A DNA stretch of 64,000 nucleotides from assembly GCA_951406725.2 (NCBI GenBank), contig OX597817.1, positions 41,726,001 to 41,790,000 of the forward strand, written 5' to 3'. The position numbers were made by a program, and so were the translations under genes. Under the pieces are notes generated by a model that had not been told where the DNA came from, ran no database searches, and saw only the letters and a program-made list of their open reading frames with translations. The stretch is from Octopus vulgaris (Eukaryota). Below are positions 1 to 64,000 of this stretch, one piece after another (positions within the stretch are counted from its first letter, which is position 1; each line of letters opens with the position of its first letter).

Positions 1-8
1 TACGGATG

Positions 9-80
9 GCAGATATGAGAGGGTGTGGAAAAGGATAGCAGATATGAGAGGGTGTGGAAAAGGATAGCAGATATGAGAGG
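9..80. repeat. 29-bp tandem repeat, ~2.5 copies
   Basis: GCAGATATGAGAGGGTGTGGAAAAGGATA at 9 and 38, partial copy at 67. Confidence 0.9.
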
Positions 81-789
81 TGTTAATGATGAAGCATGGA
101 AAACTTAAGATGTAGCTCAGAAAGGAGGGTGAGATAACGCACTGAAAAGGAGCGATCATTGAAAGAATAGGGTGGGAAGGAGTGATAAAGGGAATGATGG
201 ATAGATGTTAATAGAAGTTCCAAGGAGAGAAAGAGGTAGCTGGTAATGCAGAAGTGGGGTGAAATGTGTACCGATTTTACTTTGAAATGATAACAGCAGC
301 TGAGTAGTGTCATAATAAGAGTGATGGAAGGATGGGTATCACACACACACACACCTAAAATTTATTTTAAAAAGGTGCCATAAAGCATTAATGGCAATCA
401 TTATCTCATTATATTCTAAAACAAAACAAAAAAAAAATAATTTCTGTTTTATATATTTCGTAAATGTAGAAATAAAAACTTTTGAGTTGAAATTATCAGC
501 CATATAAATATGAGGGTATGATGTCAGACAAACACTCATAAATGACAGTTCATTTCCTCTACAAACTATAAACATGAATGAATATTATGTTTTCTCAAAA
601 ACCTTAACTTACAAGTAACATCAACAATAAAATGTTTTCATAAATATATAAATTTTGCCAGAAAAAGTCATTCAGTAGAACATTGAGTTGGTCTTTTGTT
701 TTTTTATTATATGTTCATTGCTTGCTTTCAGCATTAAATCATTTACCCTTGATATTTAATTCTAGCTATAAAATCTCTTTCTCAAAAAC

Positions 790-1840
790 CAATTTCTAGT
801 CTGCCCATATATGACATTACTTTTTCGCTTACCAACTTGGAAGTATATTAAAGAATTATAAGATGTAATCAAACTCTTGTCATGAATAACACATATACTC
901 TTTTTGTGGGTTAACAAGGATACCATTGGTTTCATGGTGAGAAAAAATTTCTTGGCAACTATCAAGCTTGTTACATGGGACATTGGTACTCATTGTCTTA
1001 GCATGCATACACACATGTGCATATATACATATATAAGCTAGTAGAAAGACTGCCTTCTGGACAGTTTTCTGCTAGCCACTTAATATTTTCACATTTGATT
1101 CCCAATTCTAATAATTATATTTTAGATCTAATTATTTTTATGTATAACAGTGCACACTTGCTTAGTAAGTATTACTTTCATTATCTTATCACAGTCAATC
1201 TCTTTTTTTTAAACAAACATTAAGGTAGTCCAACTATGGTGGGGGAGGCAGTTTGTCAAGTTTTACCTTCCCTCAAAGCAACAGAGATTTCAATTCAGCA
1301 GACCATCTGTAAGCTTTGCACTATGAACAAACATTGTCAAAGAGACTCCCTGCATTATGTGGCTGTACAATAGACAGCACAGCCTGTTCTTGAAAATTAT
1401 CAAAACTAGCTTTCCTTGCTAATCTTTTAACAGAATTCTTCATAGTTTGAAAAAATTTTCATCTGTACTCCTGCTATAAATATTCGGTTTCATCTCTCGG
1501 CATCCTGTTTGTTGGCACTGGTGTTTCTGTTTTTATCTCGCTGAAGTTTGGAAGGCTTTCCATTTGACATTGATTATCAATAGACAACTGAACAGTCACA
1601 GATGGTGAAAGCCAACTCAGTATCTTATTTTAAAGTAGAATATTCTCCTCTCAAAATACCCTAACATGTGTAACAAACAGAATCATCCTACATCTACGTG
1701 CATATTCTTAGACATTCATTTCAGTTGCTTTGCCCTGGTTTCATCTGATTCAGTTGCCTGTCTTTGCCATTATGCCTTAGCTGCTAAATGTTCTTTTTCA
1801 GTCGAATATTTTTGGACGCCCCCAGTTGAATTGCAAAATT
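790..1840 (-). mobile_element. Decayed Helitron RepHel N-terminal region (zinc-finger part), with stops and frameshifts
   Basis: Minus-strand translation across frameshifts: GRPK.YSTEKEHLAAKA..RQATESDETRAKQL (~1720-1825); NVCS*CKAYRWSAELKS/LCCFEGKVKLDKLPPPP (~1235-1340); ITSYNSL...VIYGQ (~800-870). These match the Helitron CxxC..W..E...CC..GKVxL..LPPPP and IRxYN..IxGQ motifs. Confidence 0.7.
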
Positions 1841-2681
1841 CTAATGTGATATTTGAGTAATAATGAAATTAAACTTGGAGTGTGTGGTTTACATTACAGA
1901 AACAGCGTGTGTATATGCTTATATTAGAGAGATAGGATGTGTGTGTGTGTGAGAGAGAAAGAGGAAAGGGGGAGAGAGAGAACATTGCAAACAATGAATG
2001 AAATAAACATGAAATGAAAAAATTGTATAAATAAAAGCTCATTAAAAACTATCTTGCACCAAATATTTAAATTTGTGAACTCGAAATATTCAATAACAAA
2101 AGTTCAGAAAGTAAATTTTCCTGAAAACTTTAGTTTATAAAAAATCTCGCTTAGTAAATATTTCTTTCAGTAATTTTTCATAGTTGTAATATATCTCTAA
2201 TTTAAACAAACTTCAAGGCAATCAAACATGTTTAGTGTGCCAGAAATAGCAGTGATCACAGTTATTGTAAGGTTTATAGTGTTCCAACAAAACCACTTAA
2301 TTCTTTTTTTCTTTTTTATTATACCAGCATATTAAATTTTCATTTGATCAAAAATATTCATTTAACAAACTCTGGAAACTGATATTATTCTTGAAATTGT
2401 GCCTCATATCAAGCCTCAAAGTTATACAGCTATTTTATCTAATAGCATTCATTCATTCAATAAATAATTTTTTCATATTACATATATAGAATAAACTGTG
2501 GGGTTTTCAAATAGTGAATTAAACCTTAAAATGAAAGCATTGAAATGAATATATATTAAATTATCATTAATGAAAATAGAGGTGAGAGTGAGACAGTTGC
2601 AAATGAAAATGGAAAATTTTTGCCTGCAATGAATTAATATTGTTTATTAAACATTAAAATCTACTCCAGAGTGAATGCAAT

Positions 2682-2940
2682 ATCATCATCAGCAGCAGCA
2701 TTTAACGTCTGCTTTCCATGCTGGCATGGGATGGATGGTGTGACAGAACTGTTATGCCAGGAGGCTGCACCAGGCCCTGATCTGATTTGGCAAGGTTTCT
2801 ACAGATGGATGCCCTTCCTAACACCAACCACTCCGAGAATGTAGTGGGTGCTTTTTACATGCTACTGGCAGGGGTGCCAGTCAGGCAGCACTGGCATTGG
2901 CCACACTCAAATGGTACTTTTTATGTGCCACCAGCGCAGA
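2682..2940 (-). mobile_element. RTE-tailed SINE-like repeat
   Basis: TTTAACGTCTGCTTTCCATGCTGGCATGGG...GGATGCCCTTCCTAACACCAACCAC; same family at 25287 and 7060. Confidence 0.8.
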
Positions 2941-4057
2941 TACCAATGAAAAACTTGTACTTGAAATATTCAATAAACTTTAGAAATCAAAATTACAGGA
3001 AATTTCTTGGAACATGAATTTATAAAAAAAATTTCCAAACAGTCAAGCCTTTAATAATTGCTTTCTTTTTAATAACTGTTACATACCTAATTAATAAGCA
3101 GCTTTCTCCATTATAACACACACACACACATATATACATACATATGTATATTTGTCACAAACTATTATATTCACTACAGCCTGTCATAAATGATACTAAA
3201 CCATTCTAAATCATTCTCACAAACTATCTTAGTAATCCAGAGAGGATTTCTACTCAGAATAATAAATGATTATCTGCATGTATCCCACTTTCCATAGTAT
3301 GTACACCATATCCCTGTGTTGTAAGAGGTAATTAAAAGGGTTGGTGTCTGGAAGAACATCCAACTAAAAGTTCTGTCCAACCCATGCCAGTATGGGAAAT
3401 CAGTCATAATGATGAACCAATTATATTACTTATATTACTATAGGAGAGAGAAGAATCTAAAACAGAACCACCATTTACCCTCTGCTGTGAATAAGGGGAA
3501 TGGAATTTTAACCTTATACCCTTACAACTTGAATAAAAGTAAAGCTGACTGATCATCTATAAAACACTTATAAACAAATTAGCCAGGAAGAAACAACTAA
3601 AATGCGACAGTAGTAGTAAACAAGTGAACTTTGTAAGAATATTTACAGAAATGTAATCAACTAATTTATCTCATTAACACAACTAAGATTACAAAGGCTG
3701 TATCTTGTTTCACTCTTGGATGCTCTCCATATGCCAATATAACTCAGACACTCTTCCAATAAACTCAATTGTCCTCAAAGGACTCTAGAATGTTTTGACA
3801 ATCATATTGTCAACGTTCCAACATTCCAGCAATAAAAATCTTTTACAGAAATTTCGATTTCTGCTTGATCTTCCTTAATAGCTATTTCTTTTATCGCTAA
3901 TCTTTCTCTAATGTGGCTATTACAATTGTTGGAGAAGTTTGGAATATCTTGACCTTCATTACACTACCATACAAAACAGTTCGCAGAATTTGTGAAATCT
4001 TTCACTGCTTACACTATCCGCAAAGTTCCTCTGTATTGGTTAGCATTCTTTTATTTA

Positions 4058-4402
4058 GTTGTTTCAGTCAGACTGCCCTTGCTGGAGCACTGCCTTGAGG
4101 AATTTGGTCAAATGAATCAACCTCAGTATTCATTTTTTCTTTTAAGATTGACACATACTATCGGCCTCTTTTGCTGAACTGTTAAATTACAGGGATGTAA
4201 ACATACTAGTACCAGTTGTCAAGTGATGGTAGGAGACAAAGACACACATACAAGCTTCTTTTAGTTTTTCTCTACCAAATCCACTCAAAGCCTTGGTTGG
4301 TCTGAGGCTATAATAGACACTCACCCAAAGTACCACACAGTGGGACTGAACCCCAAATCTCATGATTGGGGAAAAAAAATTAGCATAGAGCCATACCTGT
4401 AC
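4058..4402 (-). mobile_element. tRNA-derived SINE, family A, diverged copy
   Basis: Collinear with the reverse complement of the young copy at 19959-20380. Confidence 0.8.
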
Positions 4403-4759
4403 CTATCACTCTTTCAGCAAAGGTTATGGACACTATTCCCCTTCCAGTATTATTTCTTTTTTAAACCACTCAAAATTTACTTAAATTCCAAGAAAATATT
4501 AAGAGTATTTAACAGCTAAAGTAAATCTTACACTTTTTATCCATTATGAATTTTATTCCATCAATCTAACAATACCTTAATAGTGATGTGCTGTTTTTAT
4601 ACCAATATAAATATAACTAATTAGTTCACTTAACTACCTTTTTACTTCTGATAGTTATTGTTGCTGTTAGGTAACAAAAAAAATTTTTTTTTTAAGTCAA
4701 AACTCATGCTGATTCCATAAAAAATCTCAAAAGCATCCATCAATGGGTATATACCAATC

Positions 4760-5500
4760 TTGTCTCAACAGCAAGAAAACATGTGACTCATCAAGAAAAT
4801 ATAGCACTGCAACCTCTTTACTCATGAGAACTTAGCTAGACTCCTTAAAAATCTCTTTAGAAGTCAAATCTTCTCATTATCAATCATTTCTCTTGTGATA
4901 GCACATCCTTAACATTTCCAGGATTACATCCCAAATACTGAGCTTTTTTTTTCAGGGTCATAAGGTGCTTCAACTCCATCAGTTATCGATACCCTATAGA
5001 GCTCTCGGTTCAGATGAGGAGCACAATGGATTTTTGCTCTTACATCTGTGAAGGTGGCACACAGTCATCCTAAACAGCATCCCAAATAAAAAAAAAATAA
5101 TTTTAAAAAAAAAGGAAAATGTCAACTTGACTGATAGGCATAAAGTCACTCAGACATAATCTAACTTCTAGCCTACAAGGCTTTTTGTGTTTGTTTGTTT
5201 TTTCTGCTGCTCTTCTAATGGCCTCTGTTCTTCATGGCTGGCTATGTTCATGCCATCCCTACTCAAGTATTCCCAACCTACTAGTCCCACCTCTCATTTT
5301 TGCTTTGTCCAACCTTCCAGTCCTACACTAATCTCTACACCCAGTTGTTCCATCCTAGAATATCTTCCCTCTGGAATTCCTTGAAGATTTATATCTTTCA
5401 TGCAGTTATTGACTTACAAAGGTTCAAGAGGAACATTAATAATGTCCTCACCACCAGTCAGGGAGCTCTTATTACAAGACATATGCACTGCCTCTTCCTC
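4760..5500 (+). mobile_element. 3' remnant of a Jockey/CR1/L2-group LINE (RT C-terminus)
   Basis: Degenerate QMRSTMDFCSYI, NGLCSSWLAMFMP and TNLYTQLFHPRISSLWNSL...DLQRFKRNIN, matching typical YKAQIRPxMEYCSHIW / SFFPRTxxLWNSLP motifs. Confidence 0.7.
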
Positions 5501-6052
5501 CAGATCCCACAAGTAAAATATGCTTATTGTCTTCAGTATCAATGTTAAAGCTCCAAATGAAATAATTCCTCATATGGGAATTCTAAAAGACTATTCTTAA
5601 AGGTATTCTCCACAAAAATATATAGTATGTCACAGGTTTCCTGAAAATTTCTTTTCATTCATTAATGCTAAGTCAAATCAAAGATGATTAGTTTTTTTTA
5701 TTCATTCTTAAAATGTTATAAAACTCAATGAACTTTGTTAGACTTCTAATTTTCTTTCATGCAAATCTTTCTGACATTTAATGTAACAATGAATGAAATA
5801 AACTTCCAAAAACCAGTTAGTTTAAATAGAAAAGTTGAAACATTAAAGTCTGAGTTAGCAATAAATACAGTAATAAAGAGGTATGTTAATAACTTTAAAA
5901 AAATTAGTTAAAGAGATGAAACTATTAAGAAATGCCATCAGCAAATAAAATTTTAAGGAAGGAAAAGCAGATAAACAAGAAAGAAATAGCAAATTAAAAA
6001 TGAAATCATATTGCATAATAACAGACTTTATATATACATACATACATACACG

Positions 6053-6055
<3 letters not shown>

Positions 6056-6110
<55 letters not shown>

Positions 6111-6190
6111 AAGAAAGAAAGAGAAAGAGAGAGAAAGAAAGAGAAAGAGAAAGAGAGAAAGAGAAAGAGAGAAAGAGAAAGAGAGAGAGA
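6056..6190. repeat. (GA)n / GAAA compound microsatellite
   Basis: Direct; it generates the ERER/SLSL artefact ORFs. Confidence 0.95.
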
Positions 6191-7059
6191 TTCTGAGGAG
6201 GTTGTGTTTGCAGACATTTTCTTGCAGGCAAGATTAGTTTTATACTAACTATCCTGTTCATCACTTCTGAATTCTAATGAATCAAAGATCATAGCTTCAA
6301 TTCTCAAAACCTTCATTTAAACTGAGAATACTATTTCAAGCTCAGATTTGCAGAGTCATGGAATAAACTAACCATTTTAGTTGTTAGCTGTTGCAAAACT
6401 TCTGTTTCTCCCAAATTTACCAACACTACTTTTGACATACCTATACACCTTTCCTCTCCATAAGCTCACTTTTCTGTTTTCTTATGTTATAGCCTGGGTG
6501 CCTCCCATACACTTTTGTTTATCAGTGCTTTCTCTTATTGCTGTTTTCTGTTCTCTCTTTTATCTACTTAAGTTCAATTTTAGTTCACCTGAGCACTGTA
6601 TACAATAATCTGATTATTATCATTTAATGCCATTACATTTCATATTGTATATGAACAATATGCTTGGACTATCACCTTAAAGAATCTTAGAGTCAACCTG
6701 GATTCCTAGACTGACCTATTATCATTTGGATGTAGCGTCATAGTGTGTGTGATGATGATGATATATATATATATGAGTTCATTGAAAATATTTGTTTAAA
6801 GCCATTTCTTTCAACAGTTGAAAGTCTCTTGTAGTTTTGTTTTGATGTGGGTGACATAGACTTAAACCATTACACAATTTAACATCAACTAGTTGCAGGC
6901 ATTCAAGCCAAGTCTCCAGGTGGAGGACAGCATTTTTTTTTCTATTCACCTGTGTCAGAGGCCCTGAAAAGCATAATGAGCACTGGCTTTCTTCCTCTGA
7001 CTATATTTTCCAACTGGAGTAACTTTGTATCTCCCTACAGCAAAATACCTGTTCTTGTC

Positions 7060-7342
7060 TATCAAATTTCAACCTCTCATCACCTGGCATAAAGCCACCT
7101 CTCTCAATACTACTCTGCCCTCAGTTGAGGGGGTCCTGCCTTTTAGTTTTACTTGGTGACCCTACTAATATTGGTGCCATGTAAAAAGCACCTAGGACAC
7201 TAAGGTGGTTGGCATTAGGAAGAGCATCCAACCATAGTAATCATGCCAAAGCTGACATTGGAATTTGGTACAGTCCTCTGGTTCCCTAGCTCGTTCAACT
7301 GTCCAACCCATACCAGCATAGAAAACAGATGGTGGTAATGAT
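7060..7342 (+). mobile_element. RTE-tailed SINE-like repeat
   Basis: GGTGGTTGGCATTAGGAAGAGCATCCA...CCAACCCATACCAGCATAGAAAACAGA. Confidence 0.7.
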
Positions 7343-7349
7343 ATATATT

Positions 7350-8050
7350 GTGGTAAATCATAAAGCAAAATCTATGAGAGCCAAATCAACTGATTCTCAA
7401 AATAATATTGCAAAACAGGCCAGTGTAATGTTATTAGAACAATAACAGTTGTTAGTTATGAAATATGAAGATGCTTCCTACATCTTAATGATTCCCTCAG
7501 GCATGAGGATGATATAAGTAGCTGCACCTAATTCCAAAATTTCTGAGGTTATTACAGCCATTTCCTATTAACTTCAGTAATCAAGCATAAATAAAATTTA
7601 ATTTATTACACCAACACAAAACATTTTCGTTACTAATATAGCCATGCTAAAAAAAATGTCTATTTTAATCCTTTTATGTATGGAAATATTTTTCTATGTC
7701 ATTATTTTTTTCTTTTTAATAATTTTCCTCTAAATCTGGATTATTTCAGCTGCATTTTCCATCATTGTAAGGATTATATTTTTATTCATAAAAAATATAT
7801 TTTAAGACAGAACAGGCAGGTATTAATTACATCAAAGAGATTTTGCAAGCTATCACAGTTCTGTTGTCACTCCTCGATTAGATGGTGTTTCTGCAACAGT
7901 AATTCTATATATGTTGGTATTTATAAAGCAATCCAATTCGAGAGACTATGAACTACCACTATCCCTGCAGTGAATTCATGGAAAAAGAGAAGTCTTCTGT
8001 ATTCTATATTCTTTCAAGAGTAGTCTGCTCTATCCACAGAACAATGGATT
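7350..8050 (-). mobile_element. Highly decayed Helitron PIF1-like helicase fragment
   Basis: Minus-strand fragments in the expected order: SVDR, AGIVVV, PDLEENY, MAILVTK..CVGVIN*IL.ML, LELGAA; compare Helitron helicase DR/FGG.VV/PDL..NY/RAILAPxN..V..IN/LKVGAP. Confidence 0.45.
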
Positions 8051-9899
8051 AGAGGATTCTGTAGAGCATGTAACAAAATACTTAGTTTATAAATACATTT
8101 CTTCACTTCTGCTAAGGTGAGACTTGGCCTTTCATCCCCCCAGAGTCAATAAATACAGTTCCAATTAAAATAAAAAAAAAAAAAAACAGTTGATTTAATC
8201 TTATCTAATTTCCCCCAAAATGTCTGACTATGTCTAAGAAATCTACAGAAATCCAACAACTGCACTGGCAAATACACGTCTAAATTACCTAAACTTTAGT
8301 AACTCTCTCAGAGATAAAACAAAATCTTTGTACCTGGTTTGTAGATATGAAAACCTTACATATTCTTCCAGGAAGCTTTTCATCTAACATTTTCTATTGA
8401 AAATTAATTCTAGTACTTTATCCAAGCTATCTACACTTTTACAGCCCGTTCCTTCTAAGACAAAGACACCAAAGACTTTACTTAGATTAATAGCCTTTCA
8501 AACATTTTTATCTCATGCTCATAAATTACTAACCAAAGGACTACTGGCATCCTTCATGTTTCTCAGCTATTCTTGGAGATAGAACATTTACTTGAAAAAC
8601 ATGCATTATTTCGAATACTTTGATGTTAATATGACTTGTTACTGATTTGTGCACTTTGTAACAGTCATTTTCTACAGCTTTCAAGTTGTTTATTCCTAGC
8701 ATTCTTCTGTAATTCCATTTGGTTCAAATAACTATATTTAATAAATATGCATGCATGCATATCTATCTATCTATAAATATATATATATATATATATAAAA
8801 TCAATATTTGTGTAAATGCTTTTACTCGAGTCAGTTGTCTATAGTTGTGGATAATCCACTCTACTAAGCTACTATAAAACTACGGATAAGTGACTATTTT
8901 ACATGGTTCTGAGAATAAGATAGTAAATCACATTAACAGAGAAGCTATTTTCAGTTCTCTTAACTTTTTCAGTATCAACCTACATGAAATTGGACACTAA
9001 AATATTTGTATTAAGATTTCACTGGAAATTTCCATTATAACATGAATAATAAGATTTTAGCTGCTCAAACACATTACAAATAAATAGAGATTTTACTAAG
9101 GTATTCTAAAATCTTTATTATGAAAATTGAGACTCATTAGAAAGATAGTCAATAAAGGGTTAACAGGTTTTCAAGAGCAAAATTTCTTATTAATCCTTTC
9201 GCAATTAATTTTCTGTCTTAATCTGGAAAATAATGAATATGCAAGTGCTTAGTTAAAATAAGCTATCTTTTAATTATTGGACTGGTGTCTGCCTGAACAT
9301 GCCAAAATGTCCTAACATTAAAAAAAAAAAATATCGGCTTTAATTCAATCCATTTTTATAGATTATTTTGGTAGAATCCTTAGAGTCCTTAATATTAGGT
9401 TTTAATTTAAATATAATTTAAATGAGAAGTTTTGTATTAGGCAGTCAAAAGCAGGTTAGTGTTAAATGTTAATCAAGCCACGACATCTTGTAGTGTTAAG
9501 TAATTAATCAAATCACATCTTATGAATAATGCTGGGTTTCACCTCTTACAATTTGTCTTACACAGCTGACTTTATGATTATATTTTCTATGCATTCCCCT
9601 ACATTTTCTTCCAAGTTACCAGTTGATTTCTAATTCCAACTGAAAGGATTTTTCTAACTGAAAGCTGCTTAAAAATGCGAGCAATTACTTCCATTAATTT
9701 ATTACCTTACTGAATCTTACAAAAGCTTTTAGTCAGCAATATATAAAAAATTATTTCTGAATTAAGAGGGGCTTAAATGCAAATTAGATTTTTGTTTAAA
9801 AAACAAAAATTGTCACAAATATCAACTAATGTTAGATTTTTGCTGTAAATAGTAAGGTTATCTTATAAAGATGGAGTTTGATTTTTTGCCAATCTTGTT

Positions 9900-10145
9900 C
9901 AGTATGTTGTGCATATCATACAAGTTCTGCATTTTGTCATACAAAAATTCAGTCTGTCTAAGAGGACCTTGAGGACAAAAGGAGATTGAGAAATGATCAG
10001 GACACAGCAGCTATGAAACTAGAACAGAATTTCCATAGCAACCACTGCAGCCTGGCCTGCTTGTCACATATTTGTCTTGTTAGGCACCAATATGTCTACA
10101 GTCAATGTGGACAGACTCCTTTGTGAATCTTCATTTGGAAAGCTT
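9900..10145 (+). mobile_element. RTE/BovB-like LINE 3' end remnant
   Basis: FHSNHCSLACLSHICLVRH resembles the C-terminal F.C..C.R.C.S.IGL.SH zinc finger. Confidence 0.5.
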
Positions 10146-12647
10146 TGATAAAGAAGGCCGAATGGCTTAAATTCACCTTCGCAGGATTTGAATTCAGAAT
10201 TTAAAGACCTGGAACAAATGTTGTATGGCATTTTTCTGGCATTCTAATAATTCTGCCAATACACCACTCTTATATAGAATGTAATTAAGTTCATTTTATT
10301 CTATATTACTCCTTCGCTACAACATTTCTTCACAGTCAAATGAGTATGAAACAAATATTCCAACTCAAAACTATTGAACAAAAATATGGAAATTTTATGC
10401 ACACACACACATATATACATACACCTATGTATAATGTATAAACACAAGTATATGCAAATGACAGATGAGTGGGTGAGAGTGATTGTGCATTGTACACACA
10501 TACACACACAAAGAAAATGTCATTAATAGTTGTATAAAAACTGTTGCCTTTGAAGAAAACAGAAGATAACATGGTGGATAATAAGGTCCAAAATTCTCTG
10601 TACATAGAAAAAAGAAAATGAAATGCAGGATGGCCATGGCTAGAATGCTTTTGATCACAGATGTGCTTAATCAAAGCTGACAACAGAAGATGGAAGACTA
10701 GTAAAGAAAAGGTTAAGATCAGTAAGAAATATCATTAAAAAGGAATGAGTATGTTAACTTGAGGTAAATTACAAGGAAAAGTGAAAGCTGGAGATGATTA
10801 AATGTAGATAAGAATGAAAAAAAAATATATGTCTAGGTTGCGACAAACCTGAAATCAATGTCATACCTTTTATCAGGCGTTTGTTCTTTATCTTCGTTTC
10901 TGAAGTTATTAAATAAAAAAGAATAAAAGTTACGTTACCATATAATTTATCTCTCAGCTTTTCCAAGAGTTTCTGTAGCCTTATCAATATCGTCGATATA
11001 TATATATTTATATATGTATGTATATATAAATGAAATGTGTAGTCGTACCCATGAATGTGTGTGCATAAATGCACACACAATTTCTGTTATCTCATACTGG
11101 CAAAATGAGCATATTCTTGTTAACAGATGCATGGCCTCCTTAGCAGCAACAACTGAGGAAAGACTAGGCAGTAAAGAAGATATATATAATGTGATTGATG
11201 GCAATGGCTTTTAGTTTTTTGGTTGTTTTGGCTTCAAGCCTCAAGCCAAGCCAGTGTGCCACTGCCACAAACCAGCTGATTGTCTATCTGCTGCTTCGTC
11301 ATCGGGCATGCACAGTTGCATCAGAGTCAACCTTCCTACTTTCTTCAAACTGGCAGCATTGGCAAAGCACCCAGGTGACTAAAACAAAGTGACACGATGC
11401 ACCTATCTGAGCACATCCCTTCCTTGCACCAGCCAACATCAAATGTTAAGTCTGCTTTGTCAGGATAAACCTGGAGCTAATCACAAATGGAAGATATGCC
11501 ACGAAATGTTTGTGGGTATAGCTTATCTCAGACAACAATAACCCTTCGCAGGAATATAGAGCACCTTCAATTTATCACTGTTATAGAAAATTTATGAGAG
11601 AGAATAAAAATGAGGAATATGATCCATACGACCCTAAAGCCTTGTTTATGAGATATGACAAAATGGGCAAAATAAGTCATGAGGCTTAAATGGGTTAAAA
11701 GACATTCATGAAGGATTACAATGAAAATGAAATGCATACAAAAATACAAATTACAATTTAAAATCACAATCAATAAAGTTATTTGCAAACAGTTTGTAGC
11801 AAGTCGTCAAAAGAAGCATTATTGAAAATTAGTCAAAAAGAAAAGGCTATTTCTGTTAAATGGAATTATTTCTTCTTAAATCTTTGAATGGACATGGTAC
11901 TATTGCTCAGTTTAAGCACCGAGGCCTGGCTCTTTGGTTCTTTCAGTTGTACCAGGTCCCCAATCTGAGGATAACTGGATACCTTGATGCACTGCTCCCA
12001 AATTCAGCAACATACCAATCCTTTGTTTCCTACCAACACCCAGCAGTCTTGGAGAGTAGTGCCCATGATTCTTTTTGTTGTTCTTCCATTTTCTCTGGCA
12101 GAACAGGGGGTGGGGACAAAACAAAATGAGAACATGCCTAAATTTTGATACTTCTATGAGGCTGATCAAAGCCTTGCAGGTCAATTTAGTAGTTGGAGAC
12201 AGAAAAAAGCCAGAGAGGAGTGAGGGAGGGGTACACCCTTGTCTTGAAATCATGTGATGACTATACAAGCACCATGAATGATCACACAAGCTATGTTCAT
12301 TTCCAATCTTTTATGAAATACATGTCTGGCCAAAGGGAAATATTACCTTACTTTTTGTCTATGTATCACTATACCCAATGAACACTTCCCTTATAATTGC
12401 TGGTAGGATGTGATTTGAAGATTTGGTTGCTATTTCGAGTAGGTCAAGCAGCTACATATGGAAAGTGTTGATGTTGTTCTCATAAATTATATGTAAATTC
12501 AGATACATGTTTGAAGCCAAGTGGATACCTTAACCGATCAACCAATTTTACCATTTCTACTTAGTTTAAAACATTACTGCTATCCATTGTAGGATTATAT
12601 GAAGTGCAGAAATTGAAAAACAATTTTAAAAATTGAGAAATTCATAA

Positions 12648-13040
12648 TCTCCATATATATGTAAAGCTGAAGTTGTCTGTATATGGCAGGTTTGGTAGCC
12701 TTCAACAAACACTATCTCCTCCGAGACCCTGCAGCACAAGTTGACCAAAATTGAGAGTATGATAGAAGGCTTGCTCTTCCTTCCGTAGAAAAAAAAATTC
12801 AAATCGGACCATGTTATCACCAAAAATTATTTACATCAAAAAGGTGCTTTTTTTCTATGAAAATCCCTATTTTTTACAATTTTTTTTACTGCTGTGTCGC
12901 CATTTTTTGGTGTATTTCAACCAGAAAATTGTTCACTTAAAGGCAATAACAAGCTACATAATGCAAATTTTTTTCCTTTTCAAAAATTCCAATTCTAAAG
13001 GGTCGAAACAAACCCGAGCAACGCCGGGCAATACTGCTAA
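12648..13040 (+). mobile_element. Non-autonomous Helitron
   Basis: 5' A|TC followed by TCCATATATAT..AAAGCTGAAG; 3' GC hairpin CCCGAGCAACGCCGGG followed by CTAA (CTRR); no TSD. Confidence 0.8.
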
Positions 13041-13772
13041 CATACAATAAAGCAGAAGCTTTGCTATAAAGCTAGCTTGGTGTAGTTATTTAGTTAAATG
13101 ATCTTAGTAGCTCACACAAACAATATTTGCCTGCAGCCTTTTCATTATTTTCATAATCGGGAGACAAATATCCTATAAATTAGGAGCAATTTATTACGGA
13201 ATAATACCCATTGATAGATTATGAACCAAGTTGTTATTGAGTAGCTTGGTCAGCCTTGAACAAATAGATCATACAAGACTGAGACAATCAACTGAATGCT
13301 TCAGGCAAAACTAAGGTTCCTCATATCAGACATGCTTGATTCAACTTCACTTAAGCTCACATTACATACTTATACACTATGACTTTATTTTGCAGGGGTT
13401 ATACACAAAGTCAAACAGGATTGAATGCTCTAGCAATTCAACCAATAACTACACTACTGAACGCTTATTTCATTTCCATATAGTCCTTCACTGTTTTTCA
13501 CAAATAACATATGTCATTATGCTTGTATTCTTCCCTATTTCACTGAATACAATAACAGCAAACCCTGTTTTCTTCTAACTTTTACAAAGATTGAGAAATG
13601 AACAATAATTTTTCTGTCACCTTGGATCTAACTTAATGATGGATACAACATATAGCCCATTAAGAGATTTGTGCAGAATTGTCCCAGCATTCCAAAACTA
13701 ACAATAGTTGAAGGGTCACTGTTCCTCACACAATTGTGACTTTTGGAGGTTCACACTCATATTTGCCATTAA

Positions 13773-13991
13773 ACCTTCAGCATTTAAACTGGCCAAATCT
13801 AGTTTAAGTATTCTACTTGTCTTGTGTTCAAATCAGCTAGATCCAGCCTCTCACACCAACCCTACAATGTCATTTTAAAAAATAAATAACCACATCACTA
13901 AAATTTCAAAGCTAGGAGGTAATGGATGATTAGTTAAAAACAATGAATAAATAAACATTACATTTGCAAGAGTAATCTGAATGCTAAAGGA
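13773..13991. mobile_element. piggyBac-like MITE
   Basis: TTAA on both sides; termini ACCTTCAGCAT / ATGCTAAAGGA; second copy at 56155-56364. Confidence 0.7.
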
Positions 13992-16879
13992 TTAAAGGAC
14001 AATCACAATGTCTTACTTGATGTCAATGTAATTGAAAATTGCCTTCAGGTACTTAACTGATAACTTATTTTATCAATCTCAGCAGGATGACAAACAAGGA
14101 TGACCTCAGAGTGATTTGAGCTCCTAATGTAAAAGATCAAAACTAAATACTGCAAAGCATTTTGTCCAGTGTTCTGCTAATCTACCAGCTATTATTGACA
14201 TGTAACTTGATTATGCAGTTCATATTACTCGGACATTTTTGTAGTACACAGGTTAGCAATACCATACTCCAGAAAGTAAAGCTAAAAATAAAATCCTTAT
14301 ACCATACACAAACATTATATGCTCACAAAAAATATAAACAATACATTGGTTGATTAGTAAACAAAATATACAAAATACTATTTTGTTTTATTTTTAGCCA
14401 AACAGTACTTCATTATCTCAATACCTTTAATCTGGAAGTAGATTAAATAACAAACAAATGGTTCAGTGATTACTGCAGCAGTGTGAATTGCAGTTTTAAG
14501 TTTAGACTAAATAAAGATAAAGACTAACTGCTATAGCATAAACATTTAACTAGAATACACTCCATAGATTTTGATAGACTTTTAGCCAGAACAATTAGTT
14601 AATTATAAACAAATTATTCATAGCTGCAGCATTTTCTTCAATAAAATTATCAAATAAAAGATGAAGATTACTCATATTTTAGAAATAAATGGAACAACTT
14701 GTTATAAAAAATTTCAAACAGTAGGTTTATTCTCAATGACAGCCTTGAGGTTTTGATAGAGAAACTGAAGTAGCCGAAGGGAAAATCAGACCCCAATCCA
14801 CCCCCACCTCTCTCTTTCTACTTTCCCCACCAATAATTAGAAATCTCGTTTACTCCTTCAGCCAGAATGATTGAACTCAGTTTTATAAAACACTGAATAC
14901 ATTATGAAGGTCACTGTAACCATGTCAAGAGGAAGTGTATGAAAGGAAATAAATACTTGTGATTTCATCTTCGTCTTCTGCTAGTGTAAAGCCACAATTA
15001 AGACAACCACAACATAAGAAAAACTGCACTAGTAATTTAGATAATAAATACATCCAGGATATTGCCTGCTCCATCAAACAAATGACTTAACAAGATGGCA
15101 AAGTATTGAACAGCTCTGATAGGCCAATACAAACTTGTGAGATGCCTCAACTGCTGCTAGTAATGCTTGTTCCCATGTTAATTCCACACACACACACACA
15201 CACACACACCACCGTTATCAACTATATTCCACAAGACAAATACATTTAAGAAATGAAATCGGGCTTCCTTTGTTTAGGACACACTTAAAATGCAAACGAG
15301 GGCCTGTTTCATTGCAGAATGATGGTGTATTTATAAATTTACTATAAATAGTGAATTCTTAATTAACATATGGTAAAAATTTACTTTCATCAAAATATTC
15401 TTTCTGTGTTTAATTTTATTATTGTAACTAAATATTCAATTTAATCCATGAAGAAATGATGCAGGCCTGTATTCTATAAAAGCTGTCATTTAATGTTCCA
15501 TTAGCTTTGATTGGGCTATTGCAACAGTTGCTTTCATGCAGTTTTTCATTCAGAAAAATCTAAGGTGTTTTTAACACTGGAAACATTGAATTAATTGTAA
15601 AATCTAGGCATTTCATGAATATTTATGAAGCAGCATGAGCATTCAGAAAAGAGAAAAGCTGCAATGAATGATGGCAGAAACATAAAGGAAGGGATAGGTT
15701 GCAGAGAAGAAAAGATAGAAGAGAAAAATAAAAATTAATGGAGATGTAAAAATAGACTGAGATGAAAAATAGCACTTGTCATTTTAATTTTTAGCAGAGC
15801 TTTTATAGGTTTCCTCTTATTTTTTTTTTTTTTCTAGAAATCAATGAATGATTTCAACATTTAAAAAGCCAATGGGTATAAAATTAAATAGATCAACAAT
15901 TGTAAAGTGGATCATTTTTCCAAGATGGTTAATTTTCATTTTCTAGCTTTCTCTCTATCAAAACAGCTTTCTATAAATAGTCTAGGATTTAATTTGCTAC
16001 ATTCGACTTGATAAATTTTCTAAAAATATTAATTCTGGGAGGATAATCATTATGTATCAAAAATAAGGATGCATTTAGAAATGACATTCTATGTATCTGT
16101 GCGGTGTGTTGTCCATAGTAGATAACATCTCAATTGCTCTCTCTCTCTACACACACACACACACACACAAAACTGATATGAATTTGATGTCTAAGTGGAT
16201 TAGAATATATGGAATTGTCATAATCAAATATCTGATGGCTCTAGGTCATTTTTCTCCACATAAATATCTGATAAGACAATATTTACTTCTTTCTGACAAG
16301 ACAAGGCCAACCTTTATTCATACTAATTTTATTGATCTCCGTGAATATTGAACTAAAAACAGAAGAACATAACCAAATCCTATAAGGCATCCAATTCCAT
16401 CACGCTCCTGATTTCCAACAATCCACTGCTTAGAATCAATAAGCTGAGGTCATATGACTTAAATACCAAATATCAAAAAAAGTCAATATAAACTTAGGAA
16501 TATATATTAGTTACATCTCAAAATTTCTCTAAGTTTCATGAAAATGAATGGATTAAAAATATTAATTGAAAATATTACAAAACAGCCAGTATTTTCAGAA
16601 ATAACTAATTATGGGAACCTCAAAGATTAATTAAACAAAAATTTCTTCATTCAATATAGATAAGTGGTTATTTGAGAGGGTTGTTGCTTTTCATTTGTAA
16701 AATTTTCCTATTAGGTGCAGCTACAGTTAAGAATCTTGCTTTGCAACCACCCAGTTTTAAGTTCAGCCCTACCTTGGGCAAATGTTTTCCTTTATGGCCC
16801 CCGAGTCAATCAACATCTACTGACTGAAGTCAGTAGATAAAAACACTGTAGGAGCTCATGGTTTGTGTGTGTGTGTATG

Positions 16880-16913
<34 letters not shown>

Positions 16914-17183
16914 TGTAGCATTGATTAATATCTTCTTTCCCCACAGACTAATAACAGGTAAGAGGTATATATGTATTTTTTTAAATATGTTTAAATAATT
17001 TATAATTAATTCTAATGCACTTTATTCTTATTGGATGTTACAGTAGGCTTTAAAATGCTTATATTATTTGATTAGTATTTTGGACATAATTTTCTATGTG
17101 TACTCCAGTAAATAAGGTTGTCCTGAAACTGAAGTTGTGGTCCTATTGGTAAAATCCCAAATTTGTAATAATAAATAAATATA

Positions 17184-17217
<34 letters not shown>

Positions 17218-17218
<1 letters not shown>

Positions 17219-17600
17219 TCAGGCACATGCCGTGAGTAATTACTCAAGGTAGGCAGTTGGTGGAGTTTATGTAGTAAAACACAAAATAAGCAAAACACAG
17301 ACACAAGACCGAGTTGGAGGTAGATTTACTTCTGCCTTTATAGCGTGTATAGAAAACATTGTAGGAATGTATACAGCACATGTACTACAGCAGTACTAAG
17401 TGAAATTTTACTACTGAGATTGAAAGGCAGAGGCGAATTATGCCTACCTAACCTACAAAAAAATAAAATATTTTGCATAACAATCAGAGAAACGTTCATA
17501 ATTTTATTGAATTTGTTGCATATTTTATCATAAAAGGAAAATGTTACGATCGATTTATTTCATTCGGGGTAGGCACTGCCTACCTAGACAGCACGTCAGA
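17218..17600. mobile_element. Non-autonomous DNA transposon (MITE, hAT-like)
   Basis: Imperfect inverted termini CAGGCACATGCCGT..AGGTAGGCAGT / ACTGCCTACCTAGACAGCACGTC. Confidence 0.5.
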
Positions 17601-18165
17601 TATACATAGCTATTATATATACACATACACCCATGACTATATGTGTTTAGGTTTGTTCCCCCACCACTGCTTAACAGGTGTGTGTTAGTTTATGTTCATA
17701 TAAGTTAGCATTTCAACAAGCGACTGATAGAACCAGATTTTTTTTTTTAATAAGTACTAGGGTTGATTTGTACAACTAAACCTTTCAAGGCAGTGCCCTA
17801 GCATGGCCACAGTCAAAAGGTTAAAGTAGGGGGAGGGGAATGATTTCAGCTTGGGAAGAATAAGAAGTTATTGTCAAAGAACATGTAAAAAAGCAAATGC
17901 AGAGATGCAATCAGTCCTTCGTGACTCACAAAAGAAAATAGATATGTGAAGCTATATCAGTAAAACCAATTACACATTGAAGATAAAAACTAAGTTTATG
18001 TTCAACAGCAAAATCTACAAGGAAATAAACCACCACCCACAAATACATGCAAATTCCACAATATATTAATACATCCTTCTTTGACAAGGCTTCACCATAT
18101 GCAACAATTCACAATAAGATAACTAGAAATGCTTAGCCCGTTATCTCATTTCTCTCCATAATCAC

Positions 18166-18186
18166 CTTTATATTCAATATTAGACA
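18166..18186 (-). other. Candidate 21-nt microexon
   Basis: TCATATTGTTGTTTTCAG|TGTCTAATATTGAATATAAAG|GTGATT; TGCATG ~115 nt downstream; donor only moderate. Confidence 0.2.
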
Positions 18187-18294
18187 CTGAAAACAACAAT
18201 ATGAAATTGATAAAATATACAAGATTATGGAACAGTTTTGTTTTTTATATATTAATTTTTAAAGCAGATCCTATAGGTTTCAGTTTATAAAAGT

Positions 18295-18343
<49 letters not shown>

Positions 18344-18543
18344 AGAGGTAATGGTGTCATTGAGACCCAAAGGTGTCGGGTAATGCTGAATAAGTACTAT
18401 AGACAGACCATAGTTAAGTTCTAGATTCGGTAATATTGTGAATAAAGGGTTCAACGATGGTTCTATGTCAGCGTGTGTATATAAGAATTTTTTGCGTAAT
18501 AAGAAAAAACTAACGCTGTATAGATAAGAGCATTTATAGATAG

Positions 18544-18591
18544 GTCTTACAGCTATTTCTAGGATATTAATAATATCCCTTCATCGGAGAC
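18544..18591 (-). ncRNA. Minimal type-I hammerhead ribozyme motif (CCGAUGA core variant)
   Basis: GTCT-CCGATGA-A-GGGATATT att AATATCCT-A-GAAA-TAGCTG-TA-AGAC: helix I GTCT/AGAC, helix II hairpin, near-palindromic helix III. Confidence 0.6.
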
Positions 18592-18682
18592 AGTGTGAGA
18601 GGAAAAAAAGTCACTCACTCCACCTCACTCTCCATTTTGTATCACATCTAAACTAACTATGATTTAATTTTCTTCTGACACC

Positions 18683-18734
18683 GTCTCCGATGAAGGGATA
18701 TTATTAATTAATATCCTAGAAACAGCCGTAAGAC
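18683..18734 (+). ncRNA. Minimal type-I hammerhead ribozyme motif (CCGAUGA core variant)
   Basis: GTCT-CCGATGA-A-GGGATATT attaatt AATATCCT-A-GAAA-CAGCCG-TA-AGAC. Confidence 0.6.
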
Positions 18735-18792
18735 CTATCTATAAATGCTCTAATATCTATACAGCCTTGGTTTTTTTATTACGCAAAATATT

Positions 18793-18837
<45 letters not shown>

Positions 18838-19958
18838 GTTTACATTGTGTTTTTACAACATAACTCATCTTCATTTACTGTCAGTTTTTTTTTTTATGCT
18901 GGTGTGAGGCGGATGGTTAGAAAGGATTCAAGAAGCTCTGGAGGACTGCATTGAGTGCCAATGTCAGTTTTGACATGGTTTTTGCAGCTGGATGCTCTTC
19001 CCAACAGCAACAAATTTACAGTGTGTACTAGGTGCGTCATATTTTTTTCCTTGTGTAGGTGTGTCTTTGGCACTAATGAGGCTGTCGAGCAACTTAGAAG
19101 ACAATAGAAGAGAAGGCTAAAAGAAACCCTCAACTGAGGATGAGGGGGTGTATTTGGCTACTAGTAAAGTTATATTAATAGATTTAATGCAGAGAGCAAT
19201 AAAAAGTTAATTAGAAATAATTATGCAATGAGATAAAAGACAATATTAATGTCCAATATTCTAATTATTCCAGCAAGTAGACAAGACAACTTGAGATATT
19301 TTGGTTCGTTAAACTTCCTCAGCAAAGCACAGACTTAACCATAATTGTTGAAGTAGTTTTCAGAGAATCACTAAAATGCACAATATTGTACACAGTTTCT
19401 TGTGTTAAATTTTAGAGACTAAATTAATGAGACACCTGATTGCTGTGGTAAAAAGTTTTATGAGCCTTGTCAGATTGTCGCAGTACCACCAAAGGCTATA
19501 GTGATTCAAGAGAGACACAGTGGAAGGATTTACCCTCATTTTCTAGGTCTACATTAAAAGCTGAAAAGGAGGTTTCCAGATGAACTGAAGGAATACTGCA
19601 AAGGTTCTATAAGGCTATAAATTTCAATTACTATCAGCAAAGTTACAAAAGAATGAGTCTGAGCATGGCAAAGATTGATTATCAGAAAGCCTTTGACACT
19701 ACTCCCCACAATGGATCCTAGAAATGTTGGCTATGAATAAGGAAGAATGAGTAACAAAAAGATACATGAAAAATCATGAATAAATAGCAAGCAATTTGCA
19801 TAAAGGAAAAAGGGAACTGTAACAAAAATTCTGTTAGAGAAATATTCCTTAAGAATTCTTATTTCATTCCTTTTCTGACTGCCATTAACGGCAACAATCA
19901 ATCATCCTTTGTTTATGCACAATTTCAACTTGTAAGCTATAGATAAACAACTAGAAAC

Positions 19959-20380
19959 ACAGGAGTGGCTGTGTGGTAAGTAGCTTGCTTACCAACCACA
20001 TGGTTCCGGGTTCAGTCCCACTGCGTGGCATCTTGGGCAAGTGTCTTCTGCTATAGCCCCGGGCCGACCAATGCCTTGTGAGTGGATTTGGTAGACGGAA
20101 ACTGAAAGAAGCCCGTCGTATATATGTATGTATATGTATGTGTGTGTGTGTGTTTGTGTGTCTGTGTTTGTCCCCCTAGCATTGCTTGACAACCGATGCT
20201 GGTGTGTTTACGTCCCCGTCACTTAGCGGTTCGGCAAAAAAAGTAACCGATAGAATAAGTACTGGGCTTACAAAAGAATAAGTCCCGGGGTCGATTTGCT
20301 CGACTAAAAAGGCGGTGCTCCAGCATGGCCGCAGTCAAATGACTGAAACAAGTAAAAGAGTAAAAGAGAAAAAAAGAGTA
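19959..20380 (+). mobile_element. Full-length young tRNA-derived SINE, family A
   Basis: Head GGAGTGGCTGTGTGGTAAG...GGTTCAGTCCC (A/B-box-like), internal (TA/TG)n, tail (GTAAAAGA)n; CpGs retained. Confidence 0.92.
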
Positions 20381-20533
20381 CTACAGCAGACAGTACATGA
20401 AGTTACAAAAGAAATTGAAAGGAGATTCAGATTTTGAAAATGCACCAAGATAACACTGAAGTGAGGAAAATTATGACCACCAATATAATACATTATTTAC
20501 ATTTGACAAATATTTGTCCTTATCTTTGTTGTT

Positions 20534-20579
20534 GACACAACATTTCAGCTAATATACTCTCCAGCCTTCATCAGGTGTC
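20534..20579 (-). ncRNA. Minimal type-I hammerhead ribozyme motif
   Basis: GACAC-CTGATGA-A-GGCTG gagagtatat TAGCT-GAAA-TG-TT-GTGTC; intact CUGAUGA/GAAA core and 5-bp helix I. Confidence 0.75.
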
Positions 20580-20810
20580 TTGGGGAAATTTCAAACCTGG
20601 GTTCTCATTCCTAAGATATTTATCAATATTATTATTGATATTATTATTATTATTATTCAGGTCACTACCTGAAATAGAATCTTGAGGTTAGTAGCCTGTG
20701 CTCTTAACCAAGATTCCGAGTTCTATTCCAGGCAGTGACCTGAATAATAATAATAATAATAATAATAGAAATACCTTAAGAATGAGAACCCAGATTCAAA
20801 ATTTCCCCAA

Positions 20811-20856
20811 GACACCTAATGAAGGCTGGAGGGTATATCAGCCGAAACATTGTGTT
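20811..20856 (+). ncRNA. Minimal type-I hammerhead ribozyme motif, core mutated (CTAATGA)
   Basis: GACAC-CTAATGA-A-GGCTG gagggtatat CAGCC-GAAA-CA-TT-GTGTT. Confidence 0.6.
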
Positions 20857-22140
20857 AATAACAAACAAGATGAGGACAAATATCCGTTGAATGTAAATAA
20901 TGTAAATAGTGTACATAATTCCTCATCTCTTAAATATTGAGCTGTATAATATAATACTAGTTAAAGAAACTTAGGTTAAGAGAATTACAACACAGACAAT
21001 TACTTAGGAATCGAACTAATATTAAGAAGAGATATAAATGCATCAGATTAATTAAAACAGCTAAATGCAAAAACAAAACAAAACAAAAAAAGGTACGAAT
21101 ATACTGTCCAGTTAATAAGTTATATTCTCAACTAGATGTTAAAAAATAATGATTGCATTTAGAATACACAATCCAAAATCTGAAGTAGAAAGATTTATCA
21201 TAAAGAGAGGTAGGGATCATGCGCAACAAGAAAGCTTAAAATATCTAGTAAGGGATAATGGAAAACTAATACAAATATGAACAGAACAAAATTTTTTTTT
21301 CTTTAAGTAAGCTAACAAATACATAAATGAAGCTGACATGACTTTTGAAGAAAAAGTAAAAGCCAACAAAAATTGTGAAAGATTAAATCTAAGCTAAAAA
21401 TAGGACAATAGAATACCATGGTAAAGTGAAAGCAAGAAAAGCCCCCATATGGCCAACACCTGAAAAGGTGGAAGAAGACAAGGAAAATTTGAAATACTGG
21501 ATGTGAAGCACAATCATGGCACAAGTCCAAGGCCTTTCCAGCAGAAACCACAAGAAGCATGTAATGAAGTAGAGCATAGCAGCTGTAGAATATGTGGAAA
21601 TGAAGAAACAATTAACCATATTGTTTCAAGTTCCTCAGTCAAGAAAGAAATATGTACCAATGTTAAACAGTTGGGGGTTTACATGCACTGGAAGTTAAGA
21701 CAGCATTATGAAAAACCTACAGAATAGACAAAGTATACATTGAAAAAGGTCTCAGTGATTGAAAAAGCAAGAGTCTGCAATATGCCAATACATACACAGA
21801 CAGACAGACATCATATATCTTGTGAAGACAAGTGCCTCACCAAATATCAGTTCCAATAGATGATAATGGATCTTATAGGAAAGGAAAAACTATTCAAATA
21901 TAAAAATCTGGGAATAAGGAAAAACCCAATACAGTGGGCCTGAAAACAGAAACATTCTCTAATAATAGGTGCCTATGAAATCATTAAGAAAAGAAAACCC
22001 AAAAGCATGCAATACATAACCAAAACTCCAGGACTTCCAAATATGCACAATATACAGAAAATAGCATAATGAATGAAATGGGAAATAAGGTGAGCTTCTA
22101 ACAAAGTAGGAAGTTTTAAAAAACCTATCTCGGTGCTTAC

Positions 22141-22452
22141 CAGACTATCCAAAATAGCAGGATCTTTGTAGATCCACATTTCTTTGACAGTATTCTTCGG
22201 AAGAGATGCTTTTACACCCAAAATATAAAGTTTTGTAAAACTTACTGCAATGCAAAAAGCTGTCTTTATTTCTTATTTTGTTCATTTTTCTACTACTGCA
22301 CTAAAATGCTTCAAGCAAACTATTATACTCTACAGAAAATTCATTACAGGCACTATTACACTTGTAGAGATATTTCACTACAATAGAAACAAAACCAGAA
22401 TAGACACCATATACACAAGACATAGAGCCACACTCAGTAGCGCAGTGATAAT
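22141..22452 (-). other. Candidate exon (possible 5'UTR plus start MWIYKDPAILDSL at 22179-22141)
   Basis: Acceptor TTTTTTTATCCTATTTTGATTGCAG|, donor CTG|GTAAGC; alternative donor GCA|GTAAGT after 22246; no homology recognised. Confidence 0.25.
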
Positions 22453-23324
22453 CTGCAATCAAAATAGGATAAAAAAAATCAAAGGTTCTAGTACTCAACA
22501 GGTACTTAATTTTGATATCAAAATGCTGAGAGGCAAAGTTAATCATGATGGGATTTGAACTCAAAAAATAACTGAAAGACATGCCATTAAGCATTATGTC
22601 CAGCATGCTAACGATTCTGCCAGCTCAATATCCTTAATAATAATAATAATAATAATGGAACAACATTGGGAAATTTTGATTAACTAAAAAAGTCCCTGAT
22701 ATCAATCATGGATGCATAATTATTTACCCCAGCATTTAACTTCATTAATTTCTCTGAGATTTAAGAATTTAAATACTACAATAAATAAACCAATGAGTGA
22801 GCCTACACGTGGTCACACAACCTGTTAGCAATAGTAGCTAAATTTCCTACTAACCACATTATACAGTCATTGAAAAAAAAAAAAACGGGGGTGGGAGCAC
22901 ATAGGATACTGTAGCTTATTTCTAGAGTGTCGTTATACTTGAAAAACAGAAAATTGATGGAGTGGTCAATGCAAATGCCTTTGATCATACATGTGCTCAA
23001 TCAGGATTGACTTAAGTCTGATCAACACTATAATGCTGCTAAACTGTGAGAGAGAGAGAGAGAGAGATCTTTTTCTTTTGCCTCAGATGAACTAAGCTTT
23101 TACTCTATAATTAAACCATTGCCTTCTCAACAACCTACCAATAATTTCATATGTCAATTAGATATCAAGTGATCAATCTCTCTTCATAAACTAAAAATAA
23201 AAACACCACCCTTAAATGTCACCTGGAAAGTACAGCATTCATTACCCTCCCTGTCTCCCTGTGATGAATATTATTCTAGTGCCAACCGAATTTCAACTCC
23301 AAATGCAACTCAATCTTCTCAGAA

Positions 23325-23516
23325 ACATTGGCAATCCAGGCAAAATGCGTAGTATTTCGTCTGTCTTTATGTTCTGAGTTCAAATTCTACCGGTGTCAAC
23401 TTTGCCTTTCATCCTTTCAGGGTCAATAAATGAAGTACCAGTTGCATATGGGGGTCGATCGAAACGACTGGACCCCTCCAAAAATTTTGGGCCTTGTGCT
23501 TAGAGTGGAAAAGAAT
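23325..23516 (+). mobile_element. tRNA-derived SINE, family B (Nin-domain-like)
   Basis: GTTCTGAGTTCAAATTC...GCCTTTCATCCTTTCAGGGTCAATAAATGAAGTACCAG. Confidence 0.8.
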
Positions 23517-25236
23517 ATTCTCCATGATTTTACATTTCAGGCAAATGGTATTTGTCCTTTTACAGAAATAAAATCCAACTATAATTATTTTGAACAAGAA
23601 ATATACTCTCCACAACTATATAGATAAACTACAATAAATTAGTTCAAGCCAAGCAATAAGGGAACTACTGAGTGGTCATGCAACTTGCGGAAATAGCAAC
23701 CAAATATCCGTTGAATTACACCATGCCTTCTAAGTAAAGAAATGGAGACCTTTAGATAATGCAAGCCTAGATACACCTAAAAAATAAATGGAGTGGACAT
23801 GGCTGGGAAACTAAGCAACTAGAAATGTTTCTTTGAGGTTCAAATCAAGATGTTCTAACACTCACCAAATAAGGAAAATTGGGAAAGTAAAGAATAAACT
23901 ATGTGGGTTTGGTTTCAGTCCCACTCCATGGCACCGTGAGCAGGTGTCTTCTACTATAGATCCAGGCCAACTAGAGCTTTGCAAGTGGATTTGATATATG
24001 GAAACTGAAAAGCTTATTTACTATGTGTATGCATGTGCCCTTGTCTTGACATCCCACGATGGTTCTAAACAAGCATCACCAGAAGGAGATCCAGCCAGAG
24101 CAAACCTGTATTACGCTTTATCTAATCCATGCAAGCATGAAAAAGCAGACACTAAAATGATTATTTGAAACTATTTCTACAACAATTATTCTAAAAATTA
24201 CTAAAATCTTAATTTAAAATATATTTTAAACACTTTAGAAATTCTGTTTGTCTATAATTTTATTATTTTTAAAACTTCAAACCATGTTCTATTTAACTCA
24301 ATTACTGATAATTCCAATGACTGATAATTCAATTTTTAACCAAAATAAATTTAGAACTAGCTATTAAATACGTCTGAAGATAGGCATTCGCAAATATATA
24401 TATATAATTCATAACATGAGCAGACACATCTTACACTTCCATTCTTAATACTTTAGAATCACTAAATATGAAAGCAGTATAAGAATCTATACAAAATACT
24501 GAACACAAAGTTTATTCACTAAATTAATGGAGAGATAAGTTTTATATATATATAATATGTGACAAAAAAAAAAGTTTACAATTCAATCTTGTTGAAAAGA
24601 AAAATACCATAGGTTGGTAGATAAGATATATAAAACATACAAGTAGGCAGCACAAATAATTACATTAAAATTAGTATTCAACTGAAGGAAATATTTTGTA
24701 TTTATTTATTCAACACATTTTATTTAAATTTATTGGCCCATATAGAAATTTATGCAATAAACTAGAATTCCAAAAGATAAGACAAATCTTGAATGTAATT
24801 CCAGTATTTGGGTGAGTTGTTCTTATTTCAGCAATGAAAACCTTTGACAGTAAAGAAACTCTGACTTTATATTTTATATCCGATTCCTCAACACAAGACA
24901 TTAAGTATCGGAAGGGAATTGTATGGGTTGCTTGGCCTACAAGAAATGGTAGCTAAATCATTATTTTTCCATCTTTGAAGTAAGATGCACTGTATAATGT
25001 AGGCTTAAGTACATTGCCTGTGTAGAAAAGGGGAGGGGCAGATAAAATAATCAGTAATGTCATGTCTGATTATGTCTGCTAGAACATGGCTAGTCTGGGA
25101 CTAAACAATGCTAATTCAGCTATCTTTCAATTACAATAATTAGCTTCCTTGGAAAAGTGTATTTATAACCTTGAGTAAACTAATTTACCCAAATTTAAAT
25201 TTTCCATGCAATGAAAGCCTTTCCAAATGTAGGGTT

Positions 25237-25269
<33 letters not shown>

Positions 25270-25286
25270 CTATATATATATATATA

Positions 25287-25596
25287 TCATCGTTTAATGT
25301 CTGTTTTCCATGCTAGCATGAGTTAGACGGTTCGCCCAGGGTCTGGGAAGCCAGAAGGCTGCACCAGGCTTGTCTGATCTGGCAGTGTTTCTACAGCTGG
25401 ATGCCCTTCCTAACGCCAACCACTCCGTGAGTGTAGTGGGTGCTTTTTACATGCCACCAGCACAGGTGCCAGGCGAAGCTGGCAATGGCCATGATTGGTT
25501 GGAGCTTTTTACGTGCCACCAGTACGGAAGCCAGCCAAGGCGAGGCTGGCATCGGCCACGTTCAAATGGTACTTTTTACGTGCCACCGGCACAGGG

Positions 25597-25598
<2 letters not shown>
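25287..25598 (-). mobile_element. Young RTE-tailed SINE-like repeat between (AT)n tracts
   Basis: CATCGTTTAATGTCTGTTTTCCATGCTAGCATG...; three internal TTTTAC(A/G)TGCCACC units; CpG-rich. Confidence 0.85.
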
Positions 25599-25646
<48 letters not shown>

Positions 25647-26640
25647 CTTGGATCAAAACATTTCATGAGAAAATCCTTCAGCCATCCACAAAGTTTATCA
25701 CATAAGCAGCTATAGAGTTTTGGTTCTAGTCATTAGGTAGTTTATTTGCATTAGAAATAGAATTACTAAGTAACAATGATGTGAAGCATTAACAAGTACG
25801 TTATTATAACTATATATCTTAAGTGCATCGCTTTTTGCAATAATGCATTTTGAATGCACCTTTAAGTATGTCAGAAATATCACACTCTTATATACTCAAT
25901 AATTGCTCTCAAAAATCATTAATTTCTTCAAACATTTTACATATTTCATTCAAGAAATATCACATAAGAAATGGCTTATGTTGTCCCTTAAAGAAGTAAA
26001 TGGGAAAATGTAGAACATAATTCAAAAATTTACTAGAATCCTGACACATCGATAATCATTCTCTACAAACCTATTAATTTTATTTAGTACAATCTTTGTT
26101 ATTTTCAAGCAAGAAAATGTCATAGAACTGCTGATAAATTCTAGTAACATCATTTTGTAATCACATATTCACGGAACAGATACTGGATTATAGCCATTTG
26201 CCAATTTCAGTCTTGTAATAACCATATCTTTCCATGGAGTAATCTTAAATAAATTACCATCTTTAAGAGAATGTTTATGAAAATGGATCTCGAAAAAGCA
26301 ATTTTCTGTAATCTTAGATTTTACTATTCACACTTCATTTTACCAATTTGAACAGTTTCCAATTTTTAAGCTTCATTTATTCATTTCTTCCACAAGCATA
26401 GCACTTCTAATATACAGAGAAAACCTAAAGCAAATGAGACAGCCAGATATTGTGCTTCTATCAACAGCATTAGAGCAATGACATGAATGCCATGCTATAA
26501 AAAAAAAATGCTGGTAGAATCAACCTTCAAGTAGAGTGGTCCATTTATTAATTAAATGGGAGCATCAAAGAACTTCAAGTCTGTAGATTATATATTTTAA
26601 ATGAGACAGTGCTTTATGAATCATTCATTTATTATTATAC

Positions 26641-26680
26641 ACTCACCTGGAAAAAATATACAATAAAAATGTCACTTAAA
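26641..26680 (-). other. Candidate recursive splice site (AG|GT junction 26647/26646)
   Basis: Minus strand GACATTTTTATTGTATATTTTTTCCAG|GTGAGT; all three frames after the AG close within 26 nt. Confidence 0.5.
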
Positions 26681-29600
26681 CTTTGAAAAAGCAATGAACC
26701 TAAAATATTTATTAATTAATCCATCTGCCAAATGAAAGCAACTATTCTAATTTTCTGTACATCATTTAAATTAGCTGCAGATAATTATAGAAAAGCAGAG
26801 TTTCAAGAAGGTAGGTTCTAAGAGTTAGATCAAGAGTTCAATATTTTTGAAATTGAGTATAATTAAGTTTGGTCTTTTGAGATAACACAGATCAATAATC
26901 ACTTGTATTGGTCAAAATAACAATTTATCTAATGGACTAGTTTTAGTCAAAATTTAAACATAACAATACAATAAGCTAATCAATCTTTCATGAGACTCAA
27001 GATAATATTTCAAAATCTTTAGCCAAAAGTATGATTCTATGACCCATGGATGAAAAGGAATTATTGATTTATCAATGTACTTTGTGATGAAAAGGCTATT
27101 TCAATTTCATTCGTATAATTCTCTATCTAAGATCACAGAGTCTCAAAGATTAATATCAACAATATAAGCTTTGTAATTGCACAGTTATTCAAATATATAT
27201 TGTCAGCACAGAATTACAATTCTGCAGTAGAAAATGTTATTTTCAACTCATACAATCAAAAATTAAATAAATAAAAAACTATTTCTACAAATCATCTAAT
27301 AATTTAACCAAGCAATAGAATGTTTTTCTTTTTCAATTGTATTATAAAGCAAAATTTTTCTAAGGCAGGGATCTTTCTCTTTTCCCTTTTGTAGGTTAAA
27401 TAAATCTAGTCAAATGCAACAAAGATTCCTTTGTTGGCGATATACTTACAAGAAAGAAATTTAAATTATAACAAAATCCTTTCTCTCAACATTATATAAA
27501 TAATGTAAATCTAGTTTTTCAAAAATGGTGGAAACATAAGCCCCATTTTAGAAACACTGCTAAAGATTTTTACTTTTCCACTTCAGGGGGAAAAAGAAAC
27601 AGAATTAAAAGGATTTGAGATAACTATAATTATTTGAATGATAAAAATAATTTGTTTTTTCTAGGGGTTGAGTCTGTTTGTTATTTAGCACTCAGTTCAT
27701 TGCTATTTGAGTAGACTCATGATCCATGGTATTCCAATGAGTATCCCAGCATTTCTTTCTTTTAGGCATATTTAATATCTTTCCTCTCTTTCTTTTAGCT
27801 GTAGCATGATTTTAAAAAAGTTATGGTTGCTATTTCTAGTAAGTTTTATGTTCACAAGGAAGTTTCTTTGCTGGCTCAGTTTTGTTCAATTTTTTTTCTT
27901 TTATTTTAACTGGAATGTGTAAAATTTAAAATTGCTGTGTTCAAGTTCTAGTATAAACATGTTGCTATGCCCTAAACTAAACCACACAAGCCATACAATT
28001 TAGTATATACTGATCCCTGTCTAACACTGGACTCGTTACTTCTAGGAATATCCTATCACTGAAACTAATGTTCCATAAGTTGATATAAAGAAGAAAAAAA
28101 AAAAACTATGATATCATGTATTAAATCTGCATTAAAATCAGTAAGAGAACTTCTAATGAAACATTCAATAGATAATCCAATTATGCATGAAAAATGTTAT
28201 CTCATACATATACACACACAAGATTTTTCATGAAAAAGCAGGAGATATTTGTATTACACTACTGCAGACAGACAGGCTGAAATTTATATGAAGAGGAATA
28301 ACAAATGGTGAAATTCATACCTTTCTCTAGAGTAGAAAGAAACATAAGCTAAGTGAAATGGCCACAAATGGGAATTAAAACAAAGCAGTAGAATTAGGTT
28401 ACCATAAGCTTCTACTCTATAATTCCCAATAACTACCACCACCACCACTACTGAAAAATACCTGCCACCACCACCAAAATATAAGGGAAATCTTCCAATC
28501 CTTTAATGAGAAGGTAAAAAGTTTGCATCCACAGAGTTCAGCATCCTTTGCTGATTTAGAAGTTTTAGAAATTTAAAACTATCTTAAGTTCCTTAAATAT
28601 GGTAAATTGACTGATCCCTTTTCTAATTTGGATGAGCATCCCACTCACCATGTAAAATACCACGATAGTATCTGATGGTTGGGACAAGCAACAGAATTGT
28701 ATCTCCTCTCTCCCAACTACCAATAATTGTTTACAGAGCAGCTAATAAGAAGGCTATGTGGTTGCTCAACTTGCTAGAAATAGCACCAAAGGATAAAGTG
28801 GACAGGACAAAAAAAAGAAAGCCCAAAAAATGATTGTAGCTGGAATGCATTTTTTTTTTTTATATAAGTGTTTAATCAGGACTGACGTGATCCAAACAGC
28901 AAGTCCATCTTTATACACCACCACTAGTTCCCTGAATTAATTATTTAGACAGATAATTGTACCTATAATGTGTGCGTGTTAGTGGTGTGTATCAAACAAC
29001 TTTTATAGAGGAAAAAAAAAATAATTGCATCAACCCAAGAACATATTACTGGTACTTGTTTCTTAGCCACAGGAAGAAAGGAACAGATGAAAAACACCAT
29101 AAAACAAATTAGTAATTGTTGAATAGTTGAAGGAAATCTTTTGAAACCCAGACAGATGTAGGAAATTAATAGTACTGTCCTTCCTTATTCTATCAGAATT
29201 CTTGATAAACTTGTCTTTATAATGAAAATACCGTCTTAAGATGTTGAGCTTGAACATGTAAGTTCAAAGATAGTAAGGGAGAGCTTTAAAAGGAGATTTG
29301 GCAGCTATATCAGTAGTTCAATTAACTTCATAGAAGTTTCTTTGGTTCACAGGCAATAAGAATAATATTTGACCAAACTGACAGAGAAGCAAGACAGCTA
29401 GAGATAGATAAGAATTTATGATGTGTTCATTCCTTTGATCAAAAGGTGGGATTTGCAAAAGGCCATTTTAACCGATCAGCAAGGACTCACAGATGTGTCC
29501 TCACTCTACCTCTACAACAACCTTGCTTGTCTAAACTAGCAATCTGCATGCAGTCTCCACCCAGGGTCACTCATCCTACCTCGCTTTCCTCTTCCCATCA

Positions 29601-30332
29601 TCATCATCACCTTTACTATAGTTCACCTAGACAAAACTCTAAACACTTACCCAAGAACAGCTACCTTCTGAAATTCTTCCCTGTACCATGTTTTTTTGGG
29701 GGTTTTTTCCTTCTACAGCCACATAACAGAAGTCTGTGTTTAACATTAATCTCATCAAACCTCACCATTCTGGGCAGACCTGTAATGGCCATAGGTCTAC
29801 GAAATTCTTATTCAAAAATATTGACATGATTAACATTTTAAAAATCATCTTGACAGGAATATATATCTATTTACACACACACACACACACACGCATATAT
29901 CCTTATGTAGAAAACATGTCAAAGCACGTAGTGGAGACTGGCACAGTCTGCTGGCTTGCCAAATCATCAAAACCATGCCAGCATAGTAAGTGAATGTAAA
30001 ATGATATATATAATTTATGATAAAGATGCTATATTGATTATAGGCAAGATTCTTTAAAATTTAAACAAAATATTGACATAGAAACTGATATTTTCCATAC
30101 ATACATAAACACACTAAAGTTCTTTCAATTATATTGCATGGTATCAAGCAGAAAAGCTATCAGTCTGGAGAGGAAGAATGAGATATCTACAGCTTGTCAT
30201 TCAAATGATATACTACTATCAGGCTCAGGCTTTCATTCCAAAAGGAAGAAAAAATGACATTCTTTGATATATTAAAGACAGTAGTAGATATATATCTGCA
30301 AATCAATATAAAACTTCCAAGCAATATGCAAG

Positions 30333-30374
<42 letters not shown>

Positions 30375-31189
30375 GGAGTTCATAAACTCAATATAATCGA
30401 AGCTAAAAGATAATACTAACTGAAAATAAGTTAACAGGTTTAACTCAGTCCGATAAACCAAACAAACGTATGTGACAGACTGGTTCTTTTATTCTTGTAA
30501 TTACAGGTTTTAGCATAGAAAAGGAGAAAAAGATTTCAATTCTTTCATTTGATAGATAATTCGAGTAGAGGAAAATAATGTATATATTTTTCAAAGTCAG
30601 AAGCAATTTTAAATGAATATACACACTGCACTGAATAAATCAATAGATTTTTACATTAAATTAAAGCAACTATAAATTCAAATCTATTCAACTAGTCTAA
30701 ATAGACTGCACCATCTCAAAACCCTGAAAGGGTAATATATAAAATATAAAAAAAAGCAACAGGGCTTTTTATAAAAGGATGAGTCAAAAAAAATACTACC
30801 TTGCAGCTAATGTTAAACAGAAAAATAATTGCATGTGTGTATGTGAGAAAAGGGGGAAGAGTGGGGGGCGTATATGTGTGTATATGTGTGTGAGACTATG
30901 TATGTGTATGAGACTATGTATGTGTATGAGATTGTGTATACGATGCATGTATGTTTAATGCATGCACATAAAAGTGCACATTTAAGAATCTATCCTGTAT
31001 GTGTATATGCATATGCACAAGTGTGTCAGAAGTCTGTACTTGATGCAAGCATACATTTAAAGTGTATAAACATATTAAGTGTCTTTTGTATACATGTATA
31101 TGAAAATATGAGTAAAAGATGTACATGAAAATTTTGTACCCCAGCATAGCTACAATGTAATGACAAGCAAGTAGAAGTAATAATGTAGA

Positions 31190-31242
31190 GAGGGGGAGGG
31201 ATGGGGAAAGAGGGAGGGGGAGGGATGGGGAAAGAGGGAGGG
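31190..31242 (+). repeat. G-rich ~24-bp tandem duplication (potential G-quadruplex)
   Basis: AGGGGGAGGGATGGGGAAAGAGGG twice. Confidence 0.7.
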
Positions 31243-31589
31243 CAAGAGGAGGAGAGCAGAGGAGAGGAGAGCTTGCATCGCATAACACTGCAACACAACT
31301 TTACAGCCTTTTTTTTAACATCAACTGGTTCTGCTTCATTTCAATACTACTATCTCAAAAGAAACTGCAAAAGAACACCTGTGTCCTTCATGAAATATAA
31401 GACAAACCATCAATACTCAGAATGTATTTTGGAAAAGGAACAACTCCATACTCAAGTGGCTACAGTGTGCCCAAAACATGACTTAAGACTACTATACATG
31501 CTGCTATTAAGTTAGACAGGGCCTGCACAAATAATGACCAAAACCCAAGTTCTCCCTTTCTTTCTCTCTTTTTCTACACACACACTTGT

Positions 31590-31890
31590 CTAATGTTGAC
31601 TACTGGGGATCGGTCTAATTGACTGGCCCCCTCCCCCCAAATTTCAGGGCCTGTGCCTAGAGTAGAAAAGAAAACATTGATTTAAAAGTGGCGAGCTGGC
31701 AGAAACGTTAGCACACCAGGCGAAATACTTAGCAGCATTTCATCTGTCTTTATGTTCTGAGTTCAAATTTCGCCTTTCATCCTTTCGGGGTCAATAAATT
31801 TAGTACCAGTTGCATACTTGGGTTGATATAATTGACTGGGCCCCCGCCCCAAAAATTTCGGGCCTTGTGCCTAGAGTAGGAAAGAATCGA
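31590..31890 (+). mobile_element. Family B SINE, preceded by a 3' fragment of the same family
   Basis: GGCGAGCTGGCAGAAACGTTAGCAC...GCCTTTCATCCTTTCGGGGTCAATAAA; tail GTGCCTAGAGTAG occurs twice. Confidence 0.8.
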
Positions 31891-32149
31891 GTTTCACCAG
31901 TGAATACACAGGATCTTCAGACAAAATAGCAAGAGATTGACTTGACCAAAATAAATTTTTATACACACACACACACACACACATACGCACGCACACAATG
32001 TGTATATTACAATCCTTCAGTATAAATCTATTTTACCAATAAACTAGCAATTTGTGATGCTTCACTTGAAGTTCATTTCTATTTGCTTTAACCTCAATTC
32101 CACTCACTGCCATAGCTTTAGCACAAAATAAAATTAGCATCACTGTTTG

Positions 32150-32500
32150 AAGTAAAAAGATCATTCCAACCATCTACAATTCCCCATAGCTCAACCATTT
32201 CCCAGATCAGACATCACACAGACAAACTATTCTTCATCTTCCTCATCAAACGTCCTACCAAGAAACAACTTGAATCCCCTGAGCACTACAATGAAACAAC
32301 TGATGTAATAAAATTCAAGGGCAAACTCCACTACAACACAAATTTCCTGTTGCTCAGAATTATTTTAGAATATTCCCACCTCAGGGTTAGTAAGTCATGC
32401 CAAATGTGTTCATGCATCAAAGATCACCAAATTCCCATCTTTATGAAGAATTCCTTCACAACAGCATATCAAGATTCATTACCAGACAAAGCCTTATCAT
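32150..32500 (+). mobile_element. Possible decayed Penelope-like RT-thumb/linker fragment
   Basis: TIPHS...RHHTDKLFFIFLIKR, then LLRIILEYSHL and KSCQMCSCI (CxxC) in the order expected for PLE ORFs; weak. Confidence 0.3.
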
Positions 32501-32554
32501 TTAACAGCTTCCTTGTTTTCGGTGTTTTATCATACTAGTATCAATCATTAAATA

Positions 32555-33045
32555 TGGCCATGTTGGGGTATTGCTTTGAAGGGTATAACTGAACAAATTG
32601 TCCTGAGTATTTATTTTTAAAGTCTGGTACTTTTTCAGTTGAACTGCTAAGTTATGGGGGACATAAACAAACCATCACACACACTATCATTATTTAATGT
32701 CAGTTTTCCATGCTTAGTTGAACTGCTAAGATATGGGGACATAAACAAACCAACACACACAATCATTATTTAACATCTGTTTTCCATGCTGGCATGGGTT
32801 GGACAGTTTGACAGGAACTGGCAAGCTAGAAGATTGCTGTCAAACCATCCAAACCACACCAGCATGGAAAAACAGACATTAAATGGTGATGTATTTTGTG
32901 TTCCCCAGGTACTTGACAACCAGTGTTGTTTTAGTGGGCTTCCACAAAGTTTCCACCAACCAAATTCACTCACAAGGAATCAGTCAGTCTGAAGTTCCAG
33001 TAAAGGACATATCCCAAAATGCCCCAAACCACATGGTTGCAAAAG
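32555..33045 (-). mobile_element. Family A SINE with an internal ~78-bp duplication and an inserted hairpin
   Basis: GTTGAACTGCTAAG..TCCATGCT at ~32638 and ~32717; hairpin at 32763-32892. Confidence 0.7.
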
Positions 33046-33197
33046 TAAGATTAGTATGGGTGTGCTGGTTCTTCAAATTTTGTAAAGTAGCTGTATTGCT
33101 TTATTTTTACAAGTTAGAATGTGGCTTGTGGTTTGTTTTCTTTCTTTACTGTAATTAGCAGTCAATAGCACAGTTGATACACATTTCTAAAAAGTTA

Positions 33198-33980
33198 CCA
33201 TAGTTTCTGGCTTATAAGGCACACTTCCCTCCCCACCAAAATTCCCCTGCACCTCATATACTGAAGATCAGGCTTAGGGTAGACTTGGTTAGTGTTATTA
33301 ATTATGGACAATTCTGGTGATAGTGAAGGCCAGTGATGATAATTGGTAGTGTTAAGGTAAATATCATAACTTAGCCTACCATAATCTAATATAATAAATT
33401 CATGTGTTACACTTTTTCAACTTTACTCTTAGAGGCCGTAGCCCAACATATACCATTTTTGAATCAGGTTGACTGAGTAAATTAAAAACATTCCAAGCGA
33501 AAGCCAGACCCACAATCCTGAAATTTTGAATTTCCAAGTTTTCATTAGTGCAATTGTTTTTGGTGATTTTTTTACGTGATTTTTTGCGACAAATTTTGGA
33601 CCAGAACAATCTTTATAACTTGGAAATAAATTTGGGGAATAATCAAAATTAATTGCAAAATTCAATTATTTTCAGCAATTTTTTTTTTACATGATTTTTT
33701 GCAATGAAAATGATCATCATTGGGATATGACTCTGGAGGAAGTAATTGCAACGAATTCTCCAAAAGTTAGAGATCTGTTTGCAGATCTTCCCATTCAAGG
33801 TTAGTTGCTTAAGATATATACTAGCTTACTAAATGGCATAAGTCTAAATTTTCCTGGTTTCTTCACATGAAAATGCATGAGAATTCAGCTTGGGAATTTG
33901 GGGCTAGCTTCAGTTTTTCTATTCTCACAGATTATGCCTGCCAAATTGGGCCTGTGCACCCTACATACCCGAAAATACAG
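33198..33980. mobile_element. Tc1/mariner-superfamily (Tc2/pogo-like) MITE
   Basis: TA|CCATAGTTTCTGGCTTATAAGGCACAC ... GTGCACCCTACATACCCGAAAATACAG|TA: imperfect TIRs with TA TSD. Confidence 0.6.
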
Positions 33981-34799
33981 TAATCACTGGGTCACTGCAT
34001 ATTTAACAAGAGTGACAGGTGTTTAAAAAGCTCAAGCAAGAGATTTCATTCACTATCTTGTCTGTGTGTGAAATAATGCTCATTAAAACAGTCATTTCAT
34101 GATGTTCCAGTCATCAATTCAGTCACTGCACCATCTCGATAAAACTAAAGAAAAAACAAAACAAAACAAAAAATAAAACCAATTAGTTGAGAACTATGAT
34201 AACTAACTATCACACTTTGTATGGAAAACTAACCATAAAGTACTTAGCAAGATTGATGAAACATAAGATTATAACAAAAACCAATATGTACTTGCACGAC
34301 TGAATCAACAAAACCAATTCACTAGTGCAATTAGATTGATAAGATGTGACAGTAAGAAAATACAAGATATTTTAAGAAAATAACAGCAGACAAGTAGAGT
34401 TTTTTTGTTATTTAAAGCTGGCAGTTTAACACTTTTATTGCCATATTTCAGATGAAATACACCACCTGTGTTTCAATTAACTTTTAAAACAATGAAGAAT
34501 TTAGTAAATGAACTTGTTATTAAACTAGTGCTTAGAACAAATCAACATGAAATTTGAATGGAAGGTTTTTTTTATTTGGATCATGTTAAACTGAAGTTTT
34601 TCTTTAGAAGTAGGAGCAGTCTCAGGTTTGTAATAAAATAGCAGTCTTGGAACTTCTTTTAAATCTTTGACTAACTAAATATTAATTACTAAGCCATTAA
34701 ACAACTTTATGACTAATGCTATGTATTTGTTGCAGCATGTTAGCACAAGAGCCAGACCAAGTATCTCTTCAACTTTATATTATTCTAACAATAAAGCAA

Positions 34800-35240
34800 A
34801 GAAGAACAGAAAGTACCAATAATAAATTCAGAGGAAGAGCAATTGTGAGGCTCCGACAAAGTCTACCCACTCCTCAGTTCTTTATTGCCAAGGCCACAAC
34901 CAGAATCTATAGGTATACAGAAACACTGACTAGTAATAAGACCACAACATGTCCAGAATGTCAAACTGGACTTTATATAACTAATCAACAACTACTGACA
35001 TTCTACAAAGCTGAAATGAGGCTCGGGGAATACTGCACCCACATCTGGAATGCAATTATGCACACAGACATTCTGAACTACACTGAGCAGGACCACCCAA
35101 CTGGCTTGCATTCAACTGCCAACAGACCCACTCCTGGCTCTGACCCACAGGCATGCTGTCTCCTCTCACTTATCTTTTCTATCTCTACTATACTGATTTC
35201 TGTTCCTCAAAAATTCACTAGTCTCATACCTCCACCACCC
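34800..35240 (+). mobile_element. Jockey/CR1-group LINE RT C-terminal remnant (source of the 183-aa ORF)
   Basis: NQQLLTFYKAEMRLGEYCTHIW matches QLLTLYKAQIRPxMEYCSHIW. Confidence 0.7.
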
Positions 35241-35737
35241 AAGATTGGTGATAGGAAGGGTATCTGATCACAGAAAATCTGCCTCAGTAAATTATGCCCA
35301 ACTCGTGTAAGCAAGGAAAAATGGATGTTAAACAATGACAATGATGAATTTTACTATTTTGCTTCGTTTCAAAGAAGAACTATTTGAAAGAAAATCATGT
35401 TGCATATACATTATTGCCAGTAACATAGTAACATTAATACAGATAACAGTTATATATTTGAAAGGTTTGTTTATCTGACACGAAAGAACAAAGCTTCTGA
35501 ACCAATCAACCAAAAAATTAAAGACATGATGTGAACAGAATTCATATTTTAGTTTGAATTGTTGCTGCTTAATGGAAAGCCAAAACTATAGAAAGAGTTT
35601 TGATGTCATTCCAGAAAAGAAAACTATCTTAATACAGGGCATATAAAAATCTGAAATCCTAGAGAAGAGGTTATTTATGTTGCAAATAAAAACAGTTAGA
35701 AAGTTGACTGATTGTTGAAGAATAGAGTTATCTTTTT

Positions 35738-36085
35738 TTATCTTTTACTAGTTTCAGTCACTGGACTGTGACCATGCTGGGGCATCACCTCGAAGGGTTT
35801 AGTCAAATCAACCCTAGTATTAAAGACTGGTACTTATTCAATCAGTCTCTTTTGCTGAACTGCTAAGTTAGAGACACACAAACAAACACCTGTTGTCGTG
35901 TGAGAGGGAAGACACAAACAAACACACGCATGATGAGCTTCCATAGTTCCCATCTACCAAATGCACTCATAAGGTACTGGTTTAGCTTGGGGCTATAGTA
36001 AAAGACACTTGCCTAAGGTACTGTGCAGTGGGACTGAACCCAAAACATTATGGTTGCACAGTGAGCTTAACCACACAGCAAGGCC
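35738..36085 (-). mobile_element. Family A SINE
   Basis: Collinear with the reverse complement of 19959-20380. Confidence 0.85.
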
Positions 36086-37254
36086 TACAGCTAGTTGATA
36101 AGCTTACTTTAAAAAAAAAGTATCCCTAAACACATAATAAACATTAAGAAATTGTTCTGTTGTCACATGACTAAGTACATACAGTATATAGATTACAGAC
36201 AAGAGGTTTAATCAGTTTTTCACAACTCAAAGTATTACTGTATCTAATAATGATTTTTCAGATTTTTTCTTAGACAAAAAGTATAGTAGCAGAACTTGGC
36301 GGGGTGGGTCTACCTGGGACAACAATTTTATCGGGGTGATACTTTGGGGCCTACTGAATAAGCCTCAAGGGATACCCTAGGCAGAGAACACTAACTATGC
36401 CACTGAATAAATGATAATTCATAAGACAGATTGGATAATCACTTCAAGAAGTATACAAGAATCCATACTGTTTTAGTGAAAATCATTACTAATATCTATT
36501 CAGGCTGAAAATGTTAGAAGCAAAGACAATTTGTTGATGACAAAGATGGAACACAAAAATCCTCAAAAGAGAATTTGTCTTTTAAGAATGGAACTAAAAT
36601 TAAAAGAAATGTAATTTTAATTTTTCATTTTCAGCATTAGAGAAAACAATGAACATGAAGAGTTTTTAAATCAGTTGTACATTTTATTCCAATTATTTCC
36701 TTGTTTCAGTCAATATGTGAAACTCAATATGTGAACACTGATCTAAAGTAACACTCCAAATCAGATTGAGATTTCATTGATTTCATACTCACAGTCAGCG
36801 TTAGCATTCATTTTTGTACAACCACTAGTTTGTTCAGGCTTTGTTTACTATATTAATTTCAACCAACCACATTAATCCTAACCACCACAGCTCCCACCCT
36901 ATACTCCAGAGCAACGCCTTTTCCATTTTGTCTGCTGGTGCCATGAGAAATGTATAAACTAAACAAATATTTCTAACCTAACCATACTGGTGGGCAGAAC
37001 AGTTAAGTAGCACACAGCTGTTGAGTCCATAAATTGGATACAATAATAATAGAGAGGGTGTGGCCATCAATATTCCAGCAACACACTGACCTACAAGATA
37101 TAGCCAAATCAATTTGTTGCCACAACTATGATGTAGAAGCTACTAGACCAGTCACTTCAACTCCCTTTGATGGTGATAATGAAGACTCACAGTTAACCAG
37201 CAACACTGTTTACAATGCTGCTGGTTCTACTTGTGAAAGGAGTCTTGCAGAAAC

Positions 37255-37938
37255 CTATTTGCACTCTTGGCCCTCATCACAGCATTCAGTGGCTTGATAA
37301 CAGTCTCTGAGATGCTTCTCTCAGCAAAAAATATCTGACAACCCACCAGAACAAGTGATCTAAAGCATACATAAAAATAGTCATACCATTAGTGTTTGCC
37401 ATAGCTGCAATCCAGTTTTGCAAGCTCCAAGATAGTCAATATGCATCATCTGCACAACCTTAGGATTGTTTGATATTATATCAGGGTATGTGAAACAGCC
37501 TGCCAATGCAGGAAACTTTATCAGCTTGACCTATTAATCACACCCATATAACATTTGGCACACATCCAAACCCACGGAAAGAAGCACATCACTTAGAAAG
37601 CACCACTGTCCAGCTTGATACCAATCTAGGGCACTGGAAAACAACTGAACCAAACAACCATTTCGTAATGCTTGTGCAATTACCTATGATGAAGTCTCGA
37701 CTGGTGTCTCATCCCAATTCCATTGTTTCTTTTTCAATATCAGTATAGTTTTAATGCCAAAAGGAATTGGTTGTTCCTACAAAGAAGGCAGTATATGTTC
37801 AACACTAATAGTATGACCATTTTTATGTATGCCTTTGGTTACTTGTTCTGATGGACTGTCATAATTTTGCTGACAGAAGCATCTCAAAGGATGCAATCAA
37901 CCCACTGAAATGTGATGAGGGCCAAGAGTGCAAATATG
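37255..37938. repeat. Inverted repeat, ~155-bp arms (37255-37410, 37790-37938), ~380-bp spacer
   Basis: TATTTGCACTCTTGGCCCTCATCACA...GCATACATAAAAATAGTCATACCATTAGTGTT versus AACACTAATAGTATGACCATTTTTATGTATGC...TGTGATGAGGGCCAAGAGTGCAAATA. Confidence 0.85.
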
Positions 37939-40900
37939 TGTTGCTATGATGGTGGTTTGTAACCAAGTGGTGTCATTGAAACTAACATTGAATTTATTTG
38001 CTAACCTCTTTATCAATTGATCAATAGCAGTGAAGTAATCAATTACCTAATACACTACAGTTGTATAGAGGAACTACATTACTTTGGGCATAGCAAAGCA
38101 GTTCTTCGGCATGAAATGCATCCAGGTATTTCGTTCAGGCATTCATGTAGTTTGTTTCATTTAGAGAAATGACGAATGCAACTAATCTGGATGGGATGAC
38201 CAAAGATTTCAAGTTCTTCAGCCAACATTGCATGAATATTAGGAAGCAATTCATTGAGGTGCACAACATGAAGACCAGCTCAGATTTGTATAAGTTTACT
38301 TATTTCCAAGCCAAATATGGTTAGTGCTTGGCCAATTCAGGTTAAACAATGACAATAGCGAGCGGGTCACTGCTATTGCTATTATCCAAATACCAAACAG
38401 TGAGAGGTATTTATATACTTTTAATCCTTTTATTTATACCTAAAGAAAAGAGCAACAGTCTGAGCCAGTCTCTTTGTTCAAGTCCAGTTACAAAGAGTTC
38501 AATGTAGTCAGTATAGATTATAGCAGAAAAGATGTAAGCTTATCTCAACAATAGGTATATTGCTAGAATGATGACTTGTTGAATCAATACATTATGCATT
38601 CCTGTTGATTTCTCATCAAATTAAAATCAGTTTCCAGAGACCAGTAAGCACAAACAGTAAATATAATTAATTAGCTATAGACTTAATTTGCAAGGACAAA
38701 AATACAGTCAATCATGATAGAATAAATAATACGTATCTCGGTTATAATTAAACTACAATAAACAATTTTTCATAAAAAATTATAAAGAAAATTAAGTAAT
38801 TAGCATGATTGAGAATCAGAAGTCATTGGGGATGAAGAGGAGGAAATCAGTAAATTTTAAATAAGAAAACCAAGTTAGTCTTGAAATATAATGAACTGAA
38901 AACTTATAAATGAATAAACAAAATGTCTGAAAAATTTAACATTCAATGCAGAAAGGTTTCCTTCTAGTTTTTTCTTGTTTATGAATTATTTCTCTTACTA
39001 AATTAAAATGTCAAATATAATTCTTGGTAGGATTTAACCTTGATTAATTAAATCCTCCTGCCATTTAAATATCCAAAGACAATACCCCAAGACAACAGAA
39101 AAACTTTACATAATTCTAATGTTTGTTTTTAGATCTATTTTCTTAGATTCTCTTTGCTCGAAAGGGTTAACTTAAAAACTGTCATTTGCAAGTTCCCAAC
39201 AGTAGTTTTACTCACCAAATTTATTCCCAATTACTTTTTAATGCCCATACATTAACTTTTTTACTGAGTGCAGATAATGTATCAGAATTCTTTAATTTTT
39301 AAATACTATTTTCTTATGGAGATAAATATCAATTTCACACATATTACTCGACACTTCATTCATCACCACCTCGATGCAGATAAACACCGAGCTTCAGTAC
39401 AGTTTCCAACAATCATTGCACTCAAAGTTTTGGTTGTACCCAATTTGTCATGTAGTGGAATTGAACTCAGAACAGTCACCAAAGAAAACATCTCAAATAC
39501 ACTGACTTTATAACACAGAGTTTGATACTCTTTGTAATTTCTAACACCTAACTTTGAGCAGTAAAATACAGAGTCGATTATTTAACAGCCATGACTGCTG
39601 CACCATCCCCAATACAAAACCTCATCAGGCCTTTCATCCTCCCAAAAATCAATAAAATAACTATTTAAACTACACAGAAGTATTTAAAGATTCCCAGAGG
39701 AATGAGGAGGCTCATCTCCATTTTCAGATGCAAGTTAATGAATTGGAAGCTAAGGTGATCAGCCCAAATAGCATGAACATTATACATGAAGCATTCCATA
39801 ATCATTTCATTTCTGATCCTGCCTTTGTTGATATTTTAATTTTATGGCTCATATATTGCTTCCCAATAACAATATTCTTCCAATACCATCTAGCTGCTCT
39901 TCTAATGAAAACATGTAATAATACCTTGTCATCACCAAAATCATTAATCGGATCACCTAATAACAGAATTTTACAACTACCTCCAATCAACAAGTACAGC
40001 AGCAGGTGATGCTAGTGTTTGATGTGTTCTATTCATTGTGACAATGCCCTTGAAATGGTGGTTTATACTCCTCAGTACATCTGAAATACACCCACTGATT
40101 GCACTGTGTGCCCAGAAATTTAATCCCTACCACCCACTTATCTATGCTCTGTAAAGGTCACACTGCACTTTACAAAGAAGAAAGAAAGCAAAGCGATTCA
40201 ACACAATTCTTTTTTAAAATTCTTTCAAAGCAGAATCTACTAAAGACAACAATCACATTTCCTAAATAAATTATCATTTATTCATAGACTATTTATCATC
40301 TCCATCAGCAGATTAATGCACATATTCTAGAATTAATTGGATAGGTCCGTTATGATTTTGCAGCTAGAAGCCTAACAAACACCAATATTTCTATAACATA
40401 AAAAAAAAAAAAAAAGGAGAAAATGAACAGAGAAATTAGTTTCAGGAACTAACGATATTCCCTATTCTTCGTAATGTTTGGTTTAATAATTTCGGAAATT
40501 AATATTTGTATAATTTCTTTTAAAATATTTTCTTTAAATAACTACTGTAAATTAATTAATCATCTAAGCCTACAAGCAACCATGAATATTTTGCAATTAT
40601 TAGTTAGCACCATATTTGAAGGTGGTCAGCAAAATGAGTATTAAACAGCTTAACTATATAGACAGGATAAGAAGGAGACCCCATTTAGAATAATCAGGTT
40701 CAATTAATGTTATTTCATAATTGTCGTTAGCAAAAAAAGATTACGCATCTTGATACTAAATTGATACTACAGCTACTTGTCATTCTAAACCACACTCGTT
40801 CTCTCCATTGTAATCAAAGTAGGTGAAGAGAGGGAAAAGTGGAGCTGTTAGCTGTACAGTAATAAATAAGTACCTTCCTTTTATAATTTCGCTAAGCAAA

Positions 40901-41582
40901 CAAGCGTAGTTATGTAAGTAGCTTTTCTTTATGATATTATCAGAAAATAAAGCTTAGCAAACTGAACTTCATAAGCATCACTAGTCAAATTTTTTTTTTT
41001 TTAAACCATCTAGATCAAATTTCTATATAAACCTGGTTAAAATATATGAAAAAAATATAAAACATTTTCTCAAGTGCTATACTGAATAACTAAAAATGTG
41101 ACTAGGCTATAACAGTGTTTAACTGTCCTTCATAGGTACTCAAATGTGTGTGTTGTCAAATCCCAATTATTGTACTGAGCAATTAAATATCCATTAGAAC
41201 AGGTTTTAAGCTTTCATTGTGACCTTAAGTATTTACAATAGTCTAAAACAAACTAGCTTGCTATAGAGAAATTTCAAAGGCGGTATCTTCTAATTTAACC
41301 TAGTATTGCACAGGATAAATGTGAGTTTAAGCATCTGCACAGGATTATTTTACCAGCATACCTAACATTCATTTATACCTGTCAGAATATCTCCACCTTT
41401 AATATGAAAAAAAAAGATTAAGGCGTAACTGGCCGGGTATTCCATACATACTTGCACCCTTAATGTAATTTCTATAAAATACTTAGTGCAAATAACAAGA
41501 AACTAACATTGTTCTCTCTCCAACAAATATTATTCAAAAGAACATCTTAATACAGACCTTACAACTTTGAAAGCATTACTTT

Positions 41583-41935
41583 TGGCGTGGCTGTGTGGTA
41601 AGAAGTTTGCTTCCCAACCACATGGTTCTGGGTTCAGTTCCACTACATGGCACCTTGGGCAAGTGTCTACTACCACCTGAGGCCGACTGAAACCTTGTGA
41701 GAATTTGGTAGAAACTGAAAGAAGCTCATGATTATACTACTCACACGTGTGCGTCCCTTACCACTGCTTAGCTGGTATTGGTGGGATTACATGCTTATAA
41801 CTTAGTGGTTCCGCAAAAGAGACAAAAGTACCCAGGTTAGAAAAAAGTCCTGGGGGTCAGTTCAGTCGACTAAAAAATTCCAAAATGGTACCCCAGCATG
41901 GCTGCAGTCTAATGGCCAAAACAAGTCAAAAGTAA
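41583..41935 (+). mobile_element. Family A SINE
   Basis: GGCGTGGCTGTGTGGTAAGAAG...CCAGCATGGCTGCAGTC. Confidence 0.85.
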
Positions 41936-43499
41936 AAAAAATACTCATTGGTTTTTGGTACAGACACTGACTAAGAAAAAAAAGTCTGCTTCAATCATCA
42001 AGTCCAGGATTTGATCTCAAAGTTTGGCAACATGGGCAAGTGTTTAACCACAGCCTTAGGTCAACCCAAGGCTCATGACTGAAACTGGATATCTGAAAAC
42101 TGTACTAAAGCCCATTAGACAAATGGCTGTGTCACACTGTTTCTGCTTGAGGATTACGTTAAGGGTGGAAGTGTCAATGGAATACCCAGCCAGTTATGCT
42201 CTAATTCAATGAGTAAAGAGTCCAGCTGATTGAGCAACTAAAATAATCATCATCAGAAGATACATTTACATTAAACTTTTTTTCTTTTACTTAACTCAGT
42301 CGAGTTTCTCTAAAAGAGCAGAGAAAATTCATCAACAACCTTCAGATTCAATGGAATAAGAACGACCTAGACATAACAAAATATCTCCATTTTAACGTTA
42401 GCTCAAGACAGACACACATTTTGTGCTTGCATACAGAAAAACAGAAACTTATTAAGCTCTACGGTAAAATTTCCACTTATTTCTTATTTTTATTTTACTA
42501 AGCTCTAACTTCAGCAAAATAACCTCGCTCTTAATTTTCAAAATAAACACATGATTAAATATGAAAGCCGAATAAATACACCCATTCACACATGTAGGTC
42601 ACTGTCACAATTTTATTATCAGTCTAGTGATGTTTGTCATTATTATTAAAAACATTTTACACCAAAAATGATAGTAAGCCAAATATGTGAACAACAATAA
42701 TAAAAAGCAAACAAAGAAAAAATATCAAAGAACTTGTAAATATTTCTAGAGTGGATTTTTTTTTTTTTTTAATGTATTTCTTGATTCACTCAAATACATA
42801 AATCAACAAGCTTTTGTTGTTTTCAGAAATTCAAACATTCGGCAAACTTTGTACAGACTAGGTAAACACTGACAATAAAACACAAATACACACACACACA
42901 TACGCATAACCCAGTGAATACACATGTGCAGATTCATACAGATATTTCTGTATGCATCTGTACTTTCACACGTGTGTGAGCAGGCATGCAAGAATATAGT
43001 ATAGCCTATTCATAGGTATGCACACACAAGTGTGTATATATTCATGAATGCATCTGTGTATGTACTTGCAAACACAACAGTGCATGTGTGTACCCTCAGC
43101 AACATTATCAGTTATGTCTGTTTTCCCTTGCTACAATGAGTTGGCTATGCCCCCAAAACACAGCTCTAAATATCTGAACCCAAAAGACTTAAAGAAGCAG
43201 TATACTGTGTTGGCTTATTTTAAATACATTTGTTTCACTTCAGGTGAATATGTGCAACATCATGGACAAAAATCAAGTATATTTCTTACATATACCAACA
43301 CTAATTCCTTTCAAGTATTGATCATGCACAAGGCCTTCTCCACCTTATGGATTAAGCTTCCCTGAACAGGATCAAACAGCCACACACATGCTAGTCAAGT
43401 GTGCATACATGTATATGAATATGCACGTATGCTACATGTGTATTAGTGTATTATGTATGCATGTAATAACATCTCAAACAATCAATTTTTTTAATTTAC

Positions 43500-43572
43500 C
43501 TGTCTTTTGGATGAAACAATACAGTTTGTGTGGTATCCATATTTACAATACATTTTGCAGCCAGATCAACCT
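43500..43572 (-). CDS. Candidate 73-nt exon (xVDLAAKCIVNMDTTQTVLFHPKD), product unknown
   Basis: Strong acceptor TATTTTCTTTCTTTGCAG| and donor CAG|GTAAAT; one open frame; non-repetitive sequence. Confidence 0.35.
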
Positions 43573-45081
43573 CTGCAAAGAAAGAAAATATATTCATATA
43601 GTTTCTTGTAAAAGACAATGCAAAAGATAAAAAGGGTTTGACATATTTACAGAAAATAATCAATGCAAAATGAAGACATTTATCCGAGAACAACCTACAT
43701 GATGTTAGTATCAGTGCTACCTTACAATGCATTATTTTATAGTAGTATTCATATATAGGCTACATTGGATAATGTAGCCCTGAGTATGTGATTTGAAGGA
43801 AATTTGGCTGTTATTTCTAGCAAGTCAAGATTACTTTATTGAACAAATTATGTTCTGTTCACAAAGGGATTCAGCTCTTACACAGTAAATAATGCCTAAC
43901 ATTAACACAGGTGGAATTATGCAGAAAGTGGTTATTAAACTATGAAATTATTTAGTACAGTTTTGTTAAACATATCAGCTGACAGCATGAAACTTAGCAC
44001 TGCGACTATATAATTTTTAGTATAATGAAAATTCTAGAAAATTAAGGTTGATGGAGTTTTAGAATCAGTAAGGTCAACAATCAAGAATATTTTAGTCATG
44101 TCTTATTACATTCAAATCTCACTGAAATTAACTTTGCCATTTTTACTCCAGAGACCAATAAAAAACTAATACCAGTCAAACAATGAGGTTGATATAATTG
44201 GCTATATCCTCCCATAAAATTTGAGGAAACCTCATACCTATCAGAGAAGTCATTAAATTGCAGAAAATAATGTTTTCTCTGAAGCTTCTCTTCATTTGTT
44301 ACCACAATATACATTTACAGCCATGAACATTTACAGTCTAGACTAAAGTCATTTACTCTAACAATATAACTTTTGCATGCAAGAATTAGGATACTTGTGA
44401 ATTTTCCTGGATTGGCTAATAAAATTAATAAATAATGAGAAGATGAGAATAATAGAATATCTGTGATTCTATTTTGGCACCTCATTGTGCTGAAATATAG
44501 ATCTAGCCAAGGTCAAACTGCCTTCTATCATTTATGAGAGCAATAAAATAAAACAGTCAAAAACCATTAGTGAATTATATGATTAATACCTTGCTTCTTG
44601 AAGTTAAAATACTTTCATTTGATATCCATTTTTTCTGATCAGATTAATCAATTTTGTTCTTCGTTTTTATCTCTAGAAAGTTGTCTTCACTTTTTAGCCT
44701 ACTGTCTATAGAGTTCCAGAAATTATTCTGGCGAGAAAGTTTGGGACAGAAATACAACCAACATCTACATATAGATGAGCAATTCAATAGTGGAAACCTC
44801 TACAATTACTTGACTTGTTGAAAATGGCAGCCAAATTTCCCTCAAATCATATCCTACATCTTGTAAAAAGAAAGTGTTCATTGGAATGCAACCCTAAGTT
44901 CCCTTAAAATGTAAAGTTAGGGACAGCATGTCCCACTCAAGTAGACACCCATGGACAAATTAGGTTCTCTGCAATAGGTCAAAATCTAGAATGTCCAATT
45001 ATAGTTCTGCTAAAGCAGAGAAGAAGGGCTCAACAGCAGCAATAAATAGATGAAGTTAGTACTTCAATAATTATACTTTTA

Positions 45082-45237
45082 CGGAGATGTACTTGCATAG
45101 CGAGTCGAAGCTTTGTCAGTGAACAGGTCACGGTCTCAAAGCGACGAAAATAATTCGACAAATTAAATTTAAATGTTGAAGTGAATCTAACGGTTTTGTG
45201 TGTTTCTTAAATGGCTTATAAACACCTTCCACGCTGC
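45082..45237. mobile_element. 156-bp young insertion with 13-bp TSD
   Basis: AATTATACTTTTA at 45069-45081 and 45238-45250; CpG-rich body. Confidence 0.75.
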
Positions 45238-46061
45238 AATTATACTTTTATTTAATTTTTATTCCACGAATAAGCTTTAGGTAGCAGGGGAGCATCCCCA
45301 CCTAACTGTTTCCACATCTACTCCTTTCAGTGTCTCTCCTAAACTTAACATCTCAAAGAGAAACCGAGAGAAGCAATTGAAAAGAGAATAAAGGAGATAA
45401 ACAATAAACAGATGAAAAGTAATTAGATAAACAAATACTTGTGGATTAAACGTTCACAATACAAAACTATTTTGAAATGGTACAATTGAGTAGATTTCCA
45501 TGTATGTCAATTCAAAGTTATCCAAAGTTTGCAGCAGTGACGCTAAAATTCCAGTAAAGAGCTTCTATACAACAATGTCATACTAATCTAATAAAGTAAC
45601 AAGCTGCTGAATAATTCAAGTTGTCATTTAACATTGTTACTGTCACATTTTTTATAAATGGAGGAAATGCCATATTGCATGCCAGCAAGAAATACCTTAT
45701 TCAACATCTAAAAAACAAACAAAAAAATCCTTATACACACATGTATATATACAATCATAATATTACTAGTTATTGTATTTTACATTAAAATGGTACACTG
45801 GCAGAATTGTAAGAGCATTAGAAAAAATAAAAAATGCCTTGCAGTATTCATACTGACTTTTTATATTCAGAGTTCAAATCTTGCCAAGAGCAACTTCGTC
45901 TCATCTTTTTGAGAATGATTAAACAAAGTATCAGTCAACTATTGGAGCCAATTTAATGGATCATGTCTCTCCCCAAATTTCTGGCTCTAAGTTTCAGTAA
46001 CAATTATTATTTCAATATACTGCAAACAACCTAAAACCATTATGTGGCAAACATTGCTAAC

Positions 46062-46361
46062 ATTGTGGAGGCACATGGCCTCATGGTTAGAGCAGTGGAC
46101 TCATGGTCGAGGGATCACGGGTTGGAATCTCAGACCGGGCGATGTGTGTGTCTATGAGCAAAACACCTAAGCTCTACATGGCTCCGGCAGAAGGTAATGG
46201 TGAGCTTCTGCTGACTCTTTCGCCACAACTTTCTCTCATTCTTTCCTCCTGCATCTTGCAGCTCACTTGCAATGGACCAGCGTCCCATCCAGATGGGGAA
46301 CCTTTGCACCAAGGAAACCGGGAAACTGGCCCTTATGAGCTAGGAATGGCTCGAGAAGGGA
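46062..46361 (+). mobile_element. tRNA-derived SINE, family C (V-SINE-like segment), 14-bp TSD
   Basis: TSD CAAACATTGCTAAC at 46048-46061 and 46362-46375; head TGGCCTCATGGTTAGAGC..GGTTGGAATC; TGCAATGGACCAGCGTCCCATCCAG. Confidence 0.85.
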
Positions 46362-48238
46362 CAAACATTGCTAACGAAGTTAGCAAAACTAGAATATCAT
46401 AAATGTATGTGTATTTAAAATGCTGTATTCTTCAAGGGAAGAATCTTCAGGTTACCATAAATAAATAATGCACGCATATATATATTTATATAAGGCTTTT
46501 CTTTTTATTAAAGTCCTTTAAAATATTTTGCATTACTGTAATCAAGATGAGCATGAAAGAAAAACCAGGAATACTTATGGAAGACTATTACAAACACAAT
46601 AAAAACATTCTATTCAAGACAAAAAGCAAAGCTCAAAATATTTCAAAGAACACACACACTCACAATGTCTGAATATGAATATTTATTATGATCAAATTAA
46701 CATGTACAATTCCAGTCACACAATACAACTTCTATACTTTGGAAGCTTAATCAAAAGCAGAGAGAGAGAAAGAGAGAGAGGGTGATTTACCTTTTTACTA
46801 TTAAGTTATTCAATGTCAGAACTTACAATTTTACTTAAACCACCACCACCCACAAATACATAACAAAACAAAAAAAATAGCTTCTACATTTATATTCAAA
46901 TATTACCTTCTCGGTATTATATTAGATCATATCAAAGCTATAAAAAAAGAAATGCTAAGTATAGTCAGTCATACAGACCAATTCTACAAATCTAAAAGCC
47001 ATACTTCAGACATTTAACATTTAGGCTATCAAAGAAAAGCTATTCTCAGATATTAAAAAAAAAAACTTGCACAATAAAAAATTTCAAAATGGACAATTAA
47101 ATTTCCTGGGATCTGAATTGAAATTTTAGAAACTACTCTATTTTTAATATTTCTCAACTACAGTTTTTTGGTGGGGGTTTTTTTCCCTGGTTTTTAACTA
47201 TGCTTTCAGTTGTAACAATTACAGATTCAAGTAATGCAATATTATGCAAAAGCAATACACTTGAAAGACAAAATAGAATATTTGTGAATAATACAATGGT
47301 GATGTGAGCTGCTATTTTATTAAGTAAAAGAGAAATTTTGCAAAAATTATATTTCTGTAAATGCTTACAATTGATGACTTGTTAGATTTCCAGTTTTAAA
47401 AAGCCAACTAAGTACAGTCAAATGATAGGTGGAGAAGTGTATAAATACACCCATATTCTCCCAACACACACAGTCATTATATAAAATGCTACTGAAGTGG
47501 CATACTAAACGACTTCAATCTGTGCTGACTAAATGACTAATATCTGTTTACATCCCCTTTACATCCTGTGTTCACCAACTAAAGTAATCTTTACCGTTCA
47601 TCATTTGGCACTGATAAAACAAACCACCAACAACGTATAGAAGTCCATTCAGCTGATGATACAAATGTATGAACTCCCTACAAATCTTGGTTTTATGCCA
47701 ATGCAGAAATCATTATTAGCACTATTGTGGTACCAACAATTCATCTCTTAGTGCTAGATTCCTGGCAATAATATGTACCAATTCCAATCAAGTATTCACA
47801 CACTTGCAACTAATTCTCAGCTCAAACAACAGTTTATTTATTTCTCTGCATTGTTCGTCATTCTGTCAGAATATGAAGGTGTTATTTAGATGGTCAATGA
47901 CCTCAATCAACCAACATCATCATCATTGTTAAAATGTATGTTTGTCCATGCTGGTATGGCTTGGGTGAGTCAGTTATTCAACATATCAATATCCTGTCTT
48001 GTCCTCCTTTCTGCAAGGCCCAGCTCTTGAAAATCAAACCACACCACTTCTTTCCAAAGCCCTAGACTTCCACAAATACTCTCTCTAACTAGTGTGTTAT
48101 TTTTGTATGTAGCTATGCACACAAGTGAGAGAGCAAGTCCTTAAATACACAGAGCTTAGTATTTATTCTTTTAGAAATAAGAACTCACTCCATTGTTACA
48201 ACTTCTTGAAAAAACAAAGAATTATGAGGAATGAATAA

Positions 48239-48643
48239 CTAATAGTTTCTATTATAAGCACAAGGCCTGAAATTCTGAGGGAGGAGGATAGTCAATTACA
48301 TTGACCCCAATACTTAACTGGTACTTAATTTATCGACTCTGAAAGGATGAATGGCAAAGTCAACCTCAGCGGAATTTGAACTCAAAACATAGCGACAGGC
48401 GAAATACCTATTTCTTTACTACCCACAAGGGGCTAAACACAGAGAGGACAAACAAGGACAGACAAACGGATTAAGTCGATTATATTGACCCCAGTGCGTA
48501 ACTGGTACTTAATTTATCGACCCCGAAAGGATGAAAGACAAAGTTGAGCTCGGCAGAATTTGAACTCAGAACGTAGCGCCAGACGAAATAATGCTAAGCA
48601 TTTCGCCCGGCATGCTAACGATTCTGCCAGCTTGCTACCTTTG
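48239..48643 (-). mobile_element. Dimeric family B SINE with 15-bp TSD
   Basis: ATGAGGAATGAATAA at 48224-48238 and 48644-48658; ACTGGTACTTAATTTATCGAC..GAAAGGATGA occurs twice. Confidence 0.88.
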
Positions 48644-51446
48644 ATGAGGAATGAATAAATAATGTTACACACACACGCACACACACACGCACAAGCTCCA
48701 TAACATCAGATGAAATAGAATTTTAAGATTGCGCTAAGTGAGACAGTCACTACACAATAGCTCAAAAGGTAGTTGATGCTTTGACTATTTGAAGTAAAGA
48801 AAATTATCTCTCAAATATACAACCTAAAAACATAGAACATATGCCACAAGTTATTTCACAAGACATCCAGAGGTTTCAACAACTATTAACTTCATCAGCC
48901 ACTATTGCACTGAAGATAGTGATATTTACTATACAACAGTTGTTGACATCACACAGGTGGCTGCTTTGATCAACAAGAATGATCACAGGAAGGCAGTTAC
49001 TTGATATATCAATAAGAGAATAATGACCATCTTAGAAGGGCAGTGAAAATAGCTCAGAGAGCAAAATGCACATGAACCTGGGCAAAACAATCTTGATTCA
49101 TCTCAATGAGATTTAATCACCAACATGCACAAAATGTAAACAATATTGAAAAGGAAAAAAAATTTCCTTAATGGAAATGATAAAGACTTCCCAGATGGCA
49201 CACTGGTTAGCATATTTTCTTTGCTAATATGACATCTACTTTCACTTTAGAATAAAGAGAAAGAATGTGTGTATATATGTGTTATGTCTTCTCAGTCTAG
49301 AATTTATCCGTAACTAATGTCTCGATATCTTAATCTCATATTTCTTGTACACTGTATTTCCTTACCACCAATAAAGTTTCCATGGAGTTACTAAATCTGC
49401 TATAAACAGCAGCCAAACCTCTGTCAAACCACATCTTGCCGTCTTAGAAAAGGAAGGATGCATCGGATAATGCAGTCCGATATACTAACTGCCAAGACGG
49501 CCATGGCTGGAATGCCTTTGTGAAGACAAATCTGCACAGTCAAGGCTAATTAATCTTGTGGACTAAACAATATAAATAAAATTATCAACTGCTGAGATTT
49601 TATGTCAATATTCATTGGTACAAACTTCAATGTTTACATTTTATATATATATATATATATATAGTGTGTGTGTATTATATGAAGCAATAGTTATGAACCA
49701 TTGGACACTATCATCAATCAATTTCCATAACCAAGGGAGGCTCTAAGTTTACAGAAAGTTGCATCCCCCTCTCTATTTCCCCAATCATTAGTTACCTCAA
49801 ACTCCCCCCGTCTTCCTCCTCATTCATTCCTTGATGTTGACCAACCATCCTTGTTCATGCTCCCCCTATCCCTTCTCTACAAGAGTTTTGTCCACACATG
49901 GCTATATTTGCAACGTTGGATGTCATGATCAAATCAATGCATTTTCCACCTTTTAACAATTAACAGGAGTGTCATGATTCGATGCCTTCCCAATAATTTC
50001 TCTCCACGCCATATGTTCCAGCTTGGGCATATCAACTGTGTTGTCCCTGCGGCAGAGCCCATTAACGATTTGCTGCAGTTCATTAGGCACACAACAAATA
50101 GCCCCACTCCTTTTTAATGATTAGATTACAACTGATGTCCTTTATTTTGCAAAAGATAATCTAAAATATCTAATACAAAGAAAATATATGCATTGGAGTG
50201 TAAGACATATAAGTACAAACGTTTGCAAGCAGGTGCATGCAAGCAGGTGGGTGCAGGTGTGCAATGATGTGCACACGTAGGTATGTGTTCATATGTGTGC
50301 ATGCTGGTATGTGCATATACCTGTGTATGCATGTGCACATACAGAAGAGTATAGATATGTTACAGATGTGCAGGTATGCATTTGTGTATGCATGCCTCTT
50401 GTGTAGACTTGCAGTCATGTGTGAGTGAACCATATGTGCATAAAAGAGAGAGAGGAGTAGATTAAATGATTTTAAGCTCAGCTGCCACTATTAACCCTGC
50501 TACTACATCATCCCTTCTAAATATCCACTAAGACAACTTATTGATAATAGTATAAACTGAATGCATGTTAAGACTAGTGAAAGACTGAGCACCTGGCCAC
50601 AGAAAAACTGCCTCACTGAGTTTTGTCTGACCTATGCTAGCATGGAACAGTGGACATTAAAGCAATAATAATGATTTTGGATGAAACCAAGAAGGCATTA
50701 ATTTTTCATAAATTTTGGCAAACAAAGTATAAATTAGTTTTATTTCTAAAAAAAATTAAAATAGCTTAGACAAAATCTAAGGAATAAATTCCAGCCATTT
50801 AAAAGACTAGATAACATTTCTTTACACAGGTAAATTAAAAACCAGAAATCAAAAGCAATAAACAAAATGGACATTTTTTTTTTTGCTTTGTCAAATGAAA
50901 GATCTTCTCAATAATATATTTTATTTTTCTCTATCAGTAATGAAAGGTTAGAGACAAGTACTATGTGATACAGGAATATATCAGATCATTAAACTAAATT
51001 ACAGATTTTAAAGTAAGCATTTCCAATTGAAATTACTTCATATAAATACATTCACGTATGTGTGGAGTGTTATTACACACATAAACGTGTGTCTATGTGT
51101 GGTATTTATCAAATGCAGTATATATTTAAGCTGAAGTTTGAAATTTTAATTCCCAAATGTGTCTCGGTGAAACTACAAAAACTATGAAAGCTAATCACGA
51201 GTGGTCTGAATGTCTAAATGGAACAAGTAAACAAACAACAGAGATGGAAAAGGCAGCAATACAAAGAACAGTAAAAGCACCTACATATTCATTTTCGTTT
51301 TATAAAATAGTTGAAATCTTAACTGAATACTAATAATCTGATTGCAACTTTGCAAACTACAAAAAGAAAAAAAGTTTTTAAATACTTTTATATGTGTATC
51401 TTAGTGAAGATCTATATAAAGTAATCTGCCAATATATATTTTTTTA

Positions 51447-51660
51447 AGGCGGCAAGCTGGCAGAATTGTTGGCACACCAGGTGAAATGCTTAGCGGTAAT
51501 TCATCTGCTACTACGTTCCGAGTTCAAATTCCAACCTTTCAAGGTTGATTAAATAAGTACCAGTTATGCTATGCACTGGGGACGATGTAATCGACTTAAT
51601 CCCTTTGTCTGTCCTTGTTTGTCCAATCTATGTCTAGCCCCTTGTGAGGAATAAAGAAAT
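51447..51660 (+). mobile_element. Family B SINE
   Basis: AAGGCGGCAAGCTGGCAGAA...GAGTTCAAATTCC...GCCCCTTGTG. Confidence 0.85.
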
Positions 51661-51671
51661 ATACATTTTCC

Positions 51672-52285
51672 TTTGTTTTACTTGCTTCGGTCATTTAACT
51701 GTGGCCATGCTGGAGCACCACCTTCAGAGGTTTTAGCCAAACAAAATTGACCCCAGGACATTCTTTGTAAGCCTAGTACTTATCCTATCGGTCTCTTTTA
51801 CCAAACTATTAAGCTATGGGGATGTAAACACACCAACATTGGTTGTCAAGTGATGGGGAGGGACAAACACATACAAACACACACACACACACAGTGTGTG
51901 ATGGATAAATTGATGCCATCTTATACTTTTACTGAGAGTGATAAAAATCAAACATCCAGTCAACATCATGGTGTTTGGAATGATCACTATGATGGCAACG
52001 TTATGCCTCATTCATCTTCCCACACAGCCTCACACTCAACACGGAGGACTACATCAAGTGCCTGGAGGAGGTAGTGCTGCCCTGAGTCAATAAGGTGGCT
52101 GCTAAAAGACCCTATGTCTGGCAACAGGACTCTGCACCATGCCACACAAGCAGAAGAACCCAGTCATGGCTGTCGCAAGGCTTTGGTCAGCCTGACGCTA
52201 TAGGATACACTTGCCCAAGCTACCATGCAGAACCCAGAACCATGTGGTTGGGAAGCAAGCTTATTACCATACAGCCACACCTGTA
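51672..52285 (-). mobile_element. Family A SINE interrupted by a Tc1 fragment
   Basis: SINE 3' half at 51672-51892, 5' half at 52175-52285. Confidence 0.75.
51893..52174 (+). pseudogene. Tc1/mariner transposase fragment (DDE catalytic region)
   Basis: KHPVNIMVFGMIT.DGNVMP.FIFPHSLTLNTEDYIKCLEEVVLP*VNKVAAKRPYVWQQDSAPCHTSRRTQSWL, with frameshifts and a stop. Confidence 0.85.
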
Positions 52286-53789
52286 CTTATTTGGTAATTG
52301 ATATATTTTTTTTCTTTGATATGTTTTAGGGATTGGACTACAATCATGCTGGGAGCACTGCCTTTCAGAGTTTTAGTTGAACAAATTGACCCCAGGGCTT
52401 ATTTTTAAATCTGATATCTATTTATTTTGCCAAGCCATTAAGTTACAAGAAAATAAACCTACACTGGTTCTCAAGTGGTTGTGCTGTGACCCAATGCAAC
52501 ACCACAGGCTTCCAGAGTTCTCATCTACTAGATCCGCTTAGAAGGCATTGGATGGCCCAGGTCTCTGGCAGACACTTGTTCAAGGTAAGAGCAGTGGGAC
52601 TGAACCTGAAACCATGTGGTTGCAAAGCGTGTTTAACCTCACAACCATGCCTATGTCATAAACGAGGATTCCTGTAAATCATTTTAGGAGACAGAAATCT
52701 AGTTATGTGGGTGCTTAACTTGCTGGAAATTTTCCTATACCACACTATCTACTAAAAGGACAAAAATACATTGAGTAATATAGTCCTAGACACACTTGGT
52801 CTGAAGAGAGATAAAAAAAATGGACAGCGCTGTCACAAATTGAACGCTTCTAGTCAGCAGTTTAAGCAACCAAGTTTGACCGAAACTGAAAGGACGACAA
52901 ACATGTAGGTCACGTTTTAATACATGTCATTTCATTATTCCACATACTTTCTCATTTGTGGTTATTATTTAGCGCATCAGGTTTTCAATGGCAGATGTTA
53001 CATTTGTTTTGTTTAAATTGTTTCTAATCGTGGTTGCTATTGATTATTTACAATGACACAACTAGAAAAAGATTTATTGCATTCTTAATACTTGCAAGCA
53101 ACACCAAGTAAACATCACACATCTGTTTCAATTCAGCCACACACTCACATACATACATACTTACATACACCTGAACAACACCTAAAGTGGGAGCTGACAT
53201 CATTGCCAAATGGAAGTGGGTCGTTGATCAATTCCTGTCTTAAGTGATATTTATTACTTGAGATGACTTGTGATGTAATAAACAATAGGAACTGGGGAAA
53301 CTGGTGTTAGTCTGTGTTGGCAATTAGTGATTGTAAACAGTTCAAAAATGTACTAAATTAATTTGCCATAGAGGAGAATAAAAGATCTTTACATTTCAGA
53401 GCAAAACTGTCCATTGGAGATAATTTCTGGTGGTACTGAAGGAATAGATTAGAAGTGAGAGAGGAGGGGAAAAAGAGAAGTGTAAAGGAAGAGGAAATAG
53501 TGAAGCAAAAGATAGGGTGTAGGGCAGGATTCCTGACAGACAGACGAACTGTAGACAGAACCTTTGCTGCAGGCTAGCTAGGAAGTTGGTCAGCAGCAAA
53601 ACAAAAGGGACTCCTGGTAGGAGGAGGAAAACAAAAGAAGGTCAACAGAGAGTGTGAAAAGAATCTGAGTGAACTAAACAAAAATAACCTATGACTTAAA
53701 CCCTGATGTATGTAAAGTAATAAACCTTTGATAAATGTATTCTTGTCTCCACTAGTTTGTTTGCATATAGCTTAAAACTATAAGGGGAA

Positions 53790-54009
53790 GCTTAATTGCT
53801 GTGGTTTTCAATGGGGTCCATATGGCCCCTGAGGGTTCATGTAAAGTTTTGGGGGTCCACACAAAGTAAATTGGGGATCTATAGTATTTCAAGGCCCCTG
53901 AAAAAAAATTTTGCTTTAGATATCTGTATTGCAAGAAATAGCTATATTTCTTTAGCATTTTGCATAGTTCTACCTACACAAGTTAATGTGAAAAACAAAA
54001 AAAGGGACT
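53790..54009. mobile_element. hAT-like MITE fragment
   Basis: Starts CTGTGGTTTTCAA..GGGGTCCA, resembling hAT-type CAGTGGTTTTCAA termini; other end not identified. Confidence 0.4.
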
Positions 54010-54290
54010 TTGAAAGAAGTGGATGGATTTGGATGAAACTTTCAGGGATGTTTGGCTTTGTGACTGGCATGTACTGATTAAATTTTGGAATCGATCCGGT
54101 ACCGAATAAGGATTCTGGATTATTTTCCCAGTTTTTTTTACTTAATTTCTGAGAGCAGTTGGGCTCATTTTTTAGTAGTGTCATTTGTGAGAGCAGTCAA
54201 GTTTATTTCAGATATTCTCATTTTAAAAATCATCTCCGGCTAACCGTTGAGAGGACGTTGGTTTGTGCTCTCAGTGCTCATTTATGTTAA
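54010..54290 (+). mobile_element. Helentron/DINE-1-like non-autonomous element, 5' truncated
   Basis: GGATTTGGATGAAACTTT...GATTAAATTTTGG..GATCCGG...GGTTTGTGCTCTCAGTGCT. Confidence 0.55.
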
Positions 54291-55216
54291 ATTTAATACA
54301 TCCCAAAAATAGAACACTGGCTGTTAATGGGTTAATATATCAGCAACTAATAAAATTACATGATAGCGGTTCAACAGTTAATATCCCATTTATCTATAGT
54401 TAATACCTTTTGACCCATGACCCATTGAAGATTCTGTGGTTGCTTGATCTACTAGAAATAGAGGTAAATATTTCTTATATTCCTTATATATTACATCCAA
54501 CTGTCTTTACGAAAAGCACTGAATATGGTCTGGGATGCACAATGACTGGGGTAGGAGCAGTTGCGGATGGAACGCTATTGATTATAGACATCCAGCAAAG
54601 CTGACCGAAAGTTAACGATATTTATCATCAAAGATTAAAAGCTACATAAAATGCTCTACAGAATATATTTTTCAGTACCTCCAGTTACGGAAGGGAACCG
54701 ACAAAATACTGAGAATTGTACTGGAATCAATATACTTGTAACACAGAAAAAAACAGTTCCAACTGTTCTTACTCATCAGCAATGGGATGATAGTTTGTTA
54801 CAACTTGGCTTTACATCCAGGTCATTATGCTTGCTAACATAAACAGGCTGGCTTTTGAAAAATACATTTACAAAGTAGTTGTGAGAAGAACCAGCAGAGG
54901 ATCAGTTAAAATATCGCGTGGTTTTTTTTTAGCAAATAACCCTACAATCCAAATTCAAATCCTTGGACCAGAAATATAATGAAATGCTTACACCAGGGTG
55001 ACCTCTACTACCCAAGAATTAGATGATGATGATGGATAATGTATCCCCTTTTCTCTACTCACTATCCAATGGACTCAACTTTTGGTTTTCCTTTTGAAAA
55101 TCTAAGAGAAATGGCATTCTTATAAAACTCATGGCACTCCCAAGATACTTGCAGTATGTGGAATTAAAATGACCACAGCTAAGAACTTATAAATCTTGCC
55201 ATGGTATTTGCCTCCA

Positions 55217-55603
55217 TTTTACTCTTTTACTCATTTCAGTCATTTGACTGTGGCCATGCTGGAGCACCGCCTTTAGTCGAGCAAATCGACCCCAAGACTT
55301 ATTCTTTGTAAGCCTAGTACTTATTCTATCAGTCTCTTTTCCCCCGAACCACTAAGTTACGGGGACGTAAACACACCACCATCGGTTGTCAAGCAATGTT
55401 GGAGGACAAACACAGACACACAAACAAACACACACATACATACGACAGGCTTCTTTCAGTTTCCGTCTACCAAATCCACTCACAAGGCTTTGGTCAGCCC
55501 GAGGCTATAGTAGAAGACACTTGCCTAAGGTGCCACACAGTGAGACTGAACCTGGAACCATATGGTGGGTAAACAAGCTACTTACCACACAGCTACTCCT
55601 GTG
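55217..55603 (-). mobile_element. Full-length family A SINE
   Basis: Close reverse complement of 19959-20380. Confidence 0.92.
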
Positions 55604-56154
55604 CCTGTGTCATTCAAATCACAATTTCTAACGTACATGCAATAACTTCAAGTGAGAGAATAGATATATATTGACCACCACGCTTGACTTATTTTATCAT
55701 CTCAGAAGACTAGAAAGCTAAGTGGAACCCAGCAGTATTTGAACTCAAGAAAAGGAATATAATACAGTAAACCAGGTCATTGCTTCTACCAATATCAATA
55801 ATAATCTCTTGACTGAGACAAGACCAAATTTTGGAAAGAATATACACAATGCATATTAGTGGTTCAGGTTTTATCAACTTATAAAGAGAGAAAGGCATAT
55901 GAATTGCAGAGAATGATATTGATTGAGTCAGTGAGGGATTTTGTGAAGAAAAATGGGATGAAATGACTGGGTCAAATAGAAGGATTAACAGGACAGGAGG
56001 AAAAGAAAGACGGAAATGAAACTGGAAGGAAATAGAGAAAGGGGAAGGCCAAGAACAGAATGGCTAAAGCTGAAGGGAGAAATGAGGCCAACGGTGTTTT
56101 TGAGGAGAGAATAAAAAAAAAAAAATGGAAAAGACTGTCATGGAACCTACAAGA

Positions 56155-56364
56155 TTAACCCCTCCACTTGCTATAAAGTAGTCATATCAGGCCAAATGTT
56201 TTACCTGTTTTATGGTCAAACCAGCCAGATCCAGCCTCTCACACCTACCCTACAATGTCATTCTAAAAATAAACAATTACATCATTGAAATCTCAAAGCC
56301 ATGAGACAATGCATGATTAATTCAAAACAATAAGGATTACATCTGACAGAATAATCTGAATGCT
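56155..56364. mobile_element. piggyBac-like MITE (same family as 13773-13991)
   Basis: Shared CCAGCCTCTCACACC.ACCCTACAATGTCATT..AAAAATAAA and AATCTGAATGCT. Confidence 0.7.
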
Positions 56365-56680
56365 TGTTGATTGTTGCTGTGGAGAGGAGCAAGCTAAAAG
56401 TCAACCTCTAGTAGGTTTTCAGCTTATGACAGAGACAGAAAAAGATAAGCTATATAGTGCAGCATTTTACCCCTTTTTGCTAAATTCACAGACCTAATAT
56501 CCACAGAATTAATAATGCCTCAGTATGTTGTTATATTAATGTCAAAAGATCATTGGATTCTGTTGATTGCTAAAGAAATTTCAGTCCATTTACATTTGTA
56601 AACAGCCTTGAATACATTACCATATCAATCGCCATTTCATTTTAAGAACACAGTATAAATTTACATAAGTGGGAGATAGC

Positions 56681-56748
56681 TAACTCAATCCCTTGTTTAA
56701 CTCAATCCCTTGTTTAACTCAATCCCTTGTTTAACTCAATCCCTTGTT
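56681..56748. repeat. Perfect 17-bp tandem repeat x4
   Basis: TAACTCAATCCCTTGTT x4. Confidence 0.95.
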
Positions 56749-56904
56749 TCTTCCATGTTACCTTAATTTATCAACCCCAGAGGATTCAACAGCAAACTCA
56801 ATGCAAGGGGGAAATAATCCCAGAATGATAACAGACAGCATATTTCATGCAAAAGTATTTAGTTCAGCATGCTACTGATTGTGCCAAGAATACTATTATT
56901 CTTT

Positions 56905-57430
56905 TTATTTCATTTTTTTTTTTCACTTTTTCTTTGAAGGGGAAGAGCTGTGCTCATTATATTTGTATGCCCCTCCCCTCTGATGTAATAGATGTTCAGT
57001 TTGACACCTGTAGAAAAAAAAAAAAGAAACATGCAAAGAGAATTACAGAAAACTACAGCTTCAGGAAGGAATGAAGTATTAGTGAAGGAAATTAGTTAAA
57101 ACAGTCTGGATGATGAAGAGGAGAAAGAGAAACAGGTGCATTGTATAGGCGAGGGGAGAGATGGAATGCAAGTTACAAGTTCAAAATAGCATCACTTGTT
57201 ATAGTAATGGGAGACGGAATGGAAAGAAGAACTATGTGGGCAGGTTGTTTGTAATGTGTTAGTGGGTAACTCTCTGCCAATCAGTCCTTCCGCATAAGGT
57301 CTAAGATGGTCTGTGACAAGTCTGTTCTATCAGTACTATCTTAGATACAAGAGCAGAACTCCAATAAGGTTCACTTGTGTGTTGTAAAGAGTAGCAACTA
57401 ATCAAGGCCTATGTTTTCTGATGAAGTCTT
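56905..57430 (-). mobile_element. Jockey/CR1-group LINE 3' end with A-rich tail
   Basis: LLLFTTHK*TLLEFCSCI-like motif, GAGCACAGCTCT 3'UTR and poly(A) near 56910. Confidence 0.55.
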
Positions 57431-57949
57431 AATCTTTGGAATGTATATTTGGTGATGAGATCATCATCAACATCTTAACATCTACCTATGGAATATTTGC
57501 ATGGGTCAGACAGTTTATTCAGGCAGATCTAGAGCTGAATGTCCTTTATTGCCAACTCATCTGTTTCCAAGCAAGTAATATTTCCTTTTGGCCAGACACG
57601 ATTTCAAGACAGGCTAGAATCAAAAGGACACTGCCTGTGACAGTAACACATATTTACAACAAATGTGTGATATCGGAAAAGGAAGTACAAACATACACGC
57701 ACACCCATGCATGCACATGTACACACAACGAGCTTCTTTCAGTTTCCATCAACCAAGACCACTTAAGGTTTTGGCTGGCCAGAGGATAAAGTAAAAGACT
57801 TTCCCAAGGTACTGTGCAGTAGAATTGAACTCGAAACCAAATGGTTGGGAAGTGAACTTAACCACACAGCCGCACTTGCACATAAGGAAATCAAAAGTTC
57901 TCGACTGAGGACTTTAGTTTAGTGTTGTTCATGTTGAGTGCAAATGGAG

Positions 57950-58500
57950 TGCAGGAATTTTTAATATGTGTAGCAATTGTATTTTTGTGCATTGAAGTAG
58001 AATTAGGTTTTCACATCCTCAAAGGAGGAGATTTACAAGGTCTTTTATTTCCAGAGATAGTATATGTATGAAATAGGTTACCTGATTCTAAATACCAACA
58101 GGGTTTTAGAGAGAGGTTGCTGTGCAATAGGAAGGTGTGGAGTGGGTTGTCTTGGCTAGACAGTGGACCAGAAACAATATCTAGATCTAAGATAGGTCTG
58201 AAGAGGAGAAAGAGGTCAAGAGTGCTTAAAGAGTTAATGTCGGTCATAAATATGGTTATATTTTTTTAAAAATTTAATAGATGCAGACAGCTCAAAAGAT
58301 TGGTTGTGGGGGTGGGGGAACTGGTCTCTACACTATCAGCCATATATGAAAGAACAGTGTGGGAACCGAGAGAGGCTTAAATTGATGTCACTGAGGGTAA
58401 GTGTTTTAGAGAACTGAGTTCAGATAATTATCCTCAAAATGGAACAATAGATAAAGAGCTGTTTGGATAGCAGTAGAAACAGCAGATGAACTTAGATGAA
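57950..58500 (-). mobile_element. LINE AP-endonuclease remnant
   Basis: STLDLFL...IVSGPLSSQD matches xLDLFLT...SPLGxSDH. Confidence 0.55.
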
Positions 58501-60511
58501 TGGGGAAGACATTGAGCCAGAATAACTAGAAGTTCTGTTAAATCAATATATGCCCTTGAAATTGCATAAGATTAAAATGTTTACATACGAATGTAGAATG
58601 ACACTTGCTGTAATATTTTGTGTCTGAGAAACTTCTCAAAGAGACTTGCTTATTAAGAATGCAGATCTTGCTCAGAATGTCATCAGCAGATTTTTAAACA
58701 GTGTTTCAGCCTTGTTTAGTCTCCCATTGACAAACACCCTTGGATATTTTAAGCAGAGTTTAAAATATTTTTTTTTATATAGAAATTTCTAACGAAAACA
58801 TTCACCAATTTGTGTAAAAGCTGGCTGGGCTAAAATTAAATCAATTATACACAACTGAAATAGTGTTAAAACACTGAGCCAATGTATAGTTTTTTTAAAC
58901 ACCGAAGCTTCTTTTAGAAGTTACTTTGGAACAAACACTGCATCTAGTGCGGTTCTACATTTGTATATACTGTATAAATGTATACAAAAATATTTTAGAA
59001 GAGTGGTAAGGAGAGTAGATTCCACATAAATATAGACACCACCTTTTATTGTAGCCTGGACACAGAGATTGATTACACAATGAGAAAACTGCATTTTGGA
59101 GAGGAATATTTGATTTACATGTTAGTAACTGGCAGTAATGATGCTGATGATGGGTAGATGGAGGAGAGTTTAATAGATTAATGATTTTTGTTTTGTTTTT
59201 GATCAGAATTTCCTTTTGGCTTTTATGGGGAAAAGGATTTTGAATTATAATGGCCAATTTCTGATACAAAATTAAGACCTTTTCGGATATATTGAACAAT
59301 TCTCTCCATTAGATCATTTTTAATTAATACTTTTTTCTTTTTGTTCTGCTATTTCAAATTTATTTTATGTTCACTTTCAAAAATGGCATGGGTTGGACAA
59401 GTCATTACAATCCATCTTGGTCTTTATTCAGAGTTTACTGCTCTCCTGGATAGGTCAGAGGACTAGATCTCACAAATTTCACTCAGAGCTTGGTTCTTGC
59501 AGCCAGATGTCCTTTCTACCACCAATTGCTTTCACAGAGTGTACTGGGTGCACTTTTGCACTTTATTGCGGAACCAGCACTAGATTACAATACATAGTTT
59601 CAATACAATAGTGTAAATGCTGCCAACTATTTTGCTGAAGTATTTATCAGAAATAAAATAAGCACCATACCAGGAGCTTAAAATACATTAACCTGTTTGC
59701 AAACAGTTCAAAAGTGGAATGAAATAGTTTGTCATGAAGAGAAGGAAAAGTCTAACATTTCAGTCAGTACATTTCATTAACCCACTAATTACCTACATAG
59801 ACCTTTGTTCCTTTTTTCAGATCTTACCGTTTACTTTATTAACCCCCTTTCTACTTAACTAGACAAAATATCACAAGCCATACTATTTAAAAATATCGCA
59901 ACAAATAACAATGTTATAATAATAGTAATTATCACTAAATTATTCAGGAATCATACACTAATAAAGACTAATCAGTCAATGAAATTTAGCTCCATGTACA
60001 AGGAAGTTTCGGTATTGTACACACAACCAGAAACAATGTATGGACTAAAACAAGCTTTATAATTTCCCTTTATAGATGTTCATATATTGGCTTTAGATCT
60101 GAAATTACTACTACTTCAAAATACTGAATTCTTCACAAAAGCAAATATGCAAGTTCTCTATAAATGTGCAGATAACATTCAACTCAGTTTTATATTTTAG
60201 ATCATCAAAAGATAATTTACTCCAACAAGTGCAGGACACCAACATGATCAGCATTGTCAGTTATTGTCCATTTTCCATGCTGGCATGAGTTAGACTGATC
60301 AGAGCTGGTAAGCCGGAGAGGTTCTACAGTTAGATGCCCTTCCTGATGCCAACCACTTTACAGTGTATTGGGTGCCTTTTACATGTCACCAACATGGGCA
60401 GCTTTTATGTGAAACCTTTTTCATTAAAAGGAGCAAGAAGCTAATTATACCTTTCTGCCCAGCTTACTACAATTAAACCTGTTAGGGGGATACTTTGAAT
60501 TATGAAGCATT

Positions 60512-60545
60512 GCTTACCTAAGATAATGTTGAAACAATTAGCACA
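60512..60545 (-). other. Second candidate recursive splice site, or donor of a short exon (junction 60518/60517)
   Basis: GTGCTAATTGTTTCAACATTATCTTAG|GTAAGC with a CTAAT branch-point-like motif. Confidence 0.3.
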
Positions 60546-60869
60546 AGATGTTACGAAACATCCCCTGACCAGCAGATTCTTGCCACTAAGGTAACTGACA
60601 ATATATTTATGGATAAGATTACTCAATATACAGGACTTAGTACATTATAGAGCCTTTATTGATTCCAGAACAATGAATGAATGGGAACTTGGCAAGATAT
60701 GCACTGTAAATTGCTTGTCAATTTGATAGTCTAGGCCAGGTCAAGTCCATTTTAGCTATTTACTATTATGCCAACAGACCATCTAGTTTCTAGCTAAAAC
60801 AGTAACTAAGACATGGATAGATCAAATGAAATCCCAAAATAGAATGAATATTAAGCTTAAGCTAATATT

Positions 60870-60998
60870 CTTTTCTACTCTAGGCATAAGACCCGAAATT
60901 TTGGGGGAAGGAGCCAGTCAATTAGATCGACCCCAATACGCAACTGGTACTTAATTTATCGACCCTGAAAGGATGAAAGGCAAAGTCAACCTCAGAGT
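60870..60998 (-). mobile_element. Family B SINE 3' part
   Basis: TTTTCTACTCTAGGC...ACTGGTACTTAATTTATCGACCCTGAAAGGATGAAAGGC. Confidence 0.8.
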
Positions 60999-61717
60999 AA
61001 ATTAATATTATTTTGGAAGATATGAGAAAGGTAATTAAACTGAATTTAAGCAAACTATAAAACTACAGCTATGATAAATCATATAAAATCAAATTGCTCT
61101 AGAAGCTAAAAGTTTTTAGTTTATTATAAACTCAATTTGATAAACATTGAAATTAAATTTTCAAGATATTAAAACAAACAGAAAGTTAAAATTCCCATTT
61201 GTGTCTGTCTTTATTATTGCTAATATTTTAATGCTTTTGAACTATATGAACATTTGTACTTTTTATTTACCGATTCCATCAATTTCTTTCCTTTACTTTT
61301 TGTCTTTGAAATTATTTTAATTGGCTAAGTAAAACCAGAGATTTATTTGTAAGCAACCATTAAACATTTACATTAATAGCTGATGATAAATTTTCAATAA
61401 CAACTAACAAATTAAACATTTTTTTAATGCTACGTTGAGACTTATCTGAACATTACAGTCTGCCAAGCCACCAAATGTAAGTACCTTTCCACTTGATGGC
61501 TTCCAAACTGAGTGACCTTCCAAGTCCACAGACAAAACACTGTGTTTAATACTTCCTCACCATAATTATATTCTTCAATTCTCTTCCTACACATATTTTC
61601 TTCTAATTACAAACCAGCAACAATTCTAATTAAACAGGAATTGTGCTCACCTCAGCCAGCCATCATTAACCCTTAACAATCTCACAATATCCAAACAGAT
61701 TACCACATTATAAACAA

Positions 61718-62190
61718 AATGTGTGGTAAGACATTTGCTTCCCAACCACATGGTTCTGGGTTCAGTCCCACTGTGTGGCACTTTGGGCAAGTGTTTTCTA
61801 CTATAGCCTCAGGCAAAGTAAAGCCTTGTGAGTGGATTTGGTAGATGGAATCCGAAAGAAACTTCTGTGCGTGCGTGTACATGCTTGAATGTGTACATGC
61901 TTGCATGCATACTTGCGCATGTACATGTGTTTGTACATGCACATGCATGTGTATGTGCATATGTACATGCATGTGTATGCACACATGTGCGTTTGTCCAC
62001 CAGCATTTGACAACAAGTATTGGTGTGCTTACATCCTCAAACTAGTGGTCCAGCAAAAGAAACCGATAAAATAAGTACCAGCCTTTAAAAATATAAATAA
62101 AAAAAAAGGTATAAGGATCGATTCATTCAACTAAAATTTCGCGGTGATGACCCAGCATGGCTTCAGTCAAATGACCGAAACATGACAAAT
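61718..62190 (+). mobile_element. Family A SINE with expanded CA/TG-rich middle
   Basis: TGTGTGGTAAG..CCCAACCACATGGTTCTGGGTTCAGTCCCAC...CCAGCATGGCTTCAGTCAAATGAC. Confidence 0.85.
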
Positions 62191-62239
62191 GATACAAATA
62201 GAAAACTTATGTTGATGACAAACAGACTACCCATTCTTT

Positions 62240-62655
62240 AACTTGTTTCAGGTTGTACACCATACTGGGGTACCACCTTGAAAGGTTTAGTCAATCAAAT
62301 CAACTTACAGTTCTTATTCTACAAGTCTCTTTTGCTGAGCTGCTAAGTTATAGGGTCATAAACAAACCAACACCAAAAGTGGGAGGGATAAACAAGAAGT
62401 GGAAGGGATAAACAAGGACATATACACACAATATAAATTCACTATCACCACCATTTAATATCCTTTTCCATGCAGGCATGGGTTGTATAGTTCAACAGGA
62501 GCCAGAGGATCAAACCACGCAGAAAAACATATGGGCTTCCATACAGTTTCCATCCACCAAATCAACTCACAAGAGATTGCTCAAGGTACCATACAGTGGG
62601 ACTGAAATTGAAATCATTCCATTGCAAAGCATACTTTTTAACTACTGTCATGCCT
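62240..62655 (-). mobile_element. Family A SINE, diverged, tail-to-tail with the previous copy
   Basis: ACTTGTTTCAG...CTGCTAAGTTA...CAGTGGGACTGAA. Confidence 0.7.
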
Positions 62656-62673
62656 ACACATATATGAGGACTT

Positions 62674-62955
62674 GAAGGCATGTAGTTTAGTGGCTAGGGT
62701 ATTTGTCTCACAATCGTAAGGTCATGAGATCATTTCCTGGTAACATGTGTCCTTGAGCAAGACACTATTTCACGTTGCTCCAGTCCACTGAGCTGCCAAA
62801 AATGAGTAGTACCTGTAATTCAAAGGGCCAGCCTTGTCACACTGAATCTTCCTCATAACTACATTAAGAGTACATCTGTCTGTGGTGTGCTCAGCTACTT
62901 GCACGTTAATCGTATCAGCTAGGCCCCTCATCGTTGTAACCAACGGAGTGCTCCT
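62674..62955 (+). mobile_element. tRNA-derived SINE, family D
   Basis: GGCATGTAGTTTAGTGGCTAGGG...GTGTCCTTGAGCAAGACACT..TTGCTCCAGTCCAC; related fragment at ~42030-42260. Confidence 0.75.
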
Positions 62956-64000
62956 TTCTATATGAAAGAACATGTTAAACCTTCTTTCCAATTTCTTAAG
63001 AAAATTTAATTTTTTTAAATTCAGTTTTGACTAAGAAAAACTATTCTCAACTAATCTACAATAATTTCATTACTGTCACATCTAATTAGTATTTTGATAG
63101 ATTTACCAAATGAACATCTTAAAGAAAATTTCATTTCAAACCATATTTGTTGCAGTTATTTCTTTAGGGAATCTTTTAGAAATGTCTACTTCCAAAAGTA
63201 GAACACAGAATTAGTAACAAACTAATCTCCGAATGTTTGGGTAAGTTTCTTTTAAACCTTAATTCCTCTTATATTCAATAGTAAATTTTTTTGAGAAGTA
63301 TCAGTGACAGATGTACCACAAAAGACTGATATCAAATAATTATATTTTTATTAACATTTAGCAGAAGTGACAGCGTAACTCAAGGGCCAAGAGTTTCATG
63401 CGTTAGCACTTAAGCTTGTATTAAAATAAAATATTACACACACATTGAGTTCTATTTTCTGTTTGTATCACCAAACTTGTAATATATATTTTTACAAATA
63501 TTTAGTAAAAGCAACAGAATAATTCAAGGACTGAGAGTTTCATGTGTTGGCACTGAAGTTTGTATCAAAATATTACACACGTTTTCAGTTCCATTTTCCC
63601 CATTTGCATCACCAAACCTGTAGTAATAATTATAATTATAATTTCGGTATACGGTTAGCAATTTTAGGAGTGAGGATTAATAGAATTACAGCAACCCCAG
63701 GGCTCAACTGGTACTTATTTTATTAATGCCATAGAGATGAAAGTTAAGTCAACCTCAGCAAAATTTGAACTCAAAAATGTAAGAAGCATTTTGTTTATAA
63801 GCTAATGATTATAACCAGGTAATTTTTGCCATGTGTAGATAGGTACTGTAAGAAGTTAACTATTGCATTTGTACACAGTAAGAGCACTTTAAATCTGGCA
63901 AATACTTCGATGTTTTACAGAATTCATATTCTTTCATAGCAGAAGAATGAGGATTCGAATTTGTTCTCCCTATTACATGAAAATAAATTCACCAGTGATG

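What the first reader, a model, noticed from the sequence alone, without database searches (positions are those of the whole stretch)
18341..18800. Second, unrelated inverted hammerhead element with a non-canonical CCGAUGA core
Seen: ~130-bp inverted arms, both with GTCT-CCGATGA-A-(GGGATATT..AATATCCT)-A-GAAA-(C/T)AGC(T/C)G-TA-AGAC. Helix III reconstructs as the palindrome CAGCTG. Both arms share C at core position 4 and an unpaired A.A at the base of helix II, so the variant predates the duplication. The geometry mirrors the 20.5-kb element (one arm has extra 5' sequence, the other extra 3'), although the sequences are unrelated. It lies between (AC)n and (AT)n tracts. Inference: a PLE pseudo-LTR or retrozyme family with a natural U4C hammerhead variant and possible microsatellite targeting.
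Basis: partly seen in the sequence, partly recalled or inferred. Interest (0 to 1): 0.7.

Follow-up and report, generated by a model that had tools for sequence, protein, structure and literature searches.

The report
Retroelement lineage with U4C hammerhead core
This is a pair of truncated tail ends of a Penelope-like jumping gene joined head to head, from a lineage of over two thousand copies whose hammerhead RNA motif swapped a nearly invariant core U for C, likely in one event, and then kept the rest of the motif unchanged, so it likely still cut itself slowly, though cutting is untested.

Summary
Observation confirmed. 18341-18800 is two 5'-truncated 3' ends of a Penelope-like element (PLE) joined head to head: one arm stops at a short end, the other carries a 137-nt tail. 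Longer copies lead into a broken RT plus GIY-YIG ORF with Hydra-clade motifs. Copy ends abut (TA)n (57 of 80, background 2-7%). It is not a MITE or a retrozyme. CCGAUGA is the master state: 2,410 of 4,601 exact family matches carry it. In the window's subfamily, CUG and CCA copies are equally rare (10 and 12 of 100), as CpG decay predicts. A tree built without that site puts the C4 subfamilies in one clade (98.7/96) nested among CUG relatives. After the change, 0 of 26 ribozyme positions changed against 34 of 164 flank positions (p=0.004; 0.02-0.04 in stricter versions; core alone not significant). The A.A mismatch is older than U4C. Two copies fold into a double hammerhead; one does not. This locus is likely dead. 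U4C is known from a viroid; I found no paper on a retroelement fixed for it. The scan noted C4 families in this genome before, on other DNA. Cleavage is untested.

The parts
18295..18341 (.). (AC)n tract abutting the long 3' end of the left arm; reads (TG)n on the element's strand
   Evidence: most long ends in the family abut (TA)n instead (18 of 29)
18341..18477 (-). 137-nt 3' tail, present on the left arm only
   Evidence: (19 of 82 copies end at this long end)
18478..18613 (-). Left arm: 5'-truncated pseudo-LTR copy, part shared with the right arm
18544..18591 (-). Left hammerhead motif: helix I, CCGAUGA core (C4 at 18586), A.A mismatch, helix II with a 4-nt deletion, GAAA, helix III with a private C-to-T change, predicted cut between 18548 and 18547
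   Evidence: sequence
18614..18617 (.). Head-to-head junction between the two truncated 5' ends
   Evidence: arms end at 18613 and start at 18618 by alignment to other copies
18618..18797 (+). Right arm: 5'-truncated pseudo-LTR copy ending at the short 3' end
   Evidence: (47 of 82 copies end here)
18683..18734 (+). Right hammerhead motif: helix I 18683-18686 with 18731-18734, core CCGAUGA 18687-18693 (C4 at 18688), A.A mismatch 18694/18718, 9-bp helix II, GAAA 18719-18722, helix III with a private T-to-C change, predicted cut between 18730 and 18731
   Evidence: sequence
18741..18747 (+). TATAAAT box just downstream of the ribozyme, kept in subfamilies B, C, D and A; possible pseudo-LTR promoter (inference)
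   Evidence: a TATA plus Inr in rotifer Penelope pLTRs is described in PMC3846280 (passages)
18796..18834 (.). (TA)n target tract abutting the short 3' end
   Evidence: 39 of 51 short ends abut (TA)n

Best explanation
The 460 bases are two 5'-truncated 3' ends of a Hydra-type Penelope-like retrotransposon joined head to head between microsatellites, and the CCGAUGA core is the fixed state of its lineage, which likely kept a slow, dimer-dependent self-cleaving hammerhead after a single U-to-C change. Shown: family identity, the RT-endonuclease ORF upstream in longer copies, two fixed 3' ends and variable 5' ends, (TA)n flanks, C4 as master state, one C4 clade nested among CUG families, no later change at the other 26 ribozyme positions. 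Inferred: the element's endonuclease nicks (TA)n, reverse transcription primes at one of two TAT-ending sites downstream of the ribozyme and stops early, and a second, inverted truncated copy completes the insertion. Predicted: in source transcripts two motifs pair through the 8-nt palindromic helix III and cut after GUA at a reduced rate. This locus itself is likely inert: each arm has a helix III change, the arms lie on opposite strands, and a read-through RNA is predicted to zip into one long hairpin.
For: ORF link: L081 carries RT motifs and an endonuclease with CxCx5C, CxxC before E and CxH after N, about 1 kb upstream of the motif; 8 of the 10 best endonuclease loci show the motif downstream, 7 with C4; stops are private to single copies. 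Master state: 77 CCG, 10 CTG, 12 CCA, 1 CCC in the first 100 of 281 subfamily-A matches (hand count) against 87 CTG and 4 CCG in the first 100 of 168 subfamily-B matches (hand count); 42 C and 6 T among 48 copies chosen without using the ribozyme. One origin: clade of 53 of 97 sequences, SH-aLRT 98.7, UFBoot 96, position 4 masked. Constraint after U4C: 0 of 26 against 34 of 164 (p=0.004), A branch alone 0 of 26 against 25 of 164 (p=0.019), ribozyme-independent sample 0 of 26 against 13 of 102 (p=0.044). Fold: one copy forms helix II only, two copies co-fold unconstrained into the double hammerhead (-32.7 kcal/mol). U4C lowers but does not abolish activity in a viroid (PMC3088659, passage).
Against: No cleavage data. 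The 12 core positions alone give P(no change) 0.06 (A vs C2) and 0.14 (A branch), not significant. Older subfamilies C2, D and others were collected with a pattern that fixes 18 ribozyme letters, which inflates apparent conservation in them; consensuses rest on 3-25 copies. No compensatory change in helix I or III within the family. 5' ends do not pile up clearly at the predicted cut: 6 observed against 3.9 expected. The motif stacks several weakening features: U4C, an A.A or A.G mismatch at the base of helix II, a G.U pair next to it, a 4-bp helix I. PLE minimal hammerheads are slow even with a normal core (PMC4209133), and Naiads thrive without a canonical one (PMC8557442, passage). No full-length intact copy was seen among 21 long loci.
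Confidence: 0.62

Rival explanations
1. Same element, but U4C killed catalysis: the ribozyme is dispensable for this PLE, and the lineage went on amplifying with a dead motif that has not yet decayed.
For: U4C considerably lowers activity in vitro (PMC3088659). The base of helix II weakened further after U4C (G-C to G.U). No significant pile-up of 5' ends at the cut. Core-only conservation not significant. Craig et al. suggest hammerheads may be dispensable or parasitic on PLEs.
Against: Flanks changed at 15-21% of positions after U4C while helix I, core and helix III together did not change at all. Two late changes in helix II both create pairs (7 to 9 bp).
Confidence: 0.2
2. Same element, but the motif is kept for a job other than cutting: the palindromic helix III pairs two RNAs or the fold marks the priming region for the element's RT, which could also explain the one-short-one-long inverted pairs.
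For: Dimer fold needs no catalysis. 15 of 18 inverted pairs combine one short and one long end (p=0.004). The only excess of 5' junctions lay inside the palindrome, at -7 (9 against 3.3 expected, p=0.005 before and about 0.07 after correction for 14 positions).
Against: Single-stranded core letters are unchanged too, which pairing alone would not need (not significant by itself). The short-plus-long layout is general for PLEs (PMC3846280, PMC8557442).
Confidence: 0.14
3. A self-spreading unit of its own: a MITE with terminal inverted repeats, or a non-LTR retrozyme.
For: The element is short, non-coding and palindromic; hammerhead-bearing retrozymes derive from PLE ends (bioRxiv 10.64898/2026.07.22.740005, abstract, introduction and start of methods).
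Against: Most copies are single arms (18 of 70 loci hold an inverted pair); inner junctions differ from copy to copy; the two outer ends are different sequences; no head-to-tail arrays of the motif were the rule in the loci read; long copies continue into an RT ORF.
Confidence: 0.03

Closest known systems
Hydra-clade Penelope-like elements (Craig et al. 2021, PMC8557442; section 11, passages and supplement Files S1, S2 and Fig. S7 text read), e.g. Hydra-1_Obim, Hydra-1_Amil, Penelope-1_NV
   Same: C-terminal GIY-YIG endonuclease with CxCx5C linker, CxxC and CxH, no CCHH; RT motifs match the Hydra rows by eye; (TA)n targets; a hammerhead near the 3' end; helix III ACAG/CUGU with GUA in Hydra-1_Amil, Penelope-1_NV and Penelope-1_SK; a mismatch at the base of helix II is common there (U.U in many Hydra magnipapillata families, C.A in PLE-X1_cBra).
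   Different: Every hammerhead row in File S2 has CUGA; this lineage has CCGA. The mismatch is A.A or A.G. The hammerhead is unlike that of Hydra-1_Obim, so this is another family. 3' UTR about 1 kb and an asparagine-rich (AAT)n linker make it longer than the <3 kb typical elements if complete (inferred). Tail 137 nt against 30-40.
Minimal dimer-dependent hammerheads of metazoan PLE pseudo-LTRs (Cervera and de la Pena 2014, PMC4209133; introduction, results, discussion read)
   Same: Type I topology, long helix II, 4-bp helix I, palindromic helix III, extra nucleotide after A9, solo copies and pairs 100-700 bp apart on opposite strands.
   Different: Their core variant is U3-A8; U4C is not mentioned in the parts read. 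Here a second unpaired purine sits before G12.
U4C hammerhead of a viroid (Ambros and Flores 1998, not held; known here through a passage of Perreault et al. 2011, PMC3088659)
   Same: Same core change; reported as much slower in vitro but enough for infectivity.
   Different: A single natural variant of an RNA pathogen (peach latent mosaic viroid, recalled) with a full-size ribozyme, against a change fixed in a genomic retroelement lineage across several successive subfamilies.
Head-to-head insertion units of endonuclease-positive Penelope elements (Arkhipova et al. 2013, PMC3846280; passages read)
   Same: Inverted truncated pLTR, optional tail on one arm, TATA plus initiator-like sequence in the pLTR, N-rich inserts between RT and endonuclease.
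   Different: Here no ORF lies between the arms, and a target duplication cannot be read inside the microsatellites.

Membership tests
Penelope-like element (EN+) | RT followed by C-terminal GIY-YIG endonuclease upstream of the terminal repeat | tested here: met
   L081 broken ORF with RT motifs and YIG-type endonuclease; Pfam GIY-YIG match is only E=0.4, below cut-off, so the call rests on motifs and the Hydra alignment
Penelope-like element (EN+) | 5'-truncated copies, inverted head-to-head pairs, tail on one arm | tested here: met
   tail is longer than described
Penelope-like element (EN+) | Full-length copy between direct pseudo-LTRs with one intact ORF | tested here: inconclusive
   none among 21 long loci; the longest start inside the RT
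Hydra clade | CxCx5C linker, CxxC before E, CxH after N, no CCHH | tested here: met
   seen in the endonuclease translations of 18 copies, with private decays; definition
Hydra clade | RWK and DKT motifs in the N-terminal RT region | tested here: inconclusive
   no fetched copy reaches that region
Hydra clade | Insertion into (TA)n | tested here: met
   39 of 51 short and 18 of 29 long ends against 1.5% (window) and 7.4% (outer parts of loci) background
Hydra clade | Placement in an RT tree with Hydra references | not tested
   reference proteins were seen only as supplement text; comparison by eye
Hydra clade | Canonical CUGANGA hammerhead | tested here: not met
   C4 in this lineage; met in the older sister subfamilies F, B and C1. 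The clade is defined by protein, so this marks a variant
Type I hammerhead ribozyme | Core C3 U4 G5 A6 N7 G8 A9, G12 A13 A14, A15.1-U16.1, H17 | tested here: not met
   all met except U4
Type I hammerhead ribozyme | Three helices around the core | tested here: met
   as a dimer in unconstrained co-folding; monomer forms helix II only; no covariation in helix I or III within the family
Type I hammerhead ribozyme | Site-specific self-cleavage | not testable with these tools
   indirect test by 5'-end pile-up inconclusive
TIR MITE | Fixed, mutually inverted ends and constant internal structure | tested here: not met
   single arms, variable junctions, unlike ends
Non-LTR retrozyme | Head-to-tail tandem units, no ORF link | tested here: not met
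   dispersed copies linked to an ORF; one direct pair seen (L151) among 60 loci

The most novel reading that the evidence does not exclude
A retrotransposon lineage fixed the U-turn change U4C and kept using the ribozyme through several further subfamilies and over 2,000 insertions: a naturally down-tuned, dimer-gated hammerhead, with its canonical-core ancestors preserved in the same genome as a ladder that shows how much cleavage a Penelope-like element needs.
Probability: 0.5. Interest if true: 0.6.

Novelty: new variant of a known kind. Interest (0 to 1): 0.42.

Why it matters
What hammerheads do for Penelope-like elements is unsettled: they may process the RNA, or merely ride along. This family offers matched natural sequences, CUG in subfamily C1 and CCG in its direct descendant C2 with the ribozyme otherwise identical, and later subfamilies that add helix II changes one at a time. 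One cleavage series would show whether selection kept a slow ribozyme or a non-cutting fold. It also shows that CUGANGA descriptors miss about half of this family's motifs, and that apparently canonical copies in the young subfamilies are CpG decay products.

Tried and rejected
Rfam scan: no hammerhead family at E<=5. Monomer folding: not better than shuffles. Idea that CUG copies are revertants or the active minority: rejected, CTG and CCA are symmetric (10:12, p=0.83); about half of the CTG hits belong to older sister subfamilies. Idea that CUG families are decayed CCG: rejected for subfamily B (87 CTG, 4 CCG, no CCA in 100). Pile-up of 5' ends at the cut: looked suggestive, but the enriched set (68 matches, 65 loci, 56 kept after dropping full-length and non-matching arms, 41 in the tested range) gave 6 against 3.9 at +1; my caller mislabels a few arms, and a hand count gave 8, so the result is inconclusive. 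The same test on a CUG subfamily returned 5 matches only. Search for an intact full-length element: none in 21 long loci. Protein database search with the endonuclease piece against longer proteins: nothing at E<=0.001, weak evidence. Sequencing runs: no RNA holder listed, contigs only. L052 does not run from the tail into an ORF, so I could not show that the tail is the start of the next unit. Row L119 was given on the wrong strand and was ignored. Papers not held: Lunse et al. 2016 on PLE hammerhead variants and Ambros and Flores 1998; the first, with its supplements, may already list U4C in PLEs.

Full report
OBSERVATION. The window lies at G000:C4:41726001-41790000 of a 2.8-Gb animal assembly; I recall the SINE at about 19960-20340 as an octopus type, and earlier scan notes say the same, but no call names the organism. 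The two arms are real: minus strand 18613 to 18341 and plus strand 18618 to about 18797, joined by their 5' ends, sharing about 135 nt. Both carry GTCT, CCGATGA, A, helix II, A, GAAA, helix III, TA, AGAC. Each has its own change in helix III. (AC)n and (TA)n tracts flank the pair. Rfam finds no hammerhead and the single arms fold no better than shuffles.

THE FAMILY. The right arm has 2,436 candidates in the genome; the 40 scored, apart from the window itself, are 90-96% identical. A pattern made of core, spacer and helix III matches 4,601 places (control 1), 2,410 of them with CCG (control 0). Copies are 5'-truncated at many positions and end at two fixed sites downstream of the ribozyme: of 82 copies, 47 at the short end, 19 at the long end 137 nt further on, 16 elsewhere, mostly older subfamilies that stop aligning (hand count). 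In a sample chosen by a motif downstream of the ribozyme (70 loci taken from the first 100 of 1,238 matches; 88 arms), 39 of 51 short and 18 of 29 long ends abut (TA)n, against 1.5% and 7.4% of random positions (the test window starts 4 nt inside the element). 18 of the 70 loci hold an inverted pair, and 15 of these combine one short with one long end (p=0.004; three are cut by the locus edge). The window's element is of this type. That layout is the described PLE insertion unit (PMC8557442 and PMC3846280, passages).

THE PARENT ELEMENT. L081 (G000:C12:41839500-41849400) is a larger inverted pair whose direct arm runs about 1 kb upstream from the ribozyme into a broken ORF with RT motifs, an asparagine-rich linker and a GIY-YIG-type endonuclease. 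Pfam gives only E=0.4. The endonuclease has CxCx5C, CxxC before the conserved E, CxH after the conserved N and no CCHH, the features given for the Hydra clade (PMC8557442 section 11), and the RT follows the Hydra rows of that paper's alignment by eye. 8 of the 10 best endonuclease loci show the ribozyme downstream, 7 with C4; L096 holds the region by BLAST and L093 ends before it. Stops are private to single copies, so the source ORF was likely intact where covered. No full-length copy, and so no RWK or DKT motif, was among 21 long loci.

IS C4 THE MASTER STATE? In subfamily A, the window's own, the first 100 of 281 matches are 77 CCG, 10 CTG, 12 CCA and 1 CCC (hand count). Equal CTG and CCA is what CpG decay of a CCG master gives (p=0.83). 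Among 48 copies that span the ribozyme in the ribozyme-independent sample, position 4 is C in 42 and T in 6, position 5 is G in 39 and A in 8. Sister subfamily B is canonical: 87 CTG, 4 CCG, 6 CTA, 3 other in the first 100 of 168 (hand count). Contigs from runs labelled as three other organisms (B, C, D) list no C-to-T row at 18688 at the 5% threshold, so C4 likely predates their split; the labels are coded and kinship unknown.

ORDER OF EVENTS. I aligned 97 sequences: 65 motifs from 60 loci taken in order from the head of the list (some already held or duplicated were skipped) and 32 from earlier sets, where CTG copies were oversampled on purpose. With position 4 masked the tree is a ladder: F, B and C1 carry CUG; C2, D0, D and A carry CCG. 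The CCG subfamilies form one clade of 53 (SH-aLRT 98.7, UFBoot 96, rooted on F). A is the least diverged group (6.1% from its majority line against 10-14% for F, B, C1). Two CCG copies lie outside the clade (L108, L100). All hammerhead rows in the Hydra table of PMC8557442 File S2 have CUGA, which supports U as ancestral. The unpaired pair at the base of helix II is older than U4C: C.A in F, A.A in B and A, A.G in C and D, A-U in a few; U.U at this place is common in published Hydra hammerheads.

WAS THE RIBOZYME STILL UNDER SELECTION? Between C2 and A, both after U4C, 34 of 164 flank positions differ and 0 of 26 positions in helix I, core and helix III (p=0.004); on the A branch alone 25 of 164 against 0 of 26 (p=0.019). 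In the ribozyme-independent sample, sites split between sublineages number 13 of 102 in flanks and 0 of 26 in the ribozyme (hand count; p=0.044). Helix II lost its basal G-C to G.U and then gained two pairs. Against this: the older subfamilies were collected with a ribozyme pattern, the majority lines rest on 3-25 copies, the 12 core positions alone are not significant (0.06 and 0.14), and invariance gives no covariation.

HOW IT LIKELY WORKS. A natural intact motif folds alone into helix II only; two copies co-fold without constraints into the double hammerhead with an 8-bp shared helix III. This fits PLE minimal hammerheads, which cleave weakly and as dimers (PMC4209133; PMC6765202 section 11). 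U4C is reported to lower activity considerably in vitro while allowing viroid infectivity (PMC3088659, passage). I therefore infer a slow, dimer-gated ribozyme in the source elements. An indirect test failed to decide: 5' junctions at the first base after the cut were 6 against 3.9 expected, while -7, inside the palindrome, had 9 against 3.3. The window's locus is likely inert: both helices III are damaged, the motifs are on opposite strands, and a read-through RNA folds into one hairpin (-193.7 kcal/mol).

NOVELTY. PLE hammerheads, head-to-head pairs, (TA)n targeting and the Hydra clade are known. U4C is known as a viroid variant. Searches for hammerhead with U4C (one paper), with CCGA and uridine turn (none), with CCGAUGA among other terms (no occurrence in the 15 listed), with octopus and retrotransposon and with core variants and Penelope showed no retroelement family fixed for C4. 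Lunse et al. 2016 was not available and may hold it. Earlier notes of this scan report C4 hammerheads in Hydra-type ends elsewhere in this genome; I could not tell which are the same family (sequence look-up empty). They are unchecked and add no independent support.

VERDICT. Real, correctly read, a new variant of a known kind. Element identity and fixed C4 are near certain; continued slow catalysis is about an even to modest bet. Interest 0.42.

Noticed in passing
window 20489-20904: The second inverted hammerhead pair: arms about 86% alike, core CTGATGA (left) and CTAATGA (right), G-C at the base of helix II, no extra purine before GAAA, (AAT)n near the centre. No similarity to the 18.5-kb family or to its long copy; likely another PLE family.
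   Followed up: partly
window about 19300-19800: Decayed reverse-transcriptase-like reading (AKIDYQKAF motif) in the plus-strand flank, resembling an R4/Dong-type LINE (label recalled).
   Followed up: no
window about 19960-20340 and 17560-17820: An abundant SINE-like repeat, recalled as an octopus type; similar sequence often follows the (TA)n tracts next to family copies.
   Followed up: no
subfamily F, e.g. L108 (G000:C1:4846770-4848017): About 8 of the first 100 CCG matches have the long helix II of subfamily F, which is mostly CUG (9 of 10). Either ordinary T-to-C decay or a second, independent U4C sublineage.
   Followed up: no
L081 2525-3489 and 5861-6834: The two arms of this large inverted pair are 97.7% identical over 977 nt while copies differ by 10-15% and its ORF carries several breaks; suggests homogenisation between inverted arms after insertion.
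   Followed up: no
family-wide, 7 nt upstream of the predicted cut: Excess of 5' junctions inside the helix III palindrome (9 against 3.3 expected; about 0.07 after correction).
   Followed up: partly
L084 about 8750-9790: A different PLE-like RT fragment inserted just downstream of a family copy.
   Followed up: no
L248 (G000:C4:55238739-55241780): Inverted pair whose junction uses the 4-nt helix I sequence as microhomology, joining the post-cut side of one arm to the ribozyme start of the other.
   Followed up: no
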